Numbered from the stretch's first letter, positions 1 to 64,000 are shown. The stretch is DNA of 64,000 nucleotides from Lepidodermella squamata (GCA_047495785.1 JBLDXI010000013.1:3100001-3164000); one strand, 5' to 3'. The notes: generated from the sequence alone by a model not told the origin. Translations and numbers: made by a program.

Positions 1-46
1 GTTGATTCGATGTACTCGGCGCACCGGCGGCATACCGGTTGACTCA

Positions 47-1423
47 TTAGTCTCTTGTTGCGACGCGACCTGTTCTGGAGCTGGATTGGCCATCCTGGTT
101 TTCGTCACTTTTTCTGTCAACATCGTCTTGCGACACCTCGCCGTCTCCTACTTCGCCTGCACTATAAGATTTCTCATTCATAAGTAAAATGCATGAATTG
201 AATTACAGTCTTGTTACTTACCTGGTTTGAGGCTCTTCGTTGGTGTCGTCATCTTGTTGGCTAACAGTTTCTCTCACGTCAGCATTCGACCTCGATAATG
301 ATCTCACCTTCCTACTGGATGTGTCTGAGGTGCTCTTGGCCCTTGTCCTCGCATGATGTGATTTTACTAGGTCAATGGCTTGGTTAATATTTCGTTTCAC
401 CTCAGCGTACTTTTTGATCAGTGCCGTTTTCGAAGGCCTAGTTTCGGGTGCAGCTTTCTCCTCTCCTGGCTCGTCCCCTTCATGAAGATGCAGTTTACGC
501 CGCATTAAATTGTCCAAGTAGCTTTCCTCATCATCATAGTCTTCCTCGTCTGACCCCCCAACTGCAAATTTCGGCTTTGCTGGGCTCTTCTGCACATATC
601 TAAGGCCATATGCGCCTCTAGGCTCGTTGTCTGCAGATAGCATCGATGACGAATTAGCCCTGCTCGGAGGTCTTGAAGCTATGTTTCTCCGCGACGACTG
701 TCTAGAGAGTCTCCCTGGAGGATGTTCGATCTCCTCATCACGGGAGGACCTCATTCGGCCATTTTCAGGGTAGTAGCTTGCAGGATCTCCATAAGTCCCG
801 TTTCTATCGTAATGCTGTTGATGCCTTCGTTGAATTAATTCTTCATCATCGACTTCAACCTCGCCCTGCCTTTGAGATACTTGCTGGGGGGTAAATCCTT
901 TTCTCGCTTTATCTTTCCGCGTATCACGAAATTCGATCAAGTTCACTAATGCTTCGTCCCGTTCTGGCGTAGTTGGGTTGTAGTTGAAAGGAGACCGAAT
1001 AGGGCTTCTGTAATCGCCCTCACTCAACTCTGGATACTGCTCGGCATTGTGCTGTCCCCTTTCAGGCGTACGTGTTTGTCGCTGATATTCGAAATGATTA
1101 TATCTATCCGTGTAGAACGGCCTCCTGTCAACAAATCTGCTCCGAGGGCGCCTTGTTCGTGGCCTGTTGGGACGTGGCATTTGACTTCCTAAGACGAATA
1201 TAGGCCTATTCGCATAAGGATCCATCACTTGGCTTGCTGGGGCTGAAGCAAACATTGGCACGGTGGGGGCGATGATCGGCATAGCTGGCATTGCGTGCGT
1301 CGATGGCACGCCAAACATATTACCAGCGTGGAAATGATTATCATACCCATAAGGCGCTCCGTTATGGTGGCATCTTACGCAGTTTGTAAGGTGATGAGCG
1401 TCACAGCATGGATAGTGCGCCAT
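47..1423 (-). CDS. Uncharacterised low-complexity/disordered protein (His/Cys-rich N-terminus, Arg/Ser/acidic body), 2 exons
   Basis: 401-codon ORF ending at a GTAAG donor (221); TTATAG acceptor at 162 gives an in-frame exon 161..47 ending TAA (60-nt intron). No recognisable domain. Confidence 0.6.
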
Positions 1424-1510
1424 TTTTACTTTAGTTTGTTCATTAGGAACGATCGAATTGGTTTAGTGAACTAGGTATTTAAGGCGCATTTTTTATTATT
1501 GGATTATTGT

Positions 1511-2536
1511 TCAGTTAAATTCAAATGTGCTCATAGACAAATTGGGAGAAATGTGGTCGTATTTGTCGAATAGTTTTTTCCCCTTGCCCTCTTCTGCAGC
1601 AGCCGCAGCCACATAAGCAGGTAGCAGGTGCTCAGTTCGAGGGTGAGCGATGTCTATAACGCTCAACTTCGTTAATTCCAGCAACCGCTTTTCCCTTTCT
1701 TCGCCAGTAAGGGTCGTCAAAGCTTCAGTGAGAAGCTGCTCGAATTCCAAGGCCCACCATTCGGTTTCGGTTGGTCGAACCGGAGGGGTCTCGCCGTGCA
1801 CTGAGCTGCCACTTCCAATGATCAGCACGCCTTCGTCTCTCAAAGGAGCTAGAGCCTTGCCAAGCTTCAGATGGAACTCAGGATCCAGTGAATCATTCAG
1901 TGATAGCTGAATTACCGGAACAGGCATTTCGGGAACCCTAAAAATTTAGATGTTAAAAGGCTCAAGAACATCGACAAATTCTTACATGATCTTCAGAGGT
2001 ATCCAGGTACCGTGGTCCAAACCCTATTAATCAATGAAATGTGGGTTGAACTAAACATTTTACTGAAATGTTGATTTACTCTTTCGGCGTCTATTCCGCA
2101 ATCAATCGATGCTGACTTGAGAAGCGCTTGAACCCTCGCTGCGAGTTGCGGATTTCCTTTACATGGGTACTGCTCAACGTACAAGTCGCTATCGTAACCA
2201 GTGAAGTCTGAAAGTTAAAATTACTAACAAATTATTTTTGTTGCTGTAATAATTGCTGCTTACCGTAAATTACACATGGATTCTCAATAGAATTGACTGT
2301 AGAAATAAAAAGGAAGTGACACTGGAATAATAGTTAGAGGAAAACAACTTACCCTCGACTTTCCCTTCGGATTCCCAATGAGCGGATACTACTAGAATAG
2401 ATTTCACGTGCCCTGGTGCCAGAAGTTCATCTTGCAGCCTTTTGCCGAAGGACTGCCAGAATTTGTATGTAGGCTTCTCATAGCTTCGCAAAATCCAAGG
2501 CGCGCCATGGGATACAAAGAATACTGGAAGCTTCAT
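1511..2536 (-). CDS. DODA-type extradiol ring-cleavage dioxygenase (LigB/YgiD, 4,5-DOPA dioxygenase family), 5 exons
   Basis: Spliced motifs FVSHGAP, VVSAHWES, IYDF, RGLDHGTWIPL, VIQLSL, LRDEGVLIIGSGSSVH, AHPRTEHLLP; short GT-AG introns. Confidence 0.9.
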
Positions 2537-2853
2537 CGCTTTATTTTGAACTGTAAAATGCTATACTCAGTAGGTTAAATTGCACACGATATGCCAAAGT
2601 CCTCGCTATTTATTAGGCTTAAAGAGGCCAAATTATATGATGCGGGCTCATTATCATTATGTAAATATCGTTCAAAGTTTAGCGATAAGATGTGTTACCG
2701 TGTTTTCCCTTCAAAAGCGGATATCTCAAATCGAAATTCACGAACTAAAGAGGGCAATTATTGCGTATATTAAGATGAATAAACTGTATAATGGCGTGAT
2801 GCGAAGTCACGGCGTGTTTTAATGAAGGTTCTGTCCAACACCATAGTCACGCT

Positions 2854-3135
2854 TTATTGGCATGCGAAGAGAGGGCCCCAAACAAAACGACAATTCCTGA
2901 AATTGTTAACACCAAATTAGATATTAGATATTATAAAGGCGAAACAAATTTGATAGGCTCACAATCCAGGGCAGCATGTAGAATCAGATGGATTGCACAA
3001 GATGTTTCTATCCAAACAGCTTGCTTCAGCTTCGTTTTTGACACAAATGCCAAATTCATCTCGCTGGCATTCCTCCGCGCTCACGAGCAGGAAAAATCCT
3101 AGCGCCAGCCCCAAAAATAGCAGGAATTTATTCAT
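2854..3135 (-). CDS. Secreted cysteine-rich knottin(ICK)-like peptide, copy 1 (first knot internally deleted)
   Basis: Signal peptide MNKFLLFLGLALGFFLLVSA; intron 2962..2897 (GTGAG..TTTCAG) adds NCRFVWGPLFACQ*, giving C-x6-C-x6-CC-x4-C-x9-C. Confidence 0.8.
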
Positions 3136-3480
3136 AGTTGTATTTAGTAATGAAACACAAAGCAATGACTTGCGACGATGGAGGGAAAGGAAATGAGAAA
3201 ACAGGCGTTTGACCGAGTTAATTGATTTCTTATCTTTATGAGATTCAAAGCAAAGTATATACTAATAATAGAAGACTGGACACTCTAGACTCTAGACATT
3301 TGAATACTGCCGAAATTATTGCAATTTCCCACTTGAAATTCCTAATTAAACGCATTTTCGAAGTAATTAAAAAAATTAGAATTTCGGCCCTCTGCCCTGC
3401 CGGTGTCGTAATCGGTAGTAGCTCACGCTCCATTCAACTCTCTAAATTCTGAAGCTGTGATATAAAAATATCATCGAAAA

Positions 3481-3590
3481 TCGCTCAATTCCGGACCCAT
3501 CGTAGTTTCGTCCGGGCCGCAAGCGTCGGTTGCGCAATTAAATAAGGGTAAAAGTGGACTTGTGCGCAAAACGCTTAGTCGAAATTTTGA
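3481..3590. repeat. Dispersed ~100-bp repeat, copy 1 (reverse complement of copies at ~5200-5300 and ~30160-30242)
   Basis: Shared core CACTTTTACCCT..AATTGCGCAA..C..CGCTT..GG..CC(C/T)GGAATTGAGC in three places. Confidence 0.65.
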
Positions 3591-4489
3591 TGAATTTCAA
3601 GGCCATATTCAATCGATAGAGAATAAATTTTCTAAATTTTCTTTTGGTATAAAAACCGCCCAGGTATTCAAAAATAGCGGTCAAGTCAGTCGCGTGCCGG
3701 AAAACCTGAGCGCCAGTTTTTTCTGTGCATCAAATTCATTACGCCATTTGTTTCTATTTTAGTCAAGTCGTTCTGTCGCCCACCCCGCGATATTAGAGCG
3801 CACGGTGATATATTGGCGGAACTAATTTCAAACCTTTCCGGCAATTTGCTCGACCTCTATCACCACGGTGTCGACATGCTTTGCGACAAGGTTCGAGCTG
3901 GTCAGCATTTATCATTAACCTTCTTTACCATTTACCTCCAACGAATCTTTGGTTGGTGTTGCGGTTTCTGCCATTGGATACGATGACGAAGAGTTCGACC
4001 TTCATTCAATTATCATTCTCGCATGGGTGCTCAGCGCTCAGCGCTCAGCTCGACGGCCGCGGATAAGGAGCCCCATCAGAAAAAAAGCTTTCTCCAACTT
4101 TTCAGCTTCCTTCAACATCGGGTGCACATAGCAACTTAGTTGTACCCGAGTAGAGTGCAAATAGCCACTTCCATTTTTATTGTATAACTTTCTAATTATT
4201 ATATAATATTCGAGTTGATAGTGAAACGTAAACAGTTTCGATATGTTTAGCAGAGTATTTGCCGATATTTTACCAGATGAAAGCCCTGCTTTTAATATAA
4301 ACAATAGATAATGCGGGTTAAATAACCCGTAACCCACTCCATTCCAACCCGCACCAACCCATGACCTGAACCGCACCACAAAAATGTACACCAACCCACA
4401 CCGAACAATAAACAATTCCACCTCTGGTATGATGTTTGAGGTGTGAGCACAGTGAATAGCATAGCACAGAAAACGACCTACGCACAACT

Positions 4490-4598
4490 TTCCGTTCGGA
4501 TTCCCTGGGCCGGAACTTCATCTTGCAGCCTTTTGCCGATAGATTGCAAGAATTTCCAAGGGGCGCCATGGGATACAAAAAATACTGGAAGCTGCATT
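4490..4598 (-). pseudogene. 5' fragment of the DODA dioxygenase carried by a local duplication
   Basis: MQLPVFFVSHGAPWKFLQSIGKRLQDEV is near-identical to the start of 1511..2536 but has internal deletions and no downstream exons. Confidence 0.8.
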
Positions 4599-4714
4599 GC
4601 TTTATTTCGAACTGTAAACTGTATTTTACGATGAATAAACTGTATAATGGCGTGATGCGAAGTCACGAGTCACGGCGTGTTTTAATGAAGGCTCTGCACA
4701 ACACCAGCCACACT

Positions 4715-5050
4715 TTATTGGCATGCGTAGAGGTGGTTGAAAAACAAAAGGCATTTCCTATAATTAAAAGAGTTAGTTAAAATAAACACGACAGAAGTTT
4801 GACAAGCTCACAATCCAGGGCAGCATATCTCTGATGGATCAGATGGATTGCAGATGGTGTTTCTATCCAAACAGTTCGCTCCAACTTCATTTTTGACACA
4901 AATACCAGAGCCATTCGATAACATCTTACACGAGTGGCCACTGCAACACTCAGAATCGTTACTACCACAGGTAACTCGCTGACATTCCTCCGTGCTCACG
5001 AACAGGAAAAATCCCAAGGCTACCCACAAAAATATCAGCAATTTATTCAT
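4715..5050 (-). CDS. Secreted double-knottin (two tandem ICK-like domains), copy 2
   Basis: Signal peptide; knot 1 CQRVTCGSNDSECCSGHSCKMLSNGSGIC; intron 4811..4758 completes knot 2 CLDRNTICNPSDPSEICCPGLKCLLFFNHLYAC. Confidence 0.85.
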
Positions 5051-5199
5051 ACTTGTATTTAGTATTGAAATAGATGCAATTAGTTGCGACGATGGAGGGA
5101 AAGGAAATGAGAAAACAGGTGTTTCAGCTAGCTACATAATTGATTTCTTATCTGTATGCGCCGTCAAGCTTTGAAGCAAAGTAAGCTGCTGATAATTAA

Positions 5200-5300
5200 A
5201 ATTTCGACTTGGCGTTTCGCGCCAAATTCACTTTTACCCTTAATTGCGCAATCGACGCTTTGGGGCCGGACGGAACTACTATGAGCCTGGAATTGAGCCA
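5200..5300. repeat. Dispersed ~100-bp repeat, copy 2
   Basis: Inverted match to 3481-3590. Confidence 0.65.
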
Positions 5301-5631
5301 CAACAAGAGTTGTCGCGATGTCGCTGGTCGGTGAACCTAGCTTAACGTTGAGCAGTCAATGATTTCAAGTCATTCTTAGTAAAACGAGTGTTAAGTTCAA
5401 TGAGGGGGGCTAAAAGCGAACTTTTTTAAGCGAAGCTTTCGCCCGAGCGCTTATCATCCCGGTGCGAGATTTCCTCTTCCTTAGCTCGAATCAGCAGTAT
5501 TTCAAGGCTTCACTTCCTGTACTCTGTTGGCAAGAGGTAGCGAAAACGTTTTAAAAATATCCACTGAGCATTATACAGTATATTGTATATTGAATATTGA
5601 CCTTCTAAAAAATTTGAATAGCTGTTTCAGT

Positions 5632-8082
5632 ATGACTAAGATCCGAAGGCTCTCGATTCTATACTTGACCTATATGATATTGAGTGACTCCCTAATGTTG
5701 GCTGAAGGCCGTAAACCTTACATGCTACGTCAAATAAGTATATCTACACTTGCCGGGATTGACGCTATTCAGATTCAAACGGGGATTCACTCTGCTCAGG
5801 TTGTCTTCGACAACATCAACAATAGAAGTGACATTCTAGCAGACTATCACCTGGAGATGGATTTGGTTGAAGATTTCTATGGCTTTCGAGCCGCGCAGCA
5901 ATTGGTTAACTATCGTCGCGATTGGAACGAATCACAGCCCAACCAGTATCAGTCGCCCATTGCAATAGGACCCCTCATTTCTACGGGTTGTAAAACAATA
6001 GGCCCGATTTTACAATACGTCCACACGGTTGGCTTGTCCACTTTCTGTTCGGCGCCCTTTTTTGCGGATCGAACCGAGTTTCCGAATATGTACTTGTCGC
6101 TTACCACTGGCAAAACCACTGCAGTGGCTATGTTGCATTTCATGAGAGAAGTCGGTAAGTGGAACAGATTTGCAATCTTCGCGCAATCAACCAGCATTTA
6201 CGACTACTCAATGGCGCTTTTTCTCAACGACAAAGCTATCGCCAACGGCTTTGAAATACCGTGGTTCAACACTTTTGTCGACATCAATATGGACGTCGTA
6301 ATGGATCTCAAACAATCAGGGGTGCGAATAATCGTCCTTACGTTGGTGACATCTCCTCTTGTAGCTAGCTTTCTATGCTTGGCTTTGAGGGCTGGAATGT
6401 CTGGGCCGCGTTATGTTTTCTTACTTTTGAACTCTCAATTTACGGTAACACCAGGTCCAAACTGTACAGTAGGAATGCTAGCCCAGCAATGGCGACAGGC
6501 CTATTTATTCGGGCCGATTCTCAAGCCACTTAATTACTCTTTGATGAGTGACTTAGGATACAACGCTGCTCAATTTGAGTTGGAAATGAGTCGACGCCTG
6601 AGTACTACAGCCGAAAATTTTCTCACAGCTTTCACTCTGCATGACGTCACATTGCGTGTCGTTATGGTTCTCAATGAGACTGAACGTCGTCTCCGGCAGT
6701 ACCATAATTTGTCTCTGAAAGATTATCATCGCTACCCAGACTTGGTAGCCAGGGTTGCGAATCAGTCAATGTTGGAAACAATAGTCAATGGACTCCGAAT
6801 CGGTCCGATGCGGTATGGACCTAGAGGACAGGTGCTAGGCGAAGTTGAGGCAGTCGCTAATTGGTCGCCATTCACTAGCCTAAGAAATCTTGCGTTGGTC
6901 CGCCAAATCCCAAGCAACAGCTCAGATGAATTTGACTACAACCGTTACACCCTTCAGCAAATCGGTCAAGTCGCATGGATAGGAGGAAAGCGTCCATTAG
7001 ACAGACCAACCGTGTTTAAGACTTTCCTCACATTTCCTACTACTTCATTCGGTGTTTGCTGGTTTTTGATAGTTATTACTTCGATTTCACAAATCGTGGG
7101 TCTAATTGCAATCAAGGTCAACAAAGCAATACCGACAGAATATCGGAAAACGAAAACTCTAGGTTTAGTAGGATGCCTGATTCTTAATGCATCGTCTGGA
7201 TCGTTCAGTCTCGACAGAATCGCTGGAGACTCATCTATCCCAGTGATCTCTATGGCTCTCGTTTGCGCAGGAAGTGCTTTGATCTTCGGTAGCTGGGCAA
7301 TGCGCATGGCTGTCGTTAAATTGTTTGTTTGGAAACGAATCGGGAAGGGATTTAGGCGTTCGAGAAATTCGTCCTTTACTATGTATGGTGCCAACGAAGG
7401 ATCTCAGATCGGCGGTCCTTTGCCGAACTCTTTGAGTATTCAAAGGAAGTCATCACTAGTCCCATCCCCGGCAAACTCTGTAGGTGGAGGGCAACCACTG
7501 GGACCACATTTTCCAAGTAACTCGAAACAGTTTGACAGGGATACGTTAGCCGCTACATTATCTTTTGTCGGCGTCCTCTACTCAATTCTGATCGGATGGC
7601 TGGCCAGTGAAGATATGGAGTGCTCCAATGAGTTGGTAACAGAACCTGTTTACACCGAATTGGAAGACAGCATAGAGGAAGCATGGTACGTCCGATGTGC
7701 TATGAGTTCTTCATACTCTCCTGTCGGATGGGCTCTTCTTGGCTCAATCGCCGGGCTTGAAATGCTAGTTCTATTAGTTTCACTCCTCTGGGCATTTCAA
7801 CTGAAGAAGATTAATGGAGTAGCTTCTAATTGCAAGGAGTTCTTCCCGAGTTGTCTTGGTGTTATCGCAAGTGGGACCCTGTTGCCAGCTGGTATTTTGA
7901 TTGCAGTAACGACTAATGGCAACCCGATTCAACAGCAAGGTTCAGTTGCTTTTGTGCTTGTTACCATTTCGGCTGTTGCAGCTATTCCATTGATTTATCC
8001 AAGTTTCTACGTTCCTAAACCAGAGCCTGTATCTACATTACGGCCAAGTGGAGGCCCTTTGCCGGTTTCACCACGCCATTAA
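5632..8082 (+). CDS. Intronless GABA-B-like class C GPCR (Venus-flytrap domain + 7TM), copy 1
   Basis: Signal peptide from ATG 5632; INNRSDILADYHL, IGPL.STGC, FPNMY, KWNRFAI, SGVRIIVL VFT motifs; W.GGKRP.D linker; hydrophobic helices; no Cys-rich domain. Confidence 0.85.
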   Translation: MTKIRRLSILYLTYMILSDSLMLAEGRKPYMLRQISISTLAGIDAIQIQTGIHSAQVVFDNINNRSDILADYHLEMDLVEDFYGFRAAQQLVNYRRDWNESQPNQYQSPIAIGPLISTGCKTIGPILQYVHTVGLSTFCSAPFFADRTEFPNMYLSLTTGKTTAVAMLHFMREVGKWNRFAIFAQSTSIYDYSMALFLNDKAIANGFEIPWFNTFVDINMDVVMDLKQSGVRIIVLTLVTSPLVASFLCLALRAGMSGPRYVFLLLNSQFTVTPGPNCTVGMLAQQWRQAYLFGPILKPLNYSLMSDLGYNAAQFELEMSRRLSTTAENFLTAFTLHDVTLRVVMVLNETERRLRQYHNLSLKDYHRYPDLVARVANQSMLETIVNGLRIGPMRYGPRGQVLGEVEAVANWSPFTSLRNLALVRQIPSNSSDEFDYNRYTLQQIGQVAWIGGKRPLDRPTVFKTFLTFPTTSFGVCWFLIVITSISQIVGLIAIKVNKAIPTEYRKTKTLGLVGCLILNASSGSFSLDRIAGDSSIPVISMALVCAGSALIFGSWAMRMAVVKLFVWKRIGKGFRRSRNSSFTMYGANEGSQIGGPLPNSLSIQRKSSLVPSPANSVGGGQPLGPHFPSNSKQFDRDTLAATLSFVGVLYSILIGWLASEDMECSNELVTEPVYTELEDSIEEAWYVRCAMSSSYSPVGWALLGSIAGLEMLVLLVSLLWAFQLKKINGVASNCKEFFPSCLGVIASGTLLPAGILIAVTTNGNPIQQQGSVAFVLVTISAVAAIPLIYPSFYVPKPEPVSTLRPSGGPLPVSPRH

Positions 8083-8413
8083 TAGAGATCAGAGCCTCGA
8101 TTATTTCTTACTGCGTTCAGTACTCGAAAAATTAATCAATTAGGCGGAACACTTGAGGAATTTCCTTTCATTTACCTTCGATTTCCATATTAATTTCTAA
8201 CCCTCGATAACGTGTTGCCATTGACAGAAGGGTGCTAATTTGAGGCCTGGTAAATTAAGACGGCAATGTGAAGAATATCCGACCGGAAACTGCTAAGGCT
8301 TTTGATCACAAATACGCACATGTTGCGATTACATCTCAATCTTTGGTTGTATTTAATTGAAACATTTGTATAGAATACAGTGCAGATTTTTGTGCTTTTG
8401 CTAACTTCATATC

Positions 8414-8650
8414 ATGCCACCTCCGACTTCAGACGAAATCAGGCAGTCTTTCGATGCTGTTGACACAAACAAATCAGGACGCATCTCAAAAGAAGAATAC
8501 CAGAGGGCGATTTCCGCTGCAGTTGGCTATTCAATTCCTCAGTCAGCAGCTGATGCCCTTTGGGCTAAAGTTGACAAAAATGGCGATGGATCAATCGATT
8601 TCAGAGAATTCTCCGAACTTGTTACTGAAGCTAGCCAGCTTCCAGCTTAG
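8414..8650 (+). CDS. Small two-EF-hand calcium-binding protein, copy 1
   Basis: DTNKSGRISKEE and DKNGDGSIDFRE loops. Confidence 0.9.
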   Translation: MPPPTSDEIRQSFDAVDTNKSGRISKEEYQRAISAAVGYSIPQSAADALWAKVDKNGDGSIDFREFSELVTEASQLPA

Positions 8651-9176
8651 GAGAACGATAAGCTAAAGCCGTTCACCTTTTTCTTAGAAAAACTGTACAT
8701 GCATGTATAGCCTGAATTACCCCACTCATTAACGACGTGAGAGGCTTATCTTATCACAAACTTTCTATTATTTTAGGAAGCCTGCCCAAAATTTAATCAT
8801 TAAACTGTATTTTTCTGTTGAACTGTATTTCATGACACTTCAGGTGAACACTCAGCGTATGAGTAACAATGCTTTTGTTCTACGTCATCGGAACCAATGT
8901 ACTATTTTACCTTGTCTAAAATTGAATAAAAAAATTGGCAATTTTTTTTGCATTATTTGCCCTCGCACGTTTCGCCCTCGTTTCAGTGCAGTGTCGTATT
9001 TACCTAAAGCTGTCAGGAATGCCTGTGAGGCTGTCATAAAGTGTCAACAGAAGAAAGGCCAACCACCCCCAGGGGCTAGCTGGCCCCATAAAAGGAGTGC
9101 GAAAATCCGCGTTGGTCAGACGTTGATTAGCGCATTATTCTCAAATTTTAATAAAATCCGCATAAAGCGATAAAAA

Positions 9177-9422
9177 ATGTCCCTGCCACCACCACCACCG
9201 CCGGCCCAAATCAAGCTCGCCTTCGACAAGTTCGACAAGGACAAGTCTGGAAAAATTTCAAAGGCTGAATTCATCCTGGCCCTGGCTGAGGTAACCGGCA
9301 AGCCCGTCCCGCCGCAGGTTGTCGAAGGACTCTGGTCTCAAGTCGACAAAAATCATGATGGCTCGATGGATCTGGCCGAATTCACAGCTATGGTCCTTGA
9401 GGCCAGCAAGCACGTCAAGTGA
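9177..9422 (+). CDS. Small two-EF-hand calcium-binding protein, copy 2
   Basis: DKDKSGKISKAE and DKNHDGSMDLAE loops; AATAAA downstream. Confidence 0.9.
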   Translation: MSLPPPPPPAQIKLAFDKFDKDKSGKISKAEFILALAEVTGKPVPPQVVEGLWSQVDKNHDGSMDLAEFTAMVLEASKHVK

Positions 9423-9676
9423 AAAGCGAAAATGCCAGGCCAGAAATTTGAACATTTAACTACTAATCGTCAGCTTATGGTGTCATATATATTATATCTA
9501 GCCACTCATTTAATCAATAAAATATACGTTTTAGTTTTAGACAACGACATTCTTTTTATTTCATGCAAATCGGGACAACGAATCACTACTCAATGATTAG
9601 GTAATTCCTTATGCTAAACCAACACGCTAATATTGAACTTGAATAAGGCAGTTAACAGTTGACATTGGCTGAAGGT

Positions 9677-9965
9677 TTAGTGAGTCTGCTTGTAGATCTC
9701 GAGAACCATGTCGGAGAATTCTGGGGAAAAAACCGGAGTTAAGTAAGGTAAAAAAGTTGGGAAATGTCTCACCTTTGAAGTCAATAGTACCGTTGCCGTT
9801 CTTGTCAACCTTGGCCCAAACAGCGTCAACAATGGGCTGGGGAACCGGGCGGCCGGTAGCCTCAACAATAGCGAGCTGGAATTCAATCTTCGAAATTTTG
9901 CCCGACTTGTTCTTGTCGGCGGCGTCGAAGGCCTTCTTGACTTCCATAGGCGGCGGAGGAGGCAT
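9677..9965 (-). CDS. Small two-EF-hand calcium-binding protein, copy 3 (2 exons)
   Basis: DKNKSGKISKIE and DKNGNGTIDFKE; 52-nt intron 9772..9721 restores EFSDMVLEIYKQTH*. Confidence 0.9.
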
Positions 9966-10531
9966 ATTTAGATTCGAGAATACTCGTTCGTCAAGGTCTG
10001 GCAAATAAAATGTGGCAGCGGCTCTTGTCTGGGTATCCTGGACCGTTTTCTCGCCGCCTTTTATAGCCGCGCAATCAGGGCAGCGCATTCACATGTTTAC
10101 CCAAGATTTTTTGCGCGTTAGTCAATACGCAGAAAAATACAGGTCGAGGGGAAAACGAGCCGCAATAGAAAAACACGATTTGGCCTTGTTATTGGCACAC
10201 GTTGACTCATGAATATAAGCTCATATACATACACGCCGGTGGTGATGAATAAAAAACCGACCATTGTTCAATGGCCACGTAATGTTCTTGGCGACAAAAC
10301 ACCTCAAGGATCGAATAAAGACGACGGGCTAAGAGCACACTTTATTAGCTTTATCGCAACTTTTCATAATATAAGGGATACGCCTTCTTCCGAGACGCCA
10401 TCACATCCATTTTTTTCGTATGCAAATTTTAGCGCCTATTTAACAGAATGGAGGTTATAATCTCAAGCTAAATTGAAGGTTGAAAAATTATAAAAAACAA
10501 AAATATTAGTTTTTAAATAAAAAGCTTTTAT

Positions 10532-11775
10532 CTAACTCAACATCGAGTAGAATGCTATGTTGATAGCAATTATTAAGCCCAGGCAAAACTGCCCATAAAT
10601 GAGGTCCATTACTCGAATCACAGTCCAGCCAGGCATTGCTTTCGAAGTGCCCGAGTAGTAATCCCGGCGAGCCAAGGTGCATGACACAAGCGAGTAAATT
10701 GTCAATAAAGCTCCGATGACCATATTACCTTGAATGTAGTAGAAAAAGAAAATAGGCTGAGACGTTTGCGGGAAATAGGACAAAATTGACTGTTGGGTGA
10801 CTTGAAACGCTAGCACGACCGTAATCGAATAGCCGCTCCTATCAGGCAATTTCGGAGGCATGATCAAGGCAGCGAATTGGAGAATCGTCAGAAGATTTAG
10901 CGGGACGAAAATGCTCAGAATGTAGTAATCGGGCTTGCGTTTGAATCTGAACCAAACCTGCACGATGTTGTAGGACGGATTCGGATATTTATAGCCCTGA
11001 CCCAGCACCTGCCAAATGTCGGCATCTGAAACGAACTGCAGACCTGGGAAATAATTGCCTAGATAGCCGACTGTCGTTGAGTTGAAAATAACACTTCTTT
11101 TCGAGTCGACAGTGAACATTTCAACAAAACATTCTTGAGTATCGAACGGGAAATCCTTTGAAAGATGGATTAAAAAATCGGTCACACATTGGTTATCTAA
11201 GCTTACTTGGAAGTCGAATTCGCACATAACATCATAGCGACCAGGTGAGAACAACCTCGCAAAACCACTGGGAAAAAGTTGGATGTCGCCTCCCGAATAA
11301 GAATCAACTAATGAGGCAGCTTCGCTTGCAGCATTTGTGATAAAAATTTTAGGTCTCCAAATGTCCTTCGAGGAGAATATGCATTGCGGGACAGCCAGGG
11401 CTTCAGGGGAAAGGTTCTTCACCATAGTCTCATTAGGGCGAACCCACTGACCACATTCTGGAAGCTGCCACAAAATTACAACAGCTCCCTGGATCGACAT
11501 TCTGATTACAAAATTGATTTATCAGATTGAAATGTGATCAGATTTCACCTTTGAGTGACGTCGCTCAGTTCGAGAAGTCGCTTCGCATTGAATTCGACAA
11601 TCAGTTTTACTGGTTCAGTTTGATTTTCACTTGGCCTCGCTCTTGGGCTTGCGAGATAAGGACATGTGGTGGTCAGGTAACCACATAATTCATCATCAGC
11701 GCTAAGTTTCAATGCCACCACTGAGTCATGAATATGCAAGTTCAGTAAGGCGATAGTCAGGTAGCGGAAATTCAT
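10532..11775 (-). CDS. Divergent Cys-loop ligand-gated ion channel subunit A (3 exons)
   Basis: Signal peptide, RP..PV, RLLELSD, WRP (loop A), Cys-loop CEFDFQ|DFPFDTQEC, FKRKPDYY, M2 PDRSGYSITVVLAF, PQTS, M4 VMD; introns 11548..11502 and 11206..11156. Confidence 0.9.
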
Positions 11776-12029
11776 ATTCAACGGAGTCTCGAAAATAGTT
11801 TATCATATAGTGTCCAGAATGTTTGTTTCAAAAATTACTAATGCACCGATGGTTTGAAATTCAATGCAAACCTAACCAATTCATTATTTATTCGTAGCGC
11901 ATTGAAAAATCAATTTTCACTCCGTGATGCATTTAGGCAAAAACAAAGATAAAAGTGGATGCCGATGGAAAACCTAATACTTAACAGTTTGTAGGAACGA
12001 TTTCTGTTCCACGGTATAGTTACGGAAAA

Positions 12030-12780
12030 AGTTACTTAATTCTCATCATCAAAGGGCCAAATGGGTGTTGATGCGAGTAAACTTGCTGCGAAGTCCTCGA
12101 TATATTCGAAGTGAACTCAGAATTCAGAATGCAAGTCTTGAAAAGGTAGAACCATAGAGACTCTGGTGGTTGCCGAGAAAATGCCAAAAGCTCTGGGCAC
12201 TTATCGACTAGACCTTTGTGGGCGTCTTCTGCATGGCGATGGGCAAATTTCGCGGACGTACATGTATTTGATATAGTCAGCAATATCGCCGTAACGCTCG
12301 TAACGCTCGTAGCCAGCACGAAGAAGGCGTCAAAGAAGGCATCCCAATGGAGGCGTAGGTGATTGCGTATACATATTATTACTTCTACTTCGAAAGGCAG
12401 GTCGAACAAGGCTTGAAGACAGTGGGCTTGCATTTCAATCCGTTTTATTGTAGAGGAGGGCGCAAGGCAACGAAGGGCAGGGGCTTCATAGGCAACCACG
12501 GACTCCAAAAATGACACAAAGTATTTATGTGAGGCTTGGCCAGAGCGTATGGCCAATGATGATGATAATTCCAACTCAGCTGGGGTGTGAGGTAGATCCC
12601 GAGGTAACGTGCGCGGTTGACCTGAGGCAGAGGCTGGCCATAGAGCTCAAAGCCTATACTGGAGGGGTCGAGCTGCCATATCTCTCTAAGACGAATACAC
12701 TTCACCGTTATTCTTGAAGCGGAGCTGCCATTTGTTACACCACACTAACCATAGGCCGCCAAGGTTGTTTGGCTATGGCT
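12030..12780 (-). mobile_element. Degenerate non-LTR (LINE) retrotransposon fragment, RT C-terminal region
   Basis: Frameshifted pieces WCNKWQLRF and LPQVNRARYLGIYLTPQLSWNYH are typical of the LINE RT end/thumb region. Confidence 0.7.
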
Positions 12781-13468
12781 ATAGACTATAGACCGATTTC
12801 GCTGATGAACCTGAACACCAGGTCGATGGACGACCTGTAAGAGACCTTAAACCGTAAATAAGGCGATAAAGAAATTTTGCTTTGACTTCGAGCCATTTGC
12901 CGAGTGATGGCAAAAGATACACCCGTCCGTTTGAATCTGACATGCGTAAGTCCTTCCCTCTTTGAGTATGGGCATTATAATTGCGATTTTCCAAGCACGC
13001 GCATTCAAGTGAAAAATGAAAAATATATTCGCCCTGCCGATTCTCCTCTTCTAGTCTCCAAATCTCCTTCTTAATTCAAAAAAGTGATCTTGTGTCAGTG
13101 CATATTATTTTAATTACTACATCGCTAACACAATTAATAACACGTCGAATATGAACAAAATTCGCCGGTCAAGGCATGCCGGCGCCCGCGAAACTTTTTA
13201 ATAGCAAAACGGGCAACAAGATGCATGTAAGATGGAATGTAGTTGAGTTCATGCATGCCTTAAGATGCATCTTTCATGGTCATACCAGCAATATAGTGGC
13301 ATATTACTGCTTGGAACTACACGTCTCGAACGCACGAGAAATGCGCATTTTTCACGCAGGAATCCCAAGACTCTATAAAACGCCGTTTATTTTGCTACTG
13401 CTGTAATTGAAGTGTTTTCAACCATAATATACTGTTTTCGTTTCCAGGCGAGATCGCGATAAACTTGA

Positions 13469-15916
13469 ATGCTACTGCAGAGTTTATTGATTTTAGGTAT
13501 CCTTTTGCTACAGTTCATTGATTTCAAATCATTTCAAGAATTTCAGGAGCTCATTGCGCAGGATCCCTGGCATGTGGCCCTGAACAACAGAAGCAGAAAA
13601 GCCTGGTGAGAATTCAAAATCAACTTTTAAACTTAATTGTTAGAATTATTCATTAACAATTTCATTATTTGGTAGCTCAATTGCTTCAACGGAGGAACTA
13701 TGTCAGACACGGGATCATGTATGTGTCCATCGGGTTATCAAGGATCAAAGTGCGAGAAATGTAAACTAATTGCAGTTAAATTTTCAATTGCTTAATATTT
13801 GATAATCAAGTTGCCTGCCCTAGCTGTAAAAATGGAGCTCAGTGCAGCGGCCCAAACCAGTGCCAGTGTGAAAGCGGGTGGACTGGAACCAACTGCGAGA
13901 CGTGTAATGCCGATTTCATGTTCACAATTGCTGATGGCTAACAGCCTATTCATTCAGTTTCTTGCGCCTCCGCTCCGTGTCTTAACGGTGGTACCTGCAC
14001 TGGAGCCAATACCTGCAACTGCCCTTCTGCCTGGACCGGCCCTTCTTGCTCAAAATGTGAGATTTCGCATGACAAAGCAATTTTATAGATCTGAAACTCT
14101 CATTGTCTAAGCTGCCTGTTCGAACAACCCTTGCTTGAATGGCGGAACTTGCACGGGACCCAGCATATGTACCTGTACGACGGCTTTCAAGGGTCCAACC
14201 TGCGGTAATCATTAAGACTCCCAAGTTCAGCTATGATTAAGTTCATTCCTTTCAGCTTCAGGTGAGTTTCGAATGAACTCTAAACTCTAGTTCCAGAATT
14301 TCTGCTCTCACCTTCGATTATAAATTGGCATAATTGTGTTCATTGTTTTATCATTGTTTAGCTACAGCGTCAAAGCCTGACGATCCAAGATGGGTGGCGT
14401 TTAAACAACAGTTCCCGGATTCTGGAATCGACACTGAGTCGAAGGACGATGAAGCTGAAGCAACTCTCCTACAGGAATTGGGCGAAATCGACGAATGGAA
14501 CAAGGACACGGATAATCCTGACGTGAAGTATGGCTTGAATCAATACAGCGCTAAGACCGACGCGTGGAAGCAGAAGAATCTGCTCGGAAGCATCGTCGAT
14601 TATACAAGGAACACAGCGCCTGTCGTTCAACCCGGGGTGCTAGCTAGCGGGAGCAAGCGTAGGCGGAAGCGCGAGGTCGACTACTCGTACACTCAGACTC
14701 GCGTCGACAGCAAAGATATTCTATGCTGGATAGAAAAGGATGATGGCGTGGAGACTAGGCGGACTTGCGTTGAAAATGATGGCAAAGTTGATACAACGAA
14801 ATTGCAGCGTGACCTGTACACCACTCGCCCACTTAATTCTTACCCAACTGTTGATACAAATTATGGAAATGCCCCATCTCTGCCACTTTTGGAGCCTGCA
14901 GACGCTTTTCCAGGTACCTTTAGCGTTAAAACTGCCCTGTAAAGTTGCCAAAGTTGCGAACCTAAATGTCACCTTTGCCCGCATAGTGTCAGCATAACAT
15001 GATGCATTAAGTAGGATAATCAGAATGTATCACGTCTGCCTAAGTAGTATTATGTTATGATACACTGATTGCAACAAAGATGACAACAGGATTGGGTCAA
15101 ACCCTTTGTCAAAATGTGCATAGTCTCAACTCTACTTCTAACATCAAAAAAATTTCCGCCGTGATTAATTCAATTTTTTAGCCCTGAGCAAGCTTTTATG
15201 TGTTTTATTTTATATTTTCAGGAGCCATAGTCGACTGGAGAATGAAAGGTTATTTGGCGCCAGTCAAAAACCAAGAGCAATGCGGCTCTTGCTACGCATT
15301 CGCGTCGAATGCGGTCATTGAGTCCCGCCTGGCCTTGAAAAATAAAGCCAGTCCCATTTCTATGTCCGAACAACAAGTGGTGGACTGCATGAAGATCTCG
15401 ACGGGCGCAGGCGGTTGCAATGGTGGGAGTATGAAGGAAGTCGTGAATTACTTCAGGCAGGCTAAGGCATTCGCGAAGGCAACGGATTACCCGTATACGC
15501 AAAAGGAGGGCGCGTGTGCATTCGATGCCGGTAAAGGCGTCACATTACCAATAACTGGAATCTCATACATCAGAGCAGTCGATACGCTGGCGTATACGGA
15601 CGAAATTTTGAAATCCACCGCAGTGAAGAAAATGACAGACCTCTTGCAGTATGGCCCGATTCAAGTCGGTTTGTATGCTGAGTCGAAATTCATGGCTTAC
15701 AAGGAAGGCGTTTTCGACCCGAAAGACTGCCCGACAAATACTAACCACGCCGTAGTTCTTGTTGGATATGGTTTGGAACCAACAACCGGTGAAGAGTACT
15801 GGATTGGCCGCAACTCTTGGGGCACGTCCTGGGGCTACAAAGGCTATTTCAAGATCCGCAAAGGCCTAAACAGATGCGGCATAGAAAGCATAATAATGTG
15901 GCCATACTTCAAGTGA
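13469..15916 (+). CDS. Secreted papain-family (C1A, cathepsin L-like) protease with four N-terminal EGF-like repeats and I29-like prodomain (~9 exons)
   Basis: Four EGF exons (CFNGG, CKNGA, CLNGG x2); prodomain W..FK..F, GLNQYS; RRRKR site; VDWR, QEQCGSCYAF, NHAVVLVGYG, RNSWG catalytic motifs. Confidence 0.85.
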
Positions 15917-16406
15917 GCAATGGCTATAGAACGTCATGGATATTTTCAGATGCGATAGAACTTGTGGCATACATAGTTACAATTCATAACAGAGCAGCGG
16001 ACGTGCACATCTTAATGATATCGTATTGAAGCATGTTCAACGCTTTTTTCAAATTGTAACCTAATCCTTGTTACATGATATTTCATTGCAATATGTCTGT
16101 TATCCTCAATTTTAGTGACAGTGCTAATTCTTGTTCTGAACTCACTATGGCATAATGAATTTTTTCTTTCTTTTTCGCTGATGAAATTCCGCCGAAATGC
16201 GACATCTTACCACCCAAGTTTCAAAAATCCGCACTTTGTCGGGGATATTTATCGTTTCGTAATGAAAAGATACGGCTGAAGTTTGATAAGGCTGAAAACA
16301 TTCTCATCGCACAAAACGACAAAAACAATAACAAAAATAATTGTTTACTTCTATTTTGTAAATATGTTGAAAATAAAACTTTTCAAGCTGGGACAGATAC
16401 AAATTG

Positions 16407-17608
16407 TCAACTCAACATTGTATAGAATGCTATGTTGATAGCAATTATTAAACCGAGGCAAAACTGCCCATAAATGAGGTCCATTACTCGAATCACAGTC
16501 CAACCAGGCATTGCTTTCGAAGTGCCCGAGTAGTAATCCCGGCGAGCAAAGGTGCATGAAACCAGCGAGTAAATTGTCAATAAAGCTCCGATGACCATGT
16601 TCCCCTGAATGTAGTAGAAAAAGTAAATGGGTTGGGATGTTTGCGGGAAATAGGACAAAATTGACTGTTGGGTGACTTGAAACGCTAGCACGACCGTAAT
16701 CGAATAGCCGCTTCTATCAGGCAATTTCGGAGGCATGATCAAGGCAGCGAATTGAAGAATCGTAAGAAGAATAAGTGGAACGAAAATGCTCAGAATGTAG
16801 TAATCGGGCTTGCGTTTGAACCTGAACCAGATCTGAAGGATGTTGTAGGACGGATTCGGCAACTTGTAGCCTTGGCCGATTACTGTCCAAATATTGGCAT
16901 GTTGTTGAGTTGAAAATGATACTGGTCTTAGGTTCAATAGTGAACATTTCAACAAAACATTCTTGAGTATCGAACGGAAAATCCTTGAAAAAAACGAATG
17001 TAAAACGGATTGAGGATCGGGTAAATGAAAGCTTACTTGGAAATCGAATTCACACATAACATCATAACGACCAGGTGAGAAGATTCTCGCGACGCCACTG
17101 GAAAACAGAGAGGTGTCGTCGCCTGAATACGAATCAATCAATGACGCAGCGTCGCTCGCAGCATTTGTGATGAAGATGTTAGGCCTCCACATTTCCTTCG
17201 AAGAGAAAATGCATTGTGGGACCGACAGAGCCTCACGTGAGAGCTTCTTCACCATATCCTGATTCGGGCGGCTCCATTGACCACAATCTGGAAGTTGCCA
17301 GTAAATCATAACAGCTCCTTGGATCGACATTCTGATAACAAACTTTATTCATTAGCTTTAATTTCGATCTGTTAATTTCACCTTTGCGTCACATCGCTCA
17401 GATCGAGAAGTCGCTTCGCATTGAATTCGACAATCAGTTTTACTGGTTCAGTTTGATTTTCACTAGGCCTCGCTCTTGGGCTTGCGAGATAAGGACATGT
17501 GGCGGTCAGATAACCGCATAATTCCTCATCAGCGTTTAGCTTCAATGCTGATATTGAGGCGTTTAAAAGACAGTTCAGCAAGAGAATAGCCAGATGGCAG
17601 AAATTCAT
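16407..17608 (-). pseudogene. Cys-loop subunit B, close paralog of A with a 47-nt frameshifting deletion (probable pseudogene)
   Basis: Versus A, the segment VGYLGNYFPGLQFVSD is missing at ~16900 (TCAACAACA-T-GCCAATATTTGG); canonical splicing gives a frameshift. Confidence 0.7.
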
Positions 17609-19278
17609 TATTCAAATGCTTTCAAAAATTATTCTGTTATAGTATATTCACTGTCCAAGGCTATAAGTTATGTGGTTCAAAATGCTGATGTTTTATGCCG
17701 ATGCTTCGAACTTCAATCCATCATAAATACCCACAGTATTATTTATTCATTGAGCACTCACCCATTGTACTTTCAAGTTGATGATAAAAAAATAACCAAC
17801 TGCTTTTTTCAGCGACTTTTTTAACCTGCGGACAGTCAGCGTTATTGCTTGGGGGTGAACTCGCTTGTTAAGCCTAATTATGGGATAAATCGCTGGCAAT
17901 GCACCAATGAACTTGTGTCTGCTGAGCCGAGGTTCTCGGTATTGTCGAAACGAACTTGGAGTACATTAATATTGAAAACTGGAACTTTCGTTCTTAAAAA
18001 ACCATCTCAATCACTTCAAGACTTCTTCAAGAAGCATGATCAATGTCAGAATTAACGCCTAAAATTAATAAGAATTAATAAGATCAAGGACTTAGGACTT
18101 AATAGGCAAAAACAATTAGCTAGTTTGATTCGAGATCCGAAGTTCTAAATCAGGTATTAAATAATTTATCCAGGTTAACCGGCAAACCCACTAGCAGTGG
18201 TCCGATGTTTGCCCACTGGACCACGCTCAGTGGCAGACAAAAAAATATTCCTTCTTGAAACCGTCTAGTAAAGGGGTAGGGGTATAGTTAATCGGCGTAC
18301 ACTGTTAAGATGACCTTGTGAAGCCGGCCAGGTTTGGGGATTTTTCGAGTTATAAATTCGCAATTTTACTGCTTTTAAATCGAAAATGTTGCTCGCTTCG
18401 TTCGCAAATTTCCTTTTTCCCTTTATTTTCTATTCTCTTAAGCCAACAGTTCCCATCCTCATTAGAGCCTGGAATCTGTCCTGAAGGTAGTTAGAAGGAG
18501 ACTTACAATTTCTTCCTTTTTAGAAAAAAAACCAGCTTCGAGATGCTCATTTTTTCATTTTCAGGGGCGAATCGCCAAAAAATCGGAAGTTGATGGACAT
18601 AAATTTATTGATGAATTTTAAGAAATTGGAATTTTAAACATTCTTTTGCCGATGAAGCTCATCCTCAATGATGCGCATCAACTTCGCCCTATGCGGCCTT
18701 CGGCTATACTATGTATAAATAAGGCCCTAGGGAAGGCTAGTTTCGAGGTAAAACTATGCGATTTTTCCGAGGAACTAGCCGTACCGTGGGCCTTATTAGA
18801 CATATTACTCAAGGCGAAGCGTTCACCGTTCCCGATTAAACTGCAATTTAAATGAAAAAATATGACATAATAGGTGATTTTCTGGTGTGAAATGCGACTT
18901 TAAAAAATCAACCTTAAAACTGTACGATGAAAACAGCATTTTTGAACGAATTTCATGCTGAAACAAGACAAGTGATCTCGCTTCGCTCGAAGAGTTTCAA
19001 GTGCTTTTTCTCGCTTCGCTCGATGAAATCAGCGTCCCCTCGCTTTGCTCGGGCGAAAACCTTACCCCGTGATGCTCGCTGCGCTCGCGTTTCACGGCGG
19101 GGCAAGGTTTTCGCACCTTCGGTGCTCACTGTAAAAATTAAAAAAATCCCACTTAAATAAGCGGTTTCTTATTATGTTATTATGTTATTATGTGAGCTTC
19201 GCCTAGAGTAATATGTACATGGCCACCCTGAATATCATAGTGCATTGGGTCGAGTGCAATATCACTTGTCTTTGCACT

Positions 19279-21453
19279 CTATAAATCCGCATACGATAAC
19301 AGTGAGTAAAATGCTATATTGATGACGATAATCAAAAAAAGGCAAAATTGTCCATAAATAATGTCCATAACGCGAATCACAGTCCAACCAGGCATCGCCT
19401 TCGAAGTGCTCGAGTAGTAATCCCGCCGAGCCAAAGTACATGATATTAGACAGTAGATTGTCAGTAAAACTCCGATTGCCATATGGGCTTGAATGTAGTA
19501 GAAAAAGAAAATCGGCTGCGACGTTTGCGGGATGTAGGATAAAAAGGATTGCTCAGTGACTTGAAAAGCCAACACGACTGTTATCGAATAGCCGCTTCTA
19601 TCAGGCAATTTCGGAGGCATGATCAGGGCGGCGAATTGAAGAATCGTAAGAAGACTCATCGGTACGAATACGCTTAGAATGTAATAATTGGTCCTTCTTT
19701 TAAATTTGAACCAAATGTGTTCAATGTTGTAGTTCGGACTTGGCAATTCGTATCCATGGCCCATCACCTGCCAGATGTCGGCCTCTGAAACAAATTGCAG
19801 ACCCGGGAAAACTTTGTCAAGATAGCTTATTGCTGTTTTGTCAAAAATCAGGCTGTGCTTAGAATCGACGGAGAACAGTTCAACGTAGCATGTTTGCGAG
19901 TCGAATGGAAATGACTACAACGGAAAAATACAATTAAAAAATACCGTAAAGAGGGGACGTTAAATTCTACAGATCACTTTCATGCTCAAATTTCTTTTCC
20001 TTAACTTGCTCCACTTTTGTTTAACACTTAGGCTGGGTAATTTTGGACACTTCGGCTTTGCAGGTGAACAGCTTTGTAGTGCGATAGGGAAAGAAACACA
20101 GAGTTTGTTGCCTAAAATTTCCTGTTTCTAGATCTTTCGAATGGCGCAAATCACAAAGCAATTGGAGCAATGCTTTATGTTCAAGAGATATTATACGCAA
20201 GGCAAGTCAATCATGTCATCGATTTGGGACCCAAATTGCCCGCTAATTGTCCAATTTTAGACATAAAAGTGTTCGATAGCCAAAAATCAGGTAAAAATCG
20301 TAAAATTACTAAATTTACTGATGAATCGGGGCTTTTACCTTACACAACTTGTTATTGAAAATCATCGACTTTTTATTAGCACTGATTAAATCCATAAAAA
20401 AACATGGTTTTGTCCGAAATTACTCTGCCCTACGGTAAAATTATAATTTTACAGAAAAAGCTAAGTGAATTTTGATTTAATTATTGGGACCCCCTAGTAT
20501 CTTGGGAATGATCGAACATTTTTGACTGAAAATATTCTCTTGCCTAGAAAATACTTGCTGGACATTTGCCTGAAAATTGCGCGGAAATGGGGTAATTTTG
20601 AGCTGCCGCCAGAAAAAAAGCTGAAGCGCCATCATTTCTTCAAGTTTTTCAAAATTTAACCCGCACATTTCAAGAGCCAATCTTGAAGCTCACAAGGTCG
20701 TTGCATATGCTAATTATGAGCATCCGAAATTACCCGCCAAGAAATTGTCCCATCTTAGCTAACTTTTAAAATTGCCAAAAATCAGGTATCACTATAGAAT
20801 AGTTCACAAACTTTTCAGAAAAATTTGGGATACCTAGTTCAGATTTTGGAAGTTATGGAATAGAAACACCTGAAAAATAGTTCACTCACTTGAAAATTGA
20901 ATTCGCACAGAACCTCATAGCGACCAGGTGAGAATGTTTTAGCGAGGCCATTCGGGAAAAGATAGATATCATCTCCCGAGTACGTATCGATCAAAGAAGC
21001 AGGTTCATTCACGGCATTTGTTACAAATACTTTAGGCCTCCACATAACTCCCGGCGAGAATATACACTGTGAAACATTTAATGCATCCCGTGATAACGTT
21101 TTAGCCATGGCCTCAGTCGGTTTATCCCATCGTGCACATTCTGGCAACTGCCAGTAAATTATTATAGCAGCTTGGATGGACATCCTAAAATAGAATCATG
21201 ATTATATTCTCGTAACTGAATTAATTTAATCCCACCGCTGCGTGACATCGCTTAGTTCCAGCAGTCTTTTTACGTTAAATTCAAATATCAGCTTGACTGA
21301 TTCGTTTTGATTCACAACCGGCCGAGCTCTCGAAGTTCCGAGATAAGAACAGTTAGATAGCAAATAGCCACATAGTTCATCGTCAGCACTTGGTTTTTGG
21401 GCATTAACTGACGCATAGATACAAAACGCAAAGGTCAGGCAAACTAAGATCAT
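19279..21453 (-). CDS. Divergent Cys-loop subunit C (3 exons, ~1-kb second intron)
   Basis: ELCGYLLSNCSYL, WRP, CEFNFQ|SFPFDSQTC, PDRSGYSITVVLAF. Confidence 0.9.
20026..20437. mobile_element. Putative MITE (Tc1/pogo-like termini) in intron of subunit C
   Basis: Imperfect TIRs AGGCTGGGTAATTTTGGACA / TGTCCGAAATTACTCTGCCCT. Confidence 0.4.
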
Positions 21454-21571
21454 TATTTGTCAAAATAAAATAAAATCTGACCACGTTTTTTGCAGCTTGA
21501 AATAGCGCCCCTTTCATCTCATATTTTATTAACATTTTAATGGAGAAAAATCGAACTTGGTGTTTCAGGCA

Positions 21572-23208
21572 TCATGCAATCAAGCAGCAATAAAAAATTA
21601 TATTAATTAATATGACTAAACCAACACTGTGTGCCGCGACAATAACGTCGATTATTCGTATAATTGTCATGTTCGCAAATAATTTGCACGTTTCCTTGAA
21701 ATAAGATGCTCTCGCCATGTTCAGCGAGACCAAGGTGTAAATCGTTAGCAATCCTCCGAGGGCCATGTTGCTGTTGATGTAGTAGAACATGTAAACCTGC
21801 TGCGAAGTCCTCGGAATCATTGATGTAAACGACGACTGCGAAACTTGAAAAGCTAGCACTGTTGTTATCGAAAAACCAGCCCGGTCCGGCACTTTAGGAA
21901 TCATGATTATCGCCGAAATTTGCATGGCCATTAGCGCGAAGATAGGCATGAAAACCGTGAACAGGTAGTAACTATACTTTCGTTTAAATGTGAAATTGAA
22001 ATGAGCTAAATTAATAGCGTCCTTGGTGATTAGCTCATAACCGGCGTATTTCATTTCCCAAATCGCAGATTCGCCGACAAAGCTGATTCCAGGGAAAATA
22101 TTATCGAGAAAAACTAGTTCAAGGCTCGAGAAGTTGAATGCTTGGTTCCTTCTGACAGATGAGAAAAGCTCGATGCGACATTGCTGAGTGTCAAACGGAA
22201 ATTTCTGATAAAAATTACAACTGAATCGTGAGCTTCCAGACCTTTCTGAATGGTTCAAAAGCTTCATCACCTGAAAATTCATCAACTGGAATCGCTTTTC
22301 CAATCAGGTGAAGCATGGGCCTTACTCAGTTACAAACTGAGACTATTTCGAGCAAAAAATTTTAATTATCCTTTACTGCCCTCAAAAGTACGAATAGTCC
22401 ATAAAGGCGTACTTATTTAAGTGCGAATTCACCGACCCTTTAATTAATTTATATTTGCTACTTAATTAAGCTGAAATATTGGTAAAATCAGACCATCAAC
22501 CTTAACCTTAACCCTAAAATCTAAACTATTTTAAACAAATTTTCAAAAGTTTTCAATTATATTCAATGTAGGTAATTACCTAACAAAATTAAATTGTTTT
22601 CAAATTTGAAATTAAGAATTTTACCTGAAAATCGAAATCGCAGATAACGTGGTAAAGCCCGGGTGAGTACATGAAAGCTATACCACCGTTATACACAGTG
22701 ATATCCTTCACATTTGTGTCTATCATGAATAGATCGGAATGAGGATTCGCAATGATGATATCCGGATGCCAAATGTCGTTTATTTTGAATTGACACTCCT
22801 CGATTTTTCTGGCAGCTGAGCTGAGGTCGTTTTCGGAATAATTCCGCAGTAGGAACGGGCTCCATCTTGCACAAGGAGGCAAAGGCCAGCTGACCGAGAA
22901 AGAGCATTCAAATGACATCCTGGTAAAAAAATCACATATTTTGATGCGTTTTTTAAATATTAATTACTATATTACTACTTTTGATCGATTTCATTAAGAT
23001 CCAGCAATCGCTTCAGATTTAACCCTATCCGAATCTGAACAGGCTTTGTCGGGTCTTCATGCGGAATAGCTCTGTAGCTTCTCAAATACGGGCAGTTATC
23101 AGTTAAAAAAGAGCATAACTCGTCGTAAGGACTTCGAGTTATCTCAGCTGGTTTATAATAACAATTCACAAATGCCAAAAAATTCAAGAAATTCATGACG
23201 AATTTCAT
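21572..23208 (-). CDS. Divergent Cys-loop subunit D (3 exons)
   Basis: ELCSFLTDNCPYL, WHP, CDFDFQ|KFPFDTQQC, PDRAGFSITTVLAF. Confidence 0.9.
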
Positions 23209-23218
23209 GTTTATTAAT

Positions 23219-25182
23219 TCAATGTTCCAATACTTCTACGGTGGAAATGAAAAAAGCTAAACCCAAGTGAATAAAAACGACTAGGACGGCGGACGAAATG
23301 GCGAAGAAAATATCGAGCAGGCGAATAGCAGATACCCGTAAGCTTTGTATATGAACGAGGCGCTTGTTCATGCGGCGGAATCGCGCCAAGTTGCACGCCA
23401 TGACAACGTAGGCCGTCAGCATGGCCCCAACGGTCATATTAGCGTTGACGTAGTAGAACAAGTAGATGGGCTGCGATGTCTGCGGGATGTTATCAATAAA
23501 GGCCTGTCTAGCTACAAAGTAGGTCAGCAGGGTCATAATGTAGAACATGACACGATCAGGCAATCGAGGTGGCATAAGTAGGCCAACAATCATCAGTGCC
23601 ATTAATAAAACGATCGGAACAAAAATTGCCAAGACAAAATTTTCGGATTTTCGTTTGAAGGTAAAATTGAAGTGGACGAGGTTTTCGCTTGGATTTGGCG
23701 TGTCGCATTTGTAATCGATCAGGTCCCAAATGCCGGAATCTGCGACGAATTTAATCTCGGTGAAGATCAAATCGACAAAGACGATGTTGAAATTGGTGAA
23801 GTTGACCAGCTGTTTGTTGGCAAGTGAGTAAAGCTCTATGCAGCAGGTTTGTGTATCGAAAGGATAGGCCTGTCAAATTTTTGAAAAACAGAGAAGCTTG
23901 TTACCAAGTGTATGAAGCAAGATTCGGCATGACTTCTTATAATTTTTCCAATTTCAATTCCACCATGAAACGTTTTCGTAAGGCCTTACCATCAGAATCT
24001 CACTTCAAAACCGATCGCTACATCTAACAAGTTTTCCTATTAAAAAAAATCATGGCCAAGTAGGGACTTCGTCATTAATTTTTTTAATATTCAAACTTAA
24101 CATTTTGGTCATTTTTTATGAAGAGAAATATCAAGAGAAATTCTGTGAAAATGGAAAAATGCTACGACCTAAACTGAATCTGCAGTCAATTTAATGTTAG
24201 GTATTGCATAAACTTGTTGTCATTTTAATTCATGTTCGCCGAAGTAAATGTCAGAAAACTTTAGCTGTATCAAAATGTCCCAGATATAATTCGACTGCGT
24301 GCCAAATAAAATTCGAGACATGAAGATTCAAATGACCAATTTATGTTGCACTATTTTTAGAAAATTCTAATTTCAAACTGGTCACTTTGAACTCATTTTG
24401 TCGCCCATCTTCTAGCTTTTATCGGCCTCTAAAGTTAGGCTTCACCTTCATCGAGCTAAAATATTGCCTTGTCTGAACTTCGCAACTTACTCTCAAGTTG
24501 AACTCGCAAGTCACGTCGAATCTGCCAGGCGCGTGAAGCCTGGCTTGTCCGTTTTGGAAAACAGTGATCGAATCACCGCTATAAGTTTCCACCATCATCG
24601 CTACGTCGTTAACAGCGTTGGTAACATGAAGTACCGGATGCCATATTTGAGCTTTTGTAAACACGCATTGAGTCACCTTCCTTGCCTCGTAAGAAAGAGC
24701 CGATTCATGGATATGAGCGAGAGATGACAAGCTCCAAACCGAACAATAAGGCATTTGCCAATAAACTACAATCGCTCCTTGAATAGAGAACCTATAAATT
24801 CGAAAATTATTCAAAAAATTACTGTAAAATCTTTTTTGAAAACTTACATTTGCTCCATATCGCTGAGGTCCAGTAGTCGTTTGACATGCATTTCAATGGT
24901 TAATCCAACGGGTTCTGACTGGTTGTAGACCGGCCTGCCTCTTTGAGATGACAAAAATGGGCACTTTTTAGACAGCCATTCGCATAGCTCGTCCTCGGCG
25001 CATTTCGTCCGCCTCGACGGCTTGTACAGCTCCAACTTGGTACCGCCATCGACTATGATTACCTCTTCACTATTGGCGCCATCTACCCTTCCATAAGTCT
25101 CGCCAACACACTCAGCAGCGAGTATAGCAAGTAGGTAACAACTGAGTAGCCGGTAAGGACGATAACAACGCGAAGTAAGCAT
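23219..25182 (-). CDS. Divergent Cys-loop subunit E (3 exons)
   Basis: ELCEWLSKKCPFL, WHP, CEFNLR|AYPFDTQTC, PDRVMFYIMTLL. Confidence 0.88.
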
Positions 25183-27119
25183 GTCACGCAGAAATGAACC
25201 ATCACATATCACCTGGCGGCGATGACATGCGAGAAAAGTTATTTCGCTTCACCCGGTGACAGTGATCGGCGTCATTTTGATCACGCGAATTATAACAAAG
25301 TTTTACTAAACAGGACATCAGGAAGATTTAGCGTTATATTTGTGTTAAGGTTCGCGGGTGTTAAGTCCTAATTAAGTGTTGTCACGTGTAATTTGCCCAA
25401 TTAGTAACTTGTCGGTTAATGTCAGCTGATAAACACACATGGACGGGCTTGGAAATTTTACGAGGCCAGCCTAAAATCCGTTTATTTTTAAACTGCGTTA
25501 CTAAAATTTAGTAGTAATTTGATGTTTCATTAGAGACTCAATCCTGATGCGGCATTTTTTAGCGCCGTCTAACAACTTCATAAAAAATTAATTGTTTGGG
25601 TAATATGACTTTTAAGCAGGAACAGCGGTCTATCGATTTTGCTAATTACAATCGACGATTAAAAATCCATAGAAAAATCTAAAAATTACCGAAATTAATA
25701 TAATTTCTAATTTCCTAATTGAGAAAATGGTGTAAATGAAGTTCAAACGAAAATTTGTTACGAGATTCGGCATTTTCGAATTCGGATTCATATAAAATGG
25801 GGTAATTTTCTAGGATTCTAATATTGGAAAAATTATCTAATTTGAAAAATTCATATCGATTTCACCATTTGAAAATTAATTCGAGGAATTAGACCTGTAA
25901 ATAGCCCGTTAAAATAAAGTTACCAGGACTATCGGTACGCTTGGCTATGGGTCTAAATATTTGCATGACTAACAGTGAGGTCCCAGTACAAACTTTAAGC
26001 GTCCTGGCACCAAATTCTTCACATACTTTGCGATTTAGGGGTTTCGTTTTACATCAATACTGATCCTCTCCCTGAACCTATACGATTTTTATATCAGTTA
26101 CATGGTGTCCTAAAAGCTACGTAGAAAAGTTATCGTTGCTTGGTTGAAAGTCGGCTGATATCGGAAAAATCACTGATTTGTGAAATCGATACTACGAACC
26201 GATATCGACAGGCTGAAGTATAGCTCGTAAACTGGCCGCTCATATGGCGAAAAATACTCATCATGAGGGTCTATCGGTTAGACATGATTAAAAAAATTGA
26301 GATTCTAGTGAAGGCATGAAACTCGAAAAGCCATATTTAGGGGAAATTTTGTGGTTGAGTCTCAAATTTAATGCTGGAACCCTAAATTCAGGGTCCGCAC
26401 TTGGCACACCCCTTGGCAATGCAAAAATTACAATCGAGGTTCGTCTTGAAGTTGAGTTGAAACATCTTTCATTTTCCTCGAAAATATTATGCTTTTGCGA
26501 TTAAATCAATAAATTTTCACGATTTTATGCTTATACGGAGTGGTGTATTTCCGAGTTTATGCAGGTGTCAAGGTGTTTCCTGGGGCCACTATTTCAATTA
26601 CTACACGCGTAAATAAGCGTTAGTACCATACATAAATATTGTCATTCTTTGAGCAACCTCGGGGCCTTCTTCCCTAAAGCTCTTGAAGAGACAAGGCTCA
26701 TAAAATATTGACATATTCCCACAAGGCAAAGTGCATATATTTTGTATAATATGGATATAATCCTGCGAACTGAAGCGTGATGCCAAGAATGAGCCGCAAA
26801 TCGGCTAGAAATATTATTTACACACAAAACAACCGCGCGCCCGCGATTTTTGACGAACTCAATTAAACAATAGGGAGCTGAATAAACATGCATATGGTAT
26901 CGATTTTCGCCTCTCTCTCCGTTATATATGCGTTAACGCTTCGCACCCGGTGATAAACTGCGCATCTTCTTCTCATAAAACGAATTATAAAGACATAATA
27001 GCCCTGTTTGACAGCTATTCGATAATAAATGCGCTGAAGGGTGAATAATCCCACCATTATTTTCCGCATCGATAGCTTCGAAAAAAACCAGAATTATATA
27101 ATGCCTCATTTTTTTCTTA

Positions 27120-28739
27120 TCAAATTGAGATTTTGCACATTAAAAAGTAAACGGTATTAAAAATAGCGACAGATATCAGCGATGCAGAAGCTGCGAAAAG
27201 ATCGCAAATTCTGATATTTTGAACATCAAAGCATTTACAAACAGATCGTTTCTGCCGGGACCACGCAGTTTCAGCCAATGAACATGTCACTAAGGAGTAC
27301 AACGTTATTAGGCAGCCCAGTCCCATATGCAGGGTGATGTAATGGAACAGGTAGACGACTTGAGAAGTCCGAGGGATGGCGCTCATAAAAATGCTTTGGG
27401 CGACTGCGAAGGATAGAACAACCGTTATCGAGAAAACAGACCGATCCGGAGATTTGGCCGGTAGGATAAACGTCGCAATTTGCAGTATCGTGAGGAAGGC
27501 AATCGGTAGAAACGTTGAAAAGACGAAATATTCAGGCCGGCGTTGGAAGGCGAAAGTGAAGTGAGCAAGGTTTAAAGGACTGTCTGGTATGCTGGTATTG
27601 CTTGCAATTAGGTACCAAATATCGGATGACGAGAGGAAAGAGGATCCAGGGAACTTGTCGTCGACGAAGCTAAGCCGCGGTTCGAAAGTGACTTCAGATT
27701 TGTCAGAATCGCAATAGATCTCGACGTAGCAACTGACTTGATCGTATGGAAATTTCTGAAAAAATTCAAAAAATTGATTGGAAAATATCAACTTTTAGCC
27801 GGGCCATATTTCAAAACTTGGCACGATGGGATAATTTCAAAAAAATAATGATAACGCTGAGTGATAATCAGGCCTAGTACTCAAAGTCACGCAGAAAATT
27901 ATGGACATTTTTCGGAATTTTATTCAAATTTTTCAAATAAATTCTGAAATTTCCAACAATTTTGGAAAGACAATTTCGAGCGAGGAATTATTGGTGAAAA
28001 TTGGTTCCGCCATAGTTTAAAAAAAATTAACAGCTCTAGAAGTTTAAAAGTACCCGAAAATTGAACAGGCAAATGACTTCGTACACTCCTAAAGCATTCC
28101 ATTCGGCTCGAGGCACCTCCCTTCGAACTGTTATTTCTCCTCCATACCTAAAAGAATGTAAAAATGAACATTAAAAAGCTCAATTGAAATCGAAATTTCC
28201 CAAATTTTAAATTTAGGTAGATTTGTAAGTAAAATATTTGTAATGCTTACCCCTCTACCAAATTGGCATCTTCGTAGGCATTTGATACGATGACTTTAGG
28301 ATGCCATACCGTTGATTTGTTGAACTCGCAATACTCAACTTGGTCGACAGAACTTGGATAAGCCTCGTCATTCATCGCTGCAATAGCAGCCGCGTTCCAC
28401 GAGGCGCAGTCCGGAAGGGGCCAACTGAAATACAGCCCCCCCTTCACAGAAAACCTTGCAAAACCTTGTAGCTAAAAGCCAGCGAAATTCGGGGAAAGCT
28501 CACCTTTGATGTTGATCGTCGAGTTCTAACATTCGGGTGACGTAGAAGGTTACTTTGACGGGGACAGTGTCTTTCAAATCAGTAACAGGGCGGCCTCGAG
28601 AGGTTCGAAGGTAAGGACAACGTCCCGCCAGCCAATTACAAACATCATCTTCAGGGCAAGTTTTGACCTCGTTTTTAAGAGACGAACTCATCGCTGATTC
28701 AACATAGAGTATAAGCTCAAACAGAAATAATTTGATCAT
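27120..28739 (-). CDS. Divergent Cys-loop subunit F (4 exons)
   Basis: VCNWLAGRCPYL, WHP, small exon YGGEITV..CLFNFR|KFPYDQVSC, PDRSVFSITVVL. Confidence 0.88.
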
Positions 28740-28757
28740 CCTAAAACAAGATCAAAT

Positions 28758-30465
28758 TCAAAACAACTCTTTAATGTTCGAGGAAAGGAGTTCAAAGAAA
28801 AATATTGCATTATAAATTATAAGAAAAGTCGATAAAATGAGAAAGAAAATCATATCGAAAAACCTCAACCTGGACAAAATCATCAATTTTCCGATTTTAA
28901 CGTCGCGATTTAGCCATTCATACCTTCTGGCTGCTGGGCTAAGTATCATGACATATAGGGTGACAAAAACACCGATTATCGTGTAAATATTGATAAAATC
29001 GAAAAAATAAACTGGTTGAGATGTTTTCGGTATCAAAGCTACGGCAGTTTCTTGGTAAAAACAAAGCGTTAGGACTACACTTACGCTAAACGAAGCTCGG
29101 CCGTAATTATCCGGCGACAAAATCAGTGTCCCAATTTGAAGAATAATTACGAAATTCAGGGGGATTAGCATGTTTTTAATAAAATAACTGTCAAGTCGCT
29201 GAAAACTGAATTGAAAATGAACAATATTTAGGGAGGATTTCGCGATTTCAGCACTGGTTGATGTAAGTTCCCACAAGTCGGTGGAATAGTTGGAGAGCTG
29301 CGTCCCGTTTTCTAGGGCAACTTCGATATTCCGAAATCTGACTGAATCGTCGGAGAAAACTTCCGCAAAACATGACTGCTGGTCATGAGGAAATCGCTGT
29401 AATAAAACATTATCGTAATGTATTGTATTTTTGAGCTGAATAATTGTCAATTACCCGAAAGTCGAGCATGCATATGAAGGAGAAAACCCCTGGTACACGC
29501 CATATAGCCAAGCCGTTTTTCTTGACTATCACGTCTCCTTTAAACCTGAAAAAGGCCTGGATAATAGTATAATCCTACGTAGTATACATTTCTTACCGTT
29601 TAATGACTTCAACTCCCCCGCCATAAAAATTAGACAGTAAAACTCGAGGATGCCACATTAAATCTTGAGGGATGTTACATTGCTTGACGCTCTCAGCTTG
29701 TTCCGACAGACCAGCTTCTTCGACGAGTTTTCTAGTCCAAATAGCACAGGGCGGTAGCCTCCATTCGAAGTAAAATAAGCCCTGCAGTGTGAATCTAAAA
29801 ATAATTGGATAAATTCCGGGCATCCCCTCAGTTTCGAACAGCCCTCAGGTCTCTAATGTCAGAGGACTAATTTTGATTATTTAGGCCATAATAAAATTCA
29901 AAAATTCTCTATCGAATAGATATAGGCTTTTCGCGTGAAAAAATAATGGGAAAAAGTTTTACGTGCATCCTAACTTAAATCTAGAAGCGAGTGCGAGCGC
30001 TCTCAACTTGCTCGCAAAACTTTTATATTTTAATTTTTCGCGCGAGAACCCCTTTATTCAATCGATAGAGAATCGTTGGAATTATTTGTTGGCATAAAAA
30101 CCGCCGCGATATTCGAAAGTTGGCCTTTGACATCAGCTCGCGCGGAAAATTTTCTAACTTGATCTTCGCGCACAAGACCACTTTTACCCTTCAATTGCGC
30201 AACCATTGCTTGGGGCTGAGGGGGACCCGGAATTGAGCGATTTCTCTTACTTTTGTTCAAGGTCGCTCAAATCGAGAACTCGGCGTAGTCGGAACTTCAT
30301 TGTGACATCTACAGGGCTGTTTACAACTGGTCGTCCTCGTCTGCTCCGGAGATAGGCACATCTCGAAATGACCCAATTACACAGCTCATCTTCAGGACAT
30401 TCCCGGCATTCACACAATGTCCCAAGTTCAGCAGTAATAAATATCAAAATTATGAAGGACTTCAT
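28758..30465 (-). CDS. Divergent Cys-loop subunit G (4 exons)
   Basis: ELCNWVISRCAYL, WHP, CMLDFR|RFPHDQQSC, M2 YGRASFSVSVVL. Confidence 0.88.
30160..30242. repeat. Dispersed ~100-bp repeat, copy 3, in intron 1 of subunit G
   Basis: CACTTTTACCCTTCAATTGCGCAACC...CCGGAATTGAGCGA matches 5200-5300. Confidence 0.6.
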
Positions 30466-30647
30466 CTAAGCAAATGGTTAAACCCTCTTTCTATATAGGG
30501 TGAATCGTAGAGTTACCGGAAGTCACCCTGAAAGCTGGGTAAATAACCTGTTTTCAAGGATTTAACTCAAGTGGAACAACAGGAACTGCATTAATCCAGT
30601 CTTTTATTCCTCCTTAATTCAAAGAAAAATATCACAGCAACAAAAAG

Positions 30648-32773
30648 CTAGGAAATCGACCTTTCCGAGGCCGTTTCATTGACAGATTTCGGAACTTGGC
30701 CAAGTTTGTTTTTAGCACTCGTCAAACCAGGCTCGCGGCTCGTTAGAAATTTCATCATTTCTGAATCGCCGTTTTTCGTCGCAAAGTGTAGAACAGTGTT
30801 ACCTTCACTGTCCCGAGCTGACAGATTAGCGCCGAGCGACGTGAGAAATTCGACGGCTTTAAAATTCCCAGCACTCGCAGCTGTTAGAAGAGGAGTTCGG
30901 CCGAAATCGTCGCGAGCAGTCAGATCCAAATTGCTGTTTTTACTGATCAGAAAACCGAGAATTTCGGAATTTTTCAAAGCAGCAGCTCGATGAAGTGATG
31001 TTTGATTCTTGCCATCTCGGGTAGTGATAAGGTTCGAATCGGCTTCAGCCAAAATCTCAACCAATTTGAGGTCATCTTTACTCACCGAATAGTGAAAAAC
31101 ATTTTCCTGATCTTCGCTCTGAAGCTCCAACTTCGCGCCTTTTGCCGCTAAATATTTCACAGCTTCGTAGTGTGAACCAGTTGCTGCGATGAAGATGGGC
31201 GTTTTAAGCTGGAACCCTTGGCTGTTAATATCAGCGCCTCGTTTTTCGACCAAATACCGAATAACTTCGAGTTGGCCCATTTCAGCCGCGAAAAATAACG
31301 CCGTGCAATTCAACACGTTTTTCGATTCGAGAAGATCAGGCCGGATGTCGAGCATAACCTTAACAACCTCTAATCTGCCGTCATTCGCGGCCTGAAGGAA
31401 GGGCGAATAACCAGCGTGGGGCGTGTAACTGTAAAAAAGTTCAGCATCGCAATCTTTCATCAGAAATTCAACGATTTCTAAATGTGAGGATTCGGCGGCG
31501 ATTTGAAGCGGCTTTTTCACGCCTTGGTAGCTTTCGATTAGAGGTCTGATCGCGAAAGTATCGAATGGCGATGATTTCACGCGTGATCGGAACTCTTTAA
31601 TTATGCCTTTAACTTCGGTTAGGTTCCCATTTCTGACCGCCTCGTGAAAGCTAGGAGTGAGATCTTCGACCTTAACAAAAAATATTAGCAAAATTTAAAT
31701 TATTTAAATTTTAAATATTAAAATTTTTAATTTTTAAAATTAGGAAATATTCAAATATAATTTGGAAACTCACGGCTATTAGCGAGATCCAGCCAGTGCT
31801 GTTTTGCTTGGTTTCAGGAGGGTTCAAACCCCGGCCTTCGATAGCCCTAACAATTCCTGCCGTAGTCACCCCAACTCGGTAATTAAACTCCTCATTAATC
31901 GCATTATGAAAGCCAATCGCTTGATACGTTGCCGCATCCAACAACGGCGAGCCTGAGGTCCCCGGCTGTGATAAAATGTCATGGTATATCCAATCGTAGG
32001 CGCCTCTGTTCGGCAAAACTTTGCCAGACATGAACATGGCATCGGAGTAGAACTGCGAAAAACCGAATAGCAGAATATCGCGGCCAGTTTCGCGTTCAAT
32101 TAGTTGGAAATTGTCGTTGACTGCGATGAATTCGTAGTTTTTGCGCATGAGATCGGCGACGATTTTAGGGTGGAATTCGAAGAATGTAAAGTCGAGGTGC
32201 TCATCGGTGAACCAGCCAAGCGTGTCGACGTGAGTTTTCAGTGGGATTGAGTCGAAATGAGGTGTGGAATAAAAATTTGCGACCATATCAATCTTCGCCT
32301 CGGGAAACAGCAGATTTTTCGGAATAACTAAAATTAATTAAAATTAAAATAGGAATTTCAAGCCAATTTTTCGAAAATTGAATATTCCGTAATTTGATCG
32401 CAATTTTTTTCAAAAATTCTAGAAATTTACCATGGTTAGATGTTGAAAATCCGTAGTGGGTTCCAGTATGGCGGGCTCCATTCAGTTCCAATCTGCATAG
32501 AACTCCAGTAGCTATCGAGCCCGAAGATTTGTCTCGAAAATTGACGTCGAGTTGAAAGACTGACGTAGCAATTCTGCTGAGGTTTCGGTTCCAGAACTGG
32601 CGTTCAGCTTTAGCCTCAACCAAGACAGGTCGAGGATCAGCCATGAGGAAAACTACAACAACTACTAAGCTAAAATGTAAAACAAAGTTTTTAAGCATGT
32701 TTTTGATGGTATTTTGTGATGATAAAATGACGAGAAATAGTACGAAATTCACAAGAACGGATAAAATGGCCAC
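30648..32773 (-). CDS. Signal peptide + trypsin-like serine protease + ankyrin-repeat fusion protein, copy 1 (3 exons; alternative start 32698)
   Basis: Exons 32773..32431, 32327..31774, 31670..30648 splice in frame: TSNH|VIP (His), LDF (Asp), GTSGSP (Ser), WISLIA|VEDL then ~8 ankyrin repeats. Confidence 0.85.
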
Positions 32774-32881
32774 ATATTGCGCAAATATTGCCTCTTTGAT
32801 GTTGCATCAAGCATCGCTTCCCTTCAAATGAATGCGTCAAGTTTGATTATTAACATTCAGAATATCTTTTGCCGCAACTAG

Positions 32882-33141
32882 ATTTACGGTGAGTGGAACC
32901 TAATTTACTGTATGGAACCGAACTCGAACCGAACCAAAATATGCAAAGAATCACTCTTCGAAAAATTTTAAGAATTCTTACGCAGAATTTTACGCAGAAT
33001 TAAATTAAAAATTTTAGAATTATATTGGTGAGCCATGGCAACCTCGATTGTTCCGGAAAGTGGTTTTTAGGCCCATCAAAAATTCTAAAATTAGGTTCCG
33101 CTACATGCTACAGCAAATTTTAGGTTCCGCTCACCGTAAAT
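32882..33141. mobile_element. Putative MITE
   Basis: TIRs ATTTACGGTGAGTGGAACCTAA / TTAGGTTCCGCTCACCGTAAAT (1 mismatch in 22). Confidence 0.6.
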
Positions 33142-33702
33142 TTGGTTCCGATGAAATGAGGACCCATTAAAATTAATTGCCTATTTCTGAAGAGATAGGG
33201 TTGAGTAAGCCATACAACTTCGGTCAAGATGAAAGATTGAACAGCTCGGTCGAAAATCTATTTACTAACAACCCCATGGAGGAAAACGAAAAGCACGCGC
33301 TTGAACTTTAAATTGACACGAGTGAAATTTAAAATTTTTTCTCTAGAAATGAGATTTTGACGCCTTTGCACGATAGCCAAATAATTTATAGCATTATTCA
33401 GCTTATTATATTGCATTATTATTCTCGGCCTAAAAGCAACAATAGAATTTTACCAGAATTTTGCTCCGACTGGTCGTTTGTATCTCTTTCCTGCTACATT
33501 GGTGAGTGAGGCAATTGTTTCTAAGCTAAATTCTAATGTTTCTATTTGTTGTTGCTCAAGCCCTGAACAATAAAAGGCTAAAACAAACCGAAACTAGTTG
33601 ACAGTCGCGCAAGGCGTTAATTTCTTATTTTCAAGATGATCAATATCAATTAACCCGTCTGAAAAATCCAAAACAAGTTTATTTTCTCACATTAAGTTTA
33701 AA

Positions 33703-36666
33703 TCATCCTTCAAGGTTAGAAAGAAATTGTTCAATGTCAGTTGCTCCGTGTTTCTTAGCCGAATCCACCGGTGTCATTCCAGCCGAATTTTTCCTCACGA
33801 CCAAGACCGGGTTCGTCTCAACTAAATACTTGACCAAGTTCACATTTTTAACGAAAACTGCATGATGAAGCGCGTTGTTACCAGCTTTATCTACCGCGTT
33901 CAGATCCGCACCATGCGATGCCAAAATTTCAACGCTTTCCAAATTATTCGACGAGACAGCAGTTAATAAAGCCGTTCTACCTTGCCCGTCTTTCGCCTCC
34001 AGATTTTTCGCATTTTTATCGAGTAATAAATTTAAAATGTCCTTATTATTCAAACCAGCAGCGATGATAACCGGTGTCTTGCTGGACCCATCTAAGCTTG
34101 AGACCAAATCAGGATTAGCCTGAACAACAGCCTGAACAACATTTCCAAGACCTTTCGTAACCGCGACATGTAGAATGTTTTCGTTATTGTTGTTCTTCAC
34201 GTCAAGCTTCGCGCCTTTTTCGACGAAATATTTTAAAATTTCGAAATTTTCAATCGCCATGAAAGCTGGTGTCAGTCCATCAGCTCCTTGGCTGTTGATG
34301 TTAACCTTACGCTCTTCAACCAGGTATTTAATCACGTTCAGATGGCCGCCCTGAGTTGCGTAATGAATAGCAGTATTGCCGCTCTTATGTTTAGCCGCCA
34401 AAACTTCCGGCCGTAATTTCGCCATCATTTCGACAATTGCCAAATGTCCGTTTTTCGCTGCCTCGTGAAACGGCGAGTAGCCAGCGTTTGGAATTTCGCG
34501 TTGCATAACATCGGCATCACATTCGCGGATGAGATATTCAGCCACCTCGACGTGGCCGTGTTGAACAGCTTCGAATAGCGGCTTTTTCATGCGGTAGTGG
34601 TGGTTTTCAACGAGAGGTTTCAGGACGCTTCTATCGTATGGCGAAACGCCGACGCGTTGTTGCACGAGTTTGACAATGCTTTTAACAGCTTTCAGGTCAC
34701 CGGATCTGGAGGCATTGCGGAACTCTTCAGCAAGTTCGAATACCTGGAAAAATCATCCAAAATAAATATGTATATTTTTCGCGGATTTTTAAGTTAGCCA
34801 AACGGCTGACCTGGAGACCTCTCAATTTAGCGATTTATCGGTTGGATAATTCAGCGTGTCCAATAATTAACGCAAGCAAAGAAAATACACGGGAAAGAGT
34901 TCAGAAACTCTAAAATGAGAGACACATCTCTCGGCCAGATGTCTCTTGTTAGTGGGATTAAAGAATTCCGGAGAAAATGGGTAAAATACCGAAAATTACC
35001 GAATCAGTTACCATCGGCGTTTTCGGGGTTTTCGGGTCCCCCACAGAGTAGCAGGCTTCAAATAAAGCAGAGAGCAACAAATGGTGCACACTTCAGACCA
35101 AATGGCTTCAAAGCACTCCCATAAAAAAAGTAAAATAAAGTATTAAGCAATGATCACCATGTTTTGGAATTAATGCTATTATTTTACTTTGAAGCCATTT
35201 TTTAATTTTGCTTTGAGGTCATGGTGCTTTGAAGCCTGTTACTAAATTTTCCCTACTTTGTAGGGGACCCGTTTTCTCTGGTAAATTAATTTCTTCGGTT
35301 AAATCGCGGATGAAAAAGATTGAATTTTCCCTCAATTAAAAAGGTAGGTTTAATTGAAAAAGATTAGCTGAATTTCCTACAAAAAGTTGCCAAATTAAAA
35401 AATAGTTCTAGGACACGCTGTAAACATTTCAAATGCTATAGGCTATGGATGAAGCCAAGCTCGAACCATATTTCGGAGGATTTAGCACTCTAGAGTCTTA
35501 TTAGTGCTCGAACCCTGAGTTTAAAATGGCGCACTTGGTGCAATCGTGCTAAATTCTTGAATTTAAATGCCCCAAATTTATGGTAATTTCTTTGAAATAT
35601 AATTGAATTTTGAATCAATTCTTTAGGTAGCAGATTCGCTGCTGTATCAAATTCAATGCTCCAATAAATTTTGTGTTAAAATAAAAAATAATTCAACTTT
35701 AAAAAATTTCAAAATTTTGGAATTTAATCTTTCGATCTCAATTTTTCGTAATTTGAAGGTGTTACCACACTCCTAATATTCCAACATCAAAGAAGCTTAC
35801 GGCTAGTGCCAATTTCCAACCCGGGCTATTGGCTTTGCTCGCCGGGGCATACATTCCCATTTCCTCGGCTGCTCTGATGATCGCCGCACTCGAAACACCC
35901 AGACTACGGCCTGATGGGATCATAATCGCCTTATGAAACCCAATAACTTGATTCGTAACGTCATCAATCAACGGACCACCTGATGTGCCATCGAATGACG
36001 CGCAGCTGTGGTAGATATTGCCGAGAAAACCGTCTTCTTGATCAAGAATAATGCCGTTATCAACAATAGCCATCGAATAACGAGCTGGGTGACCGATCAA
36101 AGTTAACTGTCTGCCTTTTTGGAACTCAATATCTGGCCGAGCGTCTGTAACTGGGACAAAATAGAAGCCTTTCTTTACCAGCATTTGAACAATGTCAGGT
36201 TGAAGCTCGAAAAACGTTAAATCAAGCAGCTCATCGATAAACCAAGCCCGAGTATCGACATGCATCCTTATCGGGAAAAATTCCTCGGTGATTGTTGAGT
36301 AGAAATTGGCTTTCAAATTTGCCCCAGCTTCCGGGACAATCATCTTCAACGGAATCGCTGAAAATGTTGTTGAAAATGAAGGCCGGGATAATTATAACAA
36401 AAATTACCATGAGAGGAAGTCATGAAGCCGTAGTAAGTTCCGCTATGCCTCGCGCCATTCAGTTCAAAATAGCATAAAACACCTGTTGCTGATGATCCAC
36501 CCGCATTTTTCGGGTTTATATCTATCTGGAACAAGCTATTAGCAACCCGGGCTAGTTCCCGGTTCCAAAATTGCGGCTCCTTAACCGCCCGCAGTAATTT
36601 AGGGTGCTCACTACAATTCACCCATAATCCCGCGTAAAAAATTAAGATTAAAACTGTTTTAAACAT
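33703..36666 (-). CDS. Signal peptide + trypsin-like serine protease + ankyrin-repeat fusion protein, copy 2 (3 exons)
   Basis: Exons 36666..36408, 36357..35801, 34743..33703; TSSH|AIP, LDL, GTSGGP, WKLALA|VFEL, ankyrin repeats. Confidence 0.85.
35034..35270. mobile_element. Palindromic MITE with 6-bp target-site duplication in intron 2 of protease-ankyrin copy 2
   Basis: TIRs GGGTCCCCCACAGAGTAG / CTACTTTGTAGGGGACCC, nested inverted GGCTTCAAA motifs, GTTTTC on both flanks. Confidence 0.7.
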
Positions 36667-36798
36667 TTTTCAAAATAAAACCAGAAATGAGACGAAAAAT
36701 AAGTTGACGATCAAAGTAATTAGCATTCAAGTGCGAAATTAGGTCATCGTGTTTTGGTTTATTTAGACTAAAAGTTCGAATAAAGTACTAAAATGCGG

Positions 36799-39243
36799 CT
36801 ATTTTACTTCCTTTTCAAGTTTATTGAATAAACCCAGTACTTTTTTGGCGCCGCGACTTTCCGCCACCTCTTTCGGGTAGAAACCATCATTATTCCGCTC
36901 ACCAGCCATTCCCACCACCCGCTCGATTAGGAATTTCGCCAGAGTGGGGTTATCGAACCTAGCAGCGTAGTGCAAAGCGTTGTTGCCAGAATGGTCCCGA
37001 TCGTTCAAATCGCCGCCTTTCGAAGCCAGAAATTCAACCGCCTTGACATTTCCAGCAAAAGCCGCTGTTAATAGCGGCGTTCGACCGGAACTGTCACGCT
37101 TCGATAAACCAGCCGCATTTTCCGAGTTGAAATAAGCCAATAAACTCGTATCATTCAATGAAGCGGATCGATGGAAAACAGTTTGGTTTCGAGAATCAAG
37201 GCTATTTATCAAATTAGGCGAGGCTCGAAGGATTAAATCCACAATTTTTCGGTCATTATTACTCGCCGCAAAATGGAGAATATTTTCGCCGTCCGAACTT
37301 AGCGAGTCAAGTTTCGCGTTTTTCGAAATCAAATATTTAACTGGTTCGATGAGGAAACTACTCGCCGCCATGAAAATCGGGGTTCTTTGAGCGTAGCCTG
37401 GATTGTTGATATTTGCCTTTAACGTCTCAACTAGGTATTTAACGATTTTCATATGGCCAGCAACTGCGGCTAAATTCAGCGCTGTGTTATTGAAGTAATT
37501 TCTCGCCTCTAGCAACTCTGGTCTTAGTTCGACCATCAATTTAACGACTTCAAATTTTCCGGTATAGGCAGCTTCGTGGAATGGCGAATAGCCAGCATGT
37601 GGGTAGTCGCGGTAGAAAACATCGGCATTGCAATTTCGAATAAGGTAGTCAACAATATCGAGATAGCCGGCATCTGATGCGTCCATTAAAGGCTTTTTGA
37701 ACTTTTGATAGTGCTCAATTAGCGGTTTGATGACGGCAGTGTCGTAGGGCGAGGCTTTGGTCCGGCTTCGCAGGTCTTTAATTACGGTTTTGACCTTGGC
37801 AAGGTCACCGCTTTTTACTGCATCGTGAAATCTCGGCGACAACTCTTCGACCTAAAATTGGGAAAAAACCAAAATAAATTATTAAAAATTTCAATTTCAA
37901 TTTCAATTGAATTTTTAAATTTTTAAAATTATGAAACATTTTTTAATAATTTAATTTAAATTAAAAAAATAGATTATCGAAAATCTCACTGCTTTTGCCA
38001 ACATCCAACCATCACTTTCATTTTTAGAGGCAGGCGGGTACAATCCAAAGTCTTCAATTCTCTTCACAATCGCCGCTAAGCTGACCCCGATTCGGAAATT
38101 TGGAGCTATAGCTCGATGGAATCCAATGACCTGATAACTTTTCCTATCGAGTATAGGCGAGCCTGAAGTCCCGTCTTGCGACAAACAATTATGCAAAATA
38201 TTTCCAGGCAATCCACGATTTTCTAAAATTTGCCCTGACATGAACGTCGCATCAGAGTAGGACGAAGGATGGCCAAATAAGATGATCTCACGGCCGAGAT
38301 CGTATTCAATATCAGGATGGCTGTAGTTCACAGCTATGAATTCGAAGCGTCTACGCATCAACATTTGAACAATTGTTGGGTGTAGCTCGAAAAATGTAAA
38401 ATCAAGATGCTCGTCCGTGAACCAGCCAAGCGTGTCGATGTGCATGCGAATTTCGAAATGTTCGGGATTAGTTGCCGAGTAGAAATGAGCATTCATTCTA
38501 GCACCAGCCGCAGGGACAATGAACCTCATTGGGATGGCTAAAATAAATAAAAAATAAAATAAAAAATGAACCTTTCTTCACACCTAACTTGTATTCTAGC
38601 TTTTCATTTTTTTTTGATATTTCTCTCTCTAGTATTCTATTTTTCAAACTATGTCTGGTTTTTTACGAATTGACCAATTTGGACAAGTGCGTCAAAGCAT
38701 CACATCGTGTCACTAGGAAACAGGTGAAATTCTTAAATAATTTATAAGATGAGAATTTTGCTGAAAATTCATGGTTGGTGATTCGAAGTTTCTAGATATT
38801 ATATGACCACCTCATGCCAAAAATGTGTATTTTGAAAAAAATTAAAATAAAATTTCATTTAAAATACTTTAATTTAACATTTTTCAAAATTTAAAAGATA
38901 TTTCAGTTTAACATAGCTTGGCGATTTTTAACTAAATTTTTACGATAATGTAATAGCGCATGTCCCTCTTACCATGGTTCGATGACATGAAGCCATAATG
39001 CGTACCGCTATGAACTGCCCCAGCCAGTTCGACGTAGCATAAAACGCCCGTAGCCGAACTTCCAGGTTTATTCGTCGGTGTAACATCGAGTTGGAAAATA
39101 CTATTCGCAATCCTGGCCAAATGCCTGTTCCAGAACTGCAGCTGAGGTTTCGCTTCGATAGGAACAGGTATTTCCGGGTTCGGATTTTGCCATGATTTGG
39201 ACGCTGAGTTCGCCAATATAAGCAGATTAAGCAGGATAAACAT
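36799..39243 (-). CDS. Signal peptide + trypsin-like serine protease + ankyrin-repeat fusion protein, copy 3 (3 exons)
   Basis: Exons 39243..38973, 38537..37990, 37851..36799; SSNH|AIP, LDF, GTSGSP, WMLAKA|VEEL, ankyrin repeats. Confidence 0.85.
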
Positions 39244-39463
39244 TACAAATTAGCGAGGACACGAATGCTGCAGTAAACAAAAAACGCCCTCGCACATCTC
39301 GTAAAGCTAATCAACCATTCAAAACTTCCTACTCGACGCTTTATATGTCAATTTTATTCATGGAACTAAAAGTGACAAAGGGTTTATACGAGACTAAACA
39401 CACATTTACCTTTTAGGTGCGATAAAATAATGTCGAATTATATTATACCCCAGTTCTTCCCAG

Positions 39464-41899
39464 TTAAAATGCTGCCAGAGCGAAATAAAGATTGGCCGAA
39501 AGGAAAACTTCCAAGGCAACAAGAAATGTCAAAACATCCATGACACGAGCCAAAGAGATAAGGCCGATCAAATTCATACCAGAATTGAACTTGATCACCA
39601 TAGTTCTCGGGAAACTAATCGTCAGGGCAAACATGACGATTTCGTACAGCGTGACCGTGGCTGTTAGACCAGTTAGGATCAAAATATATCGGACCATTAG
39701 AATTTCTTGCGAGGTCTCCGGAATTCCGTGTAGTACGTCAGATTGCGCAACAATTAGAGCCAGCATTAAGCTCCCACTGAAAATGGCTCGATCATGCAAT
39801 TTCGGGTCGAAAATCAACGAACCAAATACTAGGACGATCAAAGTGTAACATGGGACTAACAGATTTACAATGTATTGATCTGGATCTCTAGCCAGGGTGA
39901 ACTTGATGATTGCGTAACCCGAGTTGGATGCTTTTTGAAGAGCTGAGGCGGTCACTCCGATATTTCCTGTAACAGACTGAACTCGCCAAATTTCGCTAAC
40001 CATTTTGTCCGTTCCAGTGAAAAACAGGCCTCCGAATGATAGGTACCTATCAGATTCTTCCAGTAGAAATGTCAAATCGCAGTATTGAGTATCGAACGGG
40101 AATTTCCTGAGATCAAGCCTGCACTTAGCCTGGAAAACTCCAAACCGAATCCAGTGGTAGTACAACGTTCGATTCGGTAGCGTTGGGTAGTAGGCAATTT
40201 GAAATTGCTCAGACAGGGTGGTAGATTCCATGTAGAGATCCGTGGATGCATTGGCGAGGCGCATGTAAGGATACCAAACTTCCCGCTTATCGACTTTGTA
40301 CACTCTTTCGGCATCGTCTACGTAGGGTGCCGTGTACTGAGAGCCACAGACCGATACACTCCACTGAAGCTTCAGCATGGCAAAGAGTGAGACTTCAGCA
40401 GTTATTGTATTTATGGTTGTCAGTCGATCGACAACGAATGAGATGTAGATTTTAGTTTTAGGTGCCGGGGCTCTGTTAAAAAAGATATAAGATTTCGAAG
40501 GGAATTACTCTGAAGTGAACTCACTTTACAGATGGTTTTATGTAAGGACATGCAAGAAGATCTGCTACCGTGATGTTTGGGTAGATGTTGCCTTCGATCA
40601 AATTAGGAATAGGGAATGCAGTGTCCTTATCTAGAGCGAAAGGATTGGGAGGAGATTCTTCGGTCGTACCATCTTGGTTAAGCATCGGATTGTACTCCGA
40701 TGGACTCGATGAACCTCCAGAGACCAATGTTGATGTTGACGATTTCAATGATGTGGCTGTTGACATGATTGTTGAAGTAGTTGATGGCCGATTTGTAGAA
40801 GATGCTGTTGGAGGGGCCGAAGTTGAAGGCGGTGTTGGTGATGATGAAGATGAGGGCGAAGATGAACTCGGTGTCAAAGTCGTAGTTGTTGTGGATGAGG
40901 ACTTCGATGTTGAGGTTGAAGATGTAGTCGTAGTAGTGACAGGGTTGGTAGTTGTTGTCGGCGGAGTGCAGTCGTAAAAAGCCACACTATGAAGATGCAA
41001 CGTGTCTGTGTTGTAGACGCTCATCGCCGCGATACCAAACATCATTGTCCTGTTCACGAAACTAGCCATCAAACTGCCACCGGGAATCGTTCGGTTGAAT
41101 GGCCCGTAGCAAGTCCCATTTTGCAGACAAACCGCAACCTTGGAAGATTTACCGTAAATTTTTTACATATTGGGTTTCAATTCTTACCATTAGGTTTTTC
41201 CCATTAGTAAGTTTGATCTGATAACGAACTCGACCGTCCTCGTTGAAGTAATGAGATCGGGGTACTGATTCGCAGCCGAATGCCCCTTCAGAACTGCAGT
41301 AGGTTCCAGCAGCTGGGGGGGCATCACTGTCATCGAAAATATCTGTGATCGAGTCCATCATCGGGCTAAACTGAACGCTAAAGCCTGTGAATAGCGTTTC
41401 GTTGATGTTGAACGTTTTCACTAAAAAAACGAAATTAGATTTGACTAGCTATAAAAAACCGTGACCTACTGTTAGCGGTAGTTCTCATGATGGAGACATT
41501 TTCTGCAACGACCACTTTGAATCCGTGACTTGCTAGCCCATCATCGTCGATCATAGTTGCAGTTATTTCGATGAAGAAGTCACTCAAGAGAAAGGGCTGA
41601 ATTGAGGTGATTAATTAGCCCGAATTCATTAGTAATAGTGTAAGACAGACCGTTTTGCTCCACATTGTCGAAACCATGTCTTTCGTCCCTTCAGAAAGTA
41701 ACCTTATGGAATCAGAAGGCTGTCCTGTTGTGTTCAGTTTTTTGCCAGGATAGAAGTCCCAGTAAGAATTAATATCAGCAGTCAAGTTGAAAACTGAATA
41801 CTGCGGAACCAAGGTTCCACATTGTGTAATCATACCGGCGGAAACTTGGCAAATAACAACAAGAAGGCCGATACAACACTGCATAATCAACTGCCTCAT
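39464..41899 (-). CDS. Chimeric Cys-loop subunit H: signal peptide + L-type-lectin-like domain + Ser/Thr stalk + channel (5 exons, 743 aa)
   Basis: Exons 41899..41651, 41596..41470, 41420..41188, 41138..40525, 40472..39464 total 2232 nt in frame; LACPY family motif follows the stalk; WYP, CRLDLRKFPFDTQYC, four TM helices. Confidence 0.78.
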
Positions 41900-42396
41900 T
41901 TTGGCGATGGTTTAGCAGTTTAGACACTTTTGGCTTCTCGTTTGACGAATCTTTTTCAAAAACAGCGGTACATCAATCTGTTCAATCTACGCGTCTGCCC
42001 AGGTTGGGGACTTTTATCGCTAATGGCACTACTTTGCATAAAACATAAAAGGCGGGTATCGATTCTCTTCCGTAGATCCAAAAATAAGTTGCCATCGGCG
42101 GTCGTCAATATTTTGGCAGCTAGAAAAGTAGTCCGTTTCACGTATGAGATTTTTGATAAAACGTGTAGTGACGTCAAGAAAAGAGAGTGTTTGTTGCGTA
42201 GTGCAAAAGCCATTACCAACAGACGGAAAACACAATTAAGGAACTGCTCTTATATTGATTGCTGAGGAATGAATCCATCCTAGAAATAAACTTGAATTAA
42301 AACTGCTGGAACTTGAAATCGTTCAGTTTTATTCAAATTTAAAAACATCGCTTCAGTTCAGTCAATCTATACCCCAATATCATGAAGTATAAAGGG

Positions 42397-43775
42397 TCAA
42401 GACTGCATTATTCCAATGAATACGACGTTCATGCCAATAACGAAAATCGCCGAGATTGATGCGACAACAAGATCCGCAACTCTGTAGACAGATATTTTGC
42501 CTTTGCAGAAGTACATCTTGCTGTCAGATCGAGTCCAAGTGCAAGCAATTAGGGTGTAGGTGGTTATAAGACCAGCCACAACTAGATGCGCTTGAATGTA
42601 ATAGAATAGGTAGACGGGTGCTGATGTCTTCGGGATATCAGCCGTTACAACAGGTTGCAGAACTGATAGAGCAAGCATAACTGTAACAGCAAAAGCAGCG
42701 CGATCTGGCTCTTCAGGAGACATTATTAGGGCTACGAATTCGAGGGCGACCAAAATTAGCATCGGCATGAAGATGGCAAGTACGTAGTACTGAGCTCTAC
42801 GCTGGAAAGTGAACAGTATCCGGAAGAGGTTTTCGCCTTCTTTAGGTCGAGTCTTGTTATGGCCCATAAATTCCCAAACGCTTGAAGTGGGGACAAAGGC
42901 GGATTCTGGGGACTCATCCTTCTTCCCAGTAGTAATCGCTGATAATTCACTCGTTGTGTAGATGAGGATGTCCGCAAATGTGACCAGGCTAGCAGCTTCC
43001 ATTATTTCCATTTCCCAGTAACATGTTTGAGAATCGAAAGGAAATTTCTGGAGAGGTCTGCGATGATTAATTATGCGATTGATTTACGGAAAAATACCTT
43101 AGCATCTATCGTGCATACGGTGTCATACTTCCCGCGTCCTTCCATCGAAGCGTAAGGTCCGTAATTCCAAGCAATATCGGGAACTCCCGGAAAATCGCAA
43201 GCCAAACATTTGTGGACCACGACGTCTGTCAGTGAGCTTGGTAGAAAAATGTTAATAACATAAAATAATTAGCATAATACTGAAATAACAGACTCATCAA
43301 TAGAATCGGGGTTTTCATAAGCATTGCGAATTTTGACATTAGGATGCCAAGAATCATCTTTCGGCATCGAGACGCTGCTGAGAGCGTAGGCTTCCGGTGA
43401 GAGTAAAGTCTCATTCCAAGCAGCGCAAACTGGCAGGTACCACTCCATTTTAAATTGAGCGTGGATAGACAATCTATAAAATTAGATAGTGCAAAATGGT
43501 CAATTAAACACTAAATTTTACCGTTGTTCAACTTCTCTGAGTTCTAGCAAACGGCGCAAGTACAGGGTGATCATACTGTAAACCGGACTGTCAGGAGACA
43601 AGCTTGGCCGGCCTCGAGGGCTCCGAAATATTGCACATTGTTTGACTAGAAACTGATACAATTCTTCCTCGGGACAGTAAGATAGTCCTTTCTCATCACA
43701 GCAAGCCTCAGAACGAACTTCGATTATGCAGGCTGACACGTAAATAAGCTGTAGTAGAGATATTTTGTTCATCAT
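42397..43775 (-). CDS. Divergent Cys-loop subunit I
   Basis: CPEEELYQFLVKQC, WHP, CTIDAK|KFPFDSQTC, PDRAAFAVTVML. Confidence 0.88.
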
Positions 43776-43986
43776 ACGAGGAACTTCGAAAATGCGTCGG
43801 TCTAAAGCACACTACTGTGGAAATGCTCCAATAAAACTCGACATAGTGCATTTTTAATTGACTGCTATTCCCAAAAGGGCCTTGAATAATTTCTAAATTT
43901 ATTATAAGTGCGTGATTTTAAGTAACGAGGTTAAAATTCAGAGAACTCAAGTGTACAATATAGTTCGAAGAGCAAACAAATTTCAA

Positions 43987-45373
43987 CTATTCCGACTGCA
44001 TCAAAATCATAAAAATGGCATTAATTGCGATTTCCGCAAAAAGAGAAATGCCCGCTGCTACGATGTCACCGACTCGATAGATTGAAAGTTTCCCTTTGAA
44101 AAACGTTCGCTTGCTCTCAGTTCGACACCACGTGCAAGCAATTGTTATATAAGTCGTCATTAGCCCTGCAACGATCAGATGAGCCTGGATGTAGTAGAAC
44201 AAATAGACCGGCTTGGATGTTTTCGGAATGTCTGCTGTGACTACTGGCTGAAGGACAGATAGCGCCAGCATCACTGTAACGGCGAATGAAGCTCGATCTG
44301 GTTCCTCGGGCGACATGATGAGCGCAACGAATAGGAGAGCAAGAAGTATAGCCATGGGCATGAAGATAGCGAGAACGTAGTACTGCGCACGGCGCTGAAA
44401 CACCATTTTTACTTCAAATGCGTTAATAGATTTGTCTCTTTGGAAAGTGTAATGGCGGACGAATTCCCAGACACTTGATGATGGTACAAATGCAGCTTCT
44501 GGTGACGTATCTCGTTGTTCAGGATTCTCAGCGTTGGTGAAAACGCGCAAACCAGCGAAATATACAGTCTTTAGGTCTTCCTTCATAACCAATTGCCACT
44601 CGCAGGTTTGCTGGTCGAACGGAAATCTCTGAAAAAAATTAAAATATTAAGATGAATTATTAATTATTTTAATATTTTCCATTTCACCGTTGAATCCCAT
44701 GTACAAAGAGTATCATATTTACCAGAACCATCCAAAATAGGAAATGGTCCGTTCATTGTTTTCATAAAATCATCCTTGGGATCAGCCTTAAAATAGCAGT
44801 TCAGACACCTATGTACCGTGATATCGCCAAGCGATCTGTGAAAAAACAACGGGGTCTTAACTGTTAGAGGAATATTGAAAGGCAGCTCACTCTTCAATTG
44901 CATTTATGTTATCGTAGGCATTCGTCAGCAAGACATTTGGGTGCCAGATTTCATCTCGTCCGAACGTAGTTTCATTCAATGCGTTAGCCTCTGGTGATAA
45001 GGCAGATTCGTTCCATCTCGCGCAATCAGGAAGCAACCACTCCATCCGGAATTGTGCTTGAATTGACATTCTGGTTTGTTATAGAACAGTTATGTAATGA
45101 GCGTTACTTCCACACCAGTCGGATTAATCACCTTTGCTCGACTTCTTTGAGGTCGAGCAGCCGGAATAGGAAAACTTTCAGCATGCACTGAATAGGTTGG
45201 CCTGGATACAAAACAGGTAGGCCGCGAGGACTGCGTAGAGTCGCACATTGCTTCCTCAACGATTGATTCAGCTCTTCCTCTGGGCACAGCGGCAGGTCTT
45301 CATCATCGCAACACTTAGCAGCCAAAGTGGCTGTTACGAACAAAGAGATTATAACAGCTACAGAATAATGCAT
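43987..45373 (-). CDS. Divergent Cys-loop subunit J
   Basis: CPEEELNQSLRKQC, WHP, CTWDST|RFPFDQQTC, PDRASFAVTVML; close paralog of I. Confidence 0.88.
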
Positions 45374-45608
45374 ATCCAACAAAAGAATTCTCGCGAAACA
45401 AGTTTTTGAGAATAATTTGACGGTTAGATGCATACAATTGATTTTTCAAAGTTTTTTCCTGTTAAATCCAACCCGTCGACCGGCGGTAAAGCAAACAAAA
45501 CTTTATTGAAAATTTAAGTAATAAAGAAAAAAATAGATTTTTTAATTCGCAAGTTATGCATACATCAGAGAAGCAAATAACCCAGAAAACGACTCATCAT
45601 GCTTGATT

Positions 45609-46908
45609 TCAATTTTCAACGAACGAAATGAAGAAAAATGTCATATTCACTGTAAGTAGCGCGTAGACCACCAAAGTCGCAACTACAATATCGGAAATGC
45701 GATAGGCAGTAACCCTGATTCGCATAACTCGATATTTTCTCAGCGTCATCTCCTGAGTATTGCTCCTTGACCAGGTGCACAATACCAGGGAATGAATCGT
45801 TAGAATTCCGCTGATTATAAAATAGGTCTGAATGTAATACAGAAAATAAACCGGCTCCGTTGTCTTCGGTAAGTCGATTATCGAGCCAGGATGAAGCATA
45901 GTGAATGCCAGTAGCACAGCAGCACTGAATCCTGGCCTTTCCGGCTCTTCCGGATGCATGATCAATGCACCCAATTGAAGAGACATCAATACTTGAAATG
46001 GTAAAACTGTTGACAGCATGTAATGCTGGGGCGACCTTTCGAACCGCAGCCATAGCCAGTGAAGATTCATAGTTCTATCACCGGTTTCGTTCGTCCAATA
46101 CCGATCAAAGCGCCAAACATCAGCGGGTGATGCAAAGGGGATATTGTCGAAATCTCGCCCGTTAGCCTTCAACTCTTCCACGGTTTTGACGTTGAATGTA
46201 TTGACGACAAATTCTTCTCGTTTTTCTTCTGTCCAGATCTCCCAGGAACACTCGATTGAATGGAAAGGGAAACGTCGAATGTTGGTTGCTGAGCAGAATG
46301 TGTCGAATCTCCCGATTGAGGTGAAGGAAGCATAGGGCAAAGGAACTACCCCAGGGGCTTCGGGGAAGTCACAGCTAGTACAGTTTTGAACGCTAACTTC
46401 TCTGCCGGCATAGCTGTATGAAAGTGGCCTTAAAATAGACCTTTCGTGATCAAAACCTTACCTATCAATTTGATCGGGTTGAATGTAACCATTGCGAAGA
46501 AGAATTTTTGGAACCCACAGGTCGTCGCGCTTGAATCGGCATCTTCTCAGGGCATATGCTTCTTTCGTTAACGTTACTTTGTTCCATTGAGCGCATGATG
46601 GTAGGTACCAGTAGACCGTGACCAACGCTTGAAGCGACATGCTGTGATAGAAAACCAATTGATTAATGGAAAGGCCAATCCTGTAAATCCTTATACCGCT
46701 TTTCAACTTCATTGATCTCGACCAATCTGAGGAGTAAAACATCAACGTTAACGACTGGCTTGAAGACAGTTTCATAGGCGACTCTTGGCGGGCTTCGAGG
46801 ATTTTTCAATTCGGGACATTGTGCTTCGATTGATTGGCACAATTCCTCATCCGGGCTGGAAGAAGCCTTCTGCAGCAGGACGATCAGTATCAAAACTCTC
46901 CAAGTCAT
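45609..46908 (-). CDS. Divergent Cys-loop subunit K
   Basis: ELCQSIEAQCPEL, WVP, CSATNIRRFPFHSIEC (C-x14-C), PERPGFSAAVLL. Confidence 0.85.
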
Positions 46909-47013
46909 TCAGCTGCTAAGTTTGCAACCAACGAAAATCAATACATCAAAACTTTTCGAAAAACATGTTATTTTTAAGGCATCTCATCATCAAAAAGCTT
47001 TTAAATGTGAGTT

Positions 47014-48380
47014 CTAGGCGTAGACTGAGGAGAAGTATGAAATGTTAATGCCGATGACGATAATGGCGAAAATCACGCCAACGATAAGATCCACAATTCG
47101 AGGCCAGCTGATGTGCCAAAAAGCTGTTTTATCTTTACCATGCCCTTTCGTCCACGTTGTTGCAATCAGAACGTAGAGGGTAAGGGTGACTCCAAACGCC
47201 ATGTTACTGATGATGTAGTAGAAAATGTAAACTTCTTGTGCTGTCGATGGGATAGCGCTGAAAAATTGAGTTTGAAGGACTGAGAAGGCTAAGGTGACTG
47301 TCATCGAGAAGGCGGCTCTGTCTCCCGAATCCGGGGACATGATTAGAGTTCCGATTTGAAGAATCGACATCATGATAACAGGTAGAAAGATTGACAACAC
47401 ATAATACCTGAAAATTGGATAATCTCAATAAAGCAGAAAATGTTATTGAAAAATAAAAATTACTGGGATTTTCGTTGTAGCTCAAAGACGATTCGGAAAA
47501 GGCCGTAGTCCCGAGCGATGTACTCAATAAACACATTCGGGACATTCCAAATGTCAGATTTCGCTGTCATGGGTGTATCTTTGAAGACAAAATTTTCCTC
47601 AGCGCGCTGGACTATTGTATCGTTGATTTTGATTTGGGGCTGGGAGCCAAGTGCTGACTCTATGATGATTTCCAAGTAACAGCGCTGTTTATCATAGGGG
47701 AAATTCTGCAATAAGGAAACGTGAAATTGATAGTCGCAGCTGAAAACTGTCAATTACTTCGAAATTCATGGTGCACATAGATTCGAATAATCCGGAAGAC
47801 GTGAGCATCGCATGAAAACTGCCAACAGCCTCGTCAGGAAAAATAACGACATCGCTATTCGCATTTCTAACCCGCAAAACGGGGATTAAAAGCTGAAATT
47901 TCTCGAATTTTCTTACTTTTCTATTGCATCAATTTCGTCGTAGGCGTTAGATAGCCAGAACCTTGGCATCCAAGTGTCTTCTTTCTTAACTTGTACATAG
48001 TTGACGAGTTTAGCTTCCTCGGATAGATTGCTTGATTTGTACATATTCGGGTAAACTGGACAGGCTGGCAAGTACCAGTGAATTTCGAACCGACCTTGAA
48101 CTGACAGCCTTAAAACAAAATTTCAAGCATTGCAAGGACAGTATTTAGCCAACTTTTGCAGCAAATTGTCGAGACCGATGAGTCTTTTAGCAAAAAATAG
48201 AATCGAGATAGGCACTAGATCGGATTGTTTCACCACAGGACGTGCCATAGGACGACTGATATATGGGCAATAGTCTTCTAGCCATGCTCTGTACTCCTCT
48301 TCTGGGTAAAGGTGTGTGCCTTTGTCTGCAAGGGCGATGCAAAAAATCGCCGAAATTATAGATAGCCCTGAAACAATCAT
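47014..48380 (-). CDS. Divergent Cys-loop subunit L (~5 exons)
   Basis: WLEDYCPYI, WMP, CTMNFE|NFPYDKQRC, RKSQ|YYVL, GDRAAFSMTVTL. Confidence 0.85.
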
Positions 48381-49791
48381 GTTCGGTTTCTGATCACAAC
48401 AAAACTCTGAAATATCCATCGGCATGTAGCCTCTTTACCCACGCATTTTCGTTATCAAATCAATCATTTATGCTATTTAAAATCCGTGAGTCATTGAAAA
48501 TATTTCCCAATATTTATTGATTGCGAAAAAAAATATTGAAAAATTTATTACATTGAATTAATTAATATTGCCCGCGTTAATTTGATAAGTAACTGTCCTC
48601 ATTGAGTTCATTCCTATATCTGTTTTTGTGAGAAGAAAAAAATTGAAGATATATCAGGCCTTTTCACACGTCCAACCTCATGAATAACAAGATGAACCCC
48701 GGGAGGATTTCTTTAAAAGCCGCGATAACATGACAAATTTCGCTTGAAAGTTGACAAGCTGTGACGAAAAATCAGCCTGATTTCACGCCTATCTATTGCA
48801 CCGAATCCGTTGAAATCAGGACGATAAACTTGAACGGCAAAATATTGTTATTTTCTGTTATTTACGCGATTTTGAAAGGTTATTTTGAACGAGTTTGAAC
48901 GCATATATATCGGTTTATTGCTATAAGCTAATCTAGATTGAACTGGCCGTAAATTAGCTACCGTCGCAGCCGGCGTGTAATTGTTGTCGAGGTCACTTGT
49001 TCAGCGTCTAGCGCTCAAGAGACATTTGCGCGCACACACTAATAATAAAAGATGCGCGCGCGCACAAAATGAGACGCGCAAAAACAATGCGGTCGATGTT
49101 AATAAAATCGGTCTCTTACTCGTCGAAATCGAAAAACCAGCGCGTCGTCGCGATGCCACTGGTCTTCGAATCTACGAAAATTTCATTAAATTCGATAATC
49201 ATCATCATCTCGCGTGTATGTAGTATAGACTTTTATAAACGCGCGCGCACATGACAATAGCGAACCGATCATCACCATCATCTCATCATGCGGTTTTATT
49301 ATTATGTCGTCAACTTTCGATATCTCTTCATAGCTGTCATCATCGAAAAATTCGAGTGGCCATCGTTACTTTTATATCGCTGCTCAGGAAAGGGACGCAG
49401 AGGCGCCGGGCGAAAGAAGCGAGACGAGCGGGCAAATTGACTTTCGCGAAATATATATATCACGCACAACAACAACAGCGCATCAACAACAACAAAACAT
49501 CGAACATACACACCCATCTCTTACCATATAGTATAGTATTATCTTCATTACAGTATATAAGATTGACATATGACGTTGTCGAGGAGATTTACAGCGTCAA
49601 TCTGTGCGCACAACGCGTGAATTTTTTTCGCTCATTTTGTTCGCGCGCTCATAGAAAATTAATAGCGCACACTATATACAAAATAGCTGCTACCATAATA
49701 ATAGTAATAAACAAAAACATATATAGAGTGACCACACGCGCGTGTCTGATTGAATTTCGGCGCTGCGTCTCGAATTTTTATCTGATTTTTT

Positions 49792-49845
49792 CGCGACACG
49801 TTTAATTAAGTATTCGCGCGACACGTTTAATTAAGTATTCGCGCG
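49792..49845. repeat. 27-bp tandem duplication in a CpG-rich region upstream of the Ly6 gene
   Basis: CGCGACACGTTTAATTAAGTATTCGCG x2. Confidence 0.8.
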
Positions 49846-50102
49846 CGGCCTCTGATGTTAATTGAAAAGAAATATTGTATTATTTTTGTTAGATTTCTCC
49901 ACCAAATTGAATTATTTTTATTTATCTACCGCCGCGGCTCACCTCAAAAAAATTTGTATTCGCATTCGGTTATCAAAATAGCTTGTTGCTTTGGAATGTG
50001 ACGCTTGTTGTGAACACCTGGTCACGCCTCTTGATTTTAGCGTCTCACTAAAAAATTATTGCTCAATTTTCTTCTAAAATATAGGAATATTATCGCTAAA
50101 AA

Positions 50103-53100
50103 ATGAAAATTTTCCTGTTTTTCCTTGCGGCCATGTCTCTGGAATTTTCAACTGCCATGTATTTCGACGGTACAGGTGATCCTGATCTGTTAGGATCTGG
50201 TATGGCCTCACTCGCCGATCAATTGATAAGCCAAGAAAGTCAGGAAAACGAAGCGACCACAACAATGCTTTCAGTCTCTTCGACCGAAACGCCGATTCGG
50301 AGGGAGCCTAAATTAGAAAACAGCTTCCCATCACCTTCGCCAGAGTCGCTAATGAGAGACGAGCAGTTATTAATCGAGACATCTCTATCGCCTTCTGCTG
50401 AGACTGTTTTGGCAGAAAATGAGGTGACACCGACGCCTTCGAGTAATGACTCCGTGATTACTACCTCAGCACTACCTGTTGAGCCTAATACTCCGTCATC
50501 GCCTGTGAATGCTACCCAGGACTTGGGGATAGTGACATCGCTCGGTATCGATAAAGACGCGGCTGTTTCGCCTATTCCGCCGCTTGATATGAGGCCAATA
50601 CTCGAGATTAGGATGAATGAAACGTTGGATAGGGATGGCGAGACGACACCTAAACAGCCGGATATTCGTATACCATCGCTAATAACTGCAGATTCGGTTA
50701 ATGAAACTGTGGCTATTTTGACGAATTTCACTAATTTCACGGTGCTGAGTTCTCCGGATCCGCTCACTACGATCGAGCAGCTAATCAACGCTACGTCGAA
50801 TGTAACTGAAACTAGGTTAGCACTTAGTATTTTACAAAATTAAAAAAAATTCTTTTAAAGGAATTTTTAATTTAATTCTCATTTTTTAAAATCTCATCTC
50901 TCGAATTTAGATTTATCTTCAATAATTTTTGAATATTTTTATACCACGAAGCTCTTATGAATCACATCACGTGGTTATTTTTATGACATGGGCCATCCAG
51001 AAAATTTTCTTGAAATTTTATTATAAAACAAAACCAAACCATAGCAACGGTTGCTATGCAATCATTTATGGCAGAAAATCCTATTTCGAATCACAAAATA
51101 TCCAAAGTTTATAGTTCACTGTAATTAATTTCAGATCTTCGACGATCGACCCTCTTTCATCAACATTGAAAGCTATCATGGTCGAAATTTCGGCGAATCT
51201 ATCGTCTACCATTCCTCCTGTAAACCGAACTGATCCAAGAAATGACTCGGTATCAGAAGAATTATTAAGGTAGTTTAATTGCTTTGCCAGTTCTATATAC
51301 CCATCGATGTTTATTAGCGTGTCCACATCGACTGAATCACCTGCGACTACCACAGTTAGGGTGACCACTCCCACGACAACAACGACTACTACTACTACTA
51401 CTACTACTACTACAACAAAGCGGCCGGAAACGAGTTCAACCTCGAAGATGAGCACAACTCCTTTCCTCTGGTTCATCGATCCACATTTCGAGAGCAAGTA
51501 CGCTCCAAACGCTCACAGACCAGCGCTAGAGATAGCGCCATTAACGACTACGCAGAAAGCCATCCTAACCGCCTCGACGGCTGAAATCAAGCCAGCTCTG
51601 CCTTATTATCAGCCGCTCAACTGCTACGTTTGCACGAACATGTCGAGCTCGTGCGACGTGTCTGGCGATGTAATTAATGAGGAGCAGCTGATGGCGGCGG
51701 CGGCGAGCACTAATGAGTCGCCCACCGTCGGCATCACGCTCATCCAGTGCCCGCCGAACACGCGGTCCTGCGCGAAATTGTCCGTAACAGTGCGCTATAT
51801 TTACGACTCGACGGTGAAATGTATGTTTGACGTGCAAGTTTTTCTGAGACAATCGTGGGTTTGCTATCGAATTTCCAGCCTTTTATAGCTGGCTAGACAG
51901 AAAAAATGATAATCCATATTAAAGATCAAACGGTTCAGCCAAAAAATGAGAAAGTAATTATAAGTATAACATCGGCAGGGTTATGATCGAACGAAAAGTG
52001 TAAACTCGAGTCTTGAAAATTTTTTTGAATGGGTGATCCTGATGGGGCAATTTTTTCTACCACATCTTAGGTAATAAAGCCATATTAAATGTGGCTGCTC
52101 TTATCGGGTCGTTCTGCGTAACAAAAATTGGAAATGAACACTTTTCCTCCTTTGATCGCAACCCTGCGGGTGAGAGAATTTTCAAAAATATAGAACCGTT
52201 TATTTAAGATTGATTTATTCCGCAATTAAATTTAGGAAAATTATTTTAATAGTTTAAAAATTAAAAAGTTAATATAATACTTTAAACAATTTGAGATTTT
52301 GACAATTTCCTCAAGTTGTGCTCAATTTCTTCAGAATATAAATTCCAAAATTGTGAAAATGTAGTTTTTCGATTGTGCTTCTGGCCATATTTGTATCCGC
52401 AACACGCAGTTTTTTCACTCCATTTTTCCATCAGCGAAATTTCACTTTTATCAGCGTGCGGTTGTGTTTTTGATCAGCAAAATATTTTATTCAGTCTTCA
52501 GATTGGGCCAAAGGAACCGTCTGACGACCGGGGTAACTACTAGAGCAATTTCGGGGTCGGGAAAGAATTCACGCCGTTGCAGCCCTGTTTCCTGTTGCCA
52601 CGCCGTAGTTGCGAACCATGCTCAACTTTAACTGGATGTGCTCATTTTTGCAGTTGTTTGTAAATTGAACGTTTGACTGATATGCGATATAAAAAATGGA
52701 GTTTCCGATGGGTGGGCCCCGATGACTGTACATGGGCTGGAACTATCCAGAGGGCGTAACCGATCTTTCACCTTCTCCCCTAGCAGTTTTGTCCGGGTAG
52801 GTGGATTAGATACACCTTATCAACAATGGGAGGAAAATTCAACAGGTAAGCTAGCTGACGCTAAGTTGCAGACGAAAAACTCATTTTTCAAAGATTCGCA
52901 ATAACGATTCGGTGCTTACACCTGGCTAAAGAAAAAATATTTCATAAAAGATGGGTTAACGAATTTTTTCGGCTGATGGAAAAAGCGCAGTTTTGGTTTG
53001 GAAAAAGTCGTGAAATTTACACAAAAAAGTAACTTCAACCTCAATATTTTTTTGACCCGCTAAAAATTGAAAAAATTAAAACAAATTATAGCAGTGTAGT

Positions 53101-53348
53101 GCTAAAAAATGAACAAAATAGTCACTCTTTATCTTGCAGACGAAACAACTATCACAAGATTTTGCTCGAATATTCAAGATAATTACTGCGAAATCAAAGC
53201 CGGCTCCGGGTCGTCCTACGAACAGTGCTACTGCGGCTCACACGCCTGCAATTCTTCTCGCCGTATTGCTTCCAGCCACGTCCTGATCAGTGGCCTAACA
53301 ACTATTTTATCGTTGCTACTACTTGATGTCTTGTCATTTCTTAACTAA
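50103..53348 (+). CDS. Mucin-like Ser/Thr-rich protein with C-terminal Ly6/three-finger (quiver/sleepless-like) domain and probable GPI signal (4 exons)
   Basis: Exons 50103..50815, 51135..51269, 51318..51820, 53140..53348; LNCYVC...CYCGSHACN with 10 Cys; hydrophobic C-terminal tail; (ACT)n poly-Thr. Confidence 0.8.
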
Positions 53349-53564
53349 CATGTTTTCCATGTTTTATATCGTCCTAAACTGGCCTGTGGCACGACGTCCA
53401 GGCGCTGTTCGTTTTTGTGTCGGAACAAAAAGATGATTTTTAGAATTTTGAAAATAAATAAATGAAGTCCGCAAGCAAACTGCGTGCATACTTTATTCGT
53501 GAACAATAACTCGGCGTAGTGCGGTATGTATAGCATCAAAAAAGGCAGTGTTTTTATAAGCTCA

Positions 53565-56847
<3,283 letters not shown>

Positions 56848-57529
56848 GATGCTGATGAGTGAAAAAATGAAGGCTAGGAAATGAAAATTGGAAGTTGTAT
56901 TCCACACAACAGCTGAATAAATTTCGCTAGTTACGAAAAGCCTACTCAATTCGTTTCGGCGAAAAGAAGACGTACGTTACGTTTTTTGTAATAATTAAAG
57001 GCCGAAAGAGCAAAAAATATTGAGGCGTGTGACGTTAGTAGGTTTTTACTACAACAAAGCCTCAATGAGCGCCTTTTTCGTCTCTCGTGCAATTTCTAGA
57101 TGAAACAAAAATGAGGGAATTATTGCTTCACTTTACACTTTTATAGTAGTTTTCATTCATTTTTGTTCGTTATTCTTGTGATTTTCGCTCTTTATTGGCT
57201 TCTCGGGAAAAACACATTACTGATTACAAAATGCCGATAAATGCAGCCGAAATTAAAGAGCAATGAGGAACATTATTCGAAGACTTATGAGTGATAAGAA
57301 ACGTACGGCCGATATTGCTAATTAAACGTTTGTGAGTTCGGCGATGTGAACATATGGAACACATCGATTCTTGAAAAAGCTGAGACAAATGATCAAGTAT
57401 TGGAAGCGACATAATTCAGCAATTATCTGCGCTGCATTGAACGTGACTTCTCGCGTGAATTTTCAGTCGCAAATAGCCGCGAGGTTATAAGGCCCTAAAT
57501 CTTGAGAGACGGGTTCATTAACGTGCAAA

Positions 57530-59932
57530 ATGCTAATGAAAATTTTAACGATATTTTTGATTACAGCATCTTTCAGCGCTGTAGAATGCACGAAGAAATA
57601 CACCATGGAGATGCTGTTTCTTCTAACAATCACTGGAGACGAGCCAAAAAATGGAACCGCCTGCCGAGTTGGCGCCCAAATCGCGTTCGATGAAGTCAAA
57701 GCTCGGCAGGACATTCTACCCGACTATCAAATGGAGCCCCTCTTCATCGACGAAAAGGTCCTTTCATCAGCCGCAGCTCCGTTGGCTGTTCAATTCCGGC
57801 GACGACTCGACGAAAACAGAGACAAAGAAGCAGTGACCAAAGTTTATCAATCTCCAGTAATGTATGGTCCCTACTTCACCACTGGATGCGCTGCCCTTGC
57901 TAGATCTGCTCACTACATCGATATGATCCACATTTCACTTGGGTGTATCTCGCCAATATTCACAGCCAATCGACGCTTGTACCCCAATCTGTATCGCATC
58001 AAGATCACTGGCGAGATGGTAGCGTATCCTGAACTTCATTTCTTCCGCCGAGTCGCGAATTGGAACCGTTTCGGAATTTTGACATTCAGCACTAACTTCC
58101 TGGACTATCAACTGGCAATTTTCCTATCAAAAGCAGCTCAAGCTGAGAAATTTGAAGTTTCATTCTTTGACATTGTCCCCGATATCGATGACAACGTAAT
58201 TCTTCGATTGAAAGACTCAGATTCCAGGGTCGTGGTACTCTCGACCGCTACAACGATCTTAGCCATGAAATTCCTCTGTTTCATGCATAAATTCGGTATG
58301 ACAGGTTCGAAGTATGGATTTGTGCTTCACACAGCCGCTTGGGCAGAACCTCCCAGCGTTCCAGCAACCCTTCCTGGTCTACCATATTGCACCCGAGCTG
58401 TTATACTTGAGCAGTATAAGTACACGTTTTGGATTGGATTCGCAATGACTGCTAGTGGAGTTGCGCCTGAAACTGTGAAATCAAGTCTCGGGAGTTCGAT
58501 GAAAGATTTCGAGGCTAAGTTCGATAAAATGACGAACGGCGTCGCTGTTGCAGATCATGATAAGAGGATGAATTGTTACGACTCTGCAGTTCACACATTC
58601 ATGGCGTTGGACGACGCTGAGAAAAAGCTGGCGACAATCAACAAAACCCTGAGAGACTACAGCACTCATCCTCAATTGATCATGAAAACTGTGAATGACT
58701 CGATGGCGAATGTTGACTACTACGGCTTTCGGGTGGGCCGGTTTCGTTATTCGAATAGGGTTGAGTTCGATTCTGATACGCAAATCATTTTTCAATGGAC
58801 GCCCGATAGCGGTATTCAAGTTTTGTACGAGTTCGTCGCCGTGAACGAATCGAACCTAGCAAATTACTCTAACTATAGAATGCGAACTGTAGGATCGCCG
58901 GTATGGTTCACACCAGATAAAAAGCCACCTAGAGACGGTGCAATTTACATCCAGAAACTCACCGTAGTCAGTGAAGAGTTCTTTTGGGCGATATTAGCTA
59001 TGGGATCTTCTTTCAGCCTGATTCAACTCCCTATATTCGCGAAAGCGATCTATTTGAGCCTCAAGCAACCCCAAAGCTTTCAGTTCTCCCCCATGGGTCT
59101 ATCATGTTCGATGCTGGGTTGCATTCTCCTAAATGCAGCGGCGATTGTCTTTTCAGTCCGAGTATCGTCAAGTTCAGATTCTACGCCTGTTCTTTGTATC
59201 TGCCAGAAAGTCTTATGTGCTTCTGCACTTAGCATTGTCCATAGTTACTTGGTATCACGTTGCGGAGTTTTTCTCAATTTCTCAATTCAACGCAGTCGAA
59301 TTTCCTCTCAATCCTACCAACATCGGAGAACCTCAGTCAGTGGAAGCATATCTCGAAATAGAAAGGGGAGTTCTGTTCAACAGTTTATCCGACAGAGAAC
59401 TGGCTCCGTCACCCGTCTGAGCAATCCGGTCACTAAGCAAGACATAGACGAAGATAAACCTGTTGTTATCACAATGTTGTCCGTTTTCTGCATCAACGCG
59501 GTGTACATGACAGCGTGGATGTTAGTTGACACCCCGAGGCTCTTGTTGTTTTCATTCCCGCAAGTTGTTGATCTGCAACTCGATACTATTCTCGTCGAGC
59601 AAACCTACGCATGCCGATCGGCCAATGATGTTGCATGGCTTGTCGCCCTCACCGCAGCTCATGCGATAATGCTTGCCATCGGGGCTCTTCTGTCGTTCGA
59701 ACTACGTCGAGCGAGGCAAATGGAGTCCTACTTTCCAGATTTCAAACATATTCGAATGTTGATCGGCGTTGAAGCTTCCTTGTTCTTTGCAGGAGCCCTG
59801 CTCGTCATTGCTCTACGATCCCCAACAAGCCAAATGATGGCTTGTTCTTGCATCTGCTTGTTTATTTCCTTATGTTTTTCATTTGCTACCTTGGGACCGA
59901 TTACAAAGCAAAGCGTACAGAGGCAAAATTGA
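57530..59932 (+). CDS. Intronless GABA-B-like class C GPCR, copy 2
   Basis: Signal peptide, DILPDYQM, GPYFTTGC, YPNLYR, NWNRFG, DSRVVVL, W...KPPRD, 7 hydrophobic segments. Confidence 0.85.
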   Translation: MLMKILTIFLITASFSAVECTKKYTMEMLFLLTITGDEPKNGTACRVGAQIAFDEVKARQDILPDYQMEPLFIDEKVLSSAAAPLAVQFRRRLDENRDKEAVTKVYQSPVMYGPYFTTGCAALARSAHYIDMIHISLGCISPIFTANRRLYPNLYRIKITGEMVAYPELHFFRRVANWNRFGILTFSTNFLDYQLAIFLSKAAQAEKFEVSFFDIVPDIDDNVILRLKDSDSRVVVLSTATTILAMKFLCFMHKFGMTGSKYGFVLHTAAWAEPPSVPATLPGLPYCTRAVILEQYKYTFWIGFAMTASGVAPETVKSSLGSSMKDFEAKFDKMTNGVAVADHDKRMNCYDSAVHTFMALDDAEKKLATINKTLRDYSTHPQLIMKTVNDSMANVDYYGFRVGRFRYSNRVEFDSDTQIIFQWTPDSGIQVLYEFVAVNESNLANYSNYRMRTVGSPVWFTPDKKPPRDGAIYIQKLTVVSEEFFWAILAMGSSFSLIQLPIFAKAIYLSLKQPQSFQFSPMGLSCSMLGCILLNAAAIVFSVRVSSSSDSTPVLCICQKVLCASALSIVHSYLVSRCGVFLNFSIQRSRISSQSYQHRRTSVSGSISRNRKGSSVQQFIRQRTGSVTRLSNPVTKQDIDEDKPVVITMLSVFCINAVYMTAWMLVDTPRLLLFSFPQVVDLQLDTILVEQTYACRSANDVAWLVALTAAHAIMLAIGALLSFELRRARQMESYFPDFKHIRMLIGVEASLFFAGALLVIALRSPTSQMMACSCICLFISLCFSFATLGPITKQSVQRQN

Positions 59933-60285
59933 AAAAGTATGGTTACAAACCCATCCAAACATTTTCATTTAGTTTCGGTTCTTGTCATTTGTTCTCAATA
60001 AACTTGCTATAACTGTGAAATAAAACTAATGGGAGGCGTTTTGAAGGTTCACGTGAACATTTTTGCTTTTCCCTGGCAACGTTCTCGAAAAAGCCCTGAA
60101 GAAAGTTTTTTCTAGTATGGCCTTTACTCTGCCATGAATTGTAACCCCTAACGTGACTGCGTGGCATGACGTAAAAAACGTAATTTTCTTGAATATTTTA
60201 TACGGCTGTCTTCTCCTCAAGTTGACCGAGTCAGACAGCGTACGGGCAAATGATGTCTGACTCGGTCAACTCTACGGCCGTTCGG

Positions 60286-60319
60286 TATAAAAGCCGCGAG
60301 CAGGAGAGCTTCATCATTC
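60286..60319 (+). promoter_or_regulatory. Probable core promoter of temptin-like gene (TATA + initiator)
   Basis: TATAAAAG at 60286 with TCATTC ~30 nt downstream, 29 nt before the ATG. Confidence 0.5.
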
Positions 60320-60344
60320 GAGAAAGTTTCATCAAAACTTGAAT

Positions 60345-60980
60345 ATGTTTTCGCCATCTTCGCTGCTTCTCGCATTCTCTGCAGTGCTCGCTGTAGCCTT
60401 CTGCAAGCCCGAATACGTTCAACTGGTTCCAAACGCTGGCATTGTAAAGAATCCATGCAACACCCGCCAGCCATGGATAGCCCTGGGCCATACCAAGCCA
60501 ACGCCTGATGCTACTTCGAAGGGAACTCCGTTCGCTTATGACTTCTACGGAGAAGGTCACACTTGGACCGTTGCCCTGTGCCGCAAGGACAGCGATGGCG
60601 ATGGTCGCACGAATGGTCAGGAGCTGGGTGACCCTGACTGCGTGTGGACCCCTGGAACAAAGCCAGCTTCTAATTTGAGGATCACACACCCTGGCATTTG
60701 TGATCCAATCAATTCTCCAGCATGCAAGGCGAAAAACGATTTCCTGAATTCGACAAATTGCAGGGCTATCGATGATCCCTACACTCCGCCTGCTACTACT
60801 CCGGGAACAACCCGAACGACAACAGATACTGCAAACGCGGATACAGCAAATTCATCATCAGCATCCACGGATGATGCAACAACTACGGATTCAGCGAATA
60901 CAACTACAGGATCATCAGATGCCGAGACTGGGAAGACCAATAATGATGAACAATCGACGACTACTGCCACCGTAGAATAG
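60345..60980 (+). CDS. Temptin-like secreted protein with Thr/Asp-rich C-terminal tail
   Basis: Signal peptide; VPNA..V.NPC...W.ALGH, PF..DF..GHTWT..LC.KDSDGDGRTNGQELGDPDCVWTPG..P..THPGIC temptin signature. Confidence 0.88.
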   Translation: MFSPSSLLLAFSAVLAVAFCKPEYVQLVPNAGIVKNPCNTRQPWIALGHTKPTPDATSKGTPFAYDFYGEGHTWTVALCRKDSDGDGRTNGQELGDPDCVWTPGTKPASNLRITHPGICDPINSPACKAKNDFLNSTNCRAIDDPYTPPATTPGTTRTTTDTANADTANSSSASTDDATTTDSANTTTGSSDAETGKTNNDEQSTTTATVE

Positions 60981-61722
60981 TAAATGAAACAATATACAGC
61001 TCAATATTATCCATTTTTATTCAGTTGAAGAATAAATGAGAAACATGTCATTCTCCCGAGTAAGACATTTTCAAGATATAAAATCTTCAAACCAGCACGC
61101 GTGCATAATGCATTAATGTTTCGCATTCAAGGCGCCTACATTCTTACGCCTTGATGAGCTAAATAATGTAAGAGTCTCGTGCAAACACGAATGTGCCGTC
61201 TGTTGAGTATGCGAAACGCGTGGATCCCCTTCGACAAGCCATTTTGGCAATTTGCCCGTTCCTGTCTGTTATTATCATCCTGTATTGAATTAGATTTGTC
61301 AGACTCGTGTGAAATACGTTCACTCAGCTTGAAACAAACCAAGGGACATCGGAAAGTCGCCATGAAATGTACTGATTCAGAAGTCTTTTGAGTAGTAAGC
61401 TGAAAAGGAATTTCTCGCTGACCTCTTTTGGCGCAGTCGATTCACCTCTCGACGGCAAACAAGTTATTCGATATCACTATATCGGCACTCGATTGCATTA
61501 ATTTCTTACATTTGCGAGAACTTGGGAAGAAAGTGTAACAACCGATCGCCTTGATTTTCGGATGTAACATTTCAAATTTCATAGCACTTAGGAAGGCCTG
61601 AATATTTAATGGTGCTATCTATAGCGAGTGCTAATCGGACGCCCATGAAAGAATGATTTCCTGCCATGAGCGATTTCACAATGATTTCCCTTTACCCGTG
61701 AGATTCTCATCTTTTCACTAAA

Positions 61723-64000
61723 ATGGCAATTCTGCTAGGTTTGGTTGTAGCGATTTTCTTCAGCGTTGTTTCGCTTGAAAAGCCTTACACTTTGAGGCAA
61801 CTTAGTCTAACCACTGTAGATCCCGACCCAAAAGTATTTTACGCCAGTGGTTTGTCTTCAGAATACGTCTATCGAAACGTGAATTCAAGAAGTGACATAT
61901 TGCCAGACTACAAACTCATCAGAGATATCCGTGAAGACTCCTACGGCTTCAGGGCGACGACACAGCTGATAAACTTCCGGAATGAATGGAATGGTTCGGT
62001 CGCTTACTCAGGCTATCAATCGCCTATTGTCGTAGGCCCACTTTATTCAACTGGCTGCAAAGCCATCGGGCCACTTCTCCCATTCATGAACTCAGTGGCT
62101 TTGTCCACGTACTGCTCAGCACCTTATCTGACCGAGCGCCGACACCCTAACTTGTATCTGTCTGTCGCCACATTCAAAAGCACGGCAATCGCCATACTAA
62201 AATTTATGCGTGAAGTTGGTGGCTGGAACAAATTCGCTATTTTATCTCAGATTTCTGGAGCTCTCGACTTTTCAATGGCTAACTACATCAACGACAAAGC
62301 TATAGCCAATAATTTTACCATACCCTGGTTTAATGCTTACCTCGAGGTAGACTTGCAGACTGTCCTGGAGTTGAAGGCATCTGGACTCAGGGTTATTCTC
62401 TTAACTCTAAATTCCCCTGCTGTTATTGCTAATTTTTTGTGCATCGCGTTCAAGGTTGGCATGACGAAACCTCGTTATGCTTTCTTTATGATCAATACAC
62501 AATACACCTTCCTAATTCCGACAGGATGCACGAGGGAAATTATGGATGTTCAATGGCAACAGGTTTTCTTTTACGGGACAATGCTTCGACCGCTGAATTA
62601 TTCGACTGTATGCGATCTCGGATATTCTGCTGCTGAATTTCGTGACAATATGATGCGAATGCTGAACACCACCTCGGAGGATGACTTTGTATCAGCCTAC
62701 ACACTTCACGACATTTCCCTACGAACTGCTATGATTCTTCACGAGTCTGAAAAGAGACTCAGAAAACTGTTCAACTTAACCTTGAAGGACTACCATCAAT
62801 ATCCAGATTTAGTATCTAAAGTTGTTAATCAGTCCATGCTAGAGACGAAAGTTCGAGGCTTGAAAATCGGAGAGATGTCATTCAGCTCGAAAGGACTGGG
62901 TCAAGGAGATGTAGATGCCATTGTTCAATTGATACCCGGAAAAGGGATGCGAAATGTGGCCTTAGTTCGATCTTTGCCAATCAGCGAGTTGGACGACTTC
63001 GACTACGGCAAATTCAAGCTATATCTTGCAGAGAAAGTTGTCTGGCCGGGGGAGGTACGTCCTCGTGATAGTGCATTGTTGATAAAAGAAACGTATAGCC
63101 TCGGAGCGAGCACTATCGCTGTTAGCTCTTTCCTCATCATCATAGTCTCTTTGTTTCAAGCTATTTCGCTAATTTTCATCAAAACCGGCATTCTTCATCG
63201 AGTTGAATTTAGATTTTCCAAGATATCCGCTACTCTGGGCTGTCTTTTCCTCAATTGCGGTGCGATTTGCTCTTTGATCCGAAGAGATCTAACCTCTAGT
63301 GACACGGTTTTAGCAACTGTGGCTTTCATCAGCTTAGGTGGGTGTATCATTTTTAGCCACATTGCTTTCCGCTGGCTCGTCATCAAGAGTTTTATCAACA
63401 AAGCAGTAATGAATTATGATGCTGCTAAGAAGATGAAATCAAGAAGCCTTGGCAAACGGCTCGCCCTCGTCATTACATTTACGCGTGCCATTTCACCCTT
63501 TGCATCTTCATCGGCACTTATGAACAGAGTTGTTATCACATTTCCAGAAGTATCTTGGACAAACTTCGATCGCCAGGTTGTGAAGTGTGCGTGTATCTTC
63601 TGTTCCGGAGTTGCATCGCTAACGATTGCTTGGCTCGCTTCCCAAGAAGTTGAATGTCGGGAAAAGTTACTTTCGCAACCTGCCTACCTGGAGATGTCTG
63701 ACACCATAGTCGAAACATGGGCCGTAATTTGTTCTTTTAAAGACTCAGGTAGTATTAGGGCGTCATGGGGTATTCTGGGGACAATTATCGTGGCTGCAGC
63801 ACTACTCCTTCTCGCTAGTTTGTCCTCTGCGTACAATTTGAAACAAATAATTATTTATTTATTTATTTTATACGACTTGCAATTGATCGAACGATCTGTA
63901 GCAATTAAAGGCGTCTCACTGTAGATTAAAGGCGCGGAGTTTCTACGCATTGTCGCGAGTTTGTCTCTGGGTGGTTAGGCATTCTTGCTGCAGCTACACT
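61723..64000 (+). CDS. Intronless GABA-B-like class C GPCR, copy 3; ORF interrupted after TM5 by an ~85-bp insertion (possible pseudogene); runs off window
   Basis: Clear paralog of 5632..8082; ORF stops at 63924 but homology (GVSTHCREFVSGWLGILAAAT vs GVASNCKEFFPSCLGVIASGT) resumes at 63936 in another frame. Confidence 0.8.

Follow-up and report, generated by a model that had tools for sequence, protein, structure and literature searches.

Three tandem genes joining a putative signal peptide, a trypsin-like protease, and ankyrin repeats within a Cys-loop channel array of Lepidodermella squamata

Gene structure and arrangement

The window analyzed here is a stretch of 64,000 nucleotides of genomic DNA from Lepidodermella squamata (GCA_047495785.1 JBLDXI010000013.1:3100001-3164000). 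Its minus strand carries, at positions 30648-39243, three paralogous genes of three exons each, designated A, B, and C (Table 1). They were assembled from nine ORFs; an initial annotation made from the sequence alone had taken these ORFs to be three genes, and reading of the minus-strand DNA confirmed this view. Exon by exon, the genes share 40-66% identity, and each predicted product has a length of ~615-625 residues. All introns are of the GT..AG type and occupy identical positions and phases across the copies. Intron 1, in phase 1, directly follows the codon for the catalytic His in every copy, and intron 2 is in phase 0. The conserved junctions named earlier (31774/31670, 35801/34743, and 37990/37851) proved to be the exact canonical GT..AG boundaries of intron 2.

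An AATAAA sequence follows each gene and probably acts as its polyadenylation signal. The spacer between the stop codon of gene C and the ATG of gene B measures only 133 nt. A C-B operon with trans-splicing was considered and is not proposed, because no AG acceptor was seen in the stretch that runs from the poly(A) signal of C to the start codon of B. The great length of intron 2 in gene B comes from nested MITE-like repeats, which fall outside the coding model; an own-genome DNA search found dozens of copies of them, up to 98% identical.

A genome search showed that this protease-ankyrin layout with a signal-like start is limited to these three copies. Divergence among the paralogs is large, with dS saturated (at least 1.9, or not computable) and dN at 0.3-0.6; dN/dS therefore allows only the description "old and intact". 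Despite this divergence, every ORF, catalytic triad, and splice site is intact. The cluster is an old duplication of which all copies have been retained intact.

Table 1. Features of genes A, B, and C and their positions in the window
Feature	Position	Strand	Remarks
Gene C	36799..39243	-	~623 codons; read from DNA, ORFs, Pfam, alignments
Gene C signal-like N-terminus	39172..39243	-	core residues 2-11, then small-residue stretch ANSAS
Gene C exons	39243-38973, 38537-37990, 37851-36799 (last incl. stop)	-	read from DNA
Gene C introns	intron 1 38972-38538 (phase 1); intron 2 37989-37852 (phase 0)	-	
Gene B	33703..36666	-	~618 codons; read from DNA, ORFs, Pfam, intron repeats
Gene B exons	36666-36408, 36357-35801, 34743-33703 (last incl. 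stop)	-	read from DNA
Gene B introns	intron 1 36407-36358 (50 nt); intron 2 35800-34744 (1057 nt)	-	
Nested MITE-like repeats, gene B intron 2	outer 34847..35422; inner 35033-35271	.	inverted ends of 18 nt (outer) and 19 nt (inner)
Gene A	30648..32698	-	~614 codons; read from DNA, ORFs, Pfam
Gene A exons	32698-32431 (first in-frame ATG 32698), 32327-31774, 31670-30648 (incl. stop)	-	
Gene A introns	intron 1 32430-32328; intron 2 31773-31671	-	
Catalytic His codon	C 38974..38976; B 36411-36409; A 32434-32432	-	last full codon of exon 1 in C; alignments
Catalytic Asp codon	C 38401..38403 (LDFTFFEL); B 36223-36221; A 32193-32191	-	invariant D45 in alignment
Catalytic Ser codon	C 38164..38166 (GTSGSP); B 35983-35981; A 31956-31954	-	invariant S124 in alignment
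Ankyrin solenoid	C 36802..37851; B 33706-34743; A 30651-31670	-	Pfam and AlphaFold2 model
AATAAA polyadenylation-type signals	36758..36763 (after C); 33683-33678 (after B); 30608-30603 (after A)	-	read from DNA

The protease domain

Exon 2 was assigned to the Trypsin_2 family by Pfam, with E values from 7.6e-8 to 9e-5. Scored alone against the Trypsin_2 model (PF13365), the exon 2 fragment of gene B, at 33.6 bits, was the only one to reach the gathering score of 27.6 bits; the fragments of C (24.1 bits) and A (23.6 bits) fell below it, and the match to the family is a divergent one. P0001, a full-domain relative from a metagenome, scored 26.5 bits against the same model and falls among Trypsin_2 clusters of the ESM Atlas at 0.97. 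The triad motifs conserved across A, B, and C are S[NS]H, LD[FL]TFFE, and GTSG[SG]P, and P0001 has them too (the second as LD[FL]TF); the intact H/D/S triad claimed for all three copies is thus borne out by motifs that are invariant in the alignments. The His site corresponds to the consensus TNNH motif of Trypsin_2 relatives, and in a comparison of the profile with PDB sequences the Ser motif was aligned to GNSGGP of MucD/DegP. The matches of that comparison, to MucD, DegQ, and Spl, were weak. An NCBIfam scan of the protease exons returned only sub-threshold matches to Do/DegQ/MamE, among them TIGR02037 (Do family) in gene B only, at 15.9 bits versus a cutoff of 416.2. No match to PF00089 or to Sushi/CCP was found in the nine exon ORFs by the Pfam scan, and no PDZ match in any exon of the three genes.

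An AlphaFold2 model was available for P0001, which is not the window's own protein, and its confidence is modest (pLDDT 61, pTM 0.61). Searched against the PDB with Foldseek, this model gave at least 500 matches at E <=0.001, and all those listed are chymotrypsin-fold serine proteases, with HtrA1, V8, Esp, and Spl at the top (probability 1.0, E ~1e-8). By the proxy of P0001, the modeling shows a predicted double beta-barrel chymotrypsin fold for the proteases of A, B, and C. The earlier description of the enzymes as HtrA/V8-type, not classic trypsin, agrees with both the Foldseek and the PDB profile matches.

The ankyrin solenoid

Exon 3 matches the Pfam families Ank_2, Ank_4, Ank, and Ank_3 with E values of 1e-34 to 1e-63. 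Its AlphaFold2 model (pLDDT 93.9, pTM 0.86) shows 10 helix-pair repeats when both caps (N and C) are counted. The ankyrin array of the initial annotation is real, but its count of about eight repeats gives way to ten helix pairs in the model. This part begins directly 3' of a conserved Gly-Trp motif. Among the relatives of the ankyrin exon in the same genome is a Sushi-ankyrin gene (L029), and in such Sushi-ankyrin relatives the ankyrin exon opens with the same cap motif as in A, B, and C.

A relative in a second organism and the probable unity of the gene product

P0001, at E 3e-31, is the sole match below 1e-30 among 1.84e9 representative proteins. The family is therefore nearly invisible to databases, with one relative cluster in 1.84 billion representatives. 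Searches of JGI metagenome contigs with an alignment of exon 2 and P0001, and with P0001 alone, yielded no relatives. The relative is one continuous ORF across the site of intron 1, with Ala at the point where the split codon of B and C yields Ala; since it has no intron at the His site, it validates junction 1 of the gene models. At its locus (L007), GTAAGT...CAG is found at the place equivalent to intron 2, before an ankyrin ORF of 360 residues. The layout of called genes at a further locus, L034, is the same as that of L007.

This comparative evidence from P0001 and its locus is strong, and it upholds the claim that one gene joins a signal-like peptide, a protease, and an ankyrin array. On the sequence data, a single polypeptide of this architecture is very likely. 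The joining of exons 2 and 3 is predicted from the conserved junctions, and retention of intron 2 would yield a protease-only product. Indeed, in every copy a read-through of intron 2 would encounter a stop within 8-21 codons and leave a complete protease-only protein. Intron-2 retention or alternative polyadenylation might thus yield the protease and the ankyrin array mainly as two proteins, in the manner of an operon-like gene pair. This arrangement is improbable. Exon 3 carries neither its own start-codon context nor its own signal, it opens in phase at a canonical acceptor whose position is shared by A, B, C, and L007, and no polyadenylation signal was seen in the short introns of A and C. 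Moreover, an active Trypsin_2-ankyrin paralog elsewhere in the genome (L006) also splices its protease exon onto its ankyrin exon.

The N-terminus and probable export

The Kyte-Doolittle 9-residue maximum of the gene C N-terminus is 3.03, at residue 2. Corresponding hydrophobic cores occupy residues 4-16 in B, 9-20 in A, and 6-19 in P0001. Judged by hydropathy only, the four cores comprise 10-14 residues, start at residues 2-9, and have 9-residue maxima of 2.6-3.7. All four members of the clade, from two organisms, possess such a core; its sequence has diverged while its hydrophobic character has been retained, and small or polar residues come next. No KDEL-type C-terminal motif is present in A, B, C, or P0001. 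Export of the A, B, and C proteins is fairly likely in view of these sequence features.

The remark of the initial annotation that cysteines are few is matched by counts of 0-2 per exon: 1-2 in the translation of exon 1 (one of which, in gene B, lies within the signal-like N-terminus), 0-1 in exon 2, and 1-2 in the ankyrin exon. The predicted mature proteins have 2-3 cysteines, without an obvious disulfide pattern. Low Cys content is unusual in secreted proteins, yet not disqualifying; V8 and Spl are likewise cysteine-poor.

Several relatives in the same genome bear on whether the proteins leave the cell. L006 encodes an active Trypsin_2 protease with ankyrin repeats, no signal peptide, and a basic NLS-like linker; L018 and L019 encode a dead protease with ankyrin repeats, and L016 a dead protease with TIR_2, all without a signal peptide. 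These genes, the typically cytosolic location of ankyrin repeats, and the few cysteines would suit an intracellular role for A, B, and C, in which the hydrophobic stretch is not a cleaved signal, or tethers the protein to a membrane with its bulk in the cytosol, and the proteins act as protease effectors with ankyrin sensors of the innate-immunity or cell-death type. A precedent exists: trypsin-like peptidases whose partners are repeat, TIR, or death-like modules have been described as effectors of conflict systems (PMC8195603). Such a role is nevertheless unlikely for A, B, and C: all four clade members in the two organisms start at the first Met with a hydrophobic core, the cores fall short of the length that a stable membrane span needs, and the paralogs that lack the core also lack the equivalent N-terminal exon sequence.

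Origin of the family

In the family tree, the signal-bearing genes group together as a single clade (SH-aLRT 88), whose position among the signal-less relatives the tree does not resolve. Because signal-less relatives, both active and dead, occur in the same genome, the exported form looks derived from an intracellular family. Since the tree leaves the deeper branches of the family in doubt, gain of the signal peptide is a parsimony argument.

Besides P0001, the nearest outside relatives match at E 1e-10 to 1e-6 with identity of ~25%, and the remote ones inspected are AT-rich and probably of protist origin. A possible horizontal origin had been suggested at first, and recent acquisition from bacteria of effector-like protease-ankyrin genes would accord with the mainly bacterial distribution of Trypsin_2, with the ankyrin effectors known in symbionts, and with the nearest ESM Atlas clusters of recorded taxa, which are bacterial. 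However, two spliceosomal introns interrupt every one of the genes at conserved sites, several older paralogs, signal-less ones included, reside within the same genome, and the base composition of the three genes (39-43% GC) is like that of the flanking DNA. In addition, no match other than P0001 was better than E 1e-10, no bacterial match in the representative-protein search was better than E 1e-8, and the remote matches inspected are AT-rich, look eukaryotic, and include no close bacterial donor. Bacterial transfer is accordingly an extremely improbable origin, and the earlier suggestion is not sustained.

Proposed function and comparison with known systems

In the explanation preferred here, each gene would produce a single polypeptide of ~615-625 residues, in which a cleavable signal peptide at the N-terminus is followed by a short linker, the protease, and the 10-repeat ankyrin solenoid. 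The protease is predicted to be a PA-clan serine endopeptidase of the Trypsin_2 type that is catalytically competent and in its fold most like HtrA1, V8, Esp, and Spl, and the solenoid would be rigid and attached directly after the Gly-Trp motif. The protein would enter the secretory pathway and act extracellularly or in a lumen, where the ankyrin array may serve as a docking or target-selecting module, as PDZ does in HtrA proteases. The three diverged paralogs may cut or bind different partners, and the family may have arisen from the intracellular Trypsin_2-ankyrin/TIR family of the same genome through signal-peptide gain. Taken as a whole, an exported protease-ankyrin polypeptide with ankyrin targeting is moderately probable; the target-selecting role of the array, considered separately, is a tentative assignment.

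The closest structural matches belong to the HtrA/DegP group (MEROPS S1C), such as human HTRA1, which is secreted and carries a signal peptide. They resemble A, B, and C in their chymotrypsin-fold Trypsin_2 protease and in the order of protease first and C-terminal protein-binding module second; the module, however, is PDZ instead of an ankyrin solenoid, and sequence similarity is marginal (E 0.009). Staphylococcal V8/Esp/Spl (MEROPS S1B) are secreted, cysteine-poor, single-domain enzymes of the same fold (TM ~0.65 on target), and their activation depends on the exact mature N-terminus. Unlike A, B, and C, they are bacterial and have no ankyrin part, and identity is 15-20%. FAM111A/B, eukaryotic Trypsin_2-type proteases of the nucleus without signal peptide or ankyrin repeats, have the Pfam family in common with A, B, and C, and no FAM111 sequence was among the matches with checkable identity.

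Fusions of Trypsin_2 to DUF285/BspA-LRR, WD40, or kinase in AT-rich, probably protist, sequences likewise place the protease before a repeat module and share the motifs TNNH, D-x-T-x-I-E, and GSSGSP. Many of those inspected have a Met-Gly start, and a signal peptide is absent from all of them, which makes a cytosolic location probable. Ankyrin repeats were found in none of the 130 nearest Trypsin_2 relatives scanned, and the signal peptide-Trypsin_2-ankyrin architecture was not found in the literature, where the relevant matches gave general context on conflict systems; the layout, flagged as unusual from the beginning, is real and apparently undescribed. Latrotoxins offer an analogy for extracellular ankyrin only: their repeats are active outside the producing cell, but they lack a protease domain, differ in the N-terminal region, and are unrelated in sequence to A, B, and C.

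Ankyrin repeats are the textbook intracellular binding scaffold, and a secreted array of ten repeats fused to an active protease would be akin to a DARPin-guided protease of natural origin. With signal-less relatives still in the genome, the family would provide a clean case for extracellular re-deployment of an intracellular module and for the question of what such proteins cleave. Were the proteins intracellular or the halves separate, the finding would reduce to a lineage-specific paralog cluster of modest interest.

The channel neighborhood

As the initial annotation stated, A, B, and C are embedded in a channel array: Pfam identifies the same-strand genes on either side as Cys-loop channels, and A, B, and C lie 130-220 nt from their neighbors. 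Cys-loop channel genes of the window's subfamily also adjoin P0001, and the channel beside it has its 2nd, 3rd, and 7th best matches inside the window, among 150 scored of ~1960 candidates. Comparison of the two loci shows the whole layout, together with its channel neighborhood, to be conserved in a second organism. In L007 the channels lie on the opposite strand, convergent to the protease-ankyrin gene and not co-oriented with it; co-transcription is therefore not a conserved feature.

The retained neighborhood, the same-strand position and close spacing within the array, and another Trypsin_2 gene (L017) that also sits between channel genes could indicate that A, B, and C are specifically tied to the adjoining orphan channels, whose ectodomains they would process, cluster, or subject to quality control. 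Secreted scaffolds such as LEV-9, which cluster nematode acetylcholine receptors and themselves require proteolytic processing, supply a precedent. Adjacency is cheap, however, because the genome has ~1960 first-look channel candidates (at least of the order of a thousand gene pieces), and the strand of the L007 channels also speaks against such a tie, which is improbable. Still less probable is a more far-reaching scenario in which an intracellular protease-ankyrin module of the immune type has become exported and ankyrin-guided, co-evolves with the adjoining, rapidly expanding orphan Cys-loop channels, and acts on their ectodomains, for example by processing, activating, or clearing them; if this is true, ankyrin repeats would here serve for targeting outside the cell, and ligand-gated channels would be under the control of a protease. 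Apart from the channels, L007 has a roadblock gene, and its best match (83%) lies on the contig that carries A, B, and C.

Gene structure of the three paralogs

According to the mechanical ORF list and a reading of the DNA, nine minus-strand ORFs in 30648-39243 fall into three sets of three and form three identically built genes, A, B and C. The initial annotation had held that the ORF track splits three genes embedded in a channel array, and the DNA of each set bears this out; the genes that adjoin the three at either end, also on the minus strand, are divergent Cys-loop channel genes. Exon 1, read from its first in-frame ATG, codes for an N-terminal hydrophobic stretch, a linker carrying the conserved motif Q-F-W-N-R...A-x-S-x-F-Q, and the first protease strands, which end at S-[NS]-H. 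Intron 1 is in phase 1 and lies immediately behind the His codon. Exon 2 supplies the remaining protease (LD[FL]TFFE, GTSG[SG]P), ends at a conserved G-W motif and matches Pfam Trypsin_2 (E 7.6e-8 to 9e-5 across the three genes). Behind intron 2, which is in phase 0, exon 3 contributes the ankyrin repeats, closes the reading frame with the stop codon and matches the Pfam Ank families (E 1e-34 to 1e-63). All six introns are GT..AG, with lengths of 50 to 1057 nt, and the junction pairs proposed at the outset (31774/31670, 35801/34743, 37990/37851) are exactly those of intron 2.

Coordinates of genes A, B and C, associated elements and related loci in the animal's own genome (G000; C, contig; L, locus)
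Feature	Position	Strand	Description	Source
Gene A	exon 1 32698-32431, exon 2 32327-31774, exon 3 31670-30648	-	three-exon gene	DNA reading
Gene B	exon 1 36666-36408, exon 2 36357-35801, exon 3 34743-33703	-	three-exon gene	DNA reading
Gene C	exon 1 39243-38973, exon 2 38537-37990, exon 3 37851-36799	-	three-exon gene	DNA reading
AATAAA signals	C 36763-36758; B 33683-33678; A 30608-30603	-	behind each gene	DNA reading
Nested MITE-like repeats	34847-35422		intron 2 of gene B	
Inner MITE-like element	35033-35271		239 nt, 19-nt inverted ends	
Older element, inverted ends	34852-34869 and 35403-35420		18 nt each	
L006/L010	G000:C15:4642049-4645732 (L006 ORFs 1186-2025, 2061-2798)		predicted active Trypsin_2 protease + ankyrin, no signal peptide	
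L018	G000:C29:3349031-3352459		predicted dead protease (His, Asp, Ser all replaced), then ankyrin repeats	
L019	G000:C46:167900-171463		as L018	
L016	G000:C61:128651-132028 (ORFs 1462-2229, 2201-2680)	+	Trypsin_2-like domain, then TIR_2 ORF	
L017	G000:C30:859170-862622		534-residue predicted active Trypsin_2 protease gene, between two Cys-loop channel genes	

Some details of the non-coding parts can also be recorded. The inner MITE-like element of gene B, copies of which elsewhere are up to 98% identical, sits within the older one. The spacer between the stop codon of C and the ATG of B is only 133 nt long (36666-36799); it holds the poly(A) signal of C, 92 nt ahead of that ATG, and a two-codon upstream ORF (ATG ACC TAA, start ~36746), and no AG acceptor was seen in it. 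Upstream of gene A (32699-32773), the frame of the first ATG stays open for 25 further codons with a second hydrophobic stretch, AILSVLVNFVLFLVIL, which may be left over from an older start or signal region, or else belong to a 5' exon.

The copies are 54-66% identical to one another over exon 1, 44-55% over exon 2 and 40-47% over exon 3. Synonymous divergence is saturated (dS 1.9 or more, or not computable; dN 0.3-0.6). All reading frames, splice sites and triad residues are nevertheless intact, which speaks for old copies, all three under long-term purifying selection.

Conservation of the layout in a second organism

Whether each gene encodes a single protein was judged by comparison with relatives, searched exon by exon. 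When the exon-2 translations of all three genes were combined in a profile and run against 1.84 billion representative proteins, P0001 (E 3e-31) was the one close relative to emerge, with further genuine relatives appearing only from about E 1e-10. P0001 is a 285-residue ORF on metagenome scaffolds from ENA (loci L007, L034 and L035). It runs without a break across the position of intron 1 and has Ala exactly where the split codon of B and C encodes Ala, and junction 1 of the window genes is thereby validated. The P0001 ORF begins with a signal-like hydrophobic stretch and stops a few codons inside a ~50-nt GTAAGT...CAG intron placed as intron 2 of the window genes, behind which an in-phase ankyrin ORF of 360 residues follows. 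The next genes on the scaffold are pieces of Cys-loop channels. As read from these sequences, the full layout and its neighbourhood are thus kept in a second, clearly diverged organism.

For the transmembrane part of the channel nearest to P0001, the 2nd, 3rd and 7th best own-genome matches fall in the window (150 scored of ~1960 first-look candidates). For a roadblock/LC7 gene 4 kb from the P0001 gene (L007 6751-7062), the best match (83% identity) lies about 145 kb past the window end on the contig that carries the window (G000:C13:3309198-3309497), which hints at a loosely conserved synteny of the two organisms.

Signal-like N-termini

In A, B, C and P0001 the N-terminal hydrophobic core comprises 10-14 residues, begins at residues 2-9, reaches Kyte-Doolittle 9-residue maxima of 2.6-3.7 and is followed by small or polar residues; its sequence has diverged and its character has been kept. 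The cores fall short of the length needed to span a membrane, and a C-terminal KDEL-type motif is absent from this clade; at the level of primary sequence, the N-termini look like cleaved export signals. Secretion of the proteins, predicted from this pattern, is reasonably likely. By residue counting the proteins contain few cysteines, as had been noticed initially for the protease.

Protease and ankyrin domains

Sequence matches of the protease in PDB are weak (MucD/DegP, DegQ, Spl and V8; best E 0.009), and those in NCBIfam lie below threshold. The fold was predicted for P0001, with the window exon pieces entered as separate alignment rows, and confidence in the model is modest (pLDDT 61, pTM 0.61). 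Foldseek with this model retrieved HtrA1, V8, Esp, MucD, MamO and Spl at probability 1.0 and E about 1e-8, and the ESM Atlas is in line with Trypsin_2. Despite the modest model, the predicted fold class is unambiguous. The initial view that the protease resembles HtrA/V8-type enzymes more than classic trypsin is supported.

Gene C exon 3 was modelled confidently by AlphaFold (pLDDT 93.9); counting the caps, its ten helix pairs make ten ankyrin-type repeats in place of the eight or so first counted. The ankyrin repertoire of the animal is very large, with 2277 first-look candidates for the ankyrin exon; for the Cys-loop transmembrane exon there are about 1960 in the 121-Mb genome. Ankyrin matches on contigs C28 and C33 have identical scores. 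Elsewhere in this genome other N-terminal partners precede the exon-3 module and its F-H-x-A-x-x-x-G-D-L cap, among them a Sushi module (L029) and probably a kinase (L026).

Proposed function

Established here are the gene structure, intact triad, fold class, solenoid and conserved layout; what follows is a proposal. The product would be exported or luminal, and the ankyrin array would act as a docking module, selecting what the protease meets, a role that by analogy PDZ domains have in HtrA; each of the three diverged paralogs would then meet partners of its own. Given that the second organism keeps the same neighbourhood, the genes may be tied specifically to the adjacent channels, but this idea is weakened by the extreme abundance of such channels in the animal's own genome and by their convergent orientation in the P0001 locus. 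The parts are of known kinds, a Trypsin_2/HtrA-like protease and ankyrin repeats, joined behind a signal-like peptide in an architecture of which no description was found in the literature searched.

Proposed origin of the family and its signal-less relatives

A search of the animal's own genome shows A, B and C as the only signal-bearing copies, and several remoter Trypsin_2 relatives there lack a signal peptide. These are predicted to be active or dead proteases. In L006, the protease is spliced to an ankyrin exon of ~240 residues by a 52-nt phase-2 intron (GTAAAT..TTAG), through a basic, NLS-like linker, RKKRSRSR; its product is probably a cytosolic or nuclear paralog. L004 is a dead protease. 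L016 has kept His and Asp and lost Ser (NGPGLP), and with its TIR_2 match (E 1.3e-15) it appears to be a dead protease-TIR gene; a kinase-like ORF adjoins it on the opposite strand.

A quick maximum-likelihood tree places A, B, C and P0001 in one clade (SH-aLRT 88), the remaining branching being without resolution. The simplest reading of these sequences is an intracellular protease-plus-ankyrin/TIR family of which one branch gained an export signal; the signal-less relatives would hint at the origin of the exported layout. Immune and conflict systems with a similar domain make-up have been described (PMC8195603). The horizontal origin suggested by the initial annotation finds no support; its reading of the architecture and of the protease type holds. 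Introns, base composition like that of the flanks and the lack of a close bacterial homologue in the searches all argue against a recent bacterial origin. The remote relatives that were read are AT-rich, many with a Met-Gly start, and carry DUF285/LRR, WD40 or kinase domains as fusion partners; they are taken to be protist proteins. Among 130 remote Trypsin_2 relatives scanned, none carried ankyrin repeats.

Loci L018 and L019, and also L025 and L030, form near-identical pairs on contigs C29 and C46, with a predicted dead protease ahead of ankyrin repeats; the pairs resemble haplotigs or the outcome of a segmental duplication in recent time. L017 is a second instance of a protease from this superfamily within a channel array.
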